Virus record (IMG/VR): IMGVR_UViG_3300044977_000123
Span: 59,223-123,222 of that record
Direction: 5' to 3' (one strand)
From: a virus
DNA: 64,000 bases
Part shown: positions 1 to 64,000 of the stretch, one piece after another
Layout of the letters: the number at the start of each line of letters is the position of its first letter
How positions within the stretch are numbered: position 1 is the stretch's first letter
Program-made: the position numbers and the translations under genes
The notes under the pieces: model-generated
What the model saw: only the letters and a program-made list of their open reading frames with translations
Database searches by the model: none
What the model was told of the DNA's origin: nothing

Positions 1-51
1 AGCGGCTACTTCTTGGTGAATCACGCCGCAGGCCGACATTGATCTCGGGAG
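1..51 (+). ncRNA. 3' part of a Y RNA (first of a tandem pair; 5' end outside the window)
   Basis: Ends in ACATTGATCTCGGGA (36-50), matching the 3' Ro-binding strand ACCTTGATCTCGGGC (184-198) of the next Y RNA; GCGGC(2-6)/GCCGC(25-29) stem; no tRNA-like domain visible. Confidence 0.6.
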
Positions 52-61
52 GATATGCATC

Positions 62-203
62 GGGGGTGCCCGGTGCGACAGCAACGGGTTCATCAATGGG
101 TCGCGGGTTCGAGTCCCGCCCGGTCGGCGCAAGCTGGCCGGTAGCTCAGGCGGTAGAGCAGTTGACTACAACTCCCGTCGCTGACCTTGATCTCGGGCAC
201 CCC
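62..203 (+). ncRNA. yrlA: YrlA-type Y RNA with circularly permuted tRNA-like domain
   Basis: Terminal stem GGGGTGCCCG/CGGGCACCCC with GGTGCGA...CTTGATC Ro-box; T arm GCGGG-TTCGAGT-CCCGC (103-119); acceptor-like stem 120-141 closed by GCAA; D arm GCTC-AGGCGGTA-GAGC (144-159); TCAAT(93-97)/GTTGA(161-165) anticodon-stem equivalent; directly upstream of Ro60. Confidence 0.9.
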
Positions 204-239
204 ACTGCATGTCTTCCCCTCCACGTGAGGGGTTTTGCT

Positions 240-1940
240 TTGTCCCGCTTCAACACCCGGACCGCCCGTCCGTCCGGCATATCGCCCGTGACCACGACCG
301 GGCAGACCGTCACCACCCACGAGGGCGGCACCGGCTTCCTCCGCGACGAGAAGAGCGAGCTGTTCCTCCTCGCGGTGGCGAACTTCGTCGGCCAGGACAC
401 CTTCTACGAGCAGGGCGGCCAGCGCGACGACCGCTACACCCAGCTCGTCCGGCAGCTCGCCGTCGCCGACCCTGAGTGGACCGCTGGACTGCTCGGCTGG
501 CTCCGCGCCGACGGCAACATGCGCACCGCATCGCTCGTCGGCGCGGCCGAGTACGTCAAGGCCCGTCTCGACGCCGCAGGCAGCCGCGAGCGCCGCATCC
601 ACGAGCAGGGGGCCGACAAGGCCGCGACCGTATGGTCCGGCGACAGCCTCGACTACTCCGCCGCCGCGAACCGTCGCGTCATCGCCTCCGTCCTGCAGCG
701 CCCGGACGAGCCCGGCGAGCTGCTGGCCTACTGGACGTCCCGCTACGGCCGGAACCTCCCGAAGCCCGTGAAGCGCGGTGTCGCCGACGCTGTCCAGCGG
801 CTGTACAACGAGAGGAGCCTCCTCAAGTACGACACCGACTCGAAGGGCTACCGGTTCGGCGACGTCCTCGAGCTCGTCCACGCCTCGCCCGCAAAGCCCT
901 ACCAGCACGACCTGTTCAAGCACGCCATCGACCGGCGCCATAAGCGCGACAACCCGATCCCCGACGGGCTGCGGATCGTTCGCAGCCGCGAGGAGCTCTT
1001 CAGCCTGCCCGTCAAGGCCCGGCGCGCCGTACTGGAGTCGGCGCAGGGCATGGAGCGGCTCGCGGACGCTGGTGTCAACTGGGAGGCACTGGCGGGCTGG
1101 CTCCAGGGCCCGATGGACCAGGAGGCGTGGAAGGCAGTCATCCCGTCCATGGGCTACATGGCGCTCCTGCGGAACCTGAGGAACTTCGACCAGGCCGGCG
1201 TGTCCGACAGCGTCGCGCAGCAGGTCGCAGCGAAGCTCGCCGACCCGGAGCAGGTCGCCCGCTCCCGGCAACTGCCGATGCGGTTCTACTCGGCGTACCG
1301 GGCTGCGCCGTCGCTGCGCTGGTCATGGGCGCTGGAGCAGGCGCTCGGGCATTCGCTCGCGAACATCAACCGGCTGCCCGGCCGGACCCTGGTCCTGGTC
1401 GACACGTCCGGGTCGATGCACGCCGGGTTCAGCAAGGACGGCACGGTGATGCGCTGGGACGCGGCGGTCGTGTTCGGGATCGCCCTCGGGTACCGGTGCG
1501 CGCAGGCCGATGTGGTGTCGTTCTCCGACGCCGGCTACGGCTACGGCTGGAATTCGCGCGGCAACAGCGACGCGAGCCGACCGTTCGCGCTCACGCCCGG
1601 AGGCTCGGTCCTCGCGGAGGTCAAGCGCTGGAACGACGACGGCTACTTCATCGGCGGCGGCACCGACACTGCTGGCGCGGTCCAGCGGCACTTCGCCGGG
1701 CACGACCGGGTCGTGATCCTCACCGATGAGCAGGCCAACAGCAACGGCTCCGTCGACCGGGCGGTCCCGGCGAACGTGCCGATGTACACCTGGAACCTCG
1801 CGGGTTACCGGGCTGGCCACGCGCCGTCCGGGAGTCGCAACCGGCACACGTTCGGCGGGCTCACCGATGCGGCCTTCCGCATGGTGCCGCTGCTGGAGGC
1901 TGGGGCGAACGCCACCTGGCCCTGGCTCCAGTCCGCCTGA
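240..1940 (+). CDS. rsr: Ro60/TROVE domain RNA-binding protein with C-terminal vWA domain
   Basis: TROVE-type motifs (ELFLLAVANFVGQDTFYE, MGYMALLRNLRN), MIDAS DTSGSM, ILTDEQ; TTG start at 240 after GAGGGG gives MSRFNTR; the longer ORF from 39 runs through the Y RNA. Confidence 0.93.
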   Translation: MSRFNTRTARPSGISPVTTTGQTVTTHEGGTGFLRDEKSELFLLAVANFVGQDTFYEQGGQRDDRYTQLVRQLAVADPEWTAGLLGWLRADGNMRTASLVGAAEYVKARLDAAGSRERRIHEQGADKAATVWSGDSLDYSAAANRRVIASVLQRPDEPGELLAYWTSRYGRNLPKPVKRGVADAVQRLYNERSLLKYDTDSKGYRFGDVLELVHASPAKPYQHDLFKHAIDRRHKRDNPIPDGLRIVRSREELFSLPVKARRAVLESAQGMERLADAGVNWEALAGWLQGPMDQEAWKAVIPSMGYMALLRNLRNFDQAGVSDSVAQQVAAKLADPEQVARSRQLPMRFYSAYRAAPSLRWSWALEQALGHSLANINRLPGRTLVLVDTSGSMHAGFSKDGTVMRWDAAVVFGIALGYRCAQADVVSFSDAGYGYGWNSRGNSDASRPFALTPGGSVLAEVKRWNDDGYFIGGGTDTAGAVQRHFAGHDRVVILTDEQANSNGSVDRAVPANVPMYTWNLAGYRAGHAPSGSRNRHTFGGLTDAAFRMVPLLEAGANATWPWLQSA

Positions 1941-1947
1941 CTTGCCA

Positions 1948-2021
1948 CCAGGATGTGCCTGCGAGGTGCATCCTGGATTCACTCGGCCCTCAGTAGCCTC
2001 CCCCGACTGCTGGGGGTCGAG
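1948..2021 (+). terminator. Two tandem hairpins after Ro60
   Basis: 13-bp stem 1948-1976 and 15-bp stem 1982-2021, both with G-U pairs on + strand. Confidence 0.55.
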
Positions 2022-2117
2022 GTGCGTTCGGGTGCAGGTGGGACCGCATTCGGGCGATCAAGAGCGCATACTGGCAGCAGCCACTGCCCTCACTCCTGCC
2101 ACATGGGGAGCTGCGCC

Positions 2118-2825
2118 ATGCCCGTGCTCAACGTCTGCCCCGGAAGCCACAACAACGCGTGGAGGAAGGCCGAAGCCGCCGGCGAACCCCACGACCTCAC
2201 CCCCACCTGGGGAACACCCTTGCACTGCTTGACGTGCATGGGCCGCGCCTACCACCAGCTCTGCGAACTCCCCGAACTCCTCGCCGCCGTCTGGCTGGAG
2301 GCCATCAACGGCACCCGCGCCGGCGACAAGGTCGGGACGATCGGCCGCGCACCCGAAGCCACGTGGCCCGGCCAGTCCGCGAGGCTGATGACGGACCTCA
2401 TCGTGGGCGGCCTCGTCGAGCTCGAAGACGACCTGCGGGACCTTCGGCACCTCAATGTGCGCCCCGACCGTGGACGCGAGGGCCAGACCGTGTCCGGTGC
2501 AGTGACGTTTCTCCTCACGCACCTCGACTGGGCCCTCACCCACCACCCCGCCGCGACCGAGACCCACGACCGGGACTCCGCGAACCCGGCCAGCCAGATC
2601 AGCTACTGGAACCGGGCGGCGACCCGGTTCACCCGGCGCGACCAGCTCCGCGTGCAGATGGCCGCACCGTGCCCGAAGTGCGCACTCCGATCGCTGGCCC
2701 ACGTCGACGGCGAGGACTACATCTCGTGCGGCAACCCGCTCTGCGAGAACCTGATGACCGAGTCCGAGTACGAGGACTGGTCGCAGCAGGTCGCCAAGGA
2801 GGAACACATCAAGCTCGTGGCTTGA
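2118..2825 (+). CDS. Zn-finger phage protein, putative late-gene regulator
   Basis: CxxC motifs (CLTC, CPKC, CGNPLC); position just before the late genes; GGGGAG RBS. Confidence 0.6.
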   Translation: MPVLNVCPGSHNNAWRKAEAAGEPHDLTPTWGTPLHCLTCMGRAYHQLCELPELLAAVWLEAINGTRAGDKVGTIGRAPEATWPGQSARLMTDLIVGGLVELEDDLRDLRHLNVRPDRGREGQTVSGAVTFLLTHLDWALTHHPAATETHDRDSANPASQISYWNRAATRFTRRDQLRVQMAAPCPKCALRSLAHVDGEDYISCGNPLCENLMTESEYEDWSQQVAKEEHIKLVA

Positions 2826-2901
2826 CGAAACGATCTAGGGGTGGAACGCTTTCAACCGCGACCCCATGCCCTGAATCAGGCCCCGTCATTTGCGGGGCCT
2901 T
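2822..2901 (+). promoter_or_regulatory. Candidate late promoter followed by terminator-like hairpin
   Basis: TTGACG (2822-2827), 17 bp, AACGCT (2845-2850, weak -10); hairpin AGGCCCCG/CGGGGCCT 2878-2900. Confidence 0.4.
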
Positions 2902-2926
2902 CGTCATGTCCAGGGGGTGGCATCCC

Positions 2927-3139
2927 ATGGTCATCCTCGAAGGCGACCTCACGGCGATCACCTGGACGACAAGGCAGGCGGCCGAAGCCGCAGGCGTCGA
3001 CCAGGCGCGGATCCGCAAGTGGGCGTTCCGTGGCAAGCTCGCGCCCGTCAACCCCCACGCCGTTCACCCGCGCTACCGGGCCCTGGACGTTCTGCGGGTC
3101 GAAGCCGAGATGAGCGGGCGTATCCCGGTCGCCGCCTGA
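2927..3139 (+). CDS. Small MerR/Xis-like HTH DNA-binding protein
   Basis: TTRQAAEAAGVDQARIRKWAFRGKL...PRYRALDV winged-HTH pattern. Confidence 0.75.
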   Translation: MVILEGDLTAITWTTRQAAEAAGVDQARIRKWAFRGKLAPVNPHAVHPRYRALDVLRVEAEMSGRIPVAA

Positions 3140-3169
3140 CCCCTACTCTCCCTGCTGCTGCGCTATGCG

Positions 3170-3326
3170 CCGGCGGGGCCCGGACCCGTGTCGAGGGTCG
3201 CGGGAAGCTCGCGGTCCTGATCGGCCCCCCAGTCGGGGCCGCGAGTCCAAGCGTGACCGTGCGTCCCGCCGCTGTTGCCGGTCTTGGGAAGAGTGGACGC
3301 AAGGCACCCGGGGCGACTCGGGTGCC
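3170..3326 (+). ncRNA. Structured intergenic RNA element (unknown class)
   Basis: Nested helices 3170-3178/3263-3271, 3197-3203/3252-3258, 3208-3217/3236-3245, plus 10-bp GCGA-tetraloop hairpin 3303-3326. Confidence 0.45.
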
Positions 3327-3347
3327 ACCACGACGAAGGCGGTGACC

Positions 3348-3533
3348 GTGCGTTTCCTTCATCGTGCCCGCCAGGAGTTCTGGTGGTTCGCCGAGCAGCA
3401 CGCTGGTCGCTTGTGGCTCCGGGTTTGCCCTGATGGCGTGTCGTGCTGGCTGGACTGGCTGCCCTCGTTCTGCCTGAGCCGACGGTATGCGGCAGAGCGG
3501 GCGCTCAACCCGGAGCTGTTCGAGGGGCGGTGA
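3348..3533 (+). CDS. Hypothetical protein
   Basis: GTG start after AAGGCGG; coupled to next ORF. Confidence 0.5.
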   Translation: MRFLHRARQEFWWFAEQHAGRLWLRVCPDGVSCWLDWLPSFCLSRRYAAERALNPELFEGR

Positions 3534-3535
3534 CC

Positions 3536-3697
3536 ATGCCTGTCACCCGCGTCCTGGTCTGGTGCGACTGCGACCACCCACTGGATGAGCACCGCTCGAA
3601 CAGCGGTCCGTGCATGGGTGTCGACGCCTACGGCTATCCGTGCGAGTGCAGGTCGTTCGAGCCGATCACCAACGACAGTCCGGAGCCCGCAGCTTGA
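3536..3697 (+). CDS. Small Cys/His-rich hypothetical protein
   Basis: CDCDH...H...C...CEC; GAGGGG RBS. Confidence 0.55.
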   Translation: MPVTRVLVWCDCDHPLDEHRSNSGPCMGVDAYGYPCECRSFEPITNDSPEPAA

Positions 3698-3891
3698 CCG
3701 ACGACGACCCGATGCGCGCCCTCGTCAGCCCGTTTGTCCACCCCGACGACTTCGATCCGATCTTCGGCCGGTGCTCCCGCTGCGGTGGCGACGCCATCTT
3801 GATCGAGACCGGCTGGCATCACGACGGCAAAGGCTGCGACCCGCGCAAAGCCGAGGCCGCGCAGTTCATCCCCGACGCACCGGAGGGCTGA
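3694..3891 (+). CDS. Small Zn-binding hypothetical protein
   Basis: CSRC...WHH...C; TTGA overlap with previous stop (alternative ATG at 3712). Confidence 0.5.
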   Translation: MTDDDPMRALVSPFVHPDDFDPIFGRCSRCGGDAILIETGWHHDGKGCDPRKAEAAQFIPDAPEG

Positions 3892-3896
3892 TTGCC

Positions 3897-4097
3897 ATGG
3901 CCGAGCTGAAGTCGATCAGCGTCCGCTGCCCGGCCTGTGGCGTACAGGTCGAGCTTCCCGCGCGCCTGTGCCTTTCGTCGAACCACGCGGACCCGGTGGC
4001 TGACCTGACCGTCGACCTGGATCCGGTCCGCGCCCACGCAGCCGAGCACGCCGAGGTGCTGCCCGCAGCCCTCGCGCACTTCGGCGTCCCCTGGTAG
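3897..4097 (+). CDS. Small hypothetical protein (CPAC motif)
   Basis: GGAGGG RBS, GC3-biased codons. Confidence 0.55.
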   Translation: MAELKSISVRCPACGVQVELPARLCLSSNHADPVADLTVDLDPVRAHAAEHAEVLPAALAHFGVPW

Positions 4098-4119
4098 CCC
4101 TCACCCTCGAAGGACCCGC

Positions 4120-4440
4120 ATGTCCGAGCACAAGCACGCCCACCCGCACGTGACTCCGACGCAGCCCGTGCCGACGGTGGGCCGTGTCGTCCACTACGTC
4201 AGCCATGGCAGCCCGGTACTTCCGGACGGCTCGCAGATGTACCGGCCCGAGTGCCGGGCCGCGATCGTCACCGAGGTCGGCGACTGGCCCGAGGGCATCA
4301 GCGAGGCCGACCGCAGCAACATCGCCGTCCCGGTCGGTCTGTGCGTGCTCAACCCGACCGGCCAGTTCTTCCTGCAGGGCGCGATGCAGAGCGAGATCGG
4401 CCACGAAGGTGGCAGCTGGCACTGGCCCGAGAGGGTCTGA
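4120..4440 (+). CDS. Phage protein with PTVGRVVHY...GSWHWP domain
   Basis: AAGGA RBS; paralogous to the central module of 5299-5994. Confidence 0.8.
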   Translation: MSEHKHAHPHVTPTQPVPTVGRVVHYVSHGSPVLPDGSQMYRPECRAAIVTEVGDWPEGISEADRSNIAVPVGLCVLNPTGQFFLQGAMQSEIGHEGGSWHWPERV

Positions 4441-4488
4441 CGCCTCAACCCAACTTCCCGCTGCGCCCTGCGCATCCGGGTCTTCAGC

Positions 4489-4553
4489 GTGCGCGCGGTC
4501 CCTGGTTGGGGAACTGCGGCGACCGCGCGCACCCAGTTCCCCCGCAGTTCCCC
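4489..4553 (+). promoter_or_regulatory. H-type RNA pseudoknot abutting an RBS
   Basis: Perfect stems 4489-4500/4521-4532 and 4508-4519/4542-4553; GAGGAG at 4554-4559. Confidence 0.6.
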
Positions 4554-4565
4554 GAGGAGAAGATC

Positions 4566-5051
4566 ATGCCCACCCGCTCCCAGCGCCGCGCCGATTCCCG
4601 CGACGAGGCCCGCGCCAACCCGATCCCGCCCCGGCCGCGCAGCCACGGTGACGTCGGCCTCGCCGTCCACGCCCCGCGCCGCATGCCCGTCCGACCGCCG
4701 TCCGAGCGGTCCGGGCAGACGCGGCGCAACACCAAGCGGACGGCCCGCGCCGAGTACTGGCGGACCGTCATTGTGCAGGTCTGGCCCGACATGGAGCCGT
4801 ACTTCCGCCAGCACCTGCACCTCTTCGGCGACGGCACCCGCATCGTCAGCCGCACCGCATCGCCGGACGGCCCTACCGATCTGCATGTGCACATCCCCGG
4901 CGCACCGCCGAACGCCACGCTGGCAGAGGCCGCCGTCTACCAGGACAACCGGGGCGAATGGCCCGTGCCGTTCGTGGACCACATCGACTGGTTCGACGCC
5001 GCCGGGCAGCGCATCGAGGACGCCGGGCAGATGGCCGAGGTGGCGTCGTGA
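4566..5051 (+). CDS. Hypothetical protein with Arg/Pro-rich N-terminus
   Basis: ATG after GAGGAG; coupled to next ORF. Confidence 0.7.
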   Translation: MPTRSQRRADSRDEARANPIPPRPRSHGDVGLAVHAPRRMPVRPPSERSGQTRRNTKRTARAEYWRTVIVQVWPDMEPYFRQHLHLFGDGTRIVSRTASPDGPTDLHVHIPGAPPNATLAEAAVYQDNRGEWPVPFVDHIDWFDAAGQRIEDAGQMAEVAS

Positions 5052-5302
5052 GCGAGGAAGTTGACTGGGAGCAGCTGGTCCGCGCCCACTCCAAGGAGCG
5101 GCTGAAGCTGTGCGTCGTGCTGCCCGCGCCGACAACGCCGAGCGGCGCCATCGGCCAGCCCAACGTGCTGGAGCACCTGAAGGTACTCGACCAGGACGGT
5201 CGACTGCTGCTATCCGGCACGGGCATAGAGCTGAGCGCAAAGACGAACGAGTTCACCGAGGTCACGCTTCGGTTCATCCCCGACAAGGTGATCTTCGAGT
5301 GA
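5048..5302 (+). CDS. Hypothetical protein
   Basis: GTGA overlaps at both ends, GAGG RBS. Confidence 0.65.
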   Translation: MSEEVDWEQLVRAHSKERLKLCVVLPAPTTPSGAIGQPNVLEHLKVLDQDGRLLLSGTGIELSAKTNEFTEVTLRFIPDKVIFE

Positions 5303-5994
5303 GCCGCTACACCGCGACCATCCACATGGCCGAGCCGCACGCCGCCACCCAGTCCGTCGCCTGTGATGGCGTGTACGTCGACGGCGGCGGCAACCTGTAC
5401 GTCCAGGTGACGTGCCATGGTGATGTGGAGACAGTCGCCCGGTTCCAGCACGGCCACTGGGCCAGCTACGCGCTGGAGCTGACCGACGGGCCCGACGTCG
5501 ACGCCTGGCTGCGCGAAGGCGTGATGACGCGCGAGCAGTTCCTCGGGCGCGCCCAGGGCACGTTCGTCGACGACTCCGCCAGCGAGCCGGTTGAGGCCGA
5601 GCCGCTGCCCGAGGTCGGCGAGACCGTGCACTTGTGGCGGGAGAACGCACCCTGCACGGTCGCGCTGGTGAAGGGGCACCTTCCAGCCGATGGAGACATC
5701 ATTCCCGCTGGCCTCATCCTCGGACGAGCAGATGAGCGCCTGTTGGACTGCTCGTGGCCCCGATACTCGCGGTTTCTGACGCGGACCCACGACGAGACCC
5801 GCACCGAGTCCGGGTCCTGGCATTGGCCGCACGACGACGGCGGCCAGGACGCCGAGCCGGAGCCGAAGCCGCCCGCGCCGAGCATCACGATCAACGTCTC
5901 CGGCTCTGTGCTCAGCGAGCGCGACCTGCGGGACGCCATCCAGCAGCAGTTGATGCGCCTCGCCCAGCTCAACCCGACGCTCTACCGCCGCTAA
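5299..5994 (+). CDS. Three-module protein ending in a tape-measure-like C-terminal peptide
   Basis: N module similar to 23350-23529, middle similar to 4120-4440, C-terminus ITINVSGSVLSERDLRDAIQQQLMRL...YRR similar to the TMP C-terminus. Confidence 0.75.
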   Translation: MSRYTATIHMAEPHAATQSVACDGVYVDGGGNLYVQVTCHGDVETVARFQHGHWASYALELTDGPDVDAWLREGVMTREQFLGRAQGTFVDDSASEPVEAEPLPEVGETVHLWRENAPCTVALVKGHLPADGDIIPAGLILGRADERLLDCSWPRYSRFLTRTHDETRTESGSWHWPHDDGGQDAEPEPKPPAPSITINVSGSVLSERDLRDAIQQQLMRLAQLNPTLYRR

Positions 5995-6019
5995 CCCACC
6001 CTCACCTCAAGGAGTCACC

Positions 6020-6289
6020 ATGTCCTTCGCCACCGGCCTCCGCGCCTTCTTCTCCCACTTCACGTCCGTCTCCGAGGCCGAGATCGAATCCCTCGTCGAG
6101 CACGCCGTCCCGCTCTTCGACCAGGCGCGGGCCGCGATCACCACCGACGTGCAGCAGCTCGTCACCCAGGGCACCAGCGACGTCCAGGCCCTCGTCGCCG
6201 ACCTGAAGGCCGAGATCGCCGCGCTCAAGGCCGCGCTCGGGCAGGCGCCCGCCGCGCCGGCCGAGCCCGCCGCCCCCGCTGCCGAGTAG
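6020..6289 (+). CDS. Small coiled-coil protein
   Basis: AAGGAG RBS; heptad pattern VQALVADLKAEIAALKAAL. Confidence 0.8.
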   Translation: MSFATGLRAFFSHFTSVSEAEIESLVEHAVPLFDQARAAITTDVQQLVTQGTSDVQALVADLKAEIAALKAALGQAPAAPAEPAAPAAE

Positions 6290-6322
6290 TCAGACCCACC
6301 ACAACCGACAGGAGGCGCGTCC

Positions 6323-6808
6323 ATGGCTGTGACGGCCTATGTATTCCCGAGCTTCATTGACGCCCTCAACAGCAAGTCGATCAACGTAACCACGGACACC
6401 CTTGAGGTGCTGCTGGTGGCGTCGGGCACGTACACCTGGAACAGCACCGCGAACGGTGCTGTCCACGTGCACGACTTCCTGACGGCGAACGGCACCCTGA
6501 CCGAGGTGTCGGGCGGCGGCTACTCCCGGCAGACCCTCACGTCCGTGTCCACGTCCGACGCGTTCTCGACGCCGCACAACTACACGTCGCTGGTCGTCGG
6601 CACGAACCCGTCGTGGACGTCGGCGAGCTTCTCGGCCGTCTACGCCCTGTTCTTCGACAACACCGTCGGCGGCAGCGACACCACGAACCAGGTGATCGCC
6701 TACTGGGACCTCGGGGGCACCCAGACGGTCACGGCGTCCACCTTCACGCTCAGCATGGGCACCGCCAATACCGTCGCGAACGTCCTCGTGCAGTGGCAGG
6801 AGAACTAG
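6323..6808 (+). CDS. Virion structural protein (fibre-module anchor-like, beta-rich)
   Basis: AGGAGG RBS; DTLEVLLV...EVSGGGYSRQTL pattern typical of phage minor structural proteins. Confidence 0.7.
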   Translation: MAVTAYVFPSFIDALNSKSINVTTDTLEVLLVASGTYTWNSTANGAVHVHDFLTANGTLTEVSGGGYSRQTLTSVSTSDAFSTPHNYTSLVVGTNPSWTSASFSAVYALFFDNTVGGSDTTNQVIAYWDLGGTQTVTASTFTLSMGTANTVANVLVQWQEN

Positions 6809-6840
6809 CCTTCCCGGACCGGCAAAAGGGGCGCTGACCT

Positions 6841-7383
6841 GTGCCGATAATGGGAAATCTCCTAAATTACAACGACGAATCCGTTGAGACTTCCCTCGGT
6901 GACTGGGCGGTCTCCGGATCCGGATCCCCGACGCTGACGCAGTCGACGACGCACGCTCTCGACGGCACGCACTCCATGCAGATCGTGTCGTCGACCTCCG
7001 GGTTCTGCGGCGTCGTCTGGAATGCGGCGTCGATTCCCGTGAGCCTCGGTACGACCTACACCCTGTCGTTTTGGATCTACACGACGCTGACGGGGCGCAC
7101 CGCCAGTGCAGAGATCAACTGGTACGACGGGGCGACGTACCTCAGCGACGCCGCCAACACCATCCTGATCACCGCGAACACGTGGACTAACGTGGCCGTC
7201 CAGTCCACCCCTGCCGCCACCACGACCGCGTGCGTCCCGCTGGCACTCGGCATCTCCAACGCCGCCTCGCAGACGTTCTGGATCGACGAGATTTTCTTTG
7301 GCGTGTTGCCGGACATTCCCGGCGGCGCCGTCAACCCGGTCCACAGCACCACGCAGGCCGTCTCCCGCGCACACCTCTGGTGA
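6841..7383 (+). CDS. Carbohydrate-binding-module-like (CBM4/9-type) protein
   Basis: GNLLN...S.E..W...DGTHS...GTTYTLSFWI...WTNV...FWIDE pattern; start may be ATG 6850. Confidence 0.65.
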   Translation: MPIMGNLLNYNDESVETSLGDWAVSGSGSPTLTQSTTHALDGTHSMQIVSSTSGFCGVVWNAASIPVSLGTTYTLSFWIYTTLTGRTASAEINWYDGATYLSDAANTILITANTWTNVAVQSTPAATTTACVPLALGISNAASQTFWIDEIFFGVLPDIPGGAVNPVHSTTQAVSRAHLW

Positions 7384-7393
7384 GGAGGCCCTG

Positions 7394-7900
7394 ATGGCGC
7401 AGTTCATCGCCTACAACTCGGCACTGTCGACGACCACGGCCATCGACCCGGGCACGTCGTACGCCACCGGCGCGAAGGTCGCCCTGCAGCTCGGGATCCC
7501 GTCGGGCGGTCAGATCGAGCTCGTCGAGTGGGGCGTGTCGCTCGGCACAGTGCAGGCCACCGCGGCGAACCTCGAGGTCTGCTCGACTGCGACGGCGTCG
7601 ACGATGTCCACGGCCCACTCCACGACGACGATCTGCAACATCCTCGACCCCAACGGCGCCACGTCCCGGCTGACGATGAGTACCTCGGCGACGGGCTTCG
7701 GCAACGGTGCGATCACCTCCAACACGTCTTTGCGGCCCGTCGACAGGCAGAACCTGTTCTCGTCCTACGCCAAGATCTGGCCGCTCGGCGCCTACCCGAA
7801 GTTCGGGGCGACAGGCGCGGCCCAGTACCTGCAGCTGCGCATCAACACGGCGGCCACGGTCAACGCATACGCGTACTTCGTGTTCAACGAGCTGATCTAG
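7394..7900 (+). CDS. Putative virion structural protein
   Basis: GAGGAGG RBS; Thr/Ala-rich beta protein ending LRIN...AYFVFNE. Confidence 0.7.
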   Translation: MAQFIAYNSALSTTTAIDPGTSYATGAKVALQLGIPSGGQIELVEWGVSLGTVQATAANLEVCSTATASTMSTAHSTTTICNILDPNGATSRLTMSTSATGFGNGAITSNTSLRPVDRQNLFSSYAKIWPLGAYPKFGATGAAQYLQLRINTAATVNAYAYFVFNELI

Positions 7901-7913
7901 CCGGGGGCGACCG

Positions 7914-9968
7914 ATGGCTCGTCTCGGCCGGTCCTATCCGGATCATGTGCGGCTCGGCGGCGACCTGCCTTCCGCCGCAGTCCCGGTCACCATCGCCGGG
8001 GTGTCCGCGACCGTTGCTGTGTCCGCTGTTGCGGGCACCGTTGGCGCGGGTTGCACAGTCGCAGGCCCAGTGGCGACGGTCGGCGTCAAAGCCCAGCCGG
8101 GTACGGCCGGGGTCCGCATCGCGGGCGCGACGGCCGCCGTCAAGGTGGCCGCCGTAGCTGGGGCCGTCAAGGTCACGCTGCCCGGCGCTGCTGGAACGAT
8201 CGCAGTCAAGGCCGCTGCCGGATCGGTCAAGGCCGGCTGCACGGTCACTGGCACCACCGCGGCAGTCATTGTCGCTGCTGCCGCCGGGTCAGTCCATGCT
8301 GGCTGCACCGTCGCCGGTACGGTCGCCGCCGTCAAGGCAACGGCCGTCGCGGGTACGCCCGTCGTCCGCACCCCGGGCACTACTGCGGTGGCAAAGGTCG
8401 CCGGGGTTGTCGGGGTCGCGAATACTGCGGCACCGGGCTCGACCGCTCACCTCATCGTCGCCGCGGTCGCCGGCGCGGTCCGTGCCGGAGCGACCGTTGC
8501 GGGGCAGGCTGCTGCGGTCGCGGTCGCCGCGCCTGCGGGCAGCGTTCACGCCGGTTGCACGGTCGCCGGGGCTGTTGCCGAGGCCGTCGTCGTTGCCTGT
8601 GCGGGGACGGCGGTCGTCGCCGCGCCCGGTGTCGCCGCCACGGCCAAGACCACGGCAGTCGCTGGGCTCGCGCACGGCACCGTCCCCGGCAGCACGGCTC
8701 CCCTCGAGGTCAACTCCCCGGCGGGCAGCGTCCATGCGGGTGCGGCCATCGCGGGGCCCGTCGCGCACGTTGAGGTCGCAGCTGCGGCAGGCGCCGTCCA
8801 TGGCGGCGCGACCATCAGCGGCCCAGTCGCCGCCGTCGCCGTTACCGCGCCTGCCGGACAGTCATCCGTCACCGTCACCGGCTCGGCCGCGCACACCGCA
8901 GTCACCGCCGTCGCGGGGACCGTCCACGTCATCGCGCCCGGAGCAGCGGCCCGGATCAACCTCACCGCTTCTGCGGGGAGCTTCGCGGCGGGCCAGGACA
9001 TCACCGGCACCCCGGCTCAGGTCGCGGTCACCGCACTGCCCGGACTGGTCCTCACCGGCGCCGGAGCCGCAGGCGTAGCAGCCACCGTCGGCGTTCACGC
9101 GGTCGCCGGAACCATCCACGCCGGGTGCACACTGGCCGGCGCAGTCGCGCAGGCAACTGTCACCGCAGCCGCGGGCACGGTCGACATCGGCGCCACGGTC
9201 CAGGGTGCTGCCACCCGGATCACAGTCGAGGCTCCGGCCGGCGCGGTCCATGCTGGCTGCACCGTCGCCGGACCGGTCGCGCTGGTCGCGGTCAACGCCA
9301 TAGCGGGCACCGTGCAGGCGGGCAGTTCGGCTACCGTCTCCGGTGTCCCCGCGATCGTGGCCGTCAGTGCCCCGGGCGGGCAGTTCCACGCCGGTGCCGC
9401 CATTGCTGGGGCCACGGCCAGCATTCGGGCGAGCGCCGTAGCAGGCACCGTCCACGCTGCGGCGACGATCACCGGCAGCACGGCGCACGTCACCGCGACC
9501 GCCGTTCCGGGGACGGCCAACGGCGGCACGAACATCCTCGGCGCCGCCGGAAGCATCCGCGCCACGTCCGTGGCCGGCGCGACCGGCATCACCGTGGACG
9601 GCATCGTCCCCGAACTGACCGTCACCGCCCTGGCTGGCACTGTCCGGATCGGCCGGACGATCCTCGGCGTCGCCGTCACGATCACCGTCGGAGCACCCGG
9701 CGGAACCGTCATCGCCGGGCAGGTCGTCGTCGGGGCAGTCGCCCGCGTCTCGACCACCGCACCCGCCGGGTCGGTCGCCATCGAGGCGCCCGTCTACCCG
9801 GAGTTCACCGTCGCCGCGGCGCCCCCCGGTTGGGCCGCAACCGCGCCGGCCTACTCCGAGTGGGGCGCGCGGGATCCCGGGAGCGCGTGGAGCGTGCAGG
9901 ACGACGGCGACGACTGGCAGGCGGCGGAGACCCCCGCCGGCTGGAGTGCACGCGACGCAGACAGATAG
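7914..9968 (+). CDS. Ala/Val/Gly/Thr-rich repeat fibre protein
   Basis: About 30 tandem 20-22 aa repeats (G..A.V.V.A.AG.V(H)AG.T(V/I)); Trp/acidic C-terminal tail. Confidence 0.8.
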   Translation: MARLGRSYPDHVRLGGDLPSAAVPVTIAGVSATVAVSAVAGTVGAGCTVAGPVATVGVKAQPGTAGVRIAGATAAVKVAAVAGAVKVTLPGAAGTIAVKAAAGSVKAGCTVTGTTAAVIVAAAAGSVHAGCTVAGTVAAVKATAVAGTPVVRTPGTTAVAKVAGVVGVANTAAPGSTAHLIVAAVAGAVRAGATVAGQAAAVAVAAPAGSVHAGCTVAGAVAEAVVVACAGTAVVAAPGVAATAKTTAVAGLAHGTVPGSTAPLEVNSPAGSVHAGAAIAGPVAHVEVAAAAGAVHGGATISGPVAAVAVTAPAGQSSVTVTGSAAHTAVTAVAGTVHVIAPGAAARINLTASAGSFAAGQDITGTPAQVAVTALPGLVLTGAGAAGVAATVGVHAVAGTIHAGCTLAGAVAQATVTAAAGTVDIGATVQGAATRITVEAPAGAVHAGCTVAGPVALVAVNAIAGTVQAGSSATVSGVPAIVAVSAPGGQFHAGAAIAGATASIRASAVAGTVHAAATITGSTAHVTATAVPGTANGGTNILGAAGSIRATSVAGATGITVDGIVPELTVTALAGTVRIGRTILGVAVTITVGAPGGTVIAGQVVVGAVARVSTTAPAGSVAIEAPVYPEFTVAAAPPGWAATAPAYSEWGARDPGSAWSVQDDGDDWQAAETPAGWSARDADR

Positions 9969-9977
9969 GGGGCTGCC

Positions 9978-10304
9978 GTGGCGCATTCCCAATCGCAGGC
10001 GTCGAGGCAGTTCGTCCGTGCCGTGGTCACTCCGATCGTCGGCGGGCAGCCGTACAACCCGACGGCGGATGTCGTCGCTTTCGCGTTCACGGAGCCGGGG
10101 GCTTCGGCGCTCGGCGTGCAGTGGTTCAGCGCCGAGTGGGCCAGCAGTGAGAGCACCGGCAGTGGCGGCTACCTCGCGCAGTGCCTCGTCGGCCCCGGTG
10201 GCACCGTGCAACTAGCTCCCGGCAGCTACCAGGTGTGGGTGATGGTCACCGACAACCCGGAGATCCCGGTCCTTCCCGCGTACTTGCTGACGATCAGCTG
10301 TTGA
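9978..10304 (+). CDS. BppU-N-like small structural adaptor
   Basis: LAPGSYQVWVMVTDNPEIPV beta-sandwich motif; within the fibre module. Confidence 0.6.
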   Translation: MAHSQSQASRQFVRAVVTPIVGGQPYNPTADVVAFAFTEPGASALGVQWFSAEWASSESTGSGGYLAQCLVGPGGTVQLAPGSYQVWVMVTDNPEIPVLPAYLLTISC

Positions 10305-10314
10305 GGGGGCGACG

Positions 10315-12642
10315 ATGCCGCTCCCCGGGAACCTGACCGCAGTCACGCTGACCGGCACGTACGTCACTGCTGTCGGCACGCCGTGTTCGGGCAGTGTCAC
10401 GTTCTACCTGGATGCGGTGATCGCCGACGCCACGGGCTCGGTCATCCTGTATCCGTCGGCGACGGCCGCGACCTTGGACGTCAACGGGCACTTCTCGATC
10501 GAGCTTCCGGCGACCGATGACACGCACCTGTACCCGGAGCCGTTCACGTACCGGGTCCTGGAGAAGCTGACTGGCGCTCAGCCGCGCGTCTACAGCATCT
10601 CGCTGCCCAGCGATCTCGCGCCGACCGTCGACCTGTCGACGCTCACCCCGTCGCAGTCGATCAACCCGGTCGGTGTGGCGATCACCGGGACGCCGACGGC
10701 CGGGCAGGTCCCGACCGCGACCGGGCCCAGCACTGCGGACTGGCAGACGCCGACGGGCGGCGCGGGCGACCTGCTTGCGGCCAACAACCTCAGCGACGTC
10801 GAGAGCCCCTCGACGGCCCGCACGAATCTGGGCCTCGGCAACTCGGCCGTGCTGAACGTCGGCACGACCAGCAGCACCGTTGCCGCTGGGAACGATGCGC
10901 GGATCACGGGCGCGGCGCAGAAGTCGGCGAACCTGTCCGACCTGGCGTCAGCGAGCGCGGCCCGCACGAGCCTCGGGCTTGGCGGTGCCGCTGTTCTCAA
11001 TGTCGGCACCACCTCAGGGACGGTTGCCGCAGGCAACGACGCCCGGTTCCCCACAGTCCAGCCGTGGGTCTTCGACGCGGTTCAGCACGGTGGCGCGGTC
11101 GGCGACGGCCAGTGGGTCAACGACGCCGCGATCACCGTCGGCACGAACGTCCTGACGTCGGCGTCCGGAAAGTTCACGCCCGGCGACGCCACGAAGGCGT
11201 GCATCCTGCACTACTCCTCGGCCAGTGGAGACGCCCAGGTCGGAACGATCGAGACCTACGTGTCCGCCAACGAGGTCCTGCTGTCCATCAATGCGGGCAC
11301 GACCGTGACCGGCGGGACGTTCCTGTGGGGCACCGACGACACGATGGCGTGGCGGACGTGCGTCAACGACGGCACCGCCTACGCGCAGGCCCACGGCGGC
11401 ACCTATCGGGTGTACACGCCGCCGCCTCCGGTCGGCGCGTTCTACATGGCCGCAGGGCCGCTGGTCACGGACCTCGACGGGAATGCGCAGATCCCGCTGC
11501 CGCCGATCGCCGACACCGGCCAGACCATCACCCTGGACTGGGTGCAGGAGGGCGCGAGTAGCGCCCCGCAGTCCTGGAACTCGCTGTCGCCCGCGTTCAA
11601 CGGGGCGACGATCGTCTCCGCCGGGATCTTCGCCAACGCCACCGATCAGGGCAACTCCGTTGGCGACTTCGGCAACCCGTGCGTCATCGGCGGCCCGGCG
11701 CAGGCGTCCGGCTACGGGCAGAGCGGCAAGTTCAGCAACATGATCGTCAAGTTTTCGGGGACGATCCTCACCACCCACAGCAGATTCGGCCTGTCGTACT
11801 GCGGCCTGGACTTCACCAGCGTCAAAGCCGAACTGCCGGACGCCTACGTCGGCTCGACGGGCTGCGTCGCCCGCAACGACTACGAGGCGTTCGCCGGTTT
11901 CAGTACCGGCTACAGCATCGGGATTCTGATGCCCGCCGACGGCAACAACGACCTGTCGGTCATCGGCAGCGTCACCATCGGCGGCGGGTACGCGTTCGGG
12001 ATCGTGCTTCCCGAGCACTGCACGATCCACCGGCTGTGCGTCCTGTACTGCTCCGGCGCACTGTGCCCGGACGGCAACTACGACGGATCCGTCGGCTCGG
12101 TGCACTCCAGTGCGGCAACGCTGATCTCCGTCGAGTCCTGCACCTGGATCGTCCAGATCTTCGGGAAGGGCAGCGACGGCGTCGGCCCGACGTTCCACTA
12201 CCGCATCGACACCGAGACGTCGCTGCCCCGCTTCGGCGACCGCAACGGCGGCCTCGACATGGGGGCCGCGAAAGGCGAGATCGAACTCGGCGGGAGCTTC
12301 ACCAGGAGCGGCCTGATCCTCGACGGACCACCCGGATTCGACCTGATCGACGTCAACGACACAGGGACGCCGGTCGCAGGCAACTACACGATCTCGTACT
12401 TTGACACGCTGCTGATGGTCAACGCTGCCGCCGGGAACCTCACGATCACGCTGCCGACCGCAGTGAGCTTCCCTGTCCGGAAGCGCTTCGAGCTGCGGCG
12501 CGACGACAGCAGCGGCAACACGGTGACGCTCGCCGCGCCCGGGGGCGAGACAGTCAACGGCGTGGCCAGCGTGCCGATCATTGCGACACCGTACTCACGG
12601 GTGACCGCAGCGGCCTACAACGGCGAATGGACGGTGGGGTGA
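10315..12642 (+). CDS. Tailspike/fibre-like receptor-binding protein
   Basis: Duplicated NLSD..S...AR..LGLG..AVLNVGTT..TVAAGNDAR fibre repeat; GAVGDG...DDT beta-helix cap; C-terminal TITLPTA...DSSGNTVT domain. Confidence 0.8.
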   Translation: MPLPGNLTAVTLTGTYVTAVGTPCSGSVTFYLDAVIADATGSVILYPSATAATLDVNGHFSIELPATDDTHLYPEPFTYRVLEKLTGAQPRVYSISLPSDLAPTVDLSTLTPSQSINPVGVAITGTPTAGQVPTATGPSTADWQTPTGGAGDLLAANNLSDVESPSTARTNLGLGNSAVLNVGTTSSTVAAGNDARITGAAQKSANLSDLASASAARTSLGLGGAAVLNVGTTSGTVAAGNDARFPTVQPWVFDAVQHGGAVGDGQWVNDAAITVGTNVLTSASGKFTPGDATKACILHYSSASGDAQVGTIETYVSANEVLLSINAGTTVTGGTFLWGTDDTMAWRTCVNDGTAYAQAHGGTYRVYTPPPPVGAFYMAAGPLVTDLDGNAQIPLPPIADTGQTITLDWVQEGASSAPQSWNSLSPAFNGATIVSAGIFANATDQGNSVGDFGNPCVIGGPAQASGYGQSGKFSNMIVKFSGTILTTHSRFGLSYCGLDFTSVKAELPDAYVGSTGCVARNDYEAFAGFSTGYSIGILMPADGNNDLSVIGSVTIGGGYAFGIVLPEHCTIHRLCVLYCSGALCPDGNYDGSVGSVHSSAATLISVESCTWIVQIFGKGSDGVGPTFHYRIDTETSLPRFGDRNGGLDMGAAKGEIELGGSFTRSGLILDGPPGFDLIDVNDTGTPVAGNYTISYFDTLLMVNAAAGNLTITLPTAVSFPVRKRFELRRDDSSGNTVTLAAPGGETVNGVASVPIIATPYSRVTAAAYNGEWTVG

Positions 12643-12644
12643 CC

Positions 12645-13103
12645 ATGATGCCGCCCAAGAAGAACGACTCCGTCGAAGCACCCCCGCTGGTGCTCACCCC
12701 CACTCCCCCCAGCCCGGCCCCGACCTGCCACAGCACCGGATGCACCGAGAAGCCGCTCGTGCAGTGGCGGCGACGCCTCACCCCGGACGAGCTCGCGGTC
12801 GAGCTGGCCATCGAGCAGGGCAAGAGGGATGCCGCTTTCCTGCTCCGCGACACCCAGAAGCCGCCGCCCGTCGTCGCGCCGATGCCCACCGGCGCCGACT
12901 ACGTCCGCGCCGTCTACGCCTGCGGCCAGCACGCCATCGGCATCGACGCCGCCGCACTCGTCCACCAAGCCACCTGCGCCGGCCCGAACTCGACGATCCT
13001 GCCCAGTTGCGGGTGCACGCCCGAGCCGACGCCCGAACCCGAACCCGTGGTGGAGCAGCCGCTGCCCGCGCACTGGGTCACAGCCATGGCAGGAGGCAGC
13101 TAG
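12645..13103 (+). CDS. Pro/Cys-rich hypothetical protein (possible fibre chaperone)
   Basis: Immediately follows the tailspike; several Cys/His. Confidence 0.6.
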   Translation: MMPPKKNDSVEAPPLVLTPTPPSPAPTCHSTGCTEKPLVQWRRRLTPDELAVELAIEQGKRDAAFLLRDTQKPPPVVAPMPTGADYVRAVYACGQHAIGIDAAALVHQATCAGPNSTILPSCGCTPEPTPEPEPVVEQPLPAHWVTAMAGGS

Positions 13104-13783
13104 TGCCTGCCCGTGTGCCCCGGCCGGGCGACATTCGCTGCCAGGGGATCTACGGCGAGAAGTACCGGATCGAGGAGCTGCGCGGCACTCAGTGCATCCA
13201 GACAGTCGACCCCGAAGACGCCTTCTGCGCCATGCACAAAGAGATCCCCGAGGAGCGCCGCTGCCACGGCAAGGGCAAGCCGCACTACGCCATGAGGAAT
13301 CAGACGGTGTGCGGCATCCACGGCGGCAAGAGCCCCCAGAACCTGCGCGCCGCCGAACGGCGACGAAGCCAAGAGAAGCTGGTGAAGCAGGTGACCCGGT
13401 TCCTAGAGAAGAACGGCTTCGACGCGGTCACCAACCCCCTCGAAGAGCTCCAGCAGGTCGCCGGTGAGACCGTCGCCATCAAGGACTACCTCCGCGGCTT
13501 CGTCCAGAAGATCGAGGACATCCGCTACCAGGGCGGCTCCGGCGAGCAGATCCGCGGCGAACTCCAGGCCTACCAGGCGGCCCTGCGCGACACGGTCAAC
13601 GTCCTGTCCATCATGGCCAGGCTGGACATCGACAGTCGCCTCGTCCGCGTGGAGGAGGCGAAGGCGGCCCTGCTGATCGCCGCCGTGAACGGTGCACTGG
13701 TCGACGCCGGCGTGGCCGGTGAACTCGCCCAGCGGATTCGGGACGCCATTGCCAATCGGCTGGAGGCCATCGAGCGAGCCTGA
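13103..13783 (+). CDS. Terminase small subunit-like protein (HGGxS motif)
   Basis: CGIHGGKSPQ motif, helical C-terminus, directly upstream of TerL; AGGAGG RBS. Confidence 0.7.
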   Translation: MPARVPRPGDIRCQGIYGEKYRIEELRGTQCIQTVDPEDAFCAMHKEIPEERRCHGKGKPHYAMRNQTVCGIHGGKSPQNLRAAERRRSQEKLVKQVTRFLEKNGFDAVTNPLEELQQVAGETVAIKDYLRGFVQKIEDIRYQGGSGEQIRGELQAYQAALRDTVNVLSIMARLDIDSRLVRVEEAKAALLIAAVNGALVDAGVAGELAQRIRDAIANRLEAIERA

Positions 13784-13793
13784 GGGGGCGTCA

Positions 13794-15293
13794 ATGCCCG
13801 GACTCCTCGGCCTGACCGCAGTCGGATTGCGTTCCCATTCGCGGGCGAGCGCCGACGCGGAGCACTACCAGCGCGACCCTGCAGCGTGGGCGCACGACAA
13901 GCTCGGCGAGCACCTGTGGTCCAAGCAGGTCGAGATCGCCGAGTCGGTGCGGGATCGCCGCCTCACGGCAGTCCAGTCCTGCCACGGCACGGGAAAGTCG
14001 TTCGTGGCTTCCCGGCTGACGGCATGGTGGCTGGACATCCACCCGCCCGGGGAGGCCCGGGTCGTGACCACCGCGCCGACCGGGGACCAGGTCAAGGCGA
14101 TCCTCTGGTCGGAGATCAACGGGGCGTTCGCGAAGGCGCAGGCCCGCGGCAATCCCTTCATCGGGCGGATCAACGAGACCGACTGGAAGCTCGACAAGCG
14201 GCTGCTCGCCTTCGGCCGGAAGCCGAGCGACTACAACCCGCATGCGTTCCAGGGCATCCACGCCAAGTACGTCCTCGTGCTGCTCGACGAAGCATGCGGC
14301 ATCAACAAGCAGTTCTGGACAGCTGCGAATGCCATCGCGACGGGCGAGAACTGCCGCATCCTGGCCGTCGGCAACCCTGACGATCCGGGTTCGCACTTCG
14401 CCCGCGTCTGCGGTAGTGAGCGCTGGAACACGATCCGGATCTCGGCGTTCGACTCCCCGAACTTCACTGATGAGCCTGTCCCGGACGAGCTTCGGCCGAT
14501 GCTGGTCAGCCGCTCGTACGAGGAGGACATGCGCGCCGAGTACGGCGAGCAGTCACCGGTCTACATCTCCAAGGTGCTGGGCCTTTTCCCGTCCGATGCC
14601 GAGGACGGCGTGGTGCGCCTGTCCGCGCTGCGTGCCTGCTCGCAGCCGCGAGACGTCGAGCCCGCCCCGGAGCAACTGCTCCCAGTGGAACTCGGTGTCG
14701 ACCTCGGCGCCGGCGGCGACGAGACGTGCATCCGGGAGCGGCGGGGCATCATGGTCGGCCGCGAGTGGCGCACCCGTGACCGGGACCCGATCGTGGTGGC
14801 GAACCTGATCGTCGAGGCGATCCGTACGACGCACGCCACGGCGGTGAAGGTCGACTCGATCGGCATCGGCTGGGGCATCGTCGGGACGCTCCGCGAGCGC
14901 CAGCAGCAGGGCCAGCACACGGCGGACATCGTCGGCGTGAACGTCGGCACCACCTCCGCGCAGCCGCAGCGCTTCCCGCGCCTGCGGTCGCAGATCTGGT
15001 GGGAGATCGGCCGGCAACTGTCCGAGGATCACGGCTGGGACTTCTCCGCCCTGGATCCGGACGACCGCGAGCGGTTGATCCATCAGCTGACAGCGCCGAA
15101 GTACCTGCACGACTCCAGTCGCCGGATCGTGGTGGAGAAGAAGGAAGAGACGAAGAAGCGCCTCGGCCGCTCCCCCGACAACGCCGACGCGCTGCTGCTG
15201 GCCTTCTACTCAGGCGCCGGTGGACACGCCCAGGCCATGGACTGGCTGAACGCCTTCACCCCTCAAGCCCAGATGGCCGGGAGGCCCAGATGA
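13794..15293 (+). CDS. terL: Terminase large subunit
   Basis: Walker A SCHGTGKS, Walker B VLLDEA, coupling motif GNP, nuclease motifs GVDLGAGGDET and SPDNADA. Confidence 0.95.
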   Translation: MPGLLGLTAVGLRSHSRASADAEHYQRDPAAWAHDKLGEHLWSKQVEIAESVRDRRLTAVQSCHGTGKSFVASRLTAWWLDIHPPGEARVVTTAPTGDQVKAILWSEINGAFAKAQARGNPFIGRINETDWKLDKRLLAFGRKPSDYNPHAFQGIHAKYVLVLLDEACGINKQFWTAANAIATGENCRILAVGNPDDPGSHFARVCGSERWNTIRISAFDSPNFTDEPVPDELRPMLVSRSYEEDMRAEYGEQSPVYISKVLGLFPSDAEDGVVRLSALRACSQPRDVEPAPEQLLPVELGVDLGAGGDETCIRERRGIMVGREWRTRDRDPIVVANLIVEAIRTTHATAVKVDSIGIGWGIVGTLRERQQQGQHTADIVGVNVGTTSAQPQRFPRLRSQIWWEIGRQLSEDHGWDFSALDPDDRERLIHQLTAPKYLHDSSRRIVVEKKEETKKRLGRSPDNADALLLAFYSGAGGHAQAMDWLNAFTPQAQMAGRPR

Positions 15294-15490
15294 TCCGCAT
15301 GCTCGCCCCTCGCTGCCCGGACCGGCGCAACCGGCCGTCGTTCCGGGTGCTGATCTGCCGCGCCGAGGGGGCCTGCTTGAAGTCGTGGACCGCGAACGGC
15401 CTTCCGGAGCTGAACCGGATGCTCGCCGAACGGGAAGCACACGAGAGTCTCTGCTCGACCGGGGTGTTCGCGTCGCTGGCCTCGTCGTAG
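15290..15490 (+). CDS. Hypothetical protein
   Basis: ATGA overlap with terL, GGAGG RBS. Confidence 0.5.
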   Translation: MIRMLAPRCPDRRNRPSFRVLICRAEGACLKSWTANGLPELNRMLAEREAHESLCSTGVFASLASS

Positions 15491-15492
15491 CC

Positions 15493-15666
15493 ATGGAGTA
15501 CGGCTACATCTGCCACTGCGGCGCGAGGTTCTACAGCCCGAACGATCCCGTCGATGTCCGAGTCCGACTCGCCCTGCACGAGTGCCCCAACGACGAGGGC
15601 CGGGCAGCAGTCGAGGCCGTCCGCAATCAGCTCGAACGCCAAGGCATCCACATCGAATCCTTCTGA
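15493..15666 (+). CDS. Small Zn-finger-like protein
   Basis: CHCG...HEC; fills the gap before portal. Confidence 0.5.
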   Translation: MEYGYICHCGARFYSPNDPVDVRVRLALHECPNDEGRAAVEAVRNQLERQGIHIESF

Positions 15667-15684
15667 TCCGAACGGGGGTGTCGG

Positions 15685-18366
15685 GTGTCCCGTCGCAGCA
15701 ACCGCAACCGCCGCCCGGCCCAGATCGAGAAGGCCCAGGTTCCCGGCGTCGGGCCCGGCGCGACGGTCTACACCGCAGCCCAGGTCCAGGCCCTCCTCCA
15801 GAGTGCATCGCTCGGAGGCCAGGTTGCGGGCGGCTTCAACCCCCTCCCCCGGCTCGACCCGCAGGTCGCGTTCGGCCCCGGCCTGCCGCTCATCCCCGCG
15901 CAGATCGACCCGGTCCGCCGCGACACCGGGCGCCCCGAGCCCCGCTTCAACGAGTACCCGGTCAGCTCGAACCTGCCTGGCGTCACCGACAGGCTGATCC
16001 CCTGGAAGGTGCTGCGCGACGCCGCAGCAGCCGGCGGGATCCCGCGCCGCTGCATCCAGATCCGCAAGGACGAGATCGCCACCCTCAACTGGGCGATCTC
16101 CATCACCAAGCAGGCCGTCGCGAAGGCCGAGGGCGAGAACCCCGGCATGGCCCGCGCTGACGTCGAGTCCGATCTGCGTAAGCGGCTCGGCCCGGAGATC
16201 GCCCGCTGCTCCGCCTTCTGGGAGCGCCCGGATCCGGGTCAGGACGAGGACTGGACCGACTGGGCCGGGAAGCTCCTCGAAGAGCATTTCGTGCTCGACG
16301 CGATCGCGATCTATCCGCGTCGGACGTACGGCGGCGACGTGTTCGCCATGGAGATCATCTCCGGGGACACCATCAAGCCCCTCCGGGACTACCGGGGCGG
16401 CAAGCCGCTACCGCCGAACCCGTCGTACCAGCAGGTGCTGTGGGGATTCCCGCGCGGCGAGTACGTCGCCGACGTGGACGAGAACGGCGACGTCCTCAAC
16501 CCGTACGGGCCCGACACCCTTATCTACAAAAGGCGCAATGTCAGGGCAGAGACGCCCTACGGCTACTCGGCCGTGGAGATGTGCCTCGAAGACCTCGACG
16601 TATGGCTGCGGCGCCGGTCGTGGATCCGCGCCGAGTACACCGAGGGCGCAATCCCGACAGGCGTGCTGCGGAACACTGCGGCGAACTCTTGGACCCCGGC
16701 GCAGGTGCTGGAGTACGAGACCGCACTGAACGACGCCTGGTCGGGCCAGACTCTGGAGCGCCACCGTCTGCGGATCCTGCCACCCGGCTTCGAACTGGAG
16801 TCGATGACCGACGTCGCGGAGAGGTACAAGCCCGAGTACGACTTGTTCCTACTCAAGCAGCTGGCGAACCACTTCGCGACGACCATCGCCGAGCTCAACT
16901 TCACCGACGGCGGCGGCCTGGGATCATCCGGCTACCACGAGGGCCAGGCGGACATCAAGGACCGCTCAGCCACAATGCCGACGTACCGGTGGCTGCAGGG
17001 CCTCATCACCGGGATCTCCCGGCGGCACCTGCGGATGCCCCAAGAGCTCGAATTCCGGATTCTCGGCCTGGAAAACGAAGACGAGGCCGCGGCCGACCAG
17101 GTCGCCCAGAACCGGCTCCAGTTCGGGCGCATGACGCTGAACGAGGACCGTGACCGGCTCGGCCTGCCGCGCTACCCGTTCGCGGAAGCCGACATGCCGA
17201 TGCTCATGACGACCCGAGGCGTGGTCTACCTGGAGGGGTCATCCGCGCTCGCCCCGCCCGGGGAGATCATCGAACCGGCCAAGGCGCCTGCGCAGGACAG
17301 CAACGGCGACCCGGGTGACCAGTCCGACGACGACAGTGATGATGCGGGCCCGAGTGAGCCGGACGCCCCGAGCGACGCGGTCAAGGCCGAGCTTGCGGCG
17401 TTCGCCCGCTGGTCCCGGCGCAACCCGAACCCGCGCCGTCCCTTCGAGGCGACCGTCCTCACGAAGGCCGATGCGCCGCATCTCGCCGACGACCCCAGGA
17501 TTCTGCTGAAGGCGGCGGTGCGCCCAAAAGGCGCGGACCGGCCCTGGCCGGGCTGGGACCGTGACCTGACGACCGCACAGAAGTGGGTGCCGCGCATCAC
17601 CCGCGCCATGACCAGTGGCGTGGATGTCCGGGCGCTCGCCGAGCGGTTCCTTGCCGAGCAGATCGGCAAGGCCGACGAGGCGACCGCAGCAGTGGCGTGG
17701 ACGACGCCGGACGATGACCACGGCCAGGACGAGTGGGCGGTCGCTGCGGCGCTGGCATTCCTGCACCGCGAGCACGTCGACCTCGTTCCGAAGCTCGCGT
17801 TCCTTCGGCTGGTGTGGATCGAAGGCTGGCTGATCGGCCACACCTCCGCGCAGGCCGTCCTCGATGGCGGCGACGTGGACGAGTGGGGCTGGGCCGAGGG
17901 TGACGCCGAGGCCGCTGAACGGCTGGTCCCAGTGGCTTCCCGGTCGGCGCTCGACGCATTCCTCGCCGCAGCAACGGCCTGGGTCGCGTCGATCGCCGCC
18001 AGCCGCCTCAACGCCCTCGCGACCGCCCTCGCCAAGGGCGGCGCGGCCGGGGACACGGCGGCTCGGCTCGCCGCACGGCTCAAGTCGGTCCTGGCCGACA
18101 GTGCCTGGGCCAGCTTGGTCGCACTGACCGAACTCGTCCGCGCCGCGGCGGCCGGCGCGACAGCCGCCTACCAGCAGGCCGGGGCTCAGCAGCTGTGGTG
18201 GTGCAGCGAAGACGACGACCGGGTCTGCCAGACCTGCCTCGACAACGAGAATTATGGGCCCGTCCCGATCGACGAGACGTGGCCCGACGGCTCCGACTCG
18301 CCCCCGGCGCACGCGCGCTGCCGCTGCTGGATCTACGCCGAAGCGGCGCCCGCCAATCAGAACTGA
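15685..18366 (+). CDS. Portal protein fused to MuF/SPP1-gp7-like head morphogenesis domain
   Basis: Portal motifs (YGYSAVE, MTLNEDRDRLGLP), acidic linker, C-terminal DDRVCQTC...PPAHARCRC. Confidence 0.9.
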   Translation: MSRRSNRNRRPAQIEKAQVPGVGPGATVYTAAQVQALLQSASLGGQVAGGFNPLPRLDPQVAFGPGLPLIPAQIDPVRRDTGRPEPRFNEYPVSSNLPGVTDRLIPWKVLRDAAAAGGIPRRCIQIRKDEIATLNWAISITKQAVAKAEGENPGMARADVESDLRKRLGPEIARCSAFWERPDPGQDEDWTDWAGKLLEEHFVLDAIAIYPRRTYGGDVFAMEIISGDTIKPLRDYRGGKPLPPNPSYQQVLWGFPRGEYVADVDENGDVLNPYGPDTLIYKRRNVRAETPYGYSAVEMCLEDLDVWLRRRSWIRAEYTEGAIPTGVLRNTAANSWTPAQVLEYETALNDAWSGQTLERHRLRILPPGFELESMTDVAERYKPEYDLFLLKQLANHFATTIAELNFTDGGGLGSSGYHEGQADIKDRSATMPTYRWLQGLITGISRRHLRMPQELEFRILGLENEDEAAADQVAQNRLQFGRMTLNEDRDRLGLPRYPFAEADMPMLMTTRGVVYLEGSSALAPPGEIIEPAKAPAQDSNGDPGDQSDDDSDDAGPSEPDAPSDAVKAELAAFARWSRRNPNPRRPFEATVLTKADAPHLADDPRILLKAAVRPKGADRPWPGWDRDLTTAQKWVPRITRAMTSGVDVRALAERFLAEQIGKADEATAAVAWTTPDDDHGQDEWAVAAALAFLHREHVDLVPKLAFLRLVWIEGWLIGHTSAQAVLDGGDVDEWGWAEGDAEAAERLVPVASRSALDAFLAAATAWVASIAASRLNALATALAKGGAAGDTAARLAARLKSVLADSAWASLVALTELVRAAAAGATAAYQQAGAQQLWWCSEDDDRVCQTCLDNENYGPVPIDETWPDGSDSPPAHARCRCWIYAEAAPANQN

Positions 18367-18370
18367 CCAC

Positions 18371-18408
18371 GAAGGGCTGTCCCGCCGGGGCGGCCCTTTC
18401 GCATGCCC
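18371..18408 (+). terminator. Hairpin plus CATGCCC element before the protease gene
   Basis: GAAGGGCTGTCC/GGGCGGCCCTTT stem followed by GCATGCCC. Confidence 0.55.
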
Positions 18409-18429
18409 AGGAGAGGAGGGGCTCAGCCG

Positions 18430-20373
18430 ATGTCGGACCTCACGTACTCCTGGGCACCGATCACCAAGTCAGAGAAGCAGGACGACGGGACACTGCTGGT
18501 CTACGGACCCGCCGCGTCCTCCGCCCTCGACCGCGATCAACAGCGCCTCGATGCGGCGTGGCTGGACGAAGCCATGCCCCGCTGGATGGCGGACGACGGT
18601 GGCGCAGGCGGGGCGATCCGGGAGCAGCACGACAGCAAAAGGGCCGTCGGGATCGGCGTGGGCCTATCCAAGGCCGCCGACGGCTCGCACATGCTTACCG
18701 CCCGGATCGTCGACCCGATCGCCGTAAAGAAGATCGAGTACGGGGTCCTCAAGGGCTTCTCCGTCGGGATCAAGAACCCGCGTGTGGTCATGGGCAAGGC
18801 GGATGCGCCAAACGGGCTGGTCACGGCTGGTGATGTCGTCGAAGTCTCCGTCTGCGACAGGCCCGCTAACCCGGAATGCCTGTTTCAGATGGCTAAGTCT
18901 GATTCATTCGGTTCGCTCGAACTGGTCGAGGACCCGCAGGTCGTCGAGAAGGCCGATGACACCTTCGGCCTCCTGCCCGAGCTTTACGACCGCCTCGCCG
19001 CCCCGGTGAAGGATGCCCTCGCCGCGCTCGCTGCGGGTGGCGCGCAGGTCGAGGCCGAGGTCGCCAAGTCGGACAACGCCGACGACTCCCCAACTCCCGT
19101 GGTGGTGAACGTGATCGTGAAGACCGCAGATCCCGACGTCGCCAAGGGCTACAACACCGCAGAACGCAAGCGCATGGCGGACACAGGCCAGGCCATGTCC
19201 GACGGCAGCTTCCCGATCAAGACCAAGGCGGACCTGCGCCGGGCCATCAAGGCCGTCGGCCGGGGTGGCTCTGACCACGACGAGATCCGCGCCCACATCG
19301 CAAAGCGGGCTGCGGCCCTCGGATTGGAGGCCATGGTGCCCGACAACTGGAACGCCGACGGGTCGCTCAAGGACGCCCAGAAGGCGGACGCGGCGACGAT
19401 CGAGAAGGCCGAGCAGGTGCTGCGCGAGACGCGGACCCTCGCGCCCGAACTCGCCAAGGCCGACGACGACGCCTCGGACGTCAACGAGACCGGCAACGAG
19501 GGCTCGGACATCGACGGAGCGCAGGCCGCGATCGCCGCGATCGCCACGCTCATCATCGCCGAGGCCGAGTCTCTCGCCGCAGGGAACCTCAACGAGGCGT
19601 GCGACATCAGCATCCTGGTGTCCGCCGTCGAGTCCCTGAAGTGGTTCATCGCCCGCGAGCAGGGCGAGGATCAGGGCGACGACAACCTCATGCTCGCCGA
19701 CGACGCCGAGCTGCTCAAGGCCGCCGCGCCAAAGGGCAAGAACGGCGGCAAGCTCGCCCCGCCGTTCAAGAAGAAGGACGCCGACAACGAGGACGACTCG
19801 GAAGACGACGCCGAAGACGGCGACGACACCGAGGACGACGACGCGGACGACGACGAGAAGCCGGCCGCAAAGAAGAAGGCCGCCAAGGCTGACGCGGGCG
19901 AGCTCCTGACGAAGGCCGACGCCGACGCCGCCATCAAGGCCGCGGTCGCGCAGGCCCTTGCCGCTGCCGCGCCCGAGACTTCTCCGGCGGAGACGCCGGA
20001 GACCGTGACCAAGGCTGATCTCGCCGAGATGGTGAAGGCCGCTGTGGCAGAGGCCACGTCCGCCGCACAGGAGCGCACCGATGCGCTCGCGGCCGACCTG
20101 GCAAAGGCCGAGGAGCGACTGAGCACCCAGGCGGACGAACTGGTCAAGACCGCGGGCGCTGTTCAGGCCCTGCGTGACACCCCGCTGCCCGGCGGCCCCG
20201 TGCTGACGCGCACCAGCGCGCAGGCGACGGCAGCGGTGCAGACCGACGCGGCGCGCATGCGCGCCCAGGCGGACGAGCTGATCGAGAAGGCCGAGCGGTT
20301 CGCCTCGAACCCGACCCTCGCGCAGGGCTACCGGGCTCGCGCCCGGGACCTGCTGGAGAAGGCCTCCGCCTGA
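18430..20373 (+). CDS. Prohead protease-scaffold fusion
   Basis: HK97-type protease motifs IREQH, GFSVGI, EVSVCDRPANP; long acidic/helical scaffold region. Confidence 0.9.
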   Translation: MSDLTYSWAPITKSEKQDDGTLLVYGPAASSALDRDQQRLDAAWLDEAMPRWMADDGGAGGAIREQHDSKRAVGIGVGLSKAADGSHMLTARIVDPIAVKKIEYGVLKGFSVGIKNPRVVMGKADAPNGLVTAGDVVEVSVCDRPANPECLFQMAKSDSFGSLELVEDPQVVEKADDTFGLLPELYDRLAAPVKDALAALAAGGAQVEAEVAKSDNADDSPTPVVVNVIVKTADPDVAKGYNTAERKRMADTGQAMSDGSFPIKTKADLRRAIKAVGRGGSDHDEIRAHIAKRAAALGLEAMVPDNWNADGSLKDAQKADAATIEKAEQVLRETRTLAPELAKADDDASDVNETGNEGSDIDGAQAAIAAIATLIIAEAESLAAGNLNEACDISILVSAVESLKWFIAREQGEDQGDDNLMLADDAELLKAAAPKGKNGGKLAPPFKKKDADNEDDSEDDAEDGDDTEDDDADDDEKPAAKKKAAKADAGELLTKADADAAIKAAVAQALAAAAPETSPAETPETVTKADLAEMVKAAVAEATSAAQERTDALAADLAKAEERLSTQADELVKTAGAVQALRDTPLPGGPVLTRTSAQATAAVQTDAARMRAQADELIEKAERFASNPTLAQGYRARARDLLEKASA

Positions 20374-20455
20374 GAGTCGCCGCACTACCCCCCTGTCTGA
20401 CACACCCAGGCCTCCGGATTCCCGGGGGGCCTTTGGCATGAAAAGGAGTAGAGCC

Positions 20456-22213
20456 GTGGCTCTGCCCGCAAACACCGAAGTGATGTTCGGCCGGTCCCCG
20501 CAGGCCGAGAAGCTGTCCGACGTCGAGGTCACCTACAAGTTCGACGAGCTCATGAAGACGATCGACTCGGCGCCGACGCGCCGGGTCGGCCGCGACGAGA
20601 TGGCCGGCGGCATGGGCCATGGGACTCCGCTGGCGTTCGAGCGCGGCCCGGCGAACGCGCTGGAGGCGCTGCAGAAGTCGCTCAGTCCTGCGCTGACGAA
20701 GGGCATGTCGGCGGAGTCCCTCGCGTCGATCACCAACGCCCTGCAGGAGCTGGGTGCGCAGCAGCCGGACCTGATGAAGGACCTGTCGCTGACCAATCCG
20801 ATCTCGGACGGCCTGGTCGCGTTCGACCTTGAAGCGCCCGCCAAGATCCTCGCGCCTCGCCCGACGCCGCTGCGGAACCGGCTGCCGCGCGAGAAGGGCA
20901 TCGGCACCAGCCGCCGCTTCAAGGTCATCTCCGGCTTCACCGGTTCCGGCACGGGCGGCCTGGGCAACATCCACCCTGGTATCCAGGACTCGACCCAGAA
21001 CAACTTCGCGCCGTCCGGATCGAGCAACTCGCTCTACTACGCCCGCGGCCCGAAGATCGCGTACGCCGGTTACGACACCACGCTCGCCTACTCGCAGTTC
21101 AGCATGTCCGACGAGGTCACCTGGTCCGCGCAGTACGCCGGCCAGGGCTACCAGGACATCCGGCAGCTCTCCCGCACGAGCCTGCTGTACGCGAGCATGC
21201 TGATGGAGGAGCGCATGCTCCTCATGGGCCGCGGCACCACGGGCAACGGCTACATCGGCGCCCTGGCCGCGCCGACCAGCCTGACCGGCACCGCGCAGAC
21301 CCCGGCCACCGGTCAGGTCCCGCTGACCGGCTTCACGACCGACATCTACGTCAAGGTCACCTCCGACGCCGGTGGTGGCGCGGGCACCGGCTACGGCTTC
21401 GGCGAGTCCGTTCCCACCTCCGCCGTCACGGTGGCGGTCAGCGCGGGCCAGAACGTCGTGCTCACCCTGACCGATGCGGCGCAGGCCGTCGGCTACAACG
21501 TGTACGTCTCCACCGGCGCGAGCGACCCCGGGGACGCGGCCCGCTGGTTCATGACCCACGTCCCCGGGCTGGACGCCAACGGGCAGATCGTCCTCCAGGG
21601 CGCACTGCCGACGTCCGGCAAGACCGTCCCCACTGCGGACTCCTCGGCGTACGCCGCTGGCTACGACGGCATCCTGCCGTGGGTCATGGGCCCGAACGGC
21701 GGCTACAACAAGAAGATCAACGGCCTGTTCTCGACCAGCAACCCGGGCATCGAGTACCAGACCGCACTCGCGTCGCTGTACGCCAGCGTCAAGGCCGACC
21801 CGGACCGGATCATGTTCAACGGCAGTGACAGGAAGCAGCTGTCCGACACCCTCAAGGCGGGGACGTCGAACAACTACTTCTTCCAGGTCACCCAGGACCA
21901 GCTCACCGGCGTCACCCTCGGGTCCGTGTCCGTCGCGCTGGTCAACGAGACGACCGGCAAGCGCGTGGACATGGAGGTCCACCCGTGGATGCCGCAGGGC
22001 GTCTCGCCGATCATCTCGGACACCCTGCCGATCCCGGACACCCAGGTCAGCAACATCTGGTCTGTCGTCAACGTGCAGGACTTCATGGGGATCGACTGGC
22101 CCGTGAACCAGTTCGCCTATGAGTCCAGCTCGTACTGGTTTGGTGGTTTCGTCTGCTACGCCCCCGCCTGGAACGGCTGCATCTCCGGCATCAACTACGT
22201 CGGCCAGCCGTAA
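20456..22213 (+). CDS. Major capsid protein with Ig/FN3-like insertion
   Basis: Follows protease; AAGGAG RBS; N-terminal delta-like region; LAAPTSL...YVKVT...GES...GYNVYVS insertion; followed by terminator. Confidence 0.85.
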   Translation: MALPANTEVMFGRSPQAEKLSDVEVTYKFDELMKTIDSAPTRRVGRDEMAGGMGHGTPLAFERGPANALEALQKSLSPALTKGMSAESLASITNALQELGAQQPDLMKDLSLTNPISDGLVAFDLEAPAKILAPRPTPLRNRLPREKGIGTSRRFKVISGFTGSGTGGLGNIHPGIQDSTQNNFAPSGSSNSLYYARGPKIAYAGYDTTLAYSQFSMSDEVTWSAQYAGQGYQDIRQLSRTSLLYASMLMEERMLLMGRGTTGNGYIGALAAPTSLTGTAQTPATGQVPLTGFTTDIYVKVTSDAGGGAGTGYGFGESVPTSAVTVAVSAGQNVVLTLTDAAQAVGYNVYVSTGASDPGDAARWFMTHVPGLDANGQIVLQGALPTSGKTVPTADSSAYAAGYDGILPWVMGPNGGYNKKINGLFSTSNPGIEYQTALASLYASVKADPDRIMFNGSDRKQLSDTLKAGTSNNYFFQVTQDQLTGVTLGSVSVALVNETTGKRVDMEVHPWMPQGVSPIISDTLPIPDTQVSNIWSVVNVQDFMGIDWPVNQFAYESSSYWFGGFVCYAPAWNGCISGINYVGQP

Positions 22214-22219
22214 CCCCGT

Positions 22220-22252
22220 GGCTCCCGCGCATCGGTGACGACGCGCGGGAGC
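22220..22252 (+). terminator. Hairpin after capsid gene
   Basis: GGCTCCCGCGC/GCGCGGGAGCC 11-bp stem. Confidence 0.6.
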
Positions 22253-22286
22253 CCCCCCCGCCCAACCCTCAAGGAAGGGGGCCCCA

Positions 22287-22550
22287 GTGCCCCGCATTGC
22301 CGCCCCCGACGGTGCTGTCGCCGGGATGGAGATCCGCGACCCGCGAACCGACCGGATCAAGCGCTACGACGGCCGGATCATGGACGTCGACAATCCCATG
22401 CACGTCAAGGCCCTGGTCGGCGAGGGCGCGTTCCTGGCGTCGCTGGCGGGGACGGCGCGCCGCTCGACGGGCTACCGCTGCGCCTGCGGATTCGGGTCGT
22501 ACCTGCCGACGTGCTCCCGCTGCGGCGGGACCTGCTCGAAGGAGAGCTGA
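22287..22550 (+). CDS. Small Zn-ribbon protein
   Basis: CACG...CSRCG; AAGGGGG RBS. Confidence 0.7.
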   Translation: MPRIAAPDGAVAGMEIRDPRTDRIKRYDGRIMDVDNPMHVKALVGEGAFLASLAGTARRSTGYRCACGFGSYLPTCSRCGGTCSKES

Positions 22551-22882
22551 TGCCACCGCGCGCCAAGAAGGCCACCGCAGCTGCACCGACGCCAACGCCG
22601 GTCGAATCGATGCTCGTGCCTGATGAGGCCGACTCCGTCGAGCCGGCCGCCGCCGTTGAGCCCGAGCCGCAGACGGCCGAACCGCCAGTCGCCCGAGGCG
22701 CCCCGCCTGTCGAGCCCGATCCGGTGCCTTCGGTCGAGCCGGCCGAACCTGAACTCCCCGTCGCCACCTGGGAACCCGGCGAGCCGTGCCGTATCTGCTT
22801 CCCGATGGGTCCGATTCCGTCGGCGCGGGCAGTCGGCTGCGAGCACGGGACCTGGAAGCTTGTGGAGGTCACCGGTGGCTGA
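22550..22882 (+). CDS. Pro/Glu-rich protein with C-terminal CxxC...CEH
   Basis: AAGGAG RBS, TGATG coupling. Confidence 0.65.
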   Translation: MPPRAKKATAAAPTPTPVESMLVPDEADSVEPAAAVEPEPQTAEPPVARGAPPVEPDPVPSVEPAEPELPVATWEPGEPCRICFPMGPIPSARAVGCEHGTWKLVEVTGG

Positions 22883-23336
22883 GATCGTCCAGGGCTTCGG
22901 GCAGGCCGCTGTCACCCAGCCCACCATCAACCTGGGCCAGCCTGCTGCACAGGCTGTGGCGATCACCGACGGCGAGGGCAACCTCATGTCACTCGCCGGC
23001 AACGGCACCCTCGCCACGTCCAGCGGGTCGGGGCCGTACGAGTCACTGAACGCTGCGACGACAACGGGCGCAGGCGCGGTCTTCGATCTCGGTGTCGTGC
23101 GGTCCGTGCACACCATGCAGACCATGGTGACCGGCTCGCCGGTCAGCGTGACGGTTGTTCTGGTCGGGTCTCTGTCCGCGTCCGGTCCGTGGCTGACTCT
23201 GGCGACGTCGACCTCGACGACGGGTGACGTCCAGACCGCGAGCGGCAAGGCCGTCCGATACGTCGCCGCGAACCTCACGACTCTCACGGGCGGCACGGCA
23301 CCGACCGTCACGGCACTGATCGCCTCGGCGCAGTAG
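22875..23336 (+). CDS. Putative head decoration/structural beta protein
   Basis: GGAGG RBS; Thr/Gly-rich, VRYVAANL motif. Confidence 0.65.
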   Translation: MAEIVQGFGQAAVTQPTINLGQPAAQAVAITDGEGNLMSLAGNGTLATSSGSGPYESLNAATTTGAGAVFDLGVVRSVHTMQTMVTGSPVSVTVVLVGSLSASGPWLTLATSTSTTGDVQTASGKAVRYVAANLTTLTGGTAPTVTALIASAQ

Positions 23337-23349
23337 GGAGGCGATTGCC

Positions 23350-23529
23350 ATGCCGGTCAAGGTACGCATTCCCGGGCGCGGAGGCACCGATCAGCGTGAG
23401 GTCGAGAAGGCGGAGGACATCGCGGTCGACGAGACCGGAGCACTCGTCCTAACGGCCGGCCAGGGGCGTGATGAGGTGACGGTCGCCGTCTGGGCTCCTG
23501 GGATGTGGATCTCGGCCGAGCAGGCGTAG
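23350..23529 (+). CDS. 59-aa protein (below ORF-track cutoff)
   Basis: GGGAGG RBS; MPVKVRIPG...VDETGALVL...TVAVWAPGMWISAEQA; paralogous to the N module of 5299-5994. Confidence 0.7.
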   Translation: MPVKVRIPGRGGTDQREVEKAEDIAVDETGALVLTAGQGRDEVTVAVWAPGMWISAEQA

Positions 23530-23531
23530 CC

Positions 23532-23876
23532 GTGGCGAAGAAGCCGAGGAAGAAGTTCCACCTCTCCACCGCGGCCCGCAAGCGCATCGCCGCGAAGGAC
23601 AAGGCGGCGATCTCCAAGAAGCTCAAGGGCCGCCACTTCAAGGTCAGGCACTGGGCAAAGGCCAAGTCGAAGACCAAGACGAAGACCAAGGCGAAGGCGG
23701 CAAAGAAGGCGACCACAGCCCACGCCCCCAGAGCGCACCTCGGCGGCCGGCATGCGGTCGGCACACATTTCGGGCCCCGCTACCAGGCCTCTCGTGGCAC
23801 GCAGCTCGGTCCCGTCGACCAGCGCCACGCCAGCAAGCGGGGCACCCACTTCGGTCCGCGACACAAGGGGGGCTGA
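23532..23876 (+). CDS. Highly basic Lys/His/Arg-rich protein
   Basis: KAKSKTKTKTKAKAAKK; three GT(H/Q)(F/L)GP repeats; a single acidic residue. Confidence 0.65.
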   Translation: MAKKPRKKFHLSTAARKRIAAKDKAAISKKLKGRHFKVRHWAKAKSKTKTKTKAKAAKKATTAHAPRAHLGGRHAVGTHFGPRYQASRGTQLGPVDQRHASKRGTHFGPRHKGG

Positions 23877-23879
23877 CCG

Positions 23880-24773
23880 GTGCCTGTGGCCCCGTATGTG
23901 TCCACGTCCGCTTTCCAGGCCCATCCGACCTACCTGGATCTGGACGACCTTCGGTCGGGCTCTTCTCTGCAGTCCGACCAGACGGCCGAGCTGACGAACG
24001 TCCTGCTGATGGCGACGCAGTGGTGCGACAACTATGCCGAACAGCCGCTGGCCGCGCACGTCGTCGTGCAGAACACGCGGGCCCGCACCGACCGGTACGG
24101 GAATCTGCGGCTGCACCTGGATCACTCGCCCTACCTCGGGCTCGTGCAGGTCGGCTACGGGTACACGATCGGCGCGCTGACCGTGCTGTCCGCGCCGACG
24201 GCGTGGGAGCAGGACAACAACCTGACGCTGTCACTCGGGCCGAGCAGTTCGCCCTGGTCGGGCAGTCTGCAGTTCGGGTTCCCCGGGAACGGCTCCGAAC
24301 TGTACGTGCAGGCCGTGTACACCGCTGGATGGGTCGGCACGCAGCTCGCGGCCGATGGCAGTGCTGGTGCGACGAGCCTGACGGTGGCCGATCCGACGGG
24401 CATCCTCCCCGGCGCCCAGTACCGGATCTGGGATCCGGGCTCGGAGGAGACCGTCACGGTATCGACGTCCTGGGTGCCGCCGACGATCAGTGTCCCGCCG
24501 CTCGCGCCGACGCCGACCGCCATCAGCCTCGCCTCCCCGACCCTGTTCTCGCACTCCGCGTCGCAGGACTTCTCCGGGATGCCGGCCGACCTGCGCCTAG
24601 CTGTCGTCAACTACGCCGTGAGCCAGCTCATGCGCCCCGACACGGCGGCCGAGGACTCCTATCCGGATACGAAGCTGGCGACCGGAACCCGGCAGGCCGA
24701 CAGCAGGCAGGACGGCTCGGGTCTGGTCGCCGAGGCCACACGGATCCTGGAGAAGTACCGGAGGGTTCGGTGA
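23880..24773 (+). CDS. Head-tail connector/adaptor with inserted beta domain
   Basis: PY...ATQWCDNY...PADLRLAV...ILEKYRRV gp6/gp15-like pattern. Confidence 0.75.
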   Translation: MPVAPYVSTSAFQAHPTYLDLDDLRSGSSLQSDQTAELTNVLLMATQWCDNYAEQPLAAHVVVQNTRARTDRYGNLRLHLDHSPYLGLVQVGYGYTIGALTVLSAPTAWEQDNNLTLSLGPSSSPWSGSLQFGFPGNGSELYVQAVYTAGWVGTQLAADGSAGATSLTVADPTGILPGAQYRIWDPGSEETVTVSTSWVPPTISVPPLAPTPTAISLASPTLFSHSASQDFSGMPADLRLAVVNYAVSQLMRPDTAAEDSYPDTKLATGTRQADSRQDGSGLVAEATRILEKYRRVR

Positions 24774-25300
24774 GCATCCAGTCCGTTCTCGACGGGGTGT
24801 GCCGGTACTTCGGCGGTCCCTACGACGAGTTGTCCCGCACCTACCGGTCTTCGCCGATTCCCGGCGTGGGCGTTGTGCGGCGTGCATTTCCGAAGCGCGA
24901 CGACCATGCGGACTTCTTCAACGGCGAAGCGCCGGGCGCCCGGACTGGTGCGCTGATGGTCGTCACGATCTACCGGCAGAAGGAGTTCCGCGTCGCGCTC
25001 GGCGGTGAGCACTCCGGCATGAAGCAGGTCAACTACGAGGTCGCGCTCGTCTGCTACCTGCGGTCCCGCACGCCGTACGCCGAGGACGCCCAGGACGACG
25101 CGTACGCCCTGCGGGACTCGATCGTCGAGTGGATGCGGCAGGACCGCACGCTCGGCAACGCGGTCTTCACGGCCGGCGAGTTCATCGAAGGCGCCGGAAA
25201 CGGCATCTCGTGCAGCTACGGCCAGCCCGAGACGAAGGCCGAGCTGACGAAGCACGTCATCGAAGTCACTTTCGCGGCCTGCGAGTTCGTCCAAGCCTGA
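24770..25300 (+). CDS. Tail terminator/completion protein
   Basis: Position; MRQDRTLGNAV motif. Confidence 0.65.
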   Translation: MSIQSVLDGVCRYFGGPYDELSRTYRSSPIPGVGVVRRAFPKRDDHADFFNGEAPGARTGALMVVTIYRQKEFRVALGGEHSGMKQVNYEVALVCYLRSRTPYAEDAQDDAYALRDSIVEWMRQDRTLGNAVFTAGEFIEGAGNGISCSYGQPETKAELTKHVIEVTFAACEFVQA

Positions 25301-25351
25301 CCTGATTCTCCTTGATCTCTACCCGTCCGCGATGCGTCCGGGAGGCGCCGC

Positions 25352-25633
25352 ATGCCCCGAACAACCCCGCCGCCCGAGCCCACCGAAACCTCAGAGGCCC
25401 CCGCCGACGCGGGGGCCTTGTCGGCTCCGGCAGCGCACATCTACACCGCGCCATATCCGGTGACCTACCCCCATATCCCGCTGACCTGCCGCGAGGGCGA
25501 CGTGTGGGCGTGGCCCGACGGCATCGCCCCGGCCGACGGCCGCTGGGCCGTCACCGACCTGCCCGTGAACACGCACCCGGACAACGAGCCCCGCCCGGCG
25601 ATCTCGCCGGCCGACACCGTAGAGGAGGGGTGA
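25352..25633 (+). CDS. Hypothetical protein
   Basis: GGGAGG RBS; precedes tail tube. Confidence 0.6.
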   Translation: MPRTTPPPEPTETSEAPADAGALSAPAAHIYTAPYPVTYPHIPLTCREGDVWAWPDGIAPADGRWAVTDLPVNTHPDNEPRPAISPADTVEEG

Positions 25634-25636
25634 CCC

Positions 25637-26887
25637 GTGCCGACTCCCATCACGTGGGCTCCCAGCAAGCAGTTCCTGCTGATCGGCAACGAGGCCACAC
25701 AGGGCACCCCCGTCGCGGGGACGTGGACCCAGCTGATCGAGTCGCTGAAGCCGAAGGACATGCCGAAGTGGCTGTCCGACAAGGCATGGCGCGGCGCCAT
25801 GGCGACCGACTCGTTCAACGAGATCCAGGGCGTCAAGACCAGTGACATCGACGTCAGCGGCCCGGTCTTCGGCGACGGCATCGGGTTCTGGCTCCGGAAC
25901 ATCCTCGGCGACCTCGCAGTCACCGGGACGCCTACCGGGTCGGGCGCGACGACCCTGGGTACGGGCGGTGCGGCCGCTGGTGCGACGTCGTTCCCGGCGG
26001 TGGCGTCGATTCCGGCGAACACGCTGGTGCAGATCGGGACGGGTGCGACCGCGGAGTGCGTGACTACGGGCACGCCGACGGGTTCGGGCCCGTACACGAT
26101 CCCGATCACGACACCGTCGACCGGCCTGGTGTACGCGCACGCGGCAACTCAGGCCGTCACCCCGATCACGGGCCCGTACACCTACGCCTGGTCACTGCTC
26201 AACTCGGGCGGCGGCCAGCCGATCAGCCACACCCTGACGCACTACCTCGGGCCGACCGCGACGTCCGGCACCCGCCAGTACCCGGGCTTTTGTGCCAGCG
26301 AGTTGGACTTCAAGTTCAACGCCGAGTCGGAGCTACTGACGTTCGACTGCAAGGGCACGGCCTACCCGTCCGTGATTCTCGGGTCGCAGCCGACGGCGTC
26401 ACCGACCAGCGTGATCCCCATTGCGTCGTGGCAGACGACTGTCGGCATCGGCGGCACCGTCTCGGGCTCACCGGTGACAACGGTCAGCGACGGCGAGATC
26501 AACATCAAGCGCGAGCTCGGCGTGTTCTTCAACTCCAACGGAGTGCAGACACCGTTCATCATCCAGCGCGGCGGCCTCAGCGTCGCAGGGAAGCTGAACT
26601 TCGCGGCGGTCCCGAACGAGGCCGCGCTGCTGTACATGCTGAACAACACTCAGCCGCAGGTGCAGATCATCATCTCGAACGGCCTGTCCGGCACGAGCCT
26701 CGTCTCCGTCCAGTTCGACATCCAGGTCGCCGCATTCGAGGACGCCGAGCCCGAGACGTCGAAGACCGCCGTCGGCTACTCGACGTCGTTCAAGGCCGTC
26801 CTGAACTCCACCAATGCGGGCGGCAGCGGGAGCTACTCCCCCATCAAGGTGACCGTGACCTGCAACGTCCCCCCGAACACCTACTAA
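25637..26887 (+). CDS. Major tail (tube) protein with inserted domain
   Basis: IGNEATQGTP start, SHTL...YPG.C..L.F pattern, position before chaperone and TMP. Confidence 0.85.
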   Translation: MPTPITWAPSKQFLLIGNEATQGTPVAGTWTQLIESLKPKDMPKWLSDKAWRGAMATDSFNEIQGVKTSDIDVSGPVFGDGIGFWLRNILGDLAVTGTPTGSGATTLGTGGAAAGATSFPAVASIPANTLVQIGTGATAECVTTGTPTGSGPYTIPITTPSTGLVYAHAATQAVTPITGPYTYAWSLLNSGGGQPISHTLTHYLGPTATSGTRQYPGFCASELDFKFNAESELLTFDCKGTAYPSVILGSQPTASPTSVIPIASWQTTVGIGGTVSGSPVTTVSDGEINIKRELGVFFNSNGVQTPFIIQRGGLSVAGKLNFAAVPNEAALLYMLNNTQPQVQIIISNGLSGTSLVSVQFDIQVAAFEDAEPETSKTAVGYSTSFKAVLNSTNAGGSGSYSPIKVTVTCNVPPNTY

Positions 26888-26902
26888 CCGAACGGCACCC
26901 TC

Positions 26903-27262
26903 ATGTCCGAAACGATCACCCTTCCGTCCGGGAACTGGATCAGTCTGCGTGACTGGCGAGAACTGCGGCGCGGCGACAAGAAGAAGGCCCTCGGCCAGGT
27001 CGAGGACCCCGAGAGGCTCATCGCCGCAACCTACGACCTCGCCGACGGCCTCCTCATCCTCATGATCGAGAACTGGTCCTACGAGGGCCTGCTGATCCCC
27101 AGGGACGACCCGTCCAGCCTCGACCGCCTTCCCATGGAGGACGACAACGCCCTCATGCAGGCGATTCAGCCCGCCGTCCGCGCCCTGTTCCCCAAGGCGG
27201 CCGAAGCCACAGAGGAGCAGGTCGCCGACCCGGCGTCCCCTACCGAGCCCTCCGACGGATAG
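26903..27262 (+). CDS. Tail assembly chaperone (gpG-like)
   Basis: ITLPSG...IENWSY...DPASPT ending; position. Confidence 0.8.
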   Translation: MSETITLPSGNWISLRDWRELRRGDKKKALGQVEDPERLIAATYDLADGLLILMIENWSYEGLLIPRDDPSSLDRLPMEDDNALMQAIQPAVRALFPKAAEATEEQVADPASPTEPSDG

Positions 27263-27477
27263 CAGCCCGCATGGAGGGACGCCCTGTACCGGGCGGCCCC
27301 TTCCCGGTCACACCGGAGGAGGAAGCGGCCGTGTACCTTGCTTACGCGGACCGCTACAACTGGACCCCCGACCAGGTCGATGCGCTGCCTGCGTGGCTGG
27401 ATACGCATCTGCCCACCCTGGGGGACATGCTTGACGACCTGCGGGAAGCCGCCCAGAAGCGCGCCGCCCAGAAATGA
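27241..27477 (+). CDS. Tail chaperone extension (gpT-like), probably reached by -1 frameshift
   Basis: -1 frame reads YRALRRIAARMEG...YNWTPDQVDALP; slip candidate TCC-CCT-ACC at 27236-27244. Confidence 0.65.
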   Translation, partial: YRALRRIAARMEGRPVPGGPFPVTPEEEAAVYLAYADRYNWTPDQVDALPAWLDTHLPTLGDMLDDLREAAQKRAAQK

Positions 27478-27483
27478 GGCGCG

Positions 27484-27933
27484 GTGGGTGTCGAGTGGGA
27501 AGGCATCGACGAGCTCCTCGACGCACTCTCGGCGATGACCGAACGCGTGTCAACGGCGACGCCGCGCGTCGTCGTTGCCGTCGGTGAACTCGTCAAGGAA
27601 CGAGGGCAGGCGAAGCTCGAACTGCAGACGCACGAGCGCGGAACGCCGACGCCGTCCGCGAAGGGCGACCCCCCCGCGAAGATCGACGGGACGCTTCGGG
27701 ACAGCTGGTACGTCACACCGCCTGCACCAACGGGCGCCAGTCGGTGGACCTCACTCACCGGCGCGACGACAATCTACAGCCGCATCCAGGAACTCGGGGG
27801 CTGGGCCGGCCGCGACCACGCGTCGTATCTGCCGCCGCGCCCCTATCTCAAGCCCACCTACGACGACCTGATCGCCTCCGGCGATGTGGGCGAGACCGCG
27901 GCCCGCATTTGGGGGCAGGCGATCACCGGGTGA
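27484..27933 (+). CDS. HK97 gp10-like neck protein
   Basis: WEGIDEL...DGTLRDSW...YSRIQELGG...PPRPYLKP. Confidence 0.8.
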   Translation: MGVEWEGIDELLDALSAMTERVSTATPRVVVAVGELVKERGQAKLELQTHERGTPTPSAKGDPPAKIDGTLRDSWYVTPPAPTGASRWTSLTGATTIYSRIQELGGWAGRDHASYLPPRPYLKPTYDDLIASGDVGETAARIWGQAITG

Positions 27934-28009
27934 ATTCCCCGGCATTGCCCGCATATTGCGGCGGCCAGCCCTAGGCTTCCGGACACCATCCGGACAGCAG
28001 GGGGCATCA

Positions 28010-28471
28010 GTGCAACCACCGCCAGCACCGATCACCGTCAGGGGCCTGAGAGGCGAGGTCATCTTCGACGGAACGACTGTGACCATGCGCCACTTCCTGG
28101 GCAGCCCGAACGCCCGCACTACAAACACCTTCACGCTCCAGCAGGTCAGCGGCGTCGAACTGCGGGTCGCGATCCTGTCGCGCTGCCTGTTCACGCTCGT
28201 CGTCCCCGGAGCCGTCGCATCGGGGCGCACCCGCAACGCAAACCGCAAGAGCCCGCTGACGCTGGAGTTCTGGCGCTGGCAGGCGGCATCGTTCGAGGAA
28301 TTGCGCGACGTCCTGGTAGCGGCCCTACGCACAGCACAGGCCCCAGCCACGCCAGTGCGCCCCGGGGCTTCGCTCGCGGACGAGCTCGACCACCTGTCGC
28401 GCCTCGCCGCAGCCGGCACCATCACTGCAGCCGAATACGCACAGGCCAAGGCTCGACTACTGGGCCCGTAG
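28010..28471 (+). CDS. PH-like (DUF4429-like) plus SHOCT domain protein
   Basis: GEVIFDGTTVTM N-terminus; C-terminal SLADELDHLSRLAAAGTITAAEYAQAKARLL (SHOCT); somewhat atypical codons. Confidence 0.7.
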   Translation: MQPPPAPITVRGLRGEVIFDGTTVTMRHFLGSPNARTTNTFTLQQVSGVELRVAILSRCLFTLVVPGAVASGRTRNANRKSPLTLEFWRWQAASFEELRDVLVAALRTAQAPATPVRPGASLADELDHLSRLAAAGTITAAEYAQAKARLLGP

Positions 28472-28529
28472 CCGCAGCGTGAACTGAACCCCGGCCATCG
28501 CGGCCACTTCCGAATCTGGAGGTGCTGCG

Positions 28530-31500
28530 GTGGCCGAGTCATTTCTCCCGCCCGTAGTAGCCACGCTGACTGCGGACATCGGCGACTTTCTGGAGCAGAT
28601 GACTGCGGCGAAGGAGGCGCTGGCCGGACTGGCGGAAGGCGCTGCCCCCCTTGGGGATATGTCCGCGGCCTTCGCGGACGTCGGCTCGAGCGCCGAGAAG
28701 ATGGCGGCTTCGCTGGATACGTCGTCGACCCTCGCCGCCGACAGCTTCAAAATCATCCTCGACGCCGCCACCGAGTTGGGCGAGGGCATCCAGGAGCCGC
28801 TTGCCGCCGTGGAGTCCTCGGTGCGCGGCGTCGCTACGGAACTGCGTTCTCTGGCCACGGCTACGGACGGCCTGGAGGGCACGTCGACCGCCGCCTTCGA
28901 GGAGGTCACCGAGGCCGCGCAGCAGATGGCCGTCGGGGTCACCGAGTCGGCGAACTTGGCACGCGAGTCAGTGGTCGGCCTGTCGATGGGCTTCGATGCG
29001 GCGGCCGGCGCGTCCGCTGCTGCCGCAACCGACATCACCGCGTCGGCCACGGAAGCCACGGCCGCAGCCTCAGAGACCGGCGAGGCAGCGGCCTCCGCAG
29101 CAAGTGAGTCCGGCGCCGCCATGGAAGAGACCGCCGGGGGCCTGTCCAAATTCGTTCTGGGCTTGGCTGCAACGGGGATCGGCGTGTTCGAGGCCGTCAA
29201 GGGCGCGACTGCCTTCAATGCGCAGATCACGACCCTGAACACTCAAGCAGGGGTCAGCAAGAGCCAACTGGCCTCCCTTGGCAGCGGTGTCTTGTCGCTC
29301 GCGGCGCAGGTAGGGCAGTCCCCGGACTCTCTCGCCGAGGCGCTCTACCACGTCGAGAGCTCCTTTGCCTCGACCGGCATCACCGGCGCCGACGCCCTGA
29401 ACCTTCTGAAGACCGCAGCCGAGGGCGCAACCGTCGGCCACGCCGACCTCGTCGACGTGACCAACGCCCTCGATGCTGCGGTCGCGAGCGGGATCCCCGG
29501 TGTCCAGAACTACGGCCAGGCGATGGGCGCTGTCAACGCGATCGTCGGCTCCGGCGACATGACCATGCAGGACTTCAGCGACGCACTCGGCACCGGTGCC
29601 GTCGCCGCAGTCAAGGGATACGGCCTCAGCCTCACGGATGTTGGTGCCGCTCTGGCGCTCTTCGGCGACAACAACATCCGCGGGGCGAAGGCGGGCACCG
29701 AGCTGCGGATGATGGTGCAGGGCATGTCGTCGCCGCTGGCCACGGCAGGTGCGGAGCTGAAGACGCTCGGCATGACGCAGAACACGCTCGCCGACGACAT
29801 GCAGAAGGGCGGGTTGAAGCTCGCCGTCAACGACCTGGCGACGCACCTGAAGGACGCGGGGATCACCGGGACGCAGGTCGGACAGGTCCTGACTGAGGTC
29901 TTCGGAAAGAAGGCCGGCGTCGGCATCCAGATCGCCGAGGAGCAACTGGAGCGATTCAACTCGAAGTACCCGGCCATTGAGGCGGGTGCGCAGAACTTCG
30001 GGAGCGCCTGGAAGACATCCACGCAGACGCTGGGCGTGCAGTTCGACCAGTTGAAGTCCGGCCTTGAGGCCATGGGCATCAAGATCGGCACGGTGCTGCT
30101 GCCGCCGCTGACGAAGTTCGTGGGATGGGTCCGCGACGGCGTCGTGTGGATCACCCGGCACAAGCTGGCGCTGGACGGCCTGATGCTCGTCATCGGGGCG
30201 GCCCTGGTCCCGGCCCTGTGGGCTGCAGTGACGGCGATGGTGGCCTTCACGGTTTCCCTGGTCACCAATCCGATCTTCCTGATCGCACTCGCCATCGGCC
30301 TACTGGCCATCGGGATCTACGAGCTCGTGACCCACTGGAAGACCGTGTGGGGCGAGATTGAGCGGATCAGTGCGGACGTTGGGCACTTCGTTGCGCACGT
30401 CTGGGACAACGTCGCGGGCTGGTTCGTGAGTGCCTGGAAGTCGATCCTCGGGGCGCTGAAGACCGCCTGGGGCGCCATCGAGGGGGCGTGGAACGACACG
30501 GGCGGCAAGGCGATCTCGTGGATCGCCAAGACCTGGGACAAGCTCACCGCGCCGATCGTCAAGGAGTGGAACCACATCATCGGCGACCTGGAGTCGATCT
30601 GGTCGTCGATCACCACAATCTGGGATGCCACGGGCGGCAAGCTCATCTCGTTGATCCACAAGGACTGGGGCAGCATCTCTGGCTTCTTCCAGAAGGTTTG
30701 GTCCGAAGTCCTTGGTGTACTGAAGATCTACTGGTCGCTGATATCCGGCCTCCTCAAAGCGGCTTGGTCCGTCATATCCGGGGACCTCAAGGCCGGATGG
30801 GACACCGTCATCGGCCTCTTCCGCATGGCCTGGGATATTATCTCCGCAAACGCGACGGCCGCCTGGGACATCGTCGCGGGAATCTTCAAGGCTGCGTTCG
30901 ATCTGATCACCGGCATCGTGAAGGCCGGATGGGACGTCGTCAAAGGCATCTTCGAGATTGTCTGGGACGTCATCACCGGGCTGATCAACACGGCTCTCGA
31001 CTACATCACCGGACTCTTCAAGATCTTCGCGGATCTCGTCACCGGCAACTGGTCCAAGCTCTGGCACGACGTGCAGTCCCTTTTCAGTACCGTTTGGGAC
31101 GACATCAAGGGGATCTTCGGCAGCGTCCTCAGCGACATCGGCCGCATGGTGTCCGGTGCGGCCAAGTCGATCTGGAGCGGATTCATCGGAGCGATCTCCG
31201 CGGCCGTCGGCGGCATCGTCGGGGCCTGCAAATCCGTGTGGAACGGCATCGTTAACTTCTTCTCCGATGCCGGAACGTGGCTCTGGGACGCGGGCGAGAA
31301 CATCATCAAGGGCCTCATCGGCGGCGTCACGAACATGATCGGCGGCATCGGCAATGCAATGAGCGGCATCGTCAGCGAGGTCAAGTCGTTCCTGCCCTGG
31401 AGTCCCGCGAAGAAGGGCCCGCTTTCAGGCGGCGGATCCCCGCAGATCGGCGGCCGGAACATCGTCAAGCAGATCGCACAGGGCCTCGTCGGCGGAACCG

Positions 31501-31754
31501 CGGACATCACCGCCGCGATGGCGCACGTCACCGCCGCGGCATCCGGGTCACTCGCGGTCCGGATGCCCGCGATGGCCGGCGCCGGAGCTGGCGGCGGAGC
31601 CATGGCCAGCGCAGGTGCGGCGACGGTCAACAACGTGACGGTGAACGTCGCCGGGACTGTCAAGTCCGAACGGGACCTGCGGGACCTGATCCAAACCCAG
31701 ATGCTGCAGCTCGGCTCCCGCAACTCGCAGACGTGGCAGTCGTACCGGCGCTGA
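28530..31754 (+). CDS. Tape measure protein
   Basis: 1074 aa helical, TP901-type core (GAKAGTELR), hydrophobic segments, 11-aa Trp periodicity, LPWSPAKKGPLSG. Confidence 0.95.
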   Translation: MAESFLPPVVATLTADIGDFLEQMTAAKEALAGLAEGAAPLGDMSAAFADVGSSAEKMAASLDTSSTLAADSFKIILDAATELGEGIQEPLAAVESSVRGVATELRSLATATDGLEGTSTAAFEEVTEAAQQMAVGVTESANLARESVVGLSMGFDAAAGASAAAATDITASATEATAAASETGEAAASAASESGAAMEETAGGLSKFVLGLAATGIGVFEAVKGATAFNAQITTLNTQAGVSKSQLASLGSGVLSLAAQVGQSPDSLAEALYHVESSFASTGITGADALNLLKTAAEGATVGHADLVDVTNALDAAVASGIPGVQNYGQAMGAVNAIVGSGDMTMQDFSDALGTGAVAAVKGYGLSLTDVGAALALFGDNNIRGAKAGTELRMMVQGMSSPLATAGAELKTLGMTQNTLADDMQKGGLKLAVNDLATHLKDAGITGTQVGQVLTEVFGKKAGVGIQIAEEQLERFNSKYPAIEAGAQNFGSAWKTSTQTLGVQFDQLKSGLEAMGIKIGTVLLPPLTKFVGWVRDGVVWITRHKLALDGLMLVIGAALVPALWAAVTAMVAFTVSLVTNPIFLIALAIGLLAIGIYELVTHWKTVWGEIERISADVGHFVAHVWDNVAGWFVSAWKSILGALKTAWGAIEGAWNDTGGKAISWIAKTWDKLTAPIVKEWNHIIGDLESIWSSITTIWDATGGKLISLIHKDWGSISGFFQKVWSEVLGVLKIYWSLISGLLKAAWSVISGDLKAGWDTVIGLFRMAWDIISANATAAWDIVAGIFKAAFDLITGIVKAGWDVVKGIFEIVWDVITGLINTALDYITGLFKIFADLVTGNWSKLWHDVQSLFSTVWDDIKGIFGSVLSDIGRMVSGAAKSIWSGFIGAISAAVGGIVGACKSVWNGIVNFFSDAGTWLWDAGENIIKGLIGGVTNMIGGIGNAMSGIVSEVKSFLPWSPAKKGPLSGGGSPQIGGRNIVKQIAQGLVGGTADITAAMAHVTAAASGSLAVRMPAMAGAGAGGGAMASAGAATVNNVTVNVAGTVKSERDLRDLIQTQMLQLGSRNSQTWQSYRR

Positions 31755-31822
31755 CCCGCTTCAGACCGAGTCCGTGGCCTTGAACCGAGGGGTGCCACCG
31801 GGCACCGGATTGGCGGTGCCCG

Positions 31823-34800
31823 GTGAGCGGCCCCAAGCTCTCGACCCTGAGCGACCCGTTCAACAGCGGCACGATCAACACCACGTTGTGGAACAGCATC
31901 ACCGCAGGCACAGCCAGCCTGGACACGGTCAACGACCTGGTCGTGCTGGCTCAGCCGACGGTGTCCGGCACCGTGAACACGTTCGGGTCGAACACGGTCT
32001 ACGACGCGACGAGCAGCCAGGTATACGCCCAGGTGGCCCCGGTTGCGAACGGCGCCGGCGGCACGAACACGGTCTTCAAGCTGACCGTGGACGCCAACGA
32101 CAGCGTCGCGATCCGACTGGCCGCAGGCGTGTTCGAGGTGACGCTGCAGACGGCAGGCGTGACGGTCACCTCGACCCTGGCGACGTACAGCCCGGATGCG
32201 CACCGCTGGTGGCGGCTGCGGGAGTCCAGCGGCACCATGTACGCGGACTTCAGCCAGGACGGCTTCAACTGGTCGACGCTGTGGTCGAGCACCTATACGT
32301 GGTCGGCGACGGCGGTCACATTCGCCTTTCAGGCAAAGGCGACCGCAACGGAAGTCGCGGGGAACTACGCCACGATCCAGCACGTCAACACGATGCTCGG
32401 CGGCCCAGCGAACATGAACTGGCCGCTGGTGGAGGACGGCTGGGCGCCGATCTGGAACTGCAACGGCGGCGACCTGCCGCTGGACCAGTACGTGGCGCTG
32501 ACGTCCCGCGTGCTGCAGCAGTCGTCCGTCAGCCGGGGGCGCCAGTACGAGTTGGACCAGGTCCGTGCCGGCGAGACGAGTGCGGTGCTGTCGAACACGG
32601 ACGGCCTGCTGGATCCGACGAACTCGTCCGGCCCGTACTACGGGCACATTCAGCCATACCAGCCGTGGCGGCGCCGCTGCCAGTGGCCTCCGACGCGGAA
32701 CCTGCTGTCGCAGGTCCAGGCGACGGGCGGTGATCTGGGAGGCCAGCCGCTCGGCGTGATCAACGGCAGCAACTCGGGTCCGGACATCTTCTCCTCGACG
32801 GACCCGACGGGTGGCAGTTTCGTGGCGTCGGCGAGTGCCTGGCAAGGGGGAACCGTCATCCAGATGGCGGTCCCAACGACGGCAACGGCGATGACGAGCG
32901 CCTGCTACACCAAGCAGGCCGCGGTGTCGATCGGAACGACGTACTCGGCGTCGGTGTGGGTCCGGAACGTCACGCCGAGTACTACGGTGCAGGTCGCGGC
33001 GGCATTCCGGTGGAACAGCGCAGCGAATGTGATCACCTCGACATCGGCGGGTACGACGACGACGCTGACGGGATCCGCCACAGCGGGCTGGACACAGCTC
33101 ACGGTGACGGGCACTGCGCCTGCGGGTACCGCATACGCGACCTGCAGCGTTCTGCTGGTCACCGTTCCGGCGGCGGCTTGCAGCGTGCAGGTCGACGGCT
33201 GGCAGATGGAGCAGGCCGGCGTGCCATCGACGTGGACGTGCCCGGGGACGTGGTACGGCCTGTTCGCCGGGTTCACCGAACAATGGCAGTCGAGCTGGAC
33301 GATGGGCGGCACGTACGGCCTCGTCACACCGACCGGCGTCGATGCGATGGCGCTGCTGTCGCAGGTGACACTGGCTGCGCCGATCACCGAGGAGGTCAAC
33401 GCGGCCGCGCCGCGATTCCTGTACGACCTCAGCGACCCTGCAGGCAGCGCGTACGCGACCGACCAGACGGGCAACTGCCCACCGGCGGCGGTCAGCAGCG
33501 GCAAGTACGGCTCCGGGTCCTGGGTGTTCGGTACGTCGATCACGGCCGCGAACCTGGCAACGGGCGTCTACATCGGCTCCGGGGGCACGGTCGCGACACT
33601 CGCGAACCCCAATCCGGGAACGAATCTGATCGACGGGGCGACGTACCTGTCGCTGGGATCGGCGGGTATCACGGGCCCGGCGAACCCGGGCCTGTGGACG
33701 CGGATGATCGCGTTTCGGTACACCGGGCCAACGCCGACATCGAGGGCGTACATCTGGTCGGCGATGGACAGCCAGCGGTCCGGCGGCTTTCCGTCTGGGT
33801 CGCAGATCCTGGTATACCTGGACACGACCGGGAAACCGGTCCTCTTCCTGCAGGGCCCCGGCGGCGTCAATGTCAGTACCTATTTCGGCGGCGCGACGGA
33901 CTGCGCCGACTCGAACTGGCATCTCCTCGTGTTCGGCTGGGACCAAGCGACGGGCTCGGTCGTGGCGTCGCAGGACGGCTCGACGTCGGCGTACCTCGGC
34001 CCGTACGGGTCCACGCTCACCCCGACCGGCCTGATCGCGGACAACGTCGGCGGCTGGGTCGACGTGACGGTCGGGAACGGCACGGCGTGGAACTACGCGG
34101 GTGATCTGAGCTACGCCTGCGAGTGGCCGACGTTCGACGGCACCGGCACAATGATTACCGAGTTGTATGCGGCATGGCGGTCAGCATGCGCGGGCGAGTC
34201 GAGCAATGCCCGGTACTCGCGGATCCTGCGGTATGCGGGATACATCGGCCAGACGAACATCCAGACGGGCGTCACCATGGATATGGGCCCCGCCACGGAC
34301 CTGGCCGGCTCCGATGCCCTGTCATGCCTGCAGGGTGTTGTCGACACGGAAAACGGCGCCCATTTCGTCGACCGGTACGGCACGGTGACGTTCCAGTCGC
34401 GGGCGAACCGCTACAACGCGACGGTGCCCGCGTACACATTCGGCGAGAACACGGCGGCTGGCGAGTGGCCCTACGAGGACTGCCAGATCGTGCTTGATCC
34501 CACGCACATCTCCAGCCTCGTACAGATCACGCAGAACTCCAGCAACCAGGTGTTCGCAGCCCAGGACAAGACGTCGGAAGTCGACTACTTCCCGAGGACG
34601 TTGACGCGGACGATCAACGCCGGGTCGACACTGGAGTGCCAGGCGGCGGCTGACTACCTGCTCAGCAGGTACAAGCAGCCCGCATCCCGAATCAGTTCTC
34701 TGGTGCTGCATCCGTCCGCGAACCCAGCGATGTGGCCGATGTGCCTGTCGCTGGAGCTGTCGACGCGGATCGCCGTGAACAGGCGGCCGCCATCCGCGCC

Positions 34801-35254
34801 GGAGATCAGCCTGCAGCAGTTCCTCGAGAACATGCAGTGGTCCTGGGACGACACCGGCGAGGCGACACTGACCCTGCAGGCGTCGCCAGTCGACCTGACG
34901 CCATACCAGGTGTTCACGGCGTTCCGGACGACGCTCAACGCGTCGATCGCGCCGGGCGCCACCAGCATCACGATCAACGCTGGGCTCGACAACACGAACC
35001 TCGCGGCGGCGCAGATCCCGTCCGGGCTGCAGCTCGTCCTCAGCCAGAACACCGCGAACGCCGAGACCGTGACAGTGAACCGCGTCGCAGCAACATCAAG
35101 CGGCTGGACAACGTGCGTCATCACCCTCGCGTCGGCGACGGCCAACTCCCACAGCGCCAACGACATCGTGTGCGAAGTCCTGCCGTCCGGCGTCACCAAC
35201 CCGGGCACATGGGACGCCTCGGCTGCCTTCGACGAGACGAACTTCGCCTACTAG
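31823..35254 (+). CDS. Large tail tip/baseplate protein with CBM- and LamG-like domains
   Basis: SVSRGRQYELDQVRAG...LSNTDGLLDP, DSNWHLLVFGWD, ENGAHFVDRYGTVTFQSR hub motifs. Confidence 0.85.
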   Translation: MSGPKLSTLSDPFNSGTINTTLWNSITAGTASLDTVNDLVVLAQPTVSGTVNTFGSNTVYDATSSQVYAQVAPVANGAGGTNTVFKLTVDANDSVAIRLAAGVFEVTLQTAGVTVTSTLATYSPDAHRWWRLRESSGTMYADFSQDGFNWSTLWSSTYTWSATAVTFAFQAKATATEVAGNYATIQHVNTMLGGPANMNWPLVEDGWAPIWNCNGGDLPLDQYVALTSRVLQQSSVSRGRQYELDQVRAGETSAVLSNTDGLLDPTNSSGPYYGHIQPYQPWRRRCQWPPTRNLLSQVQATGGDLGGQPLGVINGSNSGPDIFSSTDPTGGSFVASASAWQGGTVIQMAVPTTATAMTSACYTKQAAVSIGTTYSASVWVRNVTPSTTVQVAAAFRWNSAANVITSTSAGTTTTLTGSATAGWTQLTVTGTAPAGTAYATCSVLLVTVPAAACSVQVDGWQMEQAGVPSTWTCPGTWYGLFAGFTEQWQSSWTMGGTYGLVTPTGVDAMALLSQVTLAAPITEEVNAAAPRFLYDLSDPAGSAYATDQTGNCPPAAVSSGKYGSGSWVFGTSITAANLATGVYIGSGGTVATLANPNPGTNLIDGATYLSLGSAGITGPANPGLWTRMIAFRYTGPTPTSRAYIWSAMDSQRSGGFPSGSQILVYLDTTGKPVLFLQGPGGVNVSTYFGGATDCADSNWHLLVFGWDQATGSVVASQDGSTSAYLGPYGSTLTPTGLIADNVGGWVDVTVGNGTAWNYAGDLSYACEWPTFDGTGTMITELYAAWRSACAGESSNARYSRILRYAGYIGQTNIQTGVTMDMGPATDLAGSDALSCLQGVVDTENGAHFVDRYGTVTFQSRANRYNATVPAYTFGENTAAGEWPYEDCQIVLDPTHISSLVQITQNSSNQVFAAQDKTSEVDYFPRTLTRTINAGSTLECQAAADYLLSRYKQPASRISSLVLHPSANPAMWPMCLSLELSTRIAVNRRPPSAPEISLQQFLENMQWSWDDTGEATLTLQASPVDLTPYQVFTAFRTTLNASIAPGATSITINAGLDNTNLAAAQIPSGLQLVLSQNTANAETVTVNRVAATSSGWTTCVITLASATANSHSANDIVCEVLPSGVTNPGTWDASAAFDETNFAY

Positions 35255-35316
35255 CCCACCTCTTCGGCCCCGCGCGAGCACTGCTCCGCGGGGCCTTGGC
35301 ATGCCCGGAGGCCCCC

Positions 35317-35868
35317 GTGCCGAATCTCCCTGTCCCGACGTTCGCGACCGAGGTTCCGGGCGATCTGTCGACGTCGGCCCTGTACAACGCCGTCGGTTCC
35401 GCTGGCGTCGGCTTCACGATCGCCGTGCCGATCGCGTCGCTCTACCAGACCGTCACGCAGTCGCTCGCGACGAACACCAATACCGCGATCACGTTCGACT
35501 CCGAGTCCGCCGACACCTATGGCGGGCACTCCACCACCAGCAACACGTCCCGCTACGTCGCGCAGATCGCGGGCTACTACGCGATCATCGGAACGATCTG
35601 CTACGCGTTCAACGCGACGGGCTGGCGCAACTGCACCATCGCGAAGAACGGCAGCCTGACGGCCGTGAACGGCGGCTGGGGCGTCGCCCAAGCCACGTCC
35701 AGCACCGGCGCCCTCTCCGGTGTCACCGCCGTCGGCGTCGTCTACATGAACGGGTCCGGGGACTATGTCGAGATCTACGGCGACCAGAACAGCGGCTCCA
35801 CCGTCGCCACGGCCGTCGGCGCGACGATCCAGCAGTGCAGCATGACGCTCTGGTGGATGCATTCGTGA
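35317..35868 (+). CDS. Minor tail protein (C1q/TNF-like beta sandwich)
   Basis: AITFDSE..DT...SRYVAQIAGYY...GDYVEIY. Confidence 0.75.
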   Translation: MPNLPVPTFATEVPGDLSTSALYNAVGSAGVGFTIAVPIASLYQTVTQSLATNTNTAITFDSESADTYGGHSTTSNTSRYVAQIAGYYAIIGTICYAFNATGWRNCTIAKNGSLTAVNGGWGVAQATSSTGALSGVTAVGVVYMNGSGDYVEIYGDQNSGSTVATAVGATIQQCSMTLWWMHS

Positions 35869-35913
35869 TAGGCGCTCCATCGATCAGCGTCACGGCAGGT
35901 GAAGGGGGGCGGC

Positions 35914-36315
35914 GTGCCGGATGGGGTCACTCCTGGCGAGTTGGACCGCAGGCTCCGTGATCACGAGCAGCGTACGGACCGGGTGCACGGCGAGTTGGAT
36001 TCGCGGATCACGGGTGTGGCCCGCGACATGGTGCCGCTCGCGGTGTACCAGACGGCGGAGCGGGCGCGGGATGCGCAGCTGCGCCGGATCGAGCAGGAGC
36101 AGGCGGCGACTGCCTCGCGGCTGCAGCGGGAGATCGAGCAGAGCGTTCAGCACGTGGTCGACAACATGATCAAGCCGCTGGAGGTTCGCCAGACGGCGAC
36201 GGAGCAGCGGCCGTCGATGACAGCAGGCCGGTGGGCTGCGGTGATCCTCGCGGTCGCGGCGGTGCTGACGCTCGTGGTGACGGTGTACGGGACGCTGAAG
36301 GGGGCGGGTAAGTGA
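35914..36315 (+). CDS. Coiled-coil membrane protein (holin-like)
   Basis: C-terminal [21 protein letters not shown]; start of lysis cassette. Confidence 0.65.
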
Positions 36316-37058
36316 CGATCCCTGATGCCGTCAGGCCGAGGAAGCCGCGGCGGGAGACTCTCGCGATCGGGGGCAGCCTGGTCCTGCTGCTGCTCCTGGT
36401 GGGTGTGACGATCTGGGCGCTGCGCGTGGCGTCGGATGCGGAGCATCGCGCGGAGGCGAGCCAGTCGGCTGATGCTGCGGCGATCAGCCAGCTGTCGACG
36501 GCTCTGGATCAGACGCGGACGCAGCTGCAGGAGCATGGCGTGACGCCGAAGGCACCACCCCCGGCGACGATCATCCAGGCGATTCCGGGGGCTGCGGGCG
36601 CGGTCGGGCCTGCGGGTCCGGCGGGGAGTCCAGGCGCGGCTGGGGCGACAGGTCCCGTCGGGCCTGCGGGCGTCCAGGGCAAGACCGGGGCCACCGGCGC
36701 GACCGGCTCGACGGGTGCCACTGGGGCAACGGGCTTGGCCGGCGCCACGGGCCCCGTGGGGCCGGCTGGCGCGACTGGCGCTCAGGGCCCGTCCGGCACA
36801 CCGGGATCCCAGGGGCCCGCGGGTCCGCCTCCGTCGTCGTGGACGTGGTCCTGGACGGATTCGTCGGGCACGACGCACACGTACGCCTGCACGCAGACCG
36901 CGTCGGGTGCGACGACGTACAGCTGCACGGAGACCGGGACGTCCACGCCGTCGTCGCCGCCGAGCCCCAGTCCGTCACCGTCGCCGTCCGCATCGACGGC
37001 GCCGGCGCAGCAGGCGGCGAAGCGCGGCAACACGATCGTCTCGACCGGCCCGAAGTAG
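36312..37058 (+). CDS. Membrane-anchored collagen-like protein
   Basis: N-terminal TM, coiled coil, 27 uninterrupted GXY triplets, two-Cys C-terminal domain. Confidence 0.85.
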
Positions 37059-37113
37059 TCAACCCTCCTCCCCGACGCTCCCCGTCGGGCCTCACCCATG
37101 CCCGGAGAGCCAC

Positions 37114-37512
37114 ATGTCCGATGCCCAGCCCGCTGCAGCGCCGGGTCTGATCGCCCGTTTCAATGAGAGCTTTGCCCGTCACGCCACTCTGGTGTTCGGG
37201 ACGATGGGCATGTTCTACGTGTTCGCCCTGTACTCGCTGCTGCCGATCGCCGACCCGAAGCACCAGGTGACGTACCTGCTCTGGAGCAACGCGGCGCAGC
37301 TCGTTGCACTCCCGTTGATCATGGTGGGGACGAACATCCTCGGCCGTGACTCCGAGCGCCGTGCCGCCGAGACGCACGACGCGGTGATGGAGGAGTTGGC
37401 GATCCTGCGCCGCGAGCACGCCCAGTCGGCGCAGCAAACTGCCGAGCTGCATGCCCTGACCGTCGAGGGGCGTCTTCCGGAGCGTGCGATCCGTCCGGAC
37501 GGCACCGAGTGA
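37114..37512 (+). CDS. DUF1003-like two-TM membrane protein
   Basis: FGTMGMFYVF...QLVALPLIMVG.N...AAETH. Confidence 0.65.
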   Translation: MSDAQPAAAPGLIARFNESFARHATLVFGTMGMFYVFALYSLLPIADPKHQVTYLLWSNAAQLVALPLIMVGTNILGRDSERRAAETHDAVMEELAILRREHAQSAQQTAELHALTVEGRLPERAIRPDGTE

Positions 37513-37703
37513 CTCCGGTCGCGATGGTGTCGCTGCTCGTCGGCGTCGCGACGATCCTCGTCCTGGTCGGCAAGGTCGGGCGCTGGATGGGCACCGTCGA
37601 GGAGCATCTGCAGCGCCAGGACGAGGCCCTCGCCGCACAGGACAAGACCCTGGCCGCACAGGACACGGTCCTCGACGAACTGCGCGAACGCCAACCTCGC
37701 TGA
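37509..37703 (+). CDS. Small TM plus coiled-coil protein (holin-like)
   Basis: N-terminal TM; QDEALAAQDKTLAAQDTVL heptads. Confidence 0.65.
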   Translation: MTPVAMVSLLVGVATILVLVGKVGRWMGTVEEHLQRQDEALAAQDKTLAAQDTVLDELRERQPR

Positions 37704-37774
37704 CGCCCCCGATCTTCCGCCCCGTGCCTGCTGGCCGGGGCTTTCTGCTGTCCACCCTCGCCCCGGAGGCCTTC

Positions 37775-38644
37775 ATGTCTCGTCCCCCGATCAAGTTCAG
37801 GGGTGGCCGGCTGCCTGCGCAGCCCGGCCGTCCGCATCTCAAGCTCGGCGCGTACCTCGACCACGATCGTCTGCCCGCTGCCCCGGCTTCGGCGGACTGG
37901 GTGTCGAAGGTCCCCGCGTCGGCGTGGGGAATTCTTGGGAACCAGGAGTGGGGAGACTGTACCTGCGCGGGCGTCGCCCATAAGCGCATCGGCGACGTGT
38001 ACGCCAACCGGGATGAGATCCTGCCGGTCACCACGACCGAGACGCTCGCTCTGTACTCGGCGATCACGGGCTTCAATCCGAACGCCGGCCCGTCGGGTGA
38101 CAACCCAACCGATCAGGGCGCGTCGTGCCAGTCGGTGCTGGAGTTCTGGCACGCGAACGGCTTTCTCGGCGAGAAGATCGTTGCCTTTGCGAAGGTCGAC
38201 CTCAGCAACCTTGCCGAGGTCAAGCAGGCCATCGCGATCTTCGGGCAGTTGTACTGCGGCCTGCAGGTACCGCAGTCCGCCGAGAACCAGACCAACGCGG
38301 GCGAGTCGTGGACGGTCGTGCCCGGTTCGCCGAACCTCGGCGGCCACTGCATGACCATCGGCGCGTACGACGCCAATGGGCCGAGCGGGATCACCTGGGG
38401 CCAGCTGCAGGAGATGACCTGGGAGTTCTTCACCGCCCAGTTCGACGAGTGCTGGGTTCTCGTCACCCCGGACTTCATCGCCGCGAACGGCACCGACGTG
38501 CAGGGCCTGTCGCTGTACCAGCTCGGCGCGGACTGGTCCGCACTGACCGGGCACCCGAACCCCGTGCCGGAGCCGGGCGTTGCACCGCACCACCGGTCGC
38601 TGGCGGACGAGATGCGGGCATGGCTGGAGGCGATGGGCCTGTGA
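37775..38644 (+). CDS. Papain-like (C1-type) cysteine peptidase
   Basis: DW...GNQEWGDCTCAG (Cys), GGHCM (His), ITWG. Confidence 0.8.
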   Translation: MSRPPIKFRGGRLPAQPGRPHLKLGAYLDHDRLPAAPASADWVSKVPASAWGILGNQEWGDCTCAGVAHKRIGDVYANRDEILPVTTTETLALYSAITGFNPNAGPSGDNPTDQGASCQSVLEFWHANGFLGEKIVAFAKVDLSNLAEVKQAIAIFGQLYCGLQVPQSAENQTNAGESWTVVPGSPNLGGHCMTIGAYDANGPSGITWGQLQEMTWEFFTAQFDECWVLVTPDFIAANGTDVQGLSLYQLGADWSALTGHPNPVPEPGVAPHHRSLADEMRAWLEAMGL

Positions 38645-38647
38645 CAC

Positions 38648-39322
38648 CTACGCCGCTGCCGCCCTGCCTTGTCGCCACCGAAGGTGATAGCACGCGCGAC
38701 AAAGGCCGAGAGCATGGTGTTTCAGATCTGGATGACAGTCGGCCATGCGGCGCGGATAGGAACGGAATGCTCCGCCATGTGCATCGCAGTGGTCCTGCGG
38801 CGTGAGAGCTAGCTGGAGGTTTTCAAGGCGATTGTCCGTCTTGATCCCATTGCGGTGATGTATCTGTGCACCCGCCGGAATCTCGCCGTTCGCCTTCGCC
38901 CAGAGGTAACGATGCTCCAGCAGGTCGCGGCCGTCTGGGAATCGAAGGTAGACGTACCCGTTCGCCCCGACCTTCCGAACAATGCTCGTTCGGCGCTGCA
39001 GTTGGTTCTTATAGCGGTGAAAGCACTTTCGGGAGCAGAACTTCACCCGTGTACGACGGTTCAGGAACTCGACCCCGCAGACGACACAGTCTCTTGGAGT
39101 TCCTATCGACCGCACCTTGCCGTGCAGGGGATGCGCAGGCCCGCTGACGTAGCGGACGCATCCCTTCGAGCAGTACTTGCCATTTCCCTTGATGAGAACT
39201 GACGGCTTCACATGGAAACGCTTGCCGCAGGTCTCGCAGGTTGCATTATCCACCGCCGCAGGACGGGAGCCCATCCGTGACCAAGAGCGTGCCTGCCCAT
39301 CGGCAGAAAGTTTCGCACTCAT
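38648..39322 (-). CDS. HNH homing endonuclease with Zn-finger (CxxC...CSxxC) repeats
   Basis: EHRYLW...IHHRNGIKTDNRLENL; lower GC; antisense within the late operon; start 39322 (or 39274). Confidence 0.85.
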   Translation of the reverse strand: MSAKLSADGQARSWSRMGSRPAAVDNATCETCGKRFHVKPSVLIKGNGKYCSKGCVRYVSGPAHPLHGKVRSIGTPRDCVVCGVEFLNRRTRVKFCSRKCFHRYKNQLQRRTSIVRKVGANGYVYLRFPDGRDLLEHRYLWAKANGEIPAGAQIHHRNGIKTDNRLENLQLALTPQDHCDAHGGAFRSYPRRMADCHPDLKHHALGLCRACYHLRWRQGRAAAA

Positions 39323-39711
39323 ATTCCCTATATTACCCGCCTCACCCGGCCCGCGAGGACGATCCGCACTATCGCGACTTCGAGCACTTCCGCAGGGCAA
39401 CAAAGGAGACCGCACAGTGCGCCATTGGCGCACATAGGCAGGACTTTTCCGAGTGCTCCCTAGAGGAGCCCCTAGAGCTCCATCATGCACACGTGGAATT
39501 CAGCCTGCAGAACGGCGTGGATCTGACCTGGCTGGAGCAGGATTATCCGGGGATATCCAATCCTGACGAGGTCGGCTCCTGGGTGGAGAGTGCCCAGAAT
39601 CTCCAGTGGCTCTGCCTTCGCCACCACCGTGGCCTCGACGGCGTACATAAGCTCTCCGCCTCGGACTTCGAGGCCATGAAGTACGTCAGGGGGCTGATCG
39701 CCGATGCCTGA
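39277..39711 (+). CDS. HNH-like His/Cys protein
   Basis: CAIG...C...LELHH...NLQWLCLRHHR...GVH. Confidence 0.7.
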   Translation: MTKSVPAHRQKVSHSYSLYYPPHPAREDDPHYRDFEHFRRATKETAQCAIGAHRQDFSECSLEEPLELHHAHVEFSLQNGVDLTWLEQDYPGISNPDEVGSWVESAQNLQWLCLRHHRGLDGVHKLSASDFEAMKYVRGLIADA

Positions 39712-39991
39712 CCCGGACCTCTACCGCGAGCGCGCCCATCTGGTCGCGCATCTTGCCGCGGTGTACCCGTCGGCGATCGGCGTGGATCCGTCGGAGCCGG
39801 ACTGGCCGGTGGTGTACATCTCGACGGAGGCGGGCCAGTTGAGTTGGCATATAGCCCCGGCCGACCTGCCGCTGTTCTCCCACGTCCCGCGCTCTGCTGA
39901 CGCGAAGTGGGATGGCCATTCGACCGAGCTGAAGTATCAGCGGCTGGACCGGCTGACCCGCACCATCGCAGCGAGAGGAGCGACGCCATGA
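39704..39991 (+). CDS. WDGH domain protein
   Basis: LYRER...GQLSWHI...WDGHST. Confidence 0.8.
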   Translation: MPDPDLYRERAHLVAHLAAVYPSAIGVDPSEPDWPVVYISTEAGQLSWHIAPADLPLFSHVPRSADAKWDGHSTELKYQRLDRLTRTIAARGATP

Positions 39992-40734
39992 GGCAGATGT
40001 TCGACTCGATCGACGCCTCGCAGATCCCGGCCGACGCGCAGATGGTCGCCGGCTACGTGAACGGCATCTATGCCTGGTCAGCTGCGGACTGGGCGCGGTT
40101 CCCGCATGCGGTGCACGTCACGGTGACGGTGAACGCGGGCGGCTCGGCGGACGTCCTGGACGTCGAGAACGGTGACGCGAGTCCGGCCGAGGCGCCGGGG
40201 TGGATTGCGGCGCATCCGAACGGCTCGATCTACTGCGACTCGTCGACGTGGCCCGCGGTGAGGGCGGCGTTCGGCTCCCGTCCGCTGCCGCCGTTCTGGA
40301 TCGCCAACTACAACGGTGACGCCTCGTCGATCCCGGCGGGCGCGGTGGCTGCCCAGTATGAGGACGCTGGCCCGTACGACCTGTCCGTCGTTGCTGACTA
40401 CTGGCCGGGCGTTGACCCGGCACCTTCTCCCTCGCCGCCGCCTGTTCCTTCGGAGGACATTGTGACCCCTGCAGATGCTCAGTTGTTCGTGTCGACGCTG
40501 ATGGCGACGAAGGTCGCGGAGGCGGGTGACCCGGCCCCGAATACGAGGACGGTGCTGGAGCTGTTCGCGTACCTGGACCAGCACTACCACGTCCTCGCGC
40601 AGCAGAACACAGCCCTGGCCGCGCAGGTGACTGCCTTGTCGGCGGCGCTGGCTGCGGTCGCGAAGGGCGAGACTGCGGTGGTGGAGGCGGCGGTGACGGC
40701 CGCGCTGAAGGCGGCCGGGCACGCGGCGGCGTAG
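39988..40734 (+). CDS. Endolysin, GH25-like glycoside hydrolase
   Basis: MFDS...AGY..G...LDVENGDA...IYC...WIANY...QY...DLS; Pro linker; amphipathic C-terminus. Confidence 0.75.
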   Translation: MRQMFDSIDASQIPADAQMVAGYVNGIYAWSAADWARFPHAVHVTVTVNAGGSADVLDVENGDASPAEAPGWIAAHPNGSIYCDSSTWPAVRAAFGSRPLPPFWIANYNGDASSIPAGAVAAQYEDAGPYDLSVVADYWPGVDPAPSPSPPPVPSEDIVTPADAQLFVSTLMATKVAEAGDPAPNTRTVLELFAYLDQHYHVLAQQNTALAAQVTALSAALAAVAKGETAVVEAAVTAALKAAGHAAA

Positions 40735-40744
40735 CCTGTTCCTG

Positions 40745-41345
40745 GGTGAGCTAGCCCACCGCGTGGACGCAGCGCCTTGGCCGGGCATGCTGCGGGTGCA
40801 GCCTCCAAGCGACCTGTCCGGTTTCCGCGCGCCGGAGTGGTCTTTCCCGTCACCGGATCCGGGGGTCGATGCCTCCCCGTGGCGCGAGCAGGTGGCCCGT
40901 CGTCTTCGGACGGCGGGCTGCGCTGTCTGCGACGTAGTCTGTTCCTGTCCGGCGGGACGAGGCAGATCACCTTGGCGCGCGAACGCTGGGCATGGTCTGC
41001 CGGGATCGTCGGGACCAGGCGACTGGACCCGCCGCCTTCGTGGCGGTTGTGGCACCCGGAGACTGTGAGCGCTCGGGCCGTCGCCTCTTCGGAGGCGGCG
41101 GCCCGTTCTGCTGTTTCTGCTGGTCGCCCAGCCTGCTGATCTGCGTAACCTGGCCCAGTCCTGCTGCCAATAGATGCGTCCGCGTCCCAGTTCACCGCTT
41201 CGGCTGGCCGTGACTGCTCGCGCCCTCGTAGGCTGGCGCTACTTCCTTCGGGCTGTGGGCACTGACTCCGTCCTGCACGTCGCGGTCGCCTGTTGGCGCA
41301 GGCCCGCATTGCCCCGTTCCTGCTTCGGCAGGGGCGGGGCCTTCT
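40745..41345 (+). ncRNA. Candidate large structured ncRNA (~550-600 nt), class unknown
   Basis: No credible ORF; five CTTCGG loops; long-range helices, e.g. 40881-40891/41214-41224 (perfect 11 bp); ends in terminator hairpin. Confidence 0.65.
41311..41345 (+). terminator. Terminator at end of late operon/ncRNA
   Basis: GCCCCGTTCCTGC-TTCG-GCAGGGGCGGGGC then CTTCT; between convergent units. Confidence 0.75.
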
Positions 41346-41346
41346 G

Positions 41347-41772
41347 TCATGCCTGGATGGCGCCGTGGTCCAAAGCTCCAGGCGTTCGCTCGTCCTGCGC
41401 GTTCCACGTGTTGCACCACAGGCACGCCCAGGCCAGGTTGGCGGGTGCGTTGCGGGCGTCTCCGGCCTGCTGGTCGACGTGTTCCAGGCTGCCTATTCTG
41501 CGGCCTACTGGTGCCCATGGTGCCGGACCTCCGGTGGCAGGGTTGGATGGGCGTCCTTCGACGGCTAGTGATCCGCAGTAGCAGCAGCGGCCTTTGGCTG
41601 CGGACATGATGGCCCAGACTTGGTCGGCGCTGACGCGGCCACCTCCTCGCCCTGGGCGCCCGGGGTAGCGGTTGGCGACCTTGGCTTTGCGGGCGCACCA
41701 TGCGAGGCGCTCGGTCTCGGTGGTGCGGCCGAGGTATTCGTCCCAGGTCATGTAGGCGGGCGTGGGCAGCAT
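41347..41772 (-). CDS. HNH endonuclease-like protein
   Basis: CCYCG...SLEHV...NAPANLAWACLWCN. Confidence 0.75.
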   Translation of the reverse strand: MLPTPAYMTWDEYLGRTTETERLAWCARKAKVANRYPGRPGRGGGRVSADQVWAIMSAAKGRCCYCGSLAVEGRPSNPATGGPAPWAPVGRRIGSLEHVDQQAGDARNAPANLAWACLWCNTWNAQDERTPGALDHGAIQA

Positions 41773-41858
41773 GAATGCATTGTGGCCGTCGGCCTGAAGC
41801 TCTGTCTGCTACTTGCCCCCGGCTCCGGCCGGGTGGGGGCGCTTCTTTGCGTTCCGGA

Positions 41859-42287
41859 TCAGCTCGCAGGCTTCCCGCCCCACCCTTCGGCCCCGGCTTC
41901 CCGCTTGAGCGCCTCGTGCAGCACTTTCCACCCGCCGGACTTCAGTGCTTCGGCGACGGCGGGGTGGGCCCACAGTGCTTTCTGTGCGGCGTTCCGTTCT
42001 TCTTGGAGCCGCTCCAGCTCTGCCCGTTCCTCGGGGCTCCACTCGTTCCGGAGCGCGGCTTGCTCCTCATCCCAGGCGGGGAGGCCGCGCACGATCGGGT
42101 CGGGGTACTGCTGGGCTCGCTGGTCGCGCACCTGGTCGTGGTAGGCGGTGACGGCGCTCTGCGCGGCCTCGTAGGCGCGCTGCAGGTCGATCAGATCAGC
42201 GGAAAGTTCAAGGTCATCGGGCACGCGCGCGAGCCTAGAGCACAGGTCTGACACTGACGGTGCAGGCGCGGCGGTACCGCTGCTCAC
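41859..42287 (-). CDS. Helical hypothetical protein (start uncertain)
   Basis: DLIDLQRA...WSPEERAELERL...ALWAHP; coupled to Ku. Confidence 0.6.
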   Translation of the reverse strand: MSSGTAAPAPSVSDLCSRLARVPDDLELSADLIDLQRAYEAAQSAVTAYHDQVRDQRAQQYPDPIVRGLPAWDEEQAALRNEWSPEERAELERLQEERNAAQKALWAHPAVAEALKSGGWKVLHEALKREAGAEGWGGKPAS

Positions 42288-43288
42288 GCCGCCGACGTCC
42301 GCCGCTTCCCGCTGCCGACGAGCGCCTCGACGAGCTGCTCGCGGCTCATCTTCGACCGCCCCGGCACACCCGCCTCGGCCGCCTTCTCGTAGAGCTCGTG
42401 CTTGCTCAGCTGCTCGAGCTCGTCCCGTGTCGGCCCGCTGCGAATCGGCTGCACGACGACGTCCTGGCGGTCGGCGCCCTTGTCGGCCGGCACGTCTCCG
42501 GCGGTGCTGCGCTTCTGTTCGCCGAGGCTGCGCTGCAGTGCGGACATCAGGTCGAGCACGTTGGTGCTGTCCGGCGGCCCCTCGGCGCCGACGATCTCGC
42601 CGCCGGTCCGCTTGGCGTCGATGAGCTGCTGCACTCGGTCGCGGAACCCGTCCTGGTAGTCCTCGGGCTTCCAGCCGGTGGCGAGCATGTCGATGAGTTG
42701 CCGTGCCGCCTCGAGCTGGAGCGGGTCGACGGGGGCCAGTTCGGGCAGGTCGGGCAGTTCCTCGGCGGGGTCGCGGACCTCGTCGGCATAGTGGAGGGTG
42801 TGCAGCTCGAGGATGCCGTTCGCCGGCCTGATCGCCGCGAGGTATTCCTTGCCGCGCATCACGAACGAGGCGATCCCGACGCGCCCGGACTCCTCCATGG
42901 CCTCGAGCAGGAGCGCGTATGCCGCAGCGAACTCCTCGCCTTTCGGAGCCAGGTAGTAGCTGCTGTCGTAGTAGATCGGGTCTACCTCAGTGATGTCGAC
43001 GAACGCCGAGACTGTGATCGCCTTGGACTTGCCGGGCGCGATGTCGTCGAGCTCGCTGGGGTCGATGACGACGTACTGCTCGTCGCCGAGGTCGTAGCCC
43101 TTGACGATGTCCTGGAACGCGACTTCTTCGCCGGTGCGCTCGTTGACGCGCCGGTTCCGGACCCGGTCGCTGGTGCCGCGCTGGATCTGCCGGAACTGCA
43201 CGCCGTGGGACTCGGTGGCCGCGTACAGGGCGACGGGTACCGTGACCAGGCCGAAGGTCAAGACTCCGGTCCAGATGGGTCGGGCCAT
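42284..43288 (-). CDS. ku: Ku NHEJ DNA end-binding protein with C-terminal Rho-N-like domain
   Basis: MARPIWTGVLTFGLVTVPVALY, IVKGYD, YYDSSYYLAP, VLDLMSALQRSL; GRSKMSREQL. Confidence 0.95.
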   Translation of the reverse strand: MARPIWTGVLTFGLVTVPVALYAATESHGVQFRQIQRGTSDRVRNRRVNERTGEEVAFQDIVKGYDLGDEQYVVIDPSELDDIAPGKSKAITVSAFVDITEVDPIYYDSSYYLAPKGEEFAAAYALLLEAMEESGRVGIASFVMRGKEYLAAIRPANGILELHTLHYADEVRDPAEELPDLPELAPVDPLQLEAARQLIDMLATGWKPEDYQDGFRDRVQQLIDAKRTGGEIVGAEGPPDSTNVLDLMSALQRSLGEQKRSTAGDVPADKGADRQDVVVQPIRSGPTRDELEQLSKHELYEKAAEAGVPGRSKMSREQLVEALVGSGKRRTSAA

Positions 43289-43374
43289 CGTCGCCTCCCT
43301 GCCGCCGGTCTCACCAGCATGCGGGAGGCCCGGCATGATCACATCTGGGGCGCGGGCCTCCCGGCGCAGAGGCC

Positions 43375-43983
43375 CTACTGCCCGACGGCCGCGATCGGCG
43401 GGTTCTCCAGTCGCCGCGCTATCACCCATTCCTCGTCGCCCCGGCGGCACACGATCCGCAGCCTAATCGGCTGGCCGGCGTAGTTCTCCTGCCACCTGTC
43501 GCGGGTCGTGCCCTCCATCCAGAATCCGGGCATGGTTCGCTCCATCGACAGCGGCCTGCCTCTGCCGACCTGAATGTGGAACGGCCCGACGGTGCGCCCG
43601 TTGGCGTCGCCCTGGTTGCCGCTCGGGGTGAAGCGGAACGGGCCCCAGACGTGGGCGTCGATCTTTTCCTGTGTGAGACCGGGCTCCGGGGTGCGGAGGG
43701 TGTGGTCCATGTCGTCGTCCTCGACGGTGAGGGTGACCTCGTCGAGGTGGCCGAGGATGTCGGGGCCGTTGAGGTAGATGTGGACCTTTGCCTGGCTGAG
43801 TCCTTCGCGCAGGTCGATGTCGAACTGGGGTGTGAGGTCGGCGTGCCACCGGTCGCGTTCGATCTTCGCCATTGAGTCGGCGGTGGCGTTCGAGCGGCGG
43901 GCAGCCATCCATGCGCCGCCGGTCGCGGTCGCAGCGAGGAACGTTGAGACGGCGGTCAGGGCGTCAGCCCAGGTGGTGGTCAT
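43375..43983 (-). CDS. N-terminally anchored membrane protein (moron-like)
   Basis: Hydrophobic N-terminus then ARRSNATA...ERDRWH...P. Confidence 0.65.
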   Translation of the reverse strand: MTTTWADALTAVSTFLAATATGGAWMAARRSNATADSMAKIERDRWHADLTPQFDIDLREGLSQAKVHIYLNGPDILGHLDEVTLTVEDDDMDHTLRTPEPGLTQEKIDAHVWGPFRFTPSGNQGDANGRTVGPFHIQVGRGRPLSMERTMPGFWMEGTTRDRWQENYAGQPIRLRIVCRRGDEEWVIARRLENPPIAAVGQ

Positions 43984-44005
43984 GGCGGGACGATAGCGGG
44001 AGCGG

Positions 44006-44173
44006 TCACGCCGCAACGGGTTCGGGTTCGTCCTCGGCCTCGCGGGCGGCGTTGAATGCCTTGAGCCGCCGGTTGTACTCGGCGCGCTGCTCCGGCGTCC
44101 AGTCCGCCGGGTAGCGGGGCAGGCCGAGGACGAAGGACCGCACGGGGTCGTCGGCGGCGTCGTCGTAGCGCAT
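44006..44173 (-). CDS. Small hypothetical protein
   Basis: MRYDDAADDPVRSFVLGLPRYPADWTPEQRAEYNRRL; divergent from the XRE-TPR gene. Confidence 0.55.
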   Translation of the reverse strand: MRYDDAADDPVRSFVLGLPRYPADWTPEQRAEYNRRLKAFNAAREAEDEPEPVAA

Positions 44174-44386
44174 GAATCCATGATCTCAGACCGCACCGAC
44201 ACGACGTGACCACCTCACACCCGCTGCCCGCGTCCTTGGCCTGCCGCGAGACACGGGCAGGAGGGACTGGAGTGCCGAACGCGCGACCGCCCTCACAGCC
44301 TTAACGGGCTGGTGAGGGCGATTGCGTGTCCCGACTGTCACCAGACGGGTACCGTTCATGATGACGAGTCAAGAACGGAGTCCAGT

Positions 44387-45577
44387 ATGCCCGTGACCGA
44401 GCCCGAAAGCACCCGCGAGCGCATTGCGCGCTACCGCAAACTGCGCGGCTTCACCCAGGAGGGCCTCGCCACACGGGCGTCGATCTCCTACAGCCACGAG
44501 CGGAAGATCGAGAGCGGCGAGAAGTCGCCGTCCGCGTCCGTCATCGCGTCCCTCGCCCGCGCCCTGTCCGTATCCGTCGTCGACCTCGTCGGGCAGCCGT
44601 ACCTGCAGGACCTGCAGGCCGACCAGCTCGACGGCCTGATCCACCCGATCCGCGAGGCCCTCGACGTCTACGACCTCGGCGCGGACCCCGAAATCGCCCC
44701 CCGGCCGCTGGTGGAACTGTCCGCCGAAGCGACCCGCATGTGCGCCCTGGTCCGCGCCACGGACCTGCGGAGCGTCGCAACGGAGCTGCCCGGCCTCATC
44801 CAGGAGATGACGACGGCAGTGCACCTCGCGCCGTCCGACCGGGCCTGGTCGGAACTGGCGTCGCTCTACCGGACCGCGTACGACGTCGCAACGAAGCTCG
44901 GGTTCTCCGACCTGTCCGCGCTCGCCCTGGACCGCATGGACTGGGCTGCGCAGCGCGGCTCCGACCCGATAGTGGCTGGCATCCGCCAGTACCTGCGGGC
45001 GCTGGCCTATCTGCGGTCGGGCGAGTACCGGACCGGGCGGCGTCTGGTCGTCGTCGGCCAGCAGACGATTGCTCTCGCCGACCCCGGGCGGGTGCGGGAC
45101 GTCGTCACCGGGCAACTGAATCTCGGTGCTGCCGTGCTGGCGGCGCGGGCGAAGGACAGCGAAGCGGCCGAGGCGCACCTCAACGAGGCCCAGCGGTACG
45201 CGGAGAGCACCGGGGAGGCCGCGCAGGTCCACTGGCTGTCGTTCGGCCCGTTCAATGTGGCTGCGCACCGGGTGTCGTCGCTCATTGACCAGGACCAGTA
45301 CGCGCAGGCGCTGGCGGTAGCGAAGGCCACGCCGATGCCGGAGAACTGGCCGGCGTCGCGTGCGGCGCACCACTGGGCCGAGGTCGCTCGGGCGTTGATG
45401 TGGACTGGGCGTCCGGAGGAGGCGACGGTGCGGTTGCAGAAGGTCCGGCAGGTTGCGCCTCAGCAGGGCAAGTACTCGGTGCAGGTGCGGCAGACGGTGA
45501 CGGATCTGCTGGCGTCGCGGCGTACGGCCCCGGAGTCGGTGACGCAGTTGGCGAGCTGGGTCGGCATCAACCGGTAG
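44387..45577 (+). CDS. XRE-family HTH regulator with TPR-like helical C-terminal domain
   Basis: RIARYRKLRGFTQEGLA...KIESGEKSPS; long helical domain with FGPFNVAAHRV. Confidence 0.85.
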   Translation: MPVTEPESTRERIARYRKLRGFTQEGLATRASISYSHERKIESGEKSPSASVIASLARALSVSVVDLVGQPYLQDLQADQLDGLIHPIREALDVYDLGADPEIAPRPLVELSAEATRMCALVRATDLRSVATELPGLIQEMTTAVHLAPSDRAWSELASLYRTAYDVATKLGFSDLSALALDRMDWAAQRGSDPIVAGIRQYLRALAYLRSGEYRTGRRLVVVGQQTIALADPGRVRDVVTGQLNLGAAVLAARAKDSEAAEAHLNEAQRYAESTGEAAQVHWLSFGPFNVAAHRVSSLIDQDQYAQALAVAKATPMPENWPASRAAHHWAEVARALMWTGRPEEATVRLQKVRQVAPQQGKYSVQVRQTVTDLLASRRTAPESVTQLASWVGINR

Positions 45578-45678
45578 TGACTGCAAGGGTGTTCGATTAA
45601 CTGCCACCGAGGAGTGGCAGTTGGCCTTGCGTGTTCAGGCCACCCTGTGACTGTAGCCAGCAGTCACAGGGAGATGGC

Positions 45679-46092
45679 ATGGAACACCTCACGCTCGGCG
45701 GGCCGCCGTGGATGCCGCCTGTCGGTACGATCGCAGTCTTACCGACCGCCGAGTGGTGGGATGCCGTTGTCGTCCCGCAGGTGCGCGGCCTGGACGCAGT
45801 CGAGATCCTCGACCACCAGACCGACCGCGCGCCGGGCCCCATCCTGTGGGAACCCCTGGCGCTGATGCCGCGCATCTACTTCCTTGTCCCCGTCGGTACG
45901 GCCGATGCGTGGGACGTGCCAGGAACGAGCGCTCTCGGGGCGGCGTGCTTCATCGGCGTGCCGGGGCCGACGACTCTGGAGCCGCCGAGCATCCACTGGC
46001 TCGTGCCGCCCGACCCGGACGACCCCGAGGGCCTGGTGGACGCTGATGCGCTCCGTGCGGCGCTCCTGGCGGTCCCGGAGGACCCGTCATGA
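45679..46092 (+). CDS. Prim-pol-like small protein (paralog 1); contains TTA codon
   Basis: WWDAVVV...GPI...YFLVPVGTA..W..PGT..LG...HWLVPP; TTA at 45739-45741. Confidence 0.7.
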   Translation: MEHLTLGGPPWMPPVGTIAVLPTAEWWDAVVVPQVRGLDAVEILDHQTDRAPGPILWEPLALMPRIYFLVPVGTADAWDVPGTSALGAACFIGVPGPTTLEPPSIHWLVPPDPDDPEGLVDADALRAALLAVPEDPS

Positions 46093-46526
46093 CGCCCCTG
46101 GCGGTCACCCCGAACGCGACGTGGCTGCTGAACCCGCAATCGCGCCAGCCGCTCCTGTCCAGGATGCTGCTCCTCGCCGCCGGTTACGCCTGGGATGCCG
46201 TCCGCACGCCGGAGCAGCTCGGCCTCGCGACCGCCGAACGCCTCCTCGCCGACGCCCACGACCGCACGCAGCTCGGCCCGGTCCTGCACTCCCGGCGCTC
46301 CGGCTGCCTGTACTGGATCATCCGGCCCGGCTCGACGGCCGACTACCCCGACGGCTGCCGGCTTCTCAGCGCCACCTACTGGATCGCCGTACCCGGCGAC
46401 CGTGCCGTCCCACCCGACACCGTCCGCTGGCTCCACCTGCCCACGGCGGGCGTACTCACCCCGGCCGCATGGCTCGCCGCCGCACTCCACGACACCCACA
46501 CCACACTCCCGGGAGGGACCCGATGA
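46089..46526 (+). CDS. Prim-pol-like small protein (paralog 2)
   Basis: AWDAVRT...GPVL...YWIIRPG...WIAVPG...RWLHLP. Confidence 0.7.
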   Translation: MTPLAVTPNATWLLNPQSRQPLLSRMLLLAAGYAWDAVRTPEQLGLATAERLLADAHDRTQLGPVLHSRRSGCLYWIIRPGSTADYPDGCRLLSATYWIAVPGDRAVPPDTVRWLHLPTAGVLTPAAWLAAALHDTHTTLPGGTR

Positions 46527-46720
46527 AGCAGCACCCCGACGACACGGCGGCACTCGACGCCATCGAGTGGCTGAACGGCCACCAGTGCACCTCCTGCCGG
46601 AGGGCACGGCCGACAGCGGTCCACATTGGCATGTGCCGCGGCTGCCTCGAACACGCGCTGTACCTCGACCGGGGCTGCGGAATGCCGCAGCGGATCCTCA
46701 GAGTCGGGGCACGCCGATGA
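46523..46720 (+). CDS. Small Zn-finger protein
   Basis: CTSC...CRGC; ATGA coupling. Confidence 0.55.
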   Translation: MKQHPDDTAALDAIEWLNGHQCTSCRRARPTAVHIGMCRGCLEHALYLDRGCGMPQRILRVGARR

Positions 46721-47091
46721 CCGAGCACACCGTTGCCGTCCGCGCCGGCACGCTGCCCGACACCATCGGAGCGCAGGTCCCCGGGAAGTTCGGCGATGCC
46801 GTCGGCGACCTCCGCCACGCTTGGACCGCCGTCCAGCGCCTCGCCGGGGACGTTGATGCGACCCTGCAGACCGCCGTCGTCTGCACCGGCACCAGCTGGG
46901 CCGAGGCCACCGCTGCGGTCGCCGAGTTCACCGCGGCCGCCGGAACGGTCGAAATCCATGCCATGGCGTCAGCTCGAGCTCCCGGGCCCGTTACCGAGAC
47001 GTGGGCATATCAGGTGACGCTGTACGTCACGTACCTCGATGCTCGCGGTGAGGGTGCGGCTGTGGGGCATCACGCGGACGGGCGGCAGTGA
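46717..47091 (+). CDS. Hypothetical protein
   Basis: ATGA coupling. Confidence 0.5.
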   Translation: MTEHTVAVRAGTLPDTIGAQVPGKFGDAVGDLRHAWTAVQRLAGDVDATLQTAVVCTGTSWAEATAAVAEFTAAAGTVEIHAMASARAPGPVTETWAYQVTLYVTYLDARGEGAAVGHHADGRQ

Positions 47092-47196
47092 ACGAGGCGT
47101 CAGGAGGCAGGCTTGGCAGCACAGTGGGGGGCGCACCGTGACGGCGCGCGCGACGCCCGTGCACGCCGGTGCGCCACCCGGTGCAGACGTGCGAGA

Positions 47197-47499
47197 TTAG
47201 ACGTCGGGATGATGGGGAACTGCATCCTCACCATCGGCTATGAACTGAGGCCAGTCCGAGGTGAACAGCCAGTGCAGCGGAACGCGGAGGCCGCGCGCGA
47301 GCAGGATGTACGTGTCGATGCCTGTGTCCGCCGCGCCGTTCTCGACGCGGCTGATTTGGACGGCGTGGACGCCGGTGGCTTCGGCCAGCGACTCCTGGCC
47401 GAGCTTGCGCCAGTCGCGGAGGCTGCGGATGTTGCGGCCGACCGCCACTCGCTCCGGCATGGAGTTCGGGTCGACCGGCGGGATTGGATCTTTAGCCAC
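47197..47499 (-). CDS. XRE-family HTH regulator
   Basis: IRSLRDWRKLGQESLAEATGV...ISRVENG...LARGLRVPL. Confidence 0.85.
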   Translation of the reverse strand: MAKDPIPPVDPNSMPERVAVGRNIRSLRDWRKLGQESLAEATGVHAVQISRVENGAADTGIDTYILLARGLRVPLHWLFTSDWPQFIADGEDAVPHHPDV

Positions 47500-47828
47500 A
47501 CAGTAAAGCTGGAGGTGGGAGCGGTGATAGTCCCTAACGGATTCGTTAAGCTTCCCGGCTGAGCAGGGTTGATAGATGGCTCCGACACCGATAGATTCGC
47601 ACGCGTGATCGAGTTACTGGTCGTTAACGTGGTTCCCAGCGCACCCTGACCCCTCAAGCGAGCGTCCGCAAGGCGCCGGCCACGCGATCATCTGCGCCCC
47701 GTCACGGTCGGACATCCATCGACAGAAATCGTCCAACGATCAACCATGCGCATGTCTACGCCATTGGCATATGCCGATCCTGACACCAACAACCCTCTGC
47801 ACACCGCCCAGCACCGGAGCACCGAACC

Positions 47829-48059
47829 GTGAACGACGACCACACAGACCGCCGTGGGAACGACACGTACATCGCGCACCCGGCACTGGAACGCGAACAC
47901 CTCACACGAATCGCCATGGCAGAGAACATTCTCCGCAACGCCCTTGAGCTCGACCTAGCAGTTGCCAGCCCGGCCACCCTCGCCATCACCTGCGAGGAGC
48001 TGCGCGGTCTCTGTCGCGACCTCCTGCGCCTCGTCCGCGACCACCACCCCGAGGCATAA
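47829..48059 (+). CDS. Small helical hypothetical protein
   Basis: GGAG RBS, GC3 bias. Confidence 0.55.
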   Translation: MNDDHTDRRGNDTYIAHPALEREHLTRIAMAENILRNALELDLAVASPATLAITCEELRGLCRDLLRLVRDHHPEA

Positions 48060-48093
48060 CCCCCATCACCTGCGATTTTTCAGCTCCCCAACA

Positions 48094-48141
48094 TGTGCTC
48101 AAAAGAAAACGGGAACCAGTCCCCGTTTTCTAAAGAGCACA
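48094..48141. other. Putative attP site of the serine integrase
   Basis: 48-bp AT-rich imperfect palindrome TGTGCTC-AAA-AGAAAACGGG-AAC-CA-GTC-CCCGTTTTCT-AAA-GAGCACA, central CA at 48117-48118, 33 bp before int. Confidence 0.7.
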
Positions 48142-48174
48142 CCCAGCGGCCCGGTTCCGCCTACCGTTGATCCC

Positions 48175-49692
48175 ATGGCCACCGCACCAATCGACACCCC
48201 CGCCAGCGAAGCCCTCGCGCTCCGCTCAGCCCTCTACGGCCGCGCGTCGAGCGACCCCAAGAAGCGCGGACGATCCATCAAAGACCAGTTCGCCGAAGGC
48301 GAGCTGGAATGCGAAGACCGCGGCTGGACCATCGTCGACCGCTACGAAGACCGTGACCGATCGGCGTCCCGATCAGCGCGGAGAGTTCGCGAAGACTACA
48401 CGCGCATGGTCGCCGACATGGAAGCCGGCCTCATGGACGTCATCGTCTATGCAGAACGGTCCCGTGCCAACCGCGACATGGACCACGCCATCAAGCTCCG
48501 CAAGCTGTGCGAGCGCACCAGCGTGCTGCTCTGCTACGGCGGACGCGTCTACAACATGCACAACCCCACGGACCGCAGGGACTTCACCCGGGACTCCGTG
48601 GCGTCCGAGGAGGAATCCGAGGCAATCAGGGAGCGAGCCCTGCGCACCGCCCGCCTCAATGCCAAGCGTGGCGCGCCCCACGGGCGAGTCCCCTTCGGCT
48701 ATGCGCGCAGGTACGACCCCGACGAGGGCCATCTACTCGGGCAGGTCCCTCACCCTGATCACGCAAAGGTCGTTCGCGACCTGTTCACGCGCGCCGCGGC
48801 ACGCGAGTCATTCGTCGCGCTCACGGCCGACCTCGCGAAGTACATCCCCGATACCAGCCGCTACGGGCTCCGATACATCCTTCGCAACAAGGCGTACATC
48901 GGCATCCGCATGCACAACGGCGCCGAGTCGAAGGCGGCCTGGGACGCGATCGTCCCCGAGGAGCTCTTCTGGCGGGTGCAGGCGGTCCTAGCCGAACCCG
49001 AGCGGCGTACCGTGCAGTCGAACGAGGTCACGCATTTGTTGTCCGGCATCGCCCCGTGCGAGGCGTGCCTGGGCGACGGCGCCGCCGAACCCGGATTGGT
49101 CATCAACAGGCCGCGGCACTATCCGCGTCCGTGCTACCGCTGCCCGCGCGGACATGTTCAGGTCGCGGCGGAGCGCCTGGACGCCTACGTGGAGGAGGCC
49201 TTGTTCGTGTGGTTCGGGACACCGGCCGCGGCCCTGGCGTTCCAGGCTCCTGACGGCGGTGAGCTGGAGGCGGCGCGCGCCCGGCTGGCAGCGCTGACTT
49301 TCCAGCTGGGTGAGGCGCGGGAGTTGGCCGGCCAGTTCCATCCGGTGACGTTTCAGCCCAAGCTGCCTGCTGCGTCCCTTGCGGTGATCGAGGCCCAGGT
49401 GGGTCCGGCTGTTGAGGCGGCCGAGGCGGAGGTTCGCCGGCTGACGGCTGTGGGCGACCCGGCGATCGGGCGGCTCATGAGTGCGGGCCCTGAGCGTCGT
49501 GCGGAGGCGTGGGAGCGTCTGACGATGGCTCAGCGCCGCCATGTGGTGCGGTGCTGTGTCAATGTCCGGCTGCGCCCTGCGGCGGTGAAGGGGTCGCGCC
49601 GGTTGGACAGCGATCGGGTGCGCCTGGTTTTTGCGGGGCAGCCGGGGTTCGCGGGTCGGCCCTCGCGCAGGAGGCTGGTGGGTTTGCCTTAG
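48175..49692 (+). CDS. int: Large serine integrase
   Basis: YGRASS catalytic motif, D...SAS...R..Y..M, PFGY, LRNKAYIG, HLLSGIAPCEAC...YRC..GH Zn ribbon, coiled coil. Confidence 0.95.
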   Translation: MATAPIDTPASEALALRSALYGRASSDPKKRGRSIKDQFAEGELECEDRGWTIVDRYEDRDRSASRSARRVREDYTRMVADMEAGLMDVIVYAERSRANRDMDHAIKLRKLCERTSVLLCYGGRVYNMHNPTDRRDFTRDSVASEEESEAIRERALRTARLNAKRGAPHGRVPFGYARRYDPDEGHLLGQVPHPDHAKVVRDLFTRAAARESFVALTADLAKYIPDTSRYGLRYILRNKAYIGIRMHNGAESKAAWDAIVPEELFWRVQAVLAEPERRTVQSNEVTHLLSGIAPCEACLGDGAAEPGLVINRPRHYPRPCYRCPRGHVQVAAERLDAYVEEALFVWFGTPAAALAFQAPDGGELEAARARLAALTFQLGEARELAGQFHPVTFQPKLPAASLAVIEAQVGPAVEAAEAEVRRLTAVGDPAIGRLMSAGPERRAEAWERLTMAQRRHVVRCCVNVRLRPAAVKGSRRLDSDRVRLVFAGQPGFAGRPSRRRLVGLP

Positions 49693-50303
49693 TGCTGGCC
49701 GGTGCCGGTGGCGGGGGTTGCGCCGCGGTGGTCGTCGAGGTGGACGATGTTGTCCTTGGGGGCGTCGAGGATGGCCTGGAGTTCTCCGAAGAGGACCGCG
49801 CGGGCGCCCTCTGCGTATGACTCGGTCTTGAGGCGTGCGTTCTGTTCTGCTGCTTCGGCGCGGAGCCGGTTGAACTCGTCCTTGATGCGCTGCTCGGCCC
49901 GTTCCTGCGCACGTGTCTCAGCTGCGAGGGCACGCTGGTCGGCGTTGATTGCGGCCTGGATGGCGCGCTGATCGGCCTCGGCTACGCGTTCGTCGGCTTC
50001 GCGCTTGCGGGCCTCGGCGTCGGCGCGCTGGCGGTCGCTCTCGATGACCTGCAGGGCCCGTCCGGCGAGGGCTTGGCTGCGGGCTTCGTCCAGACTCGCG
50101 GTGGCGTGCCGCAGGCGTTCCTTCTCGTAGGTGGTGTCGGTGACCCAGTGCTTGCCTGCGGCCAGCCCGTAGGCGATGGCTCCGGTGACGAGGAGGGTGG
50201 CACCGATGGTGATCGGGTCGGCGACCCTGGCGATGATGTACCAGCCTGCGACGACGCCGGCGAGGGCGGGAGCTATGGCGTACCACCAGCGTGACGGCTT
50301 CAC
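49689..50303 (-). CDS. Two-TM coiled-coil membrane protein in the immunity operon
   Basis: Two N-terminal hydrophobic helices, long coiled coil; downstream of repressor. Confidence 0.7.
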   Translation of the reverse strand: MKPSRWWYAIAPALAGVVAGWYIIARVADPITIGATLLVTGAIAYGLAAGKHWVTDTTYEKERLRHATASLDEARSQALAGRALQVIESDRQRADAEARKREADERVAEADQRAIQAAINADQRALAAETRAQERAEQRIKDEFNRLRAEAAEQNARLKTESYAEGARAVLFGELQAILDAPKDNIVHLDDHRGATPATGTGQH

Positions 50304-50315
50304 TGCAACCCCCGG

Positions 50316-50801
50316 TCAGGCTTGGGCTTCGGCGCTCCCGTCTCGGTCGTTTCCGGTTGCGGGTGGGTGCACGTCGTTCCGAAGTTTTTCGAACATGGCG
50401 CGTACCAGCTCGCGTCCGGCGGGGTCGTGGATGCTCCAGGAGTCCGCTACCTCGTCAGGAGTGAGTGGGCGCGAGCTTACTGACTGTTGTGGCTTCTGTG
50501 TCAGGGTTTCAGCAGGAACGATGCCGGATTGAACAAGAAGGTCCTGCAAGTCGACTTTTAGCGCCTTGGCGAGGGGGGCAAAGTAGCGCGCATCGGGCAT
50601 GCGTTCGCCTGACAGGAGTCGGCTGATCTGTCCAGCGTCCATGCCAGTAGCGTCGGCGAGGCGCTTTCGCCCTCCGGTCTTCTTGCCGGGGCGCACGTCG
50701 TATACGAGGTTGCCGTCGGCGTCTTTGACCGCCAAGGCCGCAGCCATGACGTACTCAGCCAGCTGCTGAAGAACTGACGTGCTCACGTCGTCACCATCCA
50801 T
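50316..50801 (-). CDS. Immunity repressor (XRE HTH)
   Basis: LADATGMDAGQISRLLSGERMPD; divergent from cro; -10 TAGCAT 6 nt before ATG (leaderless). Confidence 0.85.
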   Translation of the reverse strand: MDGDDVSTSVLQQLAEYVMAAALAVKDADGNLVYDVRPGKKTGGRKRLADATGMDAGQISRLLSGERMPDARYFAPLAKALKVDLQDLLVQSGIVPAETLTQKPQQSVSSRPLTPDEVADSWSIHDPAGRELVRAMFEKLRNDVHPPATGNDRDGSAEAQA

Positions 50802-50842
50802 ATTGCGATGCTAGCCACCCGCGATCCCCCGTGCGCTCACCT

Positions 50843-51015
50843 TTGTCAATTGACAACCCTACAGGTCCAGCCATTATCGCCCATGCTCGGGACCTGCACA
50901 TTTGCAGCATCTCCACGATTGCCCCAGTGAGACCGGGTCGCACCCTGGCGCAACACTTGTCAGCTGACACGACCAAGAGTAGGTTCAATGTCAGACGACA
51001 AGTTGTCGCCTGACA
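50843..51015. promoter_or_regulatory. Switch region: four TGTCA-N2-TGACA-type operators and early promoter
   Basis: Operators 50844-50855, 50958-50969, 50989-51000, 51004-51015; -35 TTGTCA 50957-50962, 17 bp, -10 TAGGTT 50980-50985. Confidence 0.8.
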
Positions 51016-51034
51016 TGAATCGAGGGGGTGACCC

Positions 51035-51253
51035 ATGCCCGCCACCTTCAACGCCGAGCGCTTCAGCGATGTCGCCGCAGCTAAGGGCGACAAAACCATC
51101 GAGCAGATCGCCGCTCGCACCGGCCTCGACATCGGTGTGATCTCCCGGCTCCTGCGCAGCGAAAGGCAGCCCCGGCTCGCCACCATCACCCGCGCCGCAG
51201 ATGCCTACGACGTCCCCGTGGACGACCTCATCCGCAGGGAAGCCGCCGCATGA
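51035..51253 (+). CDS. Cro-like HTH protein
   Basis: IAARTGLDIGVISRLLRSERQP; first rightward early gene. Confidence 0.85.
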   Translation: MPATFNAERFSDVAAAKGDKTIEQIAARTGLDIGVISRLLRSERQPRLATITRAADAYDVPVDDLIRREAAA

Positions 51254-51447
51254 CATCCGAAGAGCGCCTGCGGATCCTCGGCGCCGACTGCGTGGCTGAA
51301 ATCCACCAGATCGTGGCCGCCGCTCCCCCGCCGGCGCCCGAGTTGATCGAGGAACTCCGCCAGATCTTCGCCCCGGCCGTGCGACAGATCGCCGCCGAAG
51401 AAGCCGCCACAGCGAACGCCCGGACCGGCCACCAGTCCGCCGCCTAG
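51250..51447 (+). CDS. Hypothetical protein
   Basis: ATGA coupling to cro. Confidence 0.65.
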   Translation: MTSEERLRILGADCVAEIHQIVAAAPPPAPELIEELRQIFAPAVRQIAAEEAATANARTGHQSAA

Positions 51448-51535
51448 CAACAAAGCGGGTCACCGACTCCCCCGCGGATTCCGCCCGCGGCGCCGGTGAC
51501 CCAGGCAACCACTCGAACACAAAACCAGAGAAGGA

Positions 51536-51979
51536 ATGGTCGCCGTGACCATCTTGGCACCTGAAGTCAGAACTGCCGACCTCGCGGACGTCTTCCGCCT
51601 CGCTGCGGATATCGTGCAGCGGAACGGCTTGGCGAAGGGCGTGTTCGTCGCCCCGCCGGCCATCCCGGATGCGGACGGTGTGCTGCATGCCTCCGACGAG
51701 GCGTTCCGGCCGGTCGATGTTGTCGGCGCGATCCGGATCGCGTGCGGCGAGGACCCGCAGCTGTCGCAGTACGTTCCGGATGTTCCCGTTGTCGCGGAGG
51801 CGATCCGGTTCGCGTCGCTGCACATGGCGGGCGAGGCCCCGTGGACGGACGGCGCCCCCGACTACATCGAGCATGTCGCGTTCTGGAACGACTTGGGCGC
51901 GACGCGGTGGGGCGACGTCATCGTTCAGCTGCGGTACTGGGCGATCGAGGCCGAGCGCGAGTTGGGGCGTGCCGCGTGA
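51536..51979 (+). CDS. DUF6197-like phage protein
   Basis: AADIVQRNG..KG...GAIRIA...FWND. Confidence 0.65.
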   Translation: MVAVTILAPEVRTADLADVFRLAADIVQRNGLAKGVFVAPPAIPDADGVLHASDEAFRPVDVVGAIRIACGEDPQLSQYVPDVPVVAEAIRFASLHMAGEAPWTDGAPDYIEHVAFWNDLGATRWGDVIVQLRYWAIEAERELGRAA

Positions 51980-52155
51980 GCGCCCGCCTGTGCCCTGGCG
52001 GCACGATCCGCCCTGCCCTGGACCCGGCCGACCACCTGCAGGTGCAGGCCGACCTGGAGAGCACGCCGCCCACCTCCCCGCTGCGCGACTACCTGCAGAA
52101 CCGGATCACCGCGGAGAAGGTCCCGACCGCGGACCTGGCGCGGGGTGGGCGATGA
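51976..52155 (+). CDS. Hypothetical protein
   Basis: GTGA/ATGA coupling. Confidence 0.45.
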   Translation: MSARLCPGGTIRPALDPADHLQVQADLESTPPTSPLRDYLQNRITAEKVPTADLARGGR

Positions 52156-52484
52156 CGACCCCGAACGAGACCTTCGCGGCCTGGATGAAGGCTGAGCGCA
52201 AGCGGACCGGGATGTCCCAGGACAAGCTTGCGGTCGCCCTGCAGGACCGTGGCGTGCGGATCTCACAGTCCCAGATTGCCAAGGTCGAGCGCGTTGAGCA
52301 CGGCCTGCCGTTGGAGTGGGCCGTCGCGATCGCCGACGTGTTCGGCGCGAGCGTCGATGTCGCCTTGGGGATCGCCGCGGCTGACGCCGATGCCCAACGA
52401 CTCGCGGCACTTGTCGGCCGCCGCACGAGCGCCCTGTACGAGCTGAAGGCCGCGATCGCGGCAGAGCTGTCGGTGACCTCATGA
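52152..52484 (+). CDS. XRE-family HTH protein
   Basis: MKAERKRTGMSQDKLA...QSQIAKVER. Confidence 0.8.
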   Translation: MTTPNETFAAWMKAERKRTGMSQDKLAVALQDRGVRISQSQIAKVERVEHGLPLEWAVAIADVFGASVDVALGIAAADADAQRLAALVGRRTSALYELKAAIAAELSVTS

Positions 52485-52825
52485 CCGCCCTGACCTTCAC
52501 CGTCCCACCGTTCGACCCGGACGACGCTCCTTCCTGCAGGGCCCGGATGACGGGCCACGCGAACGCCGCTCCCGGCGCTGCCCTGGTCTGCGTCCTGACC
52601 GCCGGCCACGACGTGGTCGACGACGAGCACTGGGACGGCTTCAACTACTGGACCGACGCGGACGCCGACTTCCGGCAGCGCCTGTCCGCTGCTGCCGACC
52701 GTCGCCGTTCCGCCTCCGGTGCCCCGTGTCCGGACTGCCACCGGGCCCCGTGCTCCGGCAGCGCGTACTGCATGACCGTCGAGCGCGGCGAGGACGTGCG
52801 CGAGATCGAGGAGGTCGAGGTATGA
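52481..52825 (+). CDS. Cys/His-containing hypothetical protein
   Basis: Coupled; CVLTAGH...H, CPDC...C...C. Confidence 0.55.
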   Translation: MTALTFTVPPFDPDDAPSCRARMTGHANAAPGAALVCVLTAGHDVVDDEHWDGFNYWTDADADFRQRLSAAADRRRSASGAPCPDCHRAPCSGSAYCMTVERGEDVREIEEVEV

Positions 52826-53451
52826 GCGCCATCACTGCCAGCGCGGTCCGCTTCGCCCGCGAGACAGCCGAGCACCGGCTGACGGTCCTGCACGACGAGG
52901 GCCTGTACCGGCATCTGAGGTTCGCCGACCCGGGGCATGGCCTGCACTACTTCCACCTGATCACGTGGCCGAACGGCCTGCTGATCCGTGGCGACGGCCC
53001 GAACTTCGTGTTCTCCGCCTTCCCGACGACGGACCCGTTCGACCTGTTCAAGCACTCGGCCAGCGACGGCATCAATCCGGGCTACTGGCAGGAGAAGGTT
53101 GTCGCGGGCCAGGTGAAGTCGTGGTCGGAGGACAAGTTCCGGGCGTGGCTGGCCAGCAAGGCGGCTGATGCTGACGGCCGGTTCCCGGGTGCGGTGGACG
53201 CGGTCCGCGAGCAGATCCTGTATAGCGACTTCCACAGCACCGAGCACGAGTCCACGGCCCGGCATGCGGTCGCCTCGTTCTCCCATGGCGACTTCCGGCT
53301 GCGGTTTCCGGACGAGTGGGAGCTGAGCTTTGACGACTACTCGTGGGAGTTCCTGTGGGCCTGCCACGCGATCGTCTGGGGCATCCAGCAGTACGACGCC
53401 GCGAAGCAGGCCCCGGTTGAGACGGTCGCACTGACGGGCGGTGTCCTGTGA
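52822..53451 (+). CDS. Phage early protein of unknown function
   Basis: HRLTVLHDEGLYRHLRF...ITWP..L...GD...INPGYWQEK...FLWACHAIVWGI. Confidence 0.8.
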   Translation: MSAITASAVRFARETAEHRLTVLHDEGLYRHLRFADPGHGLHYFHLITWPNGLLIRGDGPNFVFSAFPTTDPFDLFKHSASDGINPGYWQEKVVAGQVKSWSEDKFRAWLASKAADADGRFPGAVDAVREQILYSDFHSTEHESTARHAVASFSHGDFRLRFPDEWELSFDDYSWEFLWACHAIVWGIQQYDAAKQAPVETVALTGGVL

Positions 53452-53885
53452 CCGCCCCGATGGGCGAGGACCGCCTCACCGAGATCTGCGGCTCCCGCTG
53501 TCCGGTCCACGATCACGTGTGTCGGCGCTCCCCGCACCCGGTTGCCTCGCTGCTCGACCTCCGCGATCGGGGCGCCTTCGATCCCTACTGCCGCGACCAG
53601 CGCGACAAGACGTCCGACTCCTGCACCTGGGACCGGGAGCGGAACGGCCGTCTCGTGGACCACCAGGGGCAGTTGGAGATCATGCGTTCCGCGATCTCGC
53701 GCAGCGGCGGCGAGTGGACGCCGGGCCGCGTGAAGCGCCTCTTCCACCGCGACGCCCGACTCACCCACGTTCTACGCGTCACGATCCGCCGCCACCTGGC
53801 CACCCTGCACGCCGAGGGAGTCCTGGAACTCCACGAGACCCCGGGCCGCCGCTACTACACCCCGACGAAGGACGGTGCCGAGTGA
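53448..53885 (+). CDS. Protein with C-terminal winged-HTH-like domain
   Basis: EWTPGRV...IRRHLATLHAEGVL. Confidence 0.6.
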   Translation: MTAPMGEDRLTEICGSRCPVHDHVCRRSPHPVASLLDLRDRGAFDPYCRDQRDKTSDSCTWDRERNGRLVDHQGQLEIMRSAISRSGGEWTPGRVKRLFHRDARLTHVLRVTIRRHLATLHAEGVLELHETPGRRYYTPTKDGAE

Positions 53886-54943
53886 CCGCTCCCACAGGCC
53901 AGCTTCCCCTCGAAGTCCCCGCGCCGCCGTCTCCGGGGCGTCGCGTCACACCGACGGCGCGCCTCGTCCTGCCTGCCTCGGCCTCCCGCGTCGACTGGCT
54001 CGCCGCTCGCCGGCGCGGCATCGGAGCCTCGGACGCCCCGGCGATCCTCGGCGTCGAGGACTTCGGCAGCCCCCGGCACGTCTACTACGACAAGACGGGC
54101 CAACTCGGCGACAACGCAGGCGACGCCGCGCACTGGGGCAGCCTCCTGGAAGAACCCATCGCCCGCGAGTGGGCCCGCCGCAACCGCTCCGTCGTGCAGC
54201 GCGTCGGCCTGGTCGCGCACATCGACGACCCGGTCCTGATGACGACGCTCGACCGGCGGATCACCGAGTGCCCGCTCCCGGAGACGCGGCGCGAGACCTG
54301 CGCACTGGAGATCAAGTGCCGCTCCGCATTCAAGGGCGGCCGATGGGACAACGGTGCACCGGACGACGTCCTCGCTCAGATCCTGTTCCAGCTCGCCGTG
54401 ACCGGCTACGACCACGTCCACTACGCGGTCCTCGTCGGCGGCAACGACTACCGGCAGGGCGTGATCCGGCGCGCCGACCACGAGAACACGACGACGAACA
54501 TCGTCACCGCGTGCCGCAAGTTCTGGGACACCTACGTGGCCCCCGGTGTCGTGCCGCCGCAGTCCGAGCACGGGGCCCGCGAGATCGCCATGTACCGACG
54601 GCTCAACCCGGAGCCCGAGGGCTACGTGGACCTCGATGACGACGACGACGTCCTCGGAGCGCTCTGGGATTACGAGGTCAACCGCCTCGCGGAGGCCGCG
54701 GCACGCAAGAAGAAGGAACTCGCGCAGGCCGAACTCCTGCGACTGCTCGGCACGGCGCAGCAGTGCTTCCTGAACAAGGAGTTGGCGTACTCCCTGGAGT
54801 CGAACGCGGGCCGCCCGTCGACCGACTACGAGCGCCTCGCCGAGCGCTGGCCGGAGGCGTACCGCGAGTGCGTGTCCCGGAAGCCCTTCACGCAACTGTC
54901 CATCGACGCGGCGTACCGCCACAAGCCGAAGAAGGAGTCCTGA
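53882..54943 (+). CDS. YqaJ/lambda-exonuclease-like recombination nuclease
   Basis: WLAARRRGIGASD, WG..LE, TTLD, LEIKC, AQ..FQLAVTG. Confidence 0.92.
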   Translation: MTAPTGQLPLEVPAPPSPGRRVTPTARLVLPASASRVDWLAARRRGIGASDAPAILGVEDFGSPRHVYYDKTGQLGDNAGDAAHWGSLLEEPIAREWARRNRSVVQRVGLVAHIDDPVLMTTLDRRITECPLPETRRETCALEIKCRSAFKGGRWDNGAPDDVLAQILFQLAVTGYDHVHYAVLVGGNDYRQGVIRRADHENTTTNIVTACRKFWDTYVAPGVVPPQSEHGAREIAMYRRLNPEPEGYVDLDDDDDVLGALWDYEVNRLAEAAARKKKELAQAELLRLLGTAQQCFLNKELAYSLESNAGRPSTDYERLAERWPEAYRECVSRKPFTQLSIDAAYRHKPKKES

Positions 54944-55719
54944 TGGGACTGGCAGAGACCGCCGCCGCGCTGGCGGGAAGCGAGACCAGCGCAGGAGCTG
55001 AGGCTGTGCAGCCAACGTATGCGCAGACGGGCATCGTCGACATGGGCGAGTACGAGCCCAAGGACGGCGACCCGGAGATGGTCCCGGTCCACATTGCCTG
55101 GCTGCGGGTCCGCCGGGACGTGCGGGCGATCGGGAAGCGCGAGACGTACAACGCCGCTGGGACGCGCTACAACTTTCGGGGCGTCGACACCGTCGTCAAC
55201 GCGTTTGGGCCGGTCACGCTCACGCACGGCGTGAACATCCTGCCGCATGCGGTCGCCGCCGAGTACCGCGACACGACGAGCTCCAAGGGCTCGAAGATGC
55301 GCGAGTGCACCGTCAAGGTGACGTGGCACATCGTTGGCCCGATGGGTGACGTGCTCGTCACCGAGTCGCAGGGCGAGGCCCTGGATTCGGCGGACAAGGG
55401 CACTGCGAAGGCTCAGTCGGTGGCGCTGCGGGTGCTGCTGCTGTTCGGCGGCCTGACTCCGACATCGGACCCGGACCCGGACTCCTCGTACGTCGAGCGC
55501 GGCGAGGCGCCGATCCGTCCGGCCGTCAGCTACCTCGACGAGATCGCAAATCCGCGCACGAGTGTCGGCCGGCTGCGGCAGATCCACCACGAGTTGCAGC
55601 AGACGCGGCAGGTCGGCGCGCTGGTGACGAACGAGGTCGGCGACCAGGAGCCGATTGGCGTGATGGTCGTGCGGATCGGCAAGGAACGCGCTGCCGCTGA
55701 CGCCCCGCCTGCTTCCTGA
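54943..55719 (+). CDS. ERF-family single-strand annealing protein
   Basis: YNFRGVDTVVNA...GEALDSADKGTAKAQSVALR. Confidence 0.9.
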   Translation: MGLAETAAALAGSETSAGAEAVQPTYAQTGIVDMGEYEPKDGDPEMVPVHIAWLRVRRDVRAIGKRETYNAAGTRYNFRGVDTVVNAFGPVTLTHGVNILPHAVAAEYRDTTSSKGSKMRECTVKVTWHIVGPMGDVLVTESQGEALDSADKGTAKAQSVALRVLLLFGGLTPTSDPDPDSSYVERGEAPIRPAVSYLDEIANPRTSVGRLRQIHHELQQTRQVGALVTNEVGDQEPIGVMVVRIGKERAAADAPPAS

Positions 55720-55796
55720 CGCCACTGGGCCGCCCCGGCCTCGTAGCGGAGCGGCCCACGGCGATCGATCCATCCGAACCACCGAAAGGGACCTCG

Positions 55797-64000: not shown

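What the first reader, a model, noticed from the sequence alone, without database searches (positions are those of the whole stretch)
40745..41345. Candidate novel large (~600 nt) multi-domain ncRNA after the endolysin
Seen: the largest gene-free stretch in the window. It has five cUUCGg motifs (40904, 41087, 41198, 41246, 41323; my rough estimate from base composition is under one by chance), three capping 12-14-bp stems. Nested long-range helices bring the ends together: 40791-40796/41303-41308, 40797-40801/41273-41277, 40833-40838/41265-41270, 40881-40891/41214-41224 (perfect 11 bp), 40985-40996/41148-41159 and 41018-41026/41120-41128. Two crossing helices, 40761-40771/41175-41185 and 40962-40969/41137-41144, imply pseudoknots or alternative folds. 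G-U pairs indicate the + strand, and it ends in a terminator. I see no hallmark of RNase P, tmRNA or group I/II introns. Known: phages carry large ornate RNAs of unclear function (GOLLD, ROOL). Inference: a late-expressed RNA of that kind, possibly a new class, in a phage that also encodes Ro60/Y RNA and an RNA ligase.
Basis: partly seen in the sequence, partly recalled or inferred. Interest (0 to 1): 0.8.

Follow-up and report, generated by a model that had tools for sequence, protein, structure and literature searches.

The report
Terminator-rich spacer hiding a small conserved RNA
The 600-base gene-free stretch is not one giant folded RNA but a spacer with three terminator-type hairpins, and inside it sits a roughly 70-base three-armed RNA that recurs in other soil actinobacterial phages and genomes and matches no catalogued RNA family.

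Summary
Observation partly confirmed. Window 40735-41346 is non-coding and lies between a lysin-like + gene and an HNH-like - gene. It holds five cUUCGg on the + strand. Three cap perfect 13-14-bp stems, the only such stems in the 123-kb record.

The ~600-nt multi-domain RNA reading is not supported. All excess folding energy sits in the three hairpins. With the hairpins kept and the rest shuffled, z = -0.72, and 14 of 60 shuffles fold as well. Long-range helices occur at chance frequency. The closest relative has no such spacer.

The hairpins resemble the terminators that follow lysis genes in relatives.

New: 40995-41063 is a conserved three-way-junction RNA with a GNRA loop, followed by hairpin 2. 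A covariance model found 16 distinct copies: phage contigs (twice just after a holin gene), a mobile-element-like locus and chromosomes. 11 of 23 pairs show two-sided changes and 97.8% of cells pair. No Rfam 15 match.

Best reading: a small structured RNA cassette at the end of the lysis operon. Function unknown; no expression data.

The parts
39907..40734 (+). Lysin-like gene, last gene of the rightward late/lysis arm (context)
   Evidence: GC3 about 0.9. Translation. 426 homologues, some carrying GH25, PG_binding or Amidase_2 domains. No Pfam or PHROGs hit of its own.
40735..40888 (+). Spacer segment A; no detectable structure or conservation beyond near-identical soil contigs
   Evidence: Fold z +0.71. 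No blastn or nhmmer match in 127 lysin-relative loci. Contig scraps of 98-100% identity cover 40549-40797.
40889..40925 (+). Hairpin 1: 13-bp perfect stem capped by cUUCGg (40892-40904 with 40909-40921), terminator-type, weak U tail
   Evidence: -27.9 kcal/mol as + RNA against -17.4 as - RNA, z -4.2. Stem length.
40916..40947 (+). Second copy of a 32-nt direct repeat (first copy 40713-40744, across the lysin stop). Each copy contains a TAnnnT box (TAGCCT at 40732, TAGTCT at 40935) followed by GTTCCTG.
   Evidence: Repeat family D1, 75% identity, spacing 203. The 9-mer and 13-mer cores occur only at these two places in the 123-kb record. Reading it as a -10 box or terminator tail is my inference; the promoter scan found no + strand promoter here.
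40995..41063 (+). Conserved three-way-junction RNA. P1 (4+5 bp with a bulged G), a 3-4/1-nt internal loop, P1c (3 bp), P2 (3+4 bp around an A.A, GNRA loop GCGA at 41019-41022), P3 (4 bp).
   Evidence: Covariance model hits: 92.6 bits with R1 and 81.8 bits with R2 at 40989/40990-41068. 16-sequence alignment A7: 97.8% of cells paired, 11 of 23 pairs with two-sided change. Single copy in the record.
41074..41105 (+). Hairpin 2: 14-bp stem capped by cUUCGg, followed by a U-rich tail (41106-41120). Conserved terminator of the lysis operon and 3' end of the small RNA.
   Evidence: -33.1 kcal/mol, z -5.8. The tail is shared with the hairpin right after the lysin in L005 and after the motif in L146. 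A soil variant keeps the stem through a U-A to G-C change, a paired deletion and a C>U that gives G-U only on the + strand (one contig of depth 2).
41106..41310 (+). Spacer segment C, with two cUUCGg (41198, 41246) on 2-bp stems only; no conservation found
   Evidence: Fold z +0.20. Stem lengths. Only a 95%-identical soil contig covers 41166-41317.
41311..41340 (+). Hairpin 3: 13-bp stem capped by cUUCGg, 6 nt from the stop of the convergent gene; terminator shared by the two converging arms
   Evidence: -28.2 kcal/mol, z -4.95. The stem and tail resemble the canonical U-tailed terminators after the lysin in L007 (89% over 37 nt) and L054.
41347..41772 (-). Convergent HNH-like gene (context)
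   Evidence: Minus-strand GC3 periodicity. Weak PHROGs HNH hit, E 9e-4. No Pfam hit.

Best explanation
The 612-nt stretch is a composite intergenic spacer at the point where the rightward late/lysis arm meets leftward genes (HNH-like, Ku, then repressor-like HTH and serine integrase further on). It is not one RNA machine.

It contains three strong + strand hairpins with UUCG loops, of the kind that end lysis operons in related phages. Between hairpins 1 and 2 lies one real structured RNA: a ~70-nt three-way junction (40995-41063) that runs directly into hairpin 2 and its U-rich tail.

Most likely working (inferred). RNA polymerase coming from the lysis genes, or from a local promoter (a TAGTCT box lies 54 nt upstream), transcribes the junction and stops at hairpin 2. 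This gives a compact RNA of about 110-170 nt whose 3' end is protected by the terminator stem. The invariant nucleotides sit in the internal loop, the junction and the GNRA-capped arm, not in a single-stranded seed. The RNA is therefore more likely recognised by its shape (by a protein or a small ligand) than used for antisense pairing.

The cassette is accessory and mobile (moron-like). It is missing from the nearest relative and is scattered among phages, a mobile-element-like locus and chromosomes.

Hairpins 1 and 3 act as extra terminators or 3'-end protectors that keep the converging transcription units apart.

Shown: non-coding status, the hairpins, conservation and covariation of the junction, and its repeated position before a strong hairpin and after lysis genes. 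Inferred: transcription, the RNA's ends, and any function.
For: Non-coding status and convergent flanks.

Hairpins. They are unique in the record and carry all the fold signal. In 127 lysin-relative loci (788 kb), the 8 cUUCGg hairpins with stems of 8 bp or more are all on the lysin strand and all downstream of the lysin match. Those in L054 and L007 have canonical U tails, and L005 shares the tail of hairpin 2.

Junction RNA.
- A blastn hit to a Streptantibioticus silvisoli prophage locus (L100; 74% over 81 nt, E 4e-7) has the same layout, junction then an 18-bp cUUCGg hairpin, after a Phage_holin_2 gene.
- Model R1 found 6 of 151 sampled genomes of that family.
- A degenerate pattern found 4 viral contigs and 2 metagenome contigs, one of them probably the same contig as a viral one (same length).
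- Model R2 found 7 of 151, 2 of 151 and 2 of 151 genomes in three samples.
- The 16 distinct sequences give 97.8% paired cells, 11 of 23 pairs with two-sided changes and 37 such cells. 0 of 500 shuffles reach this, and slid controls give 0-3 pairs.
- The P2 loop is GNRA in all 16 sequences (my reading of the alignment printed).
- U-G pairs in P1c (6 of 16) fit only the + strand.
- In L146 the junction again follows a Phage_holin_2 gene and precedes a cUUCGg hairpin with the same tail.
- By my reading of the folds, 10 of the 11 phage- or mobile-type copies have a strong hairpin starting within about 15 nt downstream.
- In L151 and L157 the flanks pair around the junction and end in a U tail. 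A-T-rich boxes (TTTACT-17-TATAAG; TAATAT) sit just upstream (read by eye).
- A near-identical soil variant has 5 changes in 261 nt: 4 upstream of the junction, 1 at the N of GNRA and none in a paired position.
- No Rfam match.
Against: No expression data exist. No RNA run holds the sequence, so transcription, ends and abundance are unproven.

The consensus scan found no sigma-70-type promoter upstream of the junction in the window, L150, L151 or L157. My promoter readings are by eye.

The same scan did not call hairpins 1 and 3 as terminators, because their U tails are poor. It caught only a sub-hairpin of hairpin 2.

Hairpin 1 stands between the lysin gene and the junction, so read-through from the lysis operon is not assured.

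Alignment A7 was fitted to the model, which biases pair counts towards the structure. The sequences are also related, so the shuffle control is not a probability.

Segments A and C (about 360 nt) remain unexplained. Thermodynamic z-scores cannot exclude a real but weakly stable fold.

The weakest members (L141, L154; 45-52 bits) break several P1 pairs.
Confidence: 0.62

Rival explanations
1. One reading: one late-expressed RNA of about 600 nt with nested long-range helices and pseudoknots, a new large ornate RNA class like GOLLD or ROOL.
For: The whole stretch folds better than full shuffles on the + strand (z -4.2, n=20). Five UUCG loops lie on one strand. The listed helices are complementary as stated, including a perfect 11-bp one. 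There is no Rfam match. Soil contig scraps of 95-100% identity show the spacer exists in related populations.
Against: The fold signal vanishes when the three hairpins are held constant (z -0.72; 14 of 60 shuffles as stable). The inter-hairpin segments have z near 0. Long-range helices occur at chance frequency. The minus strand gives nearly the same z (-3.8). The nearest relative has the lysin followed within about 80 nt by a minus-strand gene. Outside the junction and hairpins 2 and 3, no homologue was found in 127 related loci or in the loci that carry the junction. Two strong terminator-type hairpins lie inside the proposed RNA.
Confidence: 0.06
2. The junction is not a free small RNA but a cis-acting 3'-UTR element of the lysis (or upstream) mRNA. 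Together with the hairpin it sets termination efficiency or protects the message from 3' exonucleases, or it acts as a ligand- or protein-controlled terminator switch.
For: In L100 and L146 no terminator separates the holin stop from the junction (250 and 116 nt), and the junction runs straight into the operon terminator. In L147 it follows a Pterin_4a gene on the same strand. In L151 the terminator-like hairpin called by the scan reuses the 3' strand of P1, so the two folds would compete.
Against: In the window, hairpin 1 lies between the gene and the junction. L150 has a U-tailed terminator about 80 nt upstream of its junction, so that copy is insulated from upstream genes. L151 and L157 sit about 1 kb from the nearest same-strand gene, with A-T-rich boxes just upstream. 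Nothing lies downstream to regulate, since the next genes converge. The overlap between P1 and the terminator is not conserved across members.
Confidence: 0.25
3. The spacer is decayed or unrecognised coding sequence (small lysis or moron proteins, or a pseudogene), and the hairpins are ordinary terminators between former genes.
For: In the closest relative, + strand cUUCGg hairpins are interleaved with ~135-aa minus-strand genes, so gene loss could leave hairpins behind. A 241-aa minus-strand frame is open across most of the spacer.
Against: GC1/2/3 are flat in every spacer ORF. The translations are Arg/Pro/Ala-rich with no family hit. tblastx of the relative against the record gives nothing in the spacer at E<=1e-5. 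Junction homologues differ by indels that are not multiples of three.
Confidence: 0.04
4. A DNA-level element: attP or another recombination, replication or packaging site whose inverted repeats mimic RNA hairpins.
For: The position between the late arm and the lysogeny-type genes is where many temperate actinophages carry attP (general knowledge, recalled). A large serine recombinase is encoded in the window. The junction also occurs in host chromosomes.
Against: The recombinase gene is about 7 kb away (47962-49689). There is a strand bias: 5 of 5 UUCG in the spacer on the + strand, G-U pairs, and a C>U variant that pairs only as + RNA. Compensatory changes preserve pairing rather than sequence. 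Chromosomal copies sit in unrelated contexts.
Confidence: 0.03

Closest known systems
Intrinsic (factor-independent) terminators at the end of phage late/lysis operons, including tandem and bidirectional ones between convergent genes
   Same: G+C-rich perfect stems with a stable UUCG tetraloop sit directly after the last late gene or the convergent gene's stop. Hairpin 2 has a U-rich tail. Relatives have canonical U-tailed versions at the same place.
   Different: There are three of them spread over 600 nt. Hairpins 1 and 3 have poor U tails and were not called by the consensus scan. Termination was not measured.
Phage 'morons' and 3'-UTR-derived small RNAs (an autonomous cassette with its own terminator at the end of a late operon; concept recalled from the literature, not from a call)
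   Same: An accessory, sporadically distributed unit sits between the last lysis gene and the operon terminator. It is absent from the nearest relative, and some copies have their own A-T-rich upstream box and U-tailed stem.
   Different: The cargo is a structured RNA rather than a protein gene. The promoter is unproven.
GOLLD / ROOL large ornate RNAs (Rfam families; described in PMC5737381, passages seen, and a bioRxiv cryo-EM preprint, listing only)
   Same: Phage or prophage association and unknown function.
   Different: Those RNAs are 400-800 nt with many covarying helices and are often near tRNAs. Here only about 70 nt covary, there is no tRNA in the window, no Rfam hit, and long-range helices are at chance level.
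Small three-way-junction RNAs (purine, TPP and glycine aptamers, hammerhead ribozyme; consensus features recalled from memory)
   Same: Size (about 70 nt), three helices around a junction, and conserved junction or loop nucleotides. Many members are followed at once by a terminator hairpin, as in transcriptional riboswitches.
   Different: No Rfam model of any of these matches, even at E<=10. I saw no hammerhead core (CUGANGA...GAAA) in the junction strands (by eye). No downstream gene is available to regulate in the phage copies.
Bacterial and phage Y RNAs (YrlA) partnered with Ro60/Rsr
   Same: The same record encodes a TROVE/Ro60 protein, and earlier notes of this scan report Y RNAs beside it.
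   Different: The Ro60 gene is about 39 kb away. RF00019 finds nothing in the record at E<=10. The junction has no long terminal Ro-binding stem or tRNA-like arms (by eye).

Membership tests
Large ornate phage RNAs (GOLLD RF01998-type, ROOL) | Match to the family covariance model | tested here: not met
   No Rfam 15 family reaches its gathering score anywhere in the 64-kb window. At E<=10 in 40500-41600 there are only 7 junk hits (miRNA, TCV_Pr, PhotoRC-I and others), all far below their thresholds.
Large ornate phage RNAs (as a kind, not a family) | Many long-range helices that are conserved and covary over several hundred nucleotides | tested here: not met
   Hairpin-preserving shuffles give z -0.72. 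Helix counts are at chance level. Homology is limited to about 70-120 nt. The nearest relative lacks the spacer.
Intrinsic terminator | Stable G+C-rich stem-loop at the 3' end of a transcription unit | tested here: met
   Hairpins 1-3 have 13-14 bp and -27.9 to -33.1 kcal/mol. Hairpin 3 lies 6 nt from the convergent gene's stop. Hairpin 2 is orthologous in its tail to the post-lysin hairpin of L005.
Intrinsic terminator | U-rich tract directly after the stem | tested here: inconclusive
   The hairpin 2 tail is U-rich for a 69% G+C genome, and the scan caught only a sub-hairpin with it. Hairpins 1 and 3 were not called. Relatives L054 and L007 have clear U tracts.
Intrinsic terminator | Transcripts actually end there | not testable with these tools
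   No RNA run holds the sequence; only DNA contigs were laid.
New three-way-junction RNA motif (defined here) | Significant match to a covariance model built from independent homologues | tested here: met
   The window scores 81.8 bits (E 5e-13) with R2. The window is one of the 12 sequences R2 was built from, so this is partly circular. Members not used to build R2 score 45-78 bits (L150, L151, L154, L157).
New three-way-junction RNA motif (defined here) | Base pairs kept through compensatory change | tested here: met
   11 of 23 pairs, 37 cells and 97.8% paired. 0 of 500 shuffles reach this, and slid controls give 0-3 pairs. Caveats: the alignment was fitted to the model, and no phylogeny-aware test was run.
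Riboswitch (transcriptional) | Aptamer upstream of a gene whose expression it controls through a competing terminator or antiterminator | tested here: not met
   In the window, L100 and L146 the junction plus hairpin lie after the last gene, with convergent or unrelated genes beyond. A P1/terminator overlap was seen only in some members.
Y RNA / YrlA | Match to the Y_RNA model and adjacency to Ro60 | tested here: not met
   RF00019 has no match at E<=10 in the record. The TROVE gene lies at window 3-1940, about 39 kb away.

The most novel reading that the evidence does not exclude
The 40995-41063 junction defines a previously undescribed family of mobile small RNAs of actinobacterial phages, conjugative-type elements and chromosomes. 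It folds into a ligand- or protein-binding three-way junction (or a new self-processing RNA), is delivered with the lysis cassette, and serves in phage-host conflict or late-gene control. A bolder variant is that the unexplained flanks (segments A and C, with their own UUCG hairpins) are further lineage-specific RNA modules of the same cassette array.
Probability: 0.3. Interest if true: 0.65.

Novelty: new variant of a known kind. Interest (0 to 1): 0.45.

Why it matters
The claim as made, a new GOLLD/ROOL-like giant RNA, would have been striking but does not hold.

What remains is smaller but real: a candidate new structured-RNA family with compensatory base-pair changes, absent from Rfam 15. 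It is carried at the very end of the lysis cassette in at least three unrelated actinophage or prophage contexts, and it is also scattered through Streptomycetaceae-type genomes.

Few structured RNAs are known from high-G+C actinophages. A compact junction with invariant loop nucleotides is a direct target for in-line or SHAPE probing, pull-downs and deletion in a cultivable prophage host; the Streptantibioticus silvisoli record behind L100 is from a named strain.

The result also shows that UUCG-capped hairpins inflate fold z-scores in G+C-rich spacers, and that a hairpin-preserving null model removes the effect.

Tried and rejected
Rfam: whole window at gathering score, the region at E<=10, and 7 homologous loci at E<=0.1. 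Nothing usable.

tRNA/tmRNA scan of the window: 0 genes.

Named phages:
- blastn of the 701-nt region gave no match.
- tblastn of both flanking proteins gave no match.
- blastn of the junction plus hairpin from L146 and from the window gave only a 36-nt terminator-like hit in Streptomyces phage Ibantik and a 22-nt chance hit in Xanthomonas phiL7.

A strict junction pattern in viral contigs gave 0 hits. A looser pattern gave 4 viral and 2 metagenome hits.

Internal repeat idea (three homologous ~200-nt units). MAFFT of the three units gave 60% column identity with no convincing homology beyond a short box (CGTAG/CGTAA followed by a pyrimidine and CTG). Rejected as a tandem array. The short box is kept only as a possible -10 or tail element.

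Coding: Pfam and PHROGs on 5 spacer ORFs gave nothing.

Expression: no RNA holder is listed for the stretch, so expression could not be examined. The four best DNA holders gave only short contigs, which cannot test the long-range helices.

A DNA search of the L100 genome with the 145-nt junction stretch did not recover the L100 locus itself, only 5 weak hits. The covariance model did recover it.

Promoter scans around the junction in the window, L150, L151 and L157 found no sigma-70-type site.

Integrase: no tyrosine recombinase in the record. A serine recombinase lies about 7 kb away, so attP was rejected as unlikely.

Literature:
- Four full-text searches.
- Passages of PMC5737381 and PMC3765725.
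- None describes this junction or an RNA after actinophage lysis genes.
- Supplementary files, which for PMC5737381 list all 224 motifs, were not opened and could bear on novelty.

Earlier notes of this scan: a sequence look-up found nothing. The genome look-up listed notes on other parts of the record only.

Whether this is the largest gene-free stretch of the window was not settled.
Full report
WHERE IT IS.
The window is the last 64 kb of a 123,222-bp IMG/VR virus record (69% G+C, CheckV completeness 92%). Soil metagenomes hold near-identical fragments.

The finding lies between two converging genes:
- a + strand gene at 39907-40734 with GC3 about 0.9;
- a minus-strand gene at 41347-41772 with minus-strand codon periodicity.

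The + gene product has no Pfam or PHROGs hit. It has 426 homologues, some carrying GH25, PG-binding or amidase domains. In two relatives it sits in a cassette with a Phage_holin_2 gene. 'Lysin-like' is therefore fair, but 'endolysin' is not proven. The minus gene is weakly HNH-like (PHROGs E 9e-4).

Upstream are large late proteins. Downstream, on the minus strand, is a Ku homologue, followed by an HTH protein and a large serine recombinase. The spacer thus marks the boundary between the late/lysis arm and a lysogeny-type region.

CHECK OF THE OBSERVATION.
Three cap perfect stems of 13, 14 and 13 bp. Among the 151 CTTCGG of the whole record, no other has a stem of 9 bp or more.

The stretch is non-coding. 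Every ORF in it has flat GC1/2/3 (0.65-0.74), against GC3 0.80-0.91 and GC2 about 0.5 in real genes. The translations are low-complexity and match no family.

The + strand is preferred: each hairpin is 5-10 kcal/mol more stable as + RNA. No Rfam family matches.

THE LARGE-RNA READING FAILS ITS TESTS.
The full 612 nt fold with z -4.2 on the + strand, but also z -3.8 on the minus strand.
- Folded alone, the hairpins have z -4.2, -5.8 and -4.95.
- The three segments between them have z +0.71, -0.48 and +0.20.
- When the hairpins are kept and only the segments are shuffled, the native energy (-331.4) is ordinary: mean -326.6, z -0.72, with 14 of 60 shuffles as stable.

The eight long-range helices are complementary as listed. 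However, helices of that quality are expected in 612 nt of 70% G+C:
- Watson-Crick helices of 9 bp or more: 2 observed against 1.2 expected.
- A perfect 11-mer appears in 3 of 40 shuffles.
- G-U-tolerant helices of 11 bp or more: 10 observed against 7.5 expected.

The closest relative (L002 = L005; lysin 75% identical) has a 10-bp cUUCGg hairpin right after the lysin and then a minus-strand gene about 80 nt from the stop. It has no spacer. Thermodynamics cannot disprove a weakly stable fold, but nothing here supports one.

WHAT THE HAIRPINS ARE.
I collected 127 loci that encode relatives of the lysin-like protein (78 viral and 49 genomic; 788 kb). Hairpins with cUUCGg loops and stems of 8 bp or more occur 8 times. 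All 8 are on the lysin strand and downstream of the lysin match; two of them lie inside ORFs.

Those in L054 and L007 are textbook intrinsic terminators with U tracts. Their stems and tails resemble hairpin 3 (blastn 89% over 37 nt to L007). The tail after hairpin 2 recurs after the post-lysin hairpin of L005 and after the junction in L146. Hairpins 2 and 3 are therefore the lysis-arm terminators; hairpin 1 is a third of the same build.

A low-depth soil variant of hairpin 2 keeps the stem through three changes: U-A to G-C, a paired deletion, and a C>U that pairs only as + RNA (one contig, depth 2).

Against a strict terminator label, the consensus scan called none of the three full hairpins, because their U tails are imperfect.

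THE CONSERVED RNA INSIDE.
One blastn hit stood out: window 40995-41063 against L100 (a Streptantibioticus silvisoli contig), 74% over 81 nt, E 4e-7. The aligned part folds into a three-way junction:
- P1, 4+5 bp with a bulged G;
- an internal loop;
- a 3-bp P1c stacked on P2;
- P2, 3+4 bp around an A.A, with a GNRA loop;
- a short P3.

In both sequences a long cUUCGg hairpin follows within 0-10 nt. In L100 the gene upstream is a Phage_holin_2.

Searches with covariance models then widened the set:
- Model R1, built from the two sequences, found matches in 6 of 151 sampled genomes of that family.
- A degenerate pattern found 4 viral and 2 metagenome contigs.
- Model R2, built from 12 sequences, found 7 of 151, 2 of 151 (class sample) and 2 of 151 (another family) genomes, and one copy in the phage's own record.

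The final alignment has 16 distinct sequences.
- 97.8% of 361 cells form standard pairs.
- 11 of 23 pairs show changes on both sides (37 cells).
- The covariation score is 0.347 against 0.142 in shuffles; 0 of 500 shuffles reach it.
- Sliding the partners by 1-3 columns leaves 34-54% paired and 0-3 covarying pairs.
- The P2 loop is GNRA in all 16 (my reading).
- Six U-G pairs in P1c fit only the + strand.

Caveats: the alignment is model-fitted, the sequences are related, and the two weakest members break several P1 pairs.

None of these loci has an Rfam match.

CONTEXT OF THE FAMILY.
- After a holin: L100 and L146.
- After the lysin-like gene: the window.
- In an element with an FtsK/SpoIIIE-type protein, DUF6221 and HTH genes: L158.
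- Between ordinary chromosomal genes: L159 and L160.
- After a Pterin_4a gene: L147.
- Near a GmrSD-like gene: L138.

By my reading, ten of the eleven phage- or mobile-type copies are followed within about 15 nt by a strong hairpin. In L151 and L157 the flanks pair around the junction and end in a U tail, and A-T-rich hexamers sit just upstream. This looks like a self-contained ~95-nt gene, although the promoter scan called nothing. In L150 a U-tailed terminator lies about 80 nt upstream, which insulates that copy.

The nearest relative of this phage lacks the junction (no hit in L005 at E<=10). The sporadic distribution and this absence fit an accessory, mobile cassette.

HOW IT MOST LIKELY WORKS.
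Shown: a non-coding spacer; three terminator-type hairpins; and one conserved, covarying ~70-nt junction that runs into hairpin 2.

Inferred: the junction is transcribed from the lysis arm or from a local promoter. A TAGTCT box lies 54 nt upstream. It belongs to a 32-nt direct repeat whose other copy spans the lysin stop. Transcription ends at hairpin 2 and yields a compact RNA.

Conservation is concentrated in the internal loop, the junction and the GNRA arm. I therefore favour recognition by shape (a protein or ligand partner) over antisense action. This is a guess and no partner is known. The main rival is a cis-acting 3'-UTR role in termination or message stability.

Segments A (40735-40888) and C (41106-41310), including the two weak UUCG sites, remain unexplained.

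COMPARISON WITH KNOWN THINGS, AND NOVELTY.
It is not GOLLD or ROOL-like. Both membership features that I could test, a model match and extended covarying architecture, are not met.

The hairpins are ordinary in kind. The junction matches no Rfam 15 family. It was not found in the papers I could search or read, but supplements were not seen. It was also not found among named phages by blastn.

I class it as a new variant of a known kind: a small structured RNA cassette on mobile DNA. Interest is moderate.

Noticed in passing
window 3-1940 (+): A 645-aa open frame carries a TROVE (Ro60) domain (54.7 bits). The Rfam Y_RNA model finds nothing in the whole record at E<=10, although earlier notes of this scan describe Y-RNA-like units just upstream.
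   Followed up: partly
window 42284-43450 (-): A Ku70/Ku80 beta-barrel protein (E 5e-50) with a C-terminal Rho_N-like segment, two genes beyond the spacer on the leftward arm. A phage-encoded Ku is uncommon.
   Followed up: no
window 47962-49689 (+): A large serine recombinase (Resolvase + Recombinase domains). No tyrosine integrase was found in the record.
   Followed up: partly
window 36312-37055 (+): A collagen-triple-helix-repeat protein in the late arm, probably a tail fibre or decoration.
   Followed up: no
L139, L140, L143, L147, L154 (genome and viral loci): A subtype of the junction RNA is followed by a second conserved ~40-nt hairpin domain and preceded by a conserved (T)AGCAT box 13 nt upstream. 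In L147 it follows a Pterin_4a dehydratase gene, and the downstream genes differ between loci.
   Followed up: partly
L005 3927 and 4390 (= L002 4927 and 5390): In the closest relative, + strand cUUCGg hairpins with + strand U-rich tails are interleaved with minus-strand genes. They look oriented against read-through from the late arm rather than serving the genes beside them.
   Followed up: partly
window 46524-47958: About 1.4 kb in which my crude GC3 filter finds no gene, upstream of the recombinase. It may hold atypical genes or another non-coding region (possibly attP).
   Followed up: no
window, whole: CTTCGG is about twice as frequent as expected over the whole window (81 against 42.2 in shuffles), although almost all occurrences outside the spacer have stems of 4 bp or fewer. 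This is probably a codon or dinucleotide effect.
   Followed up: partly
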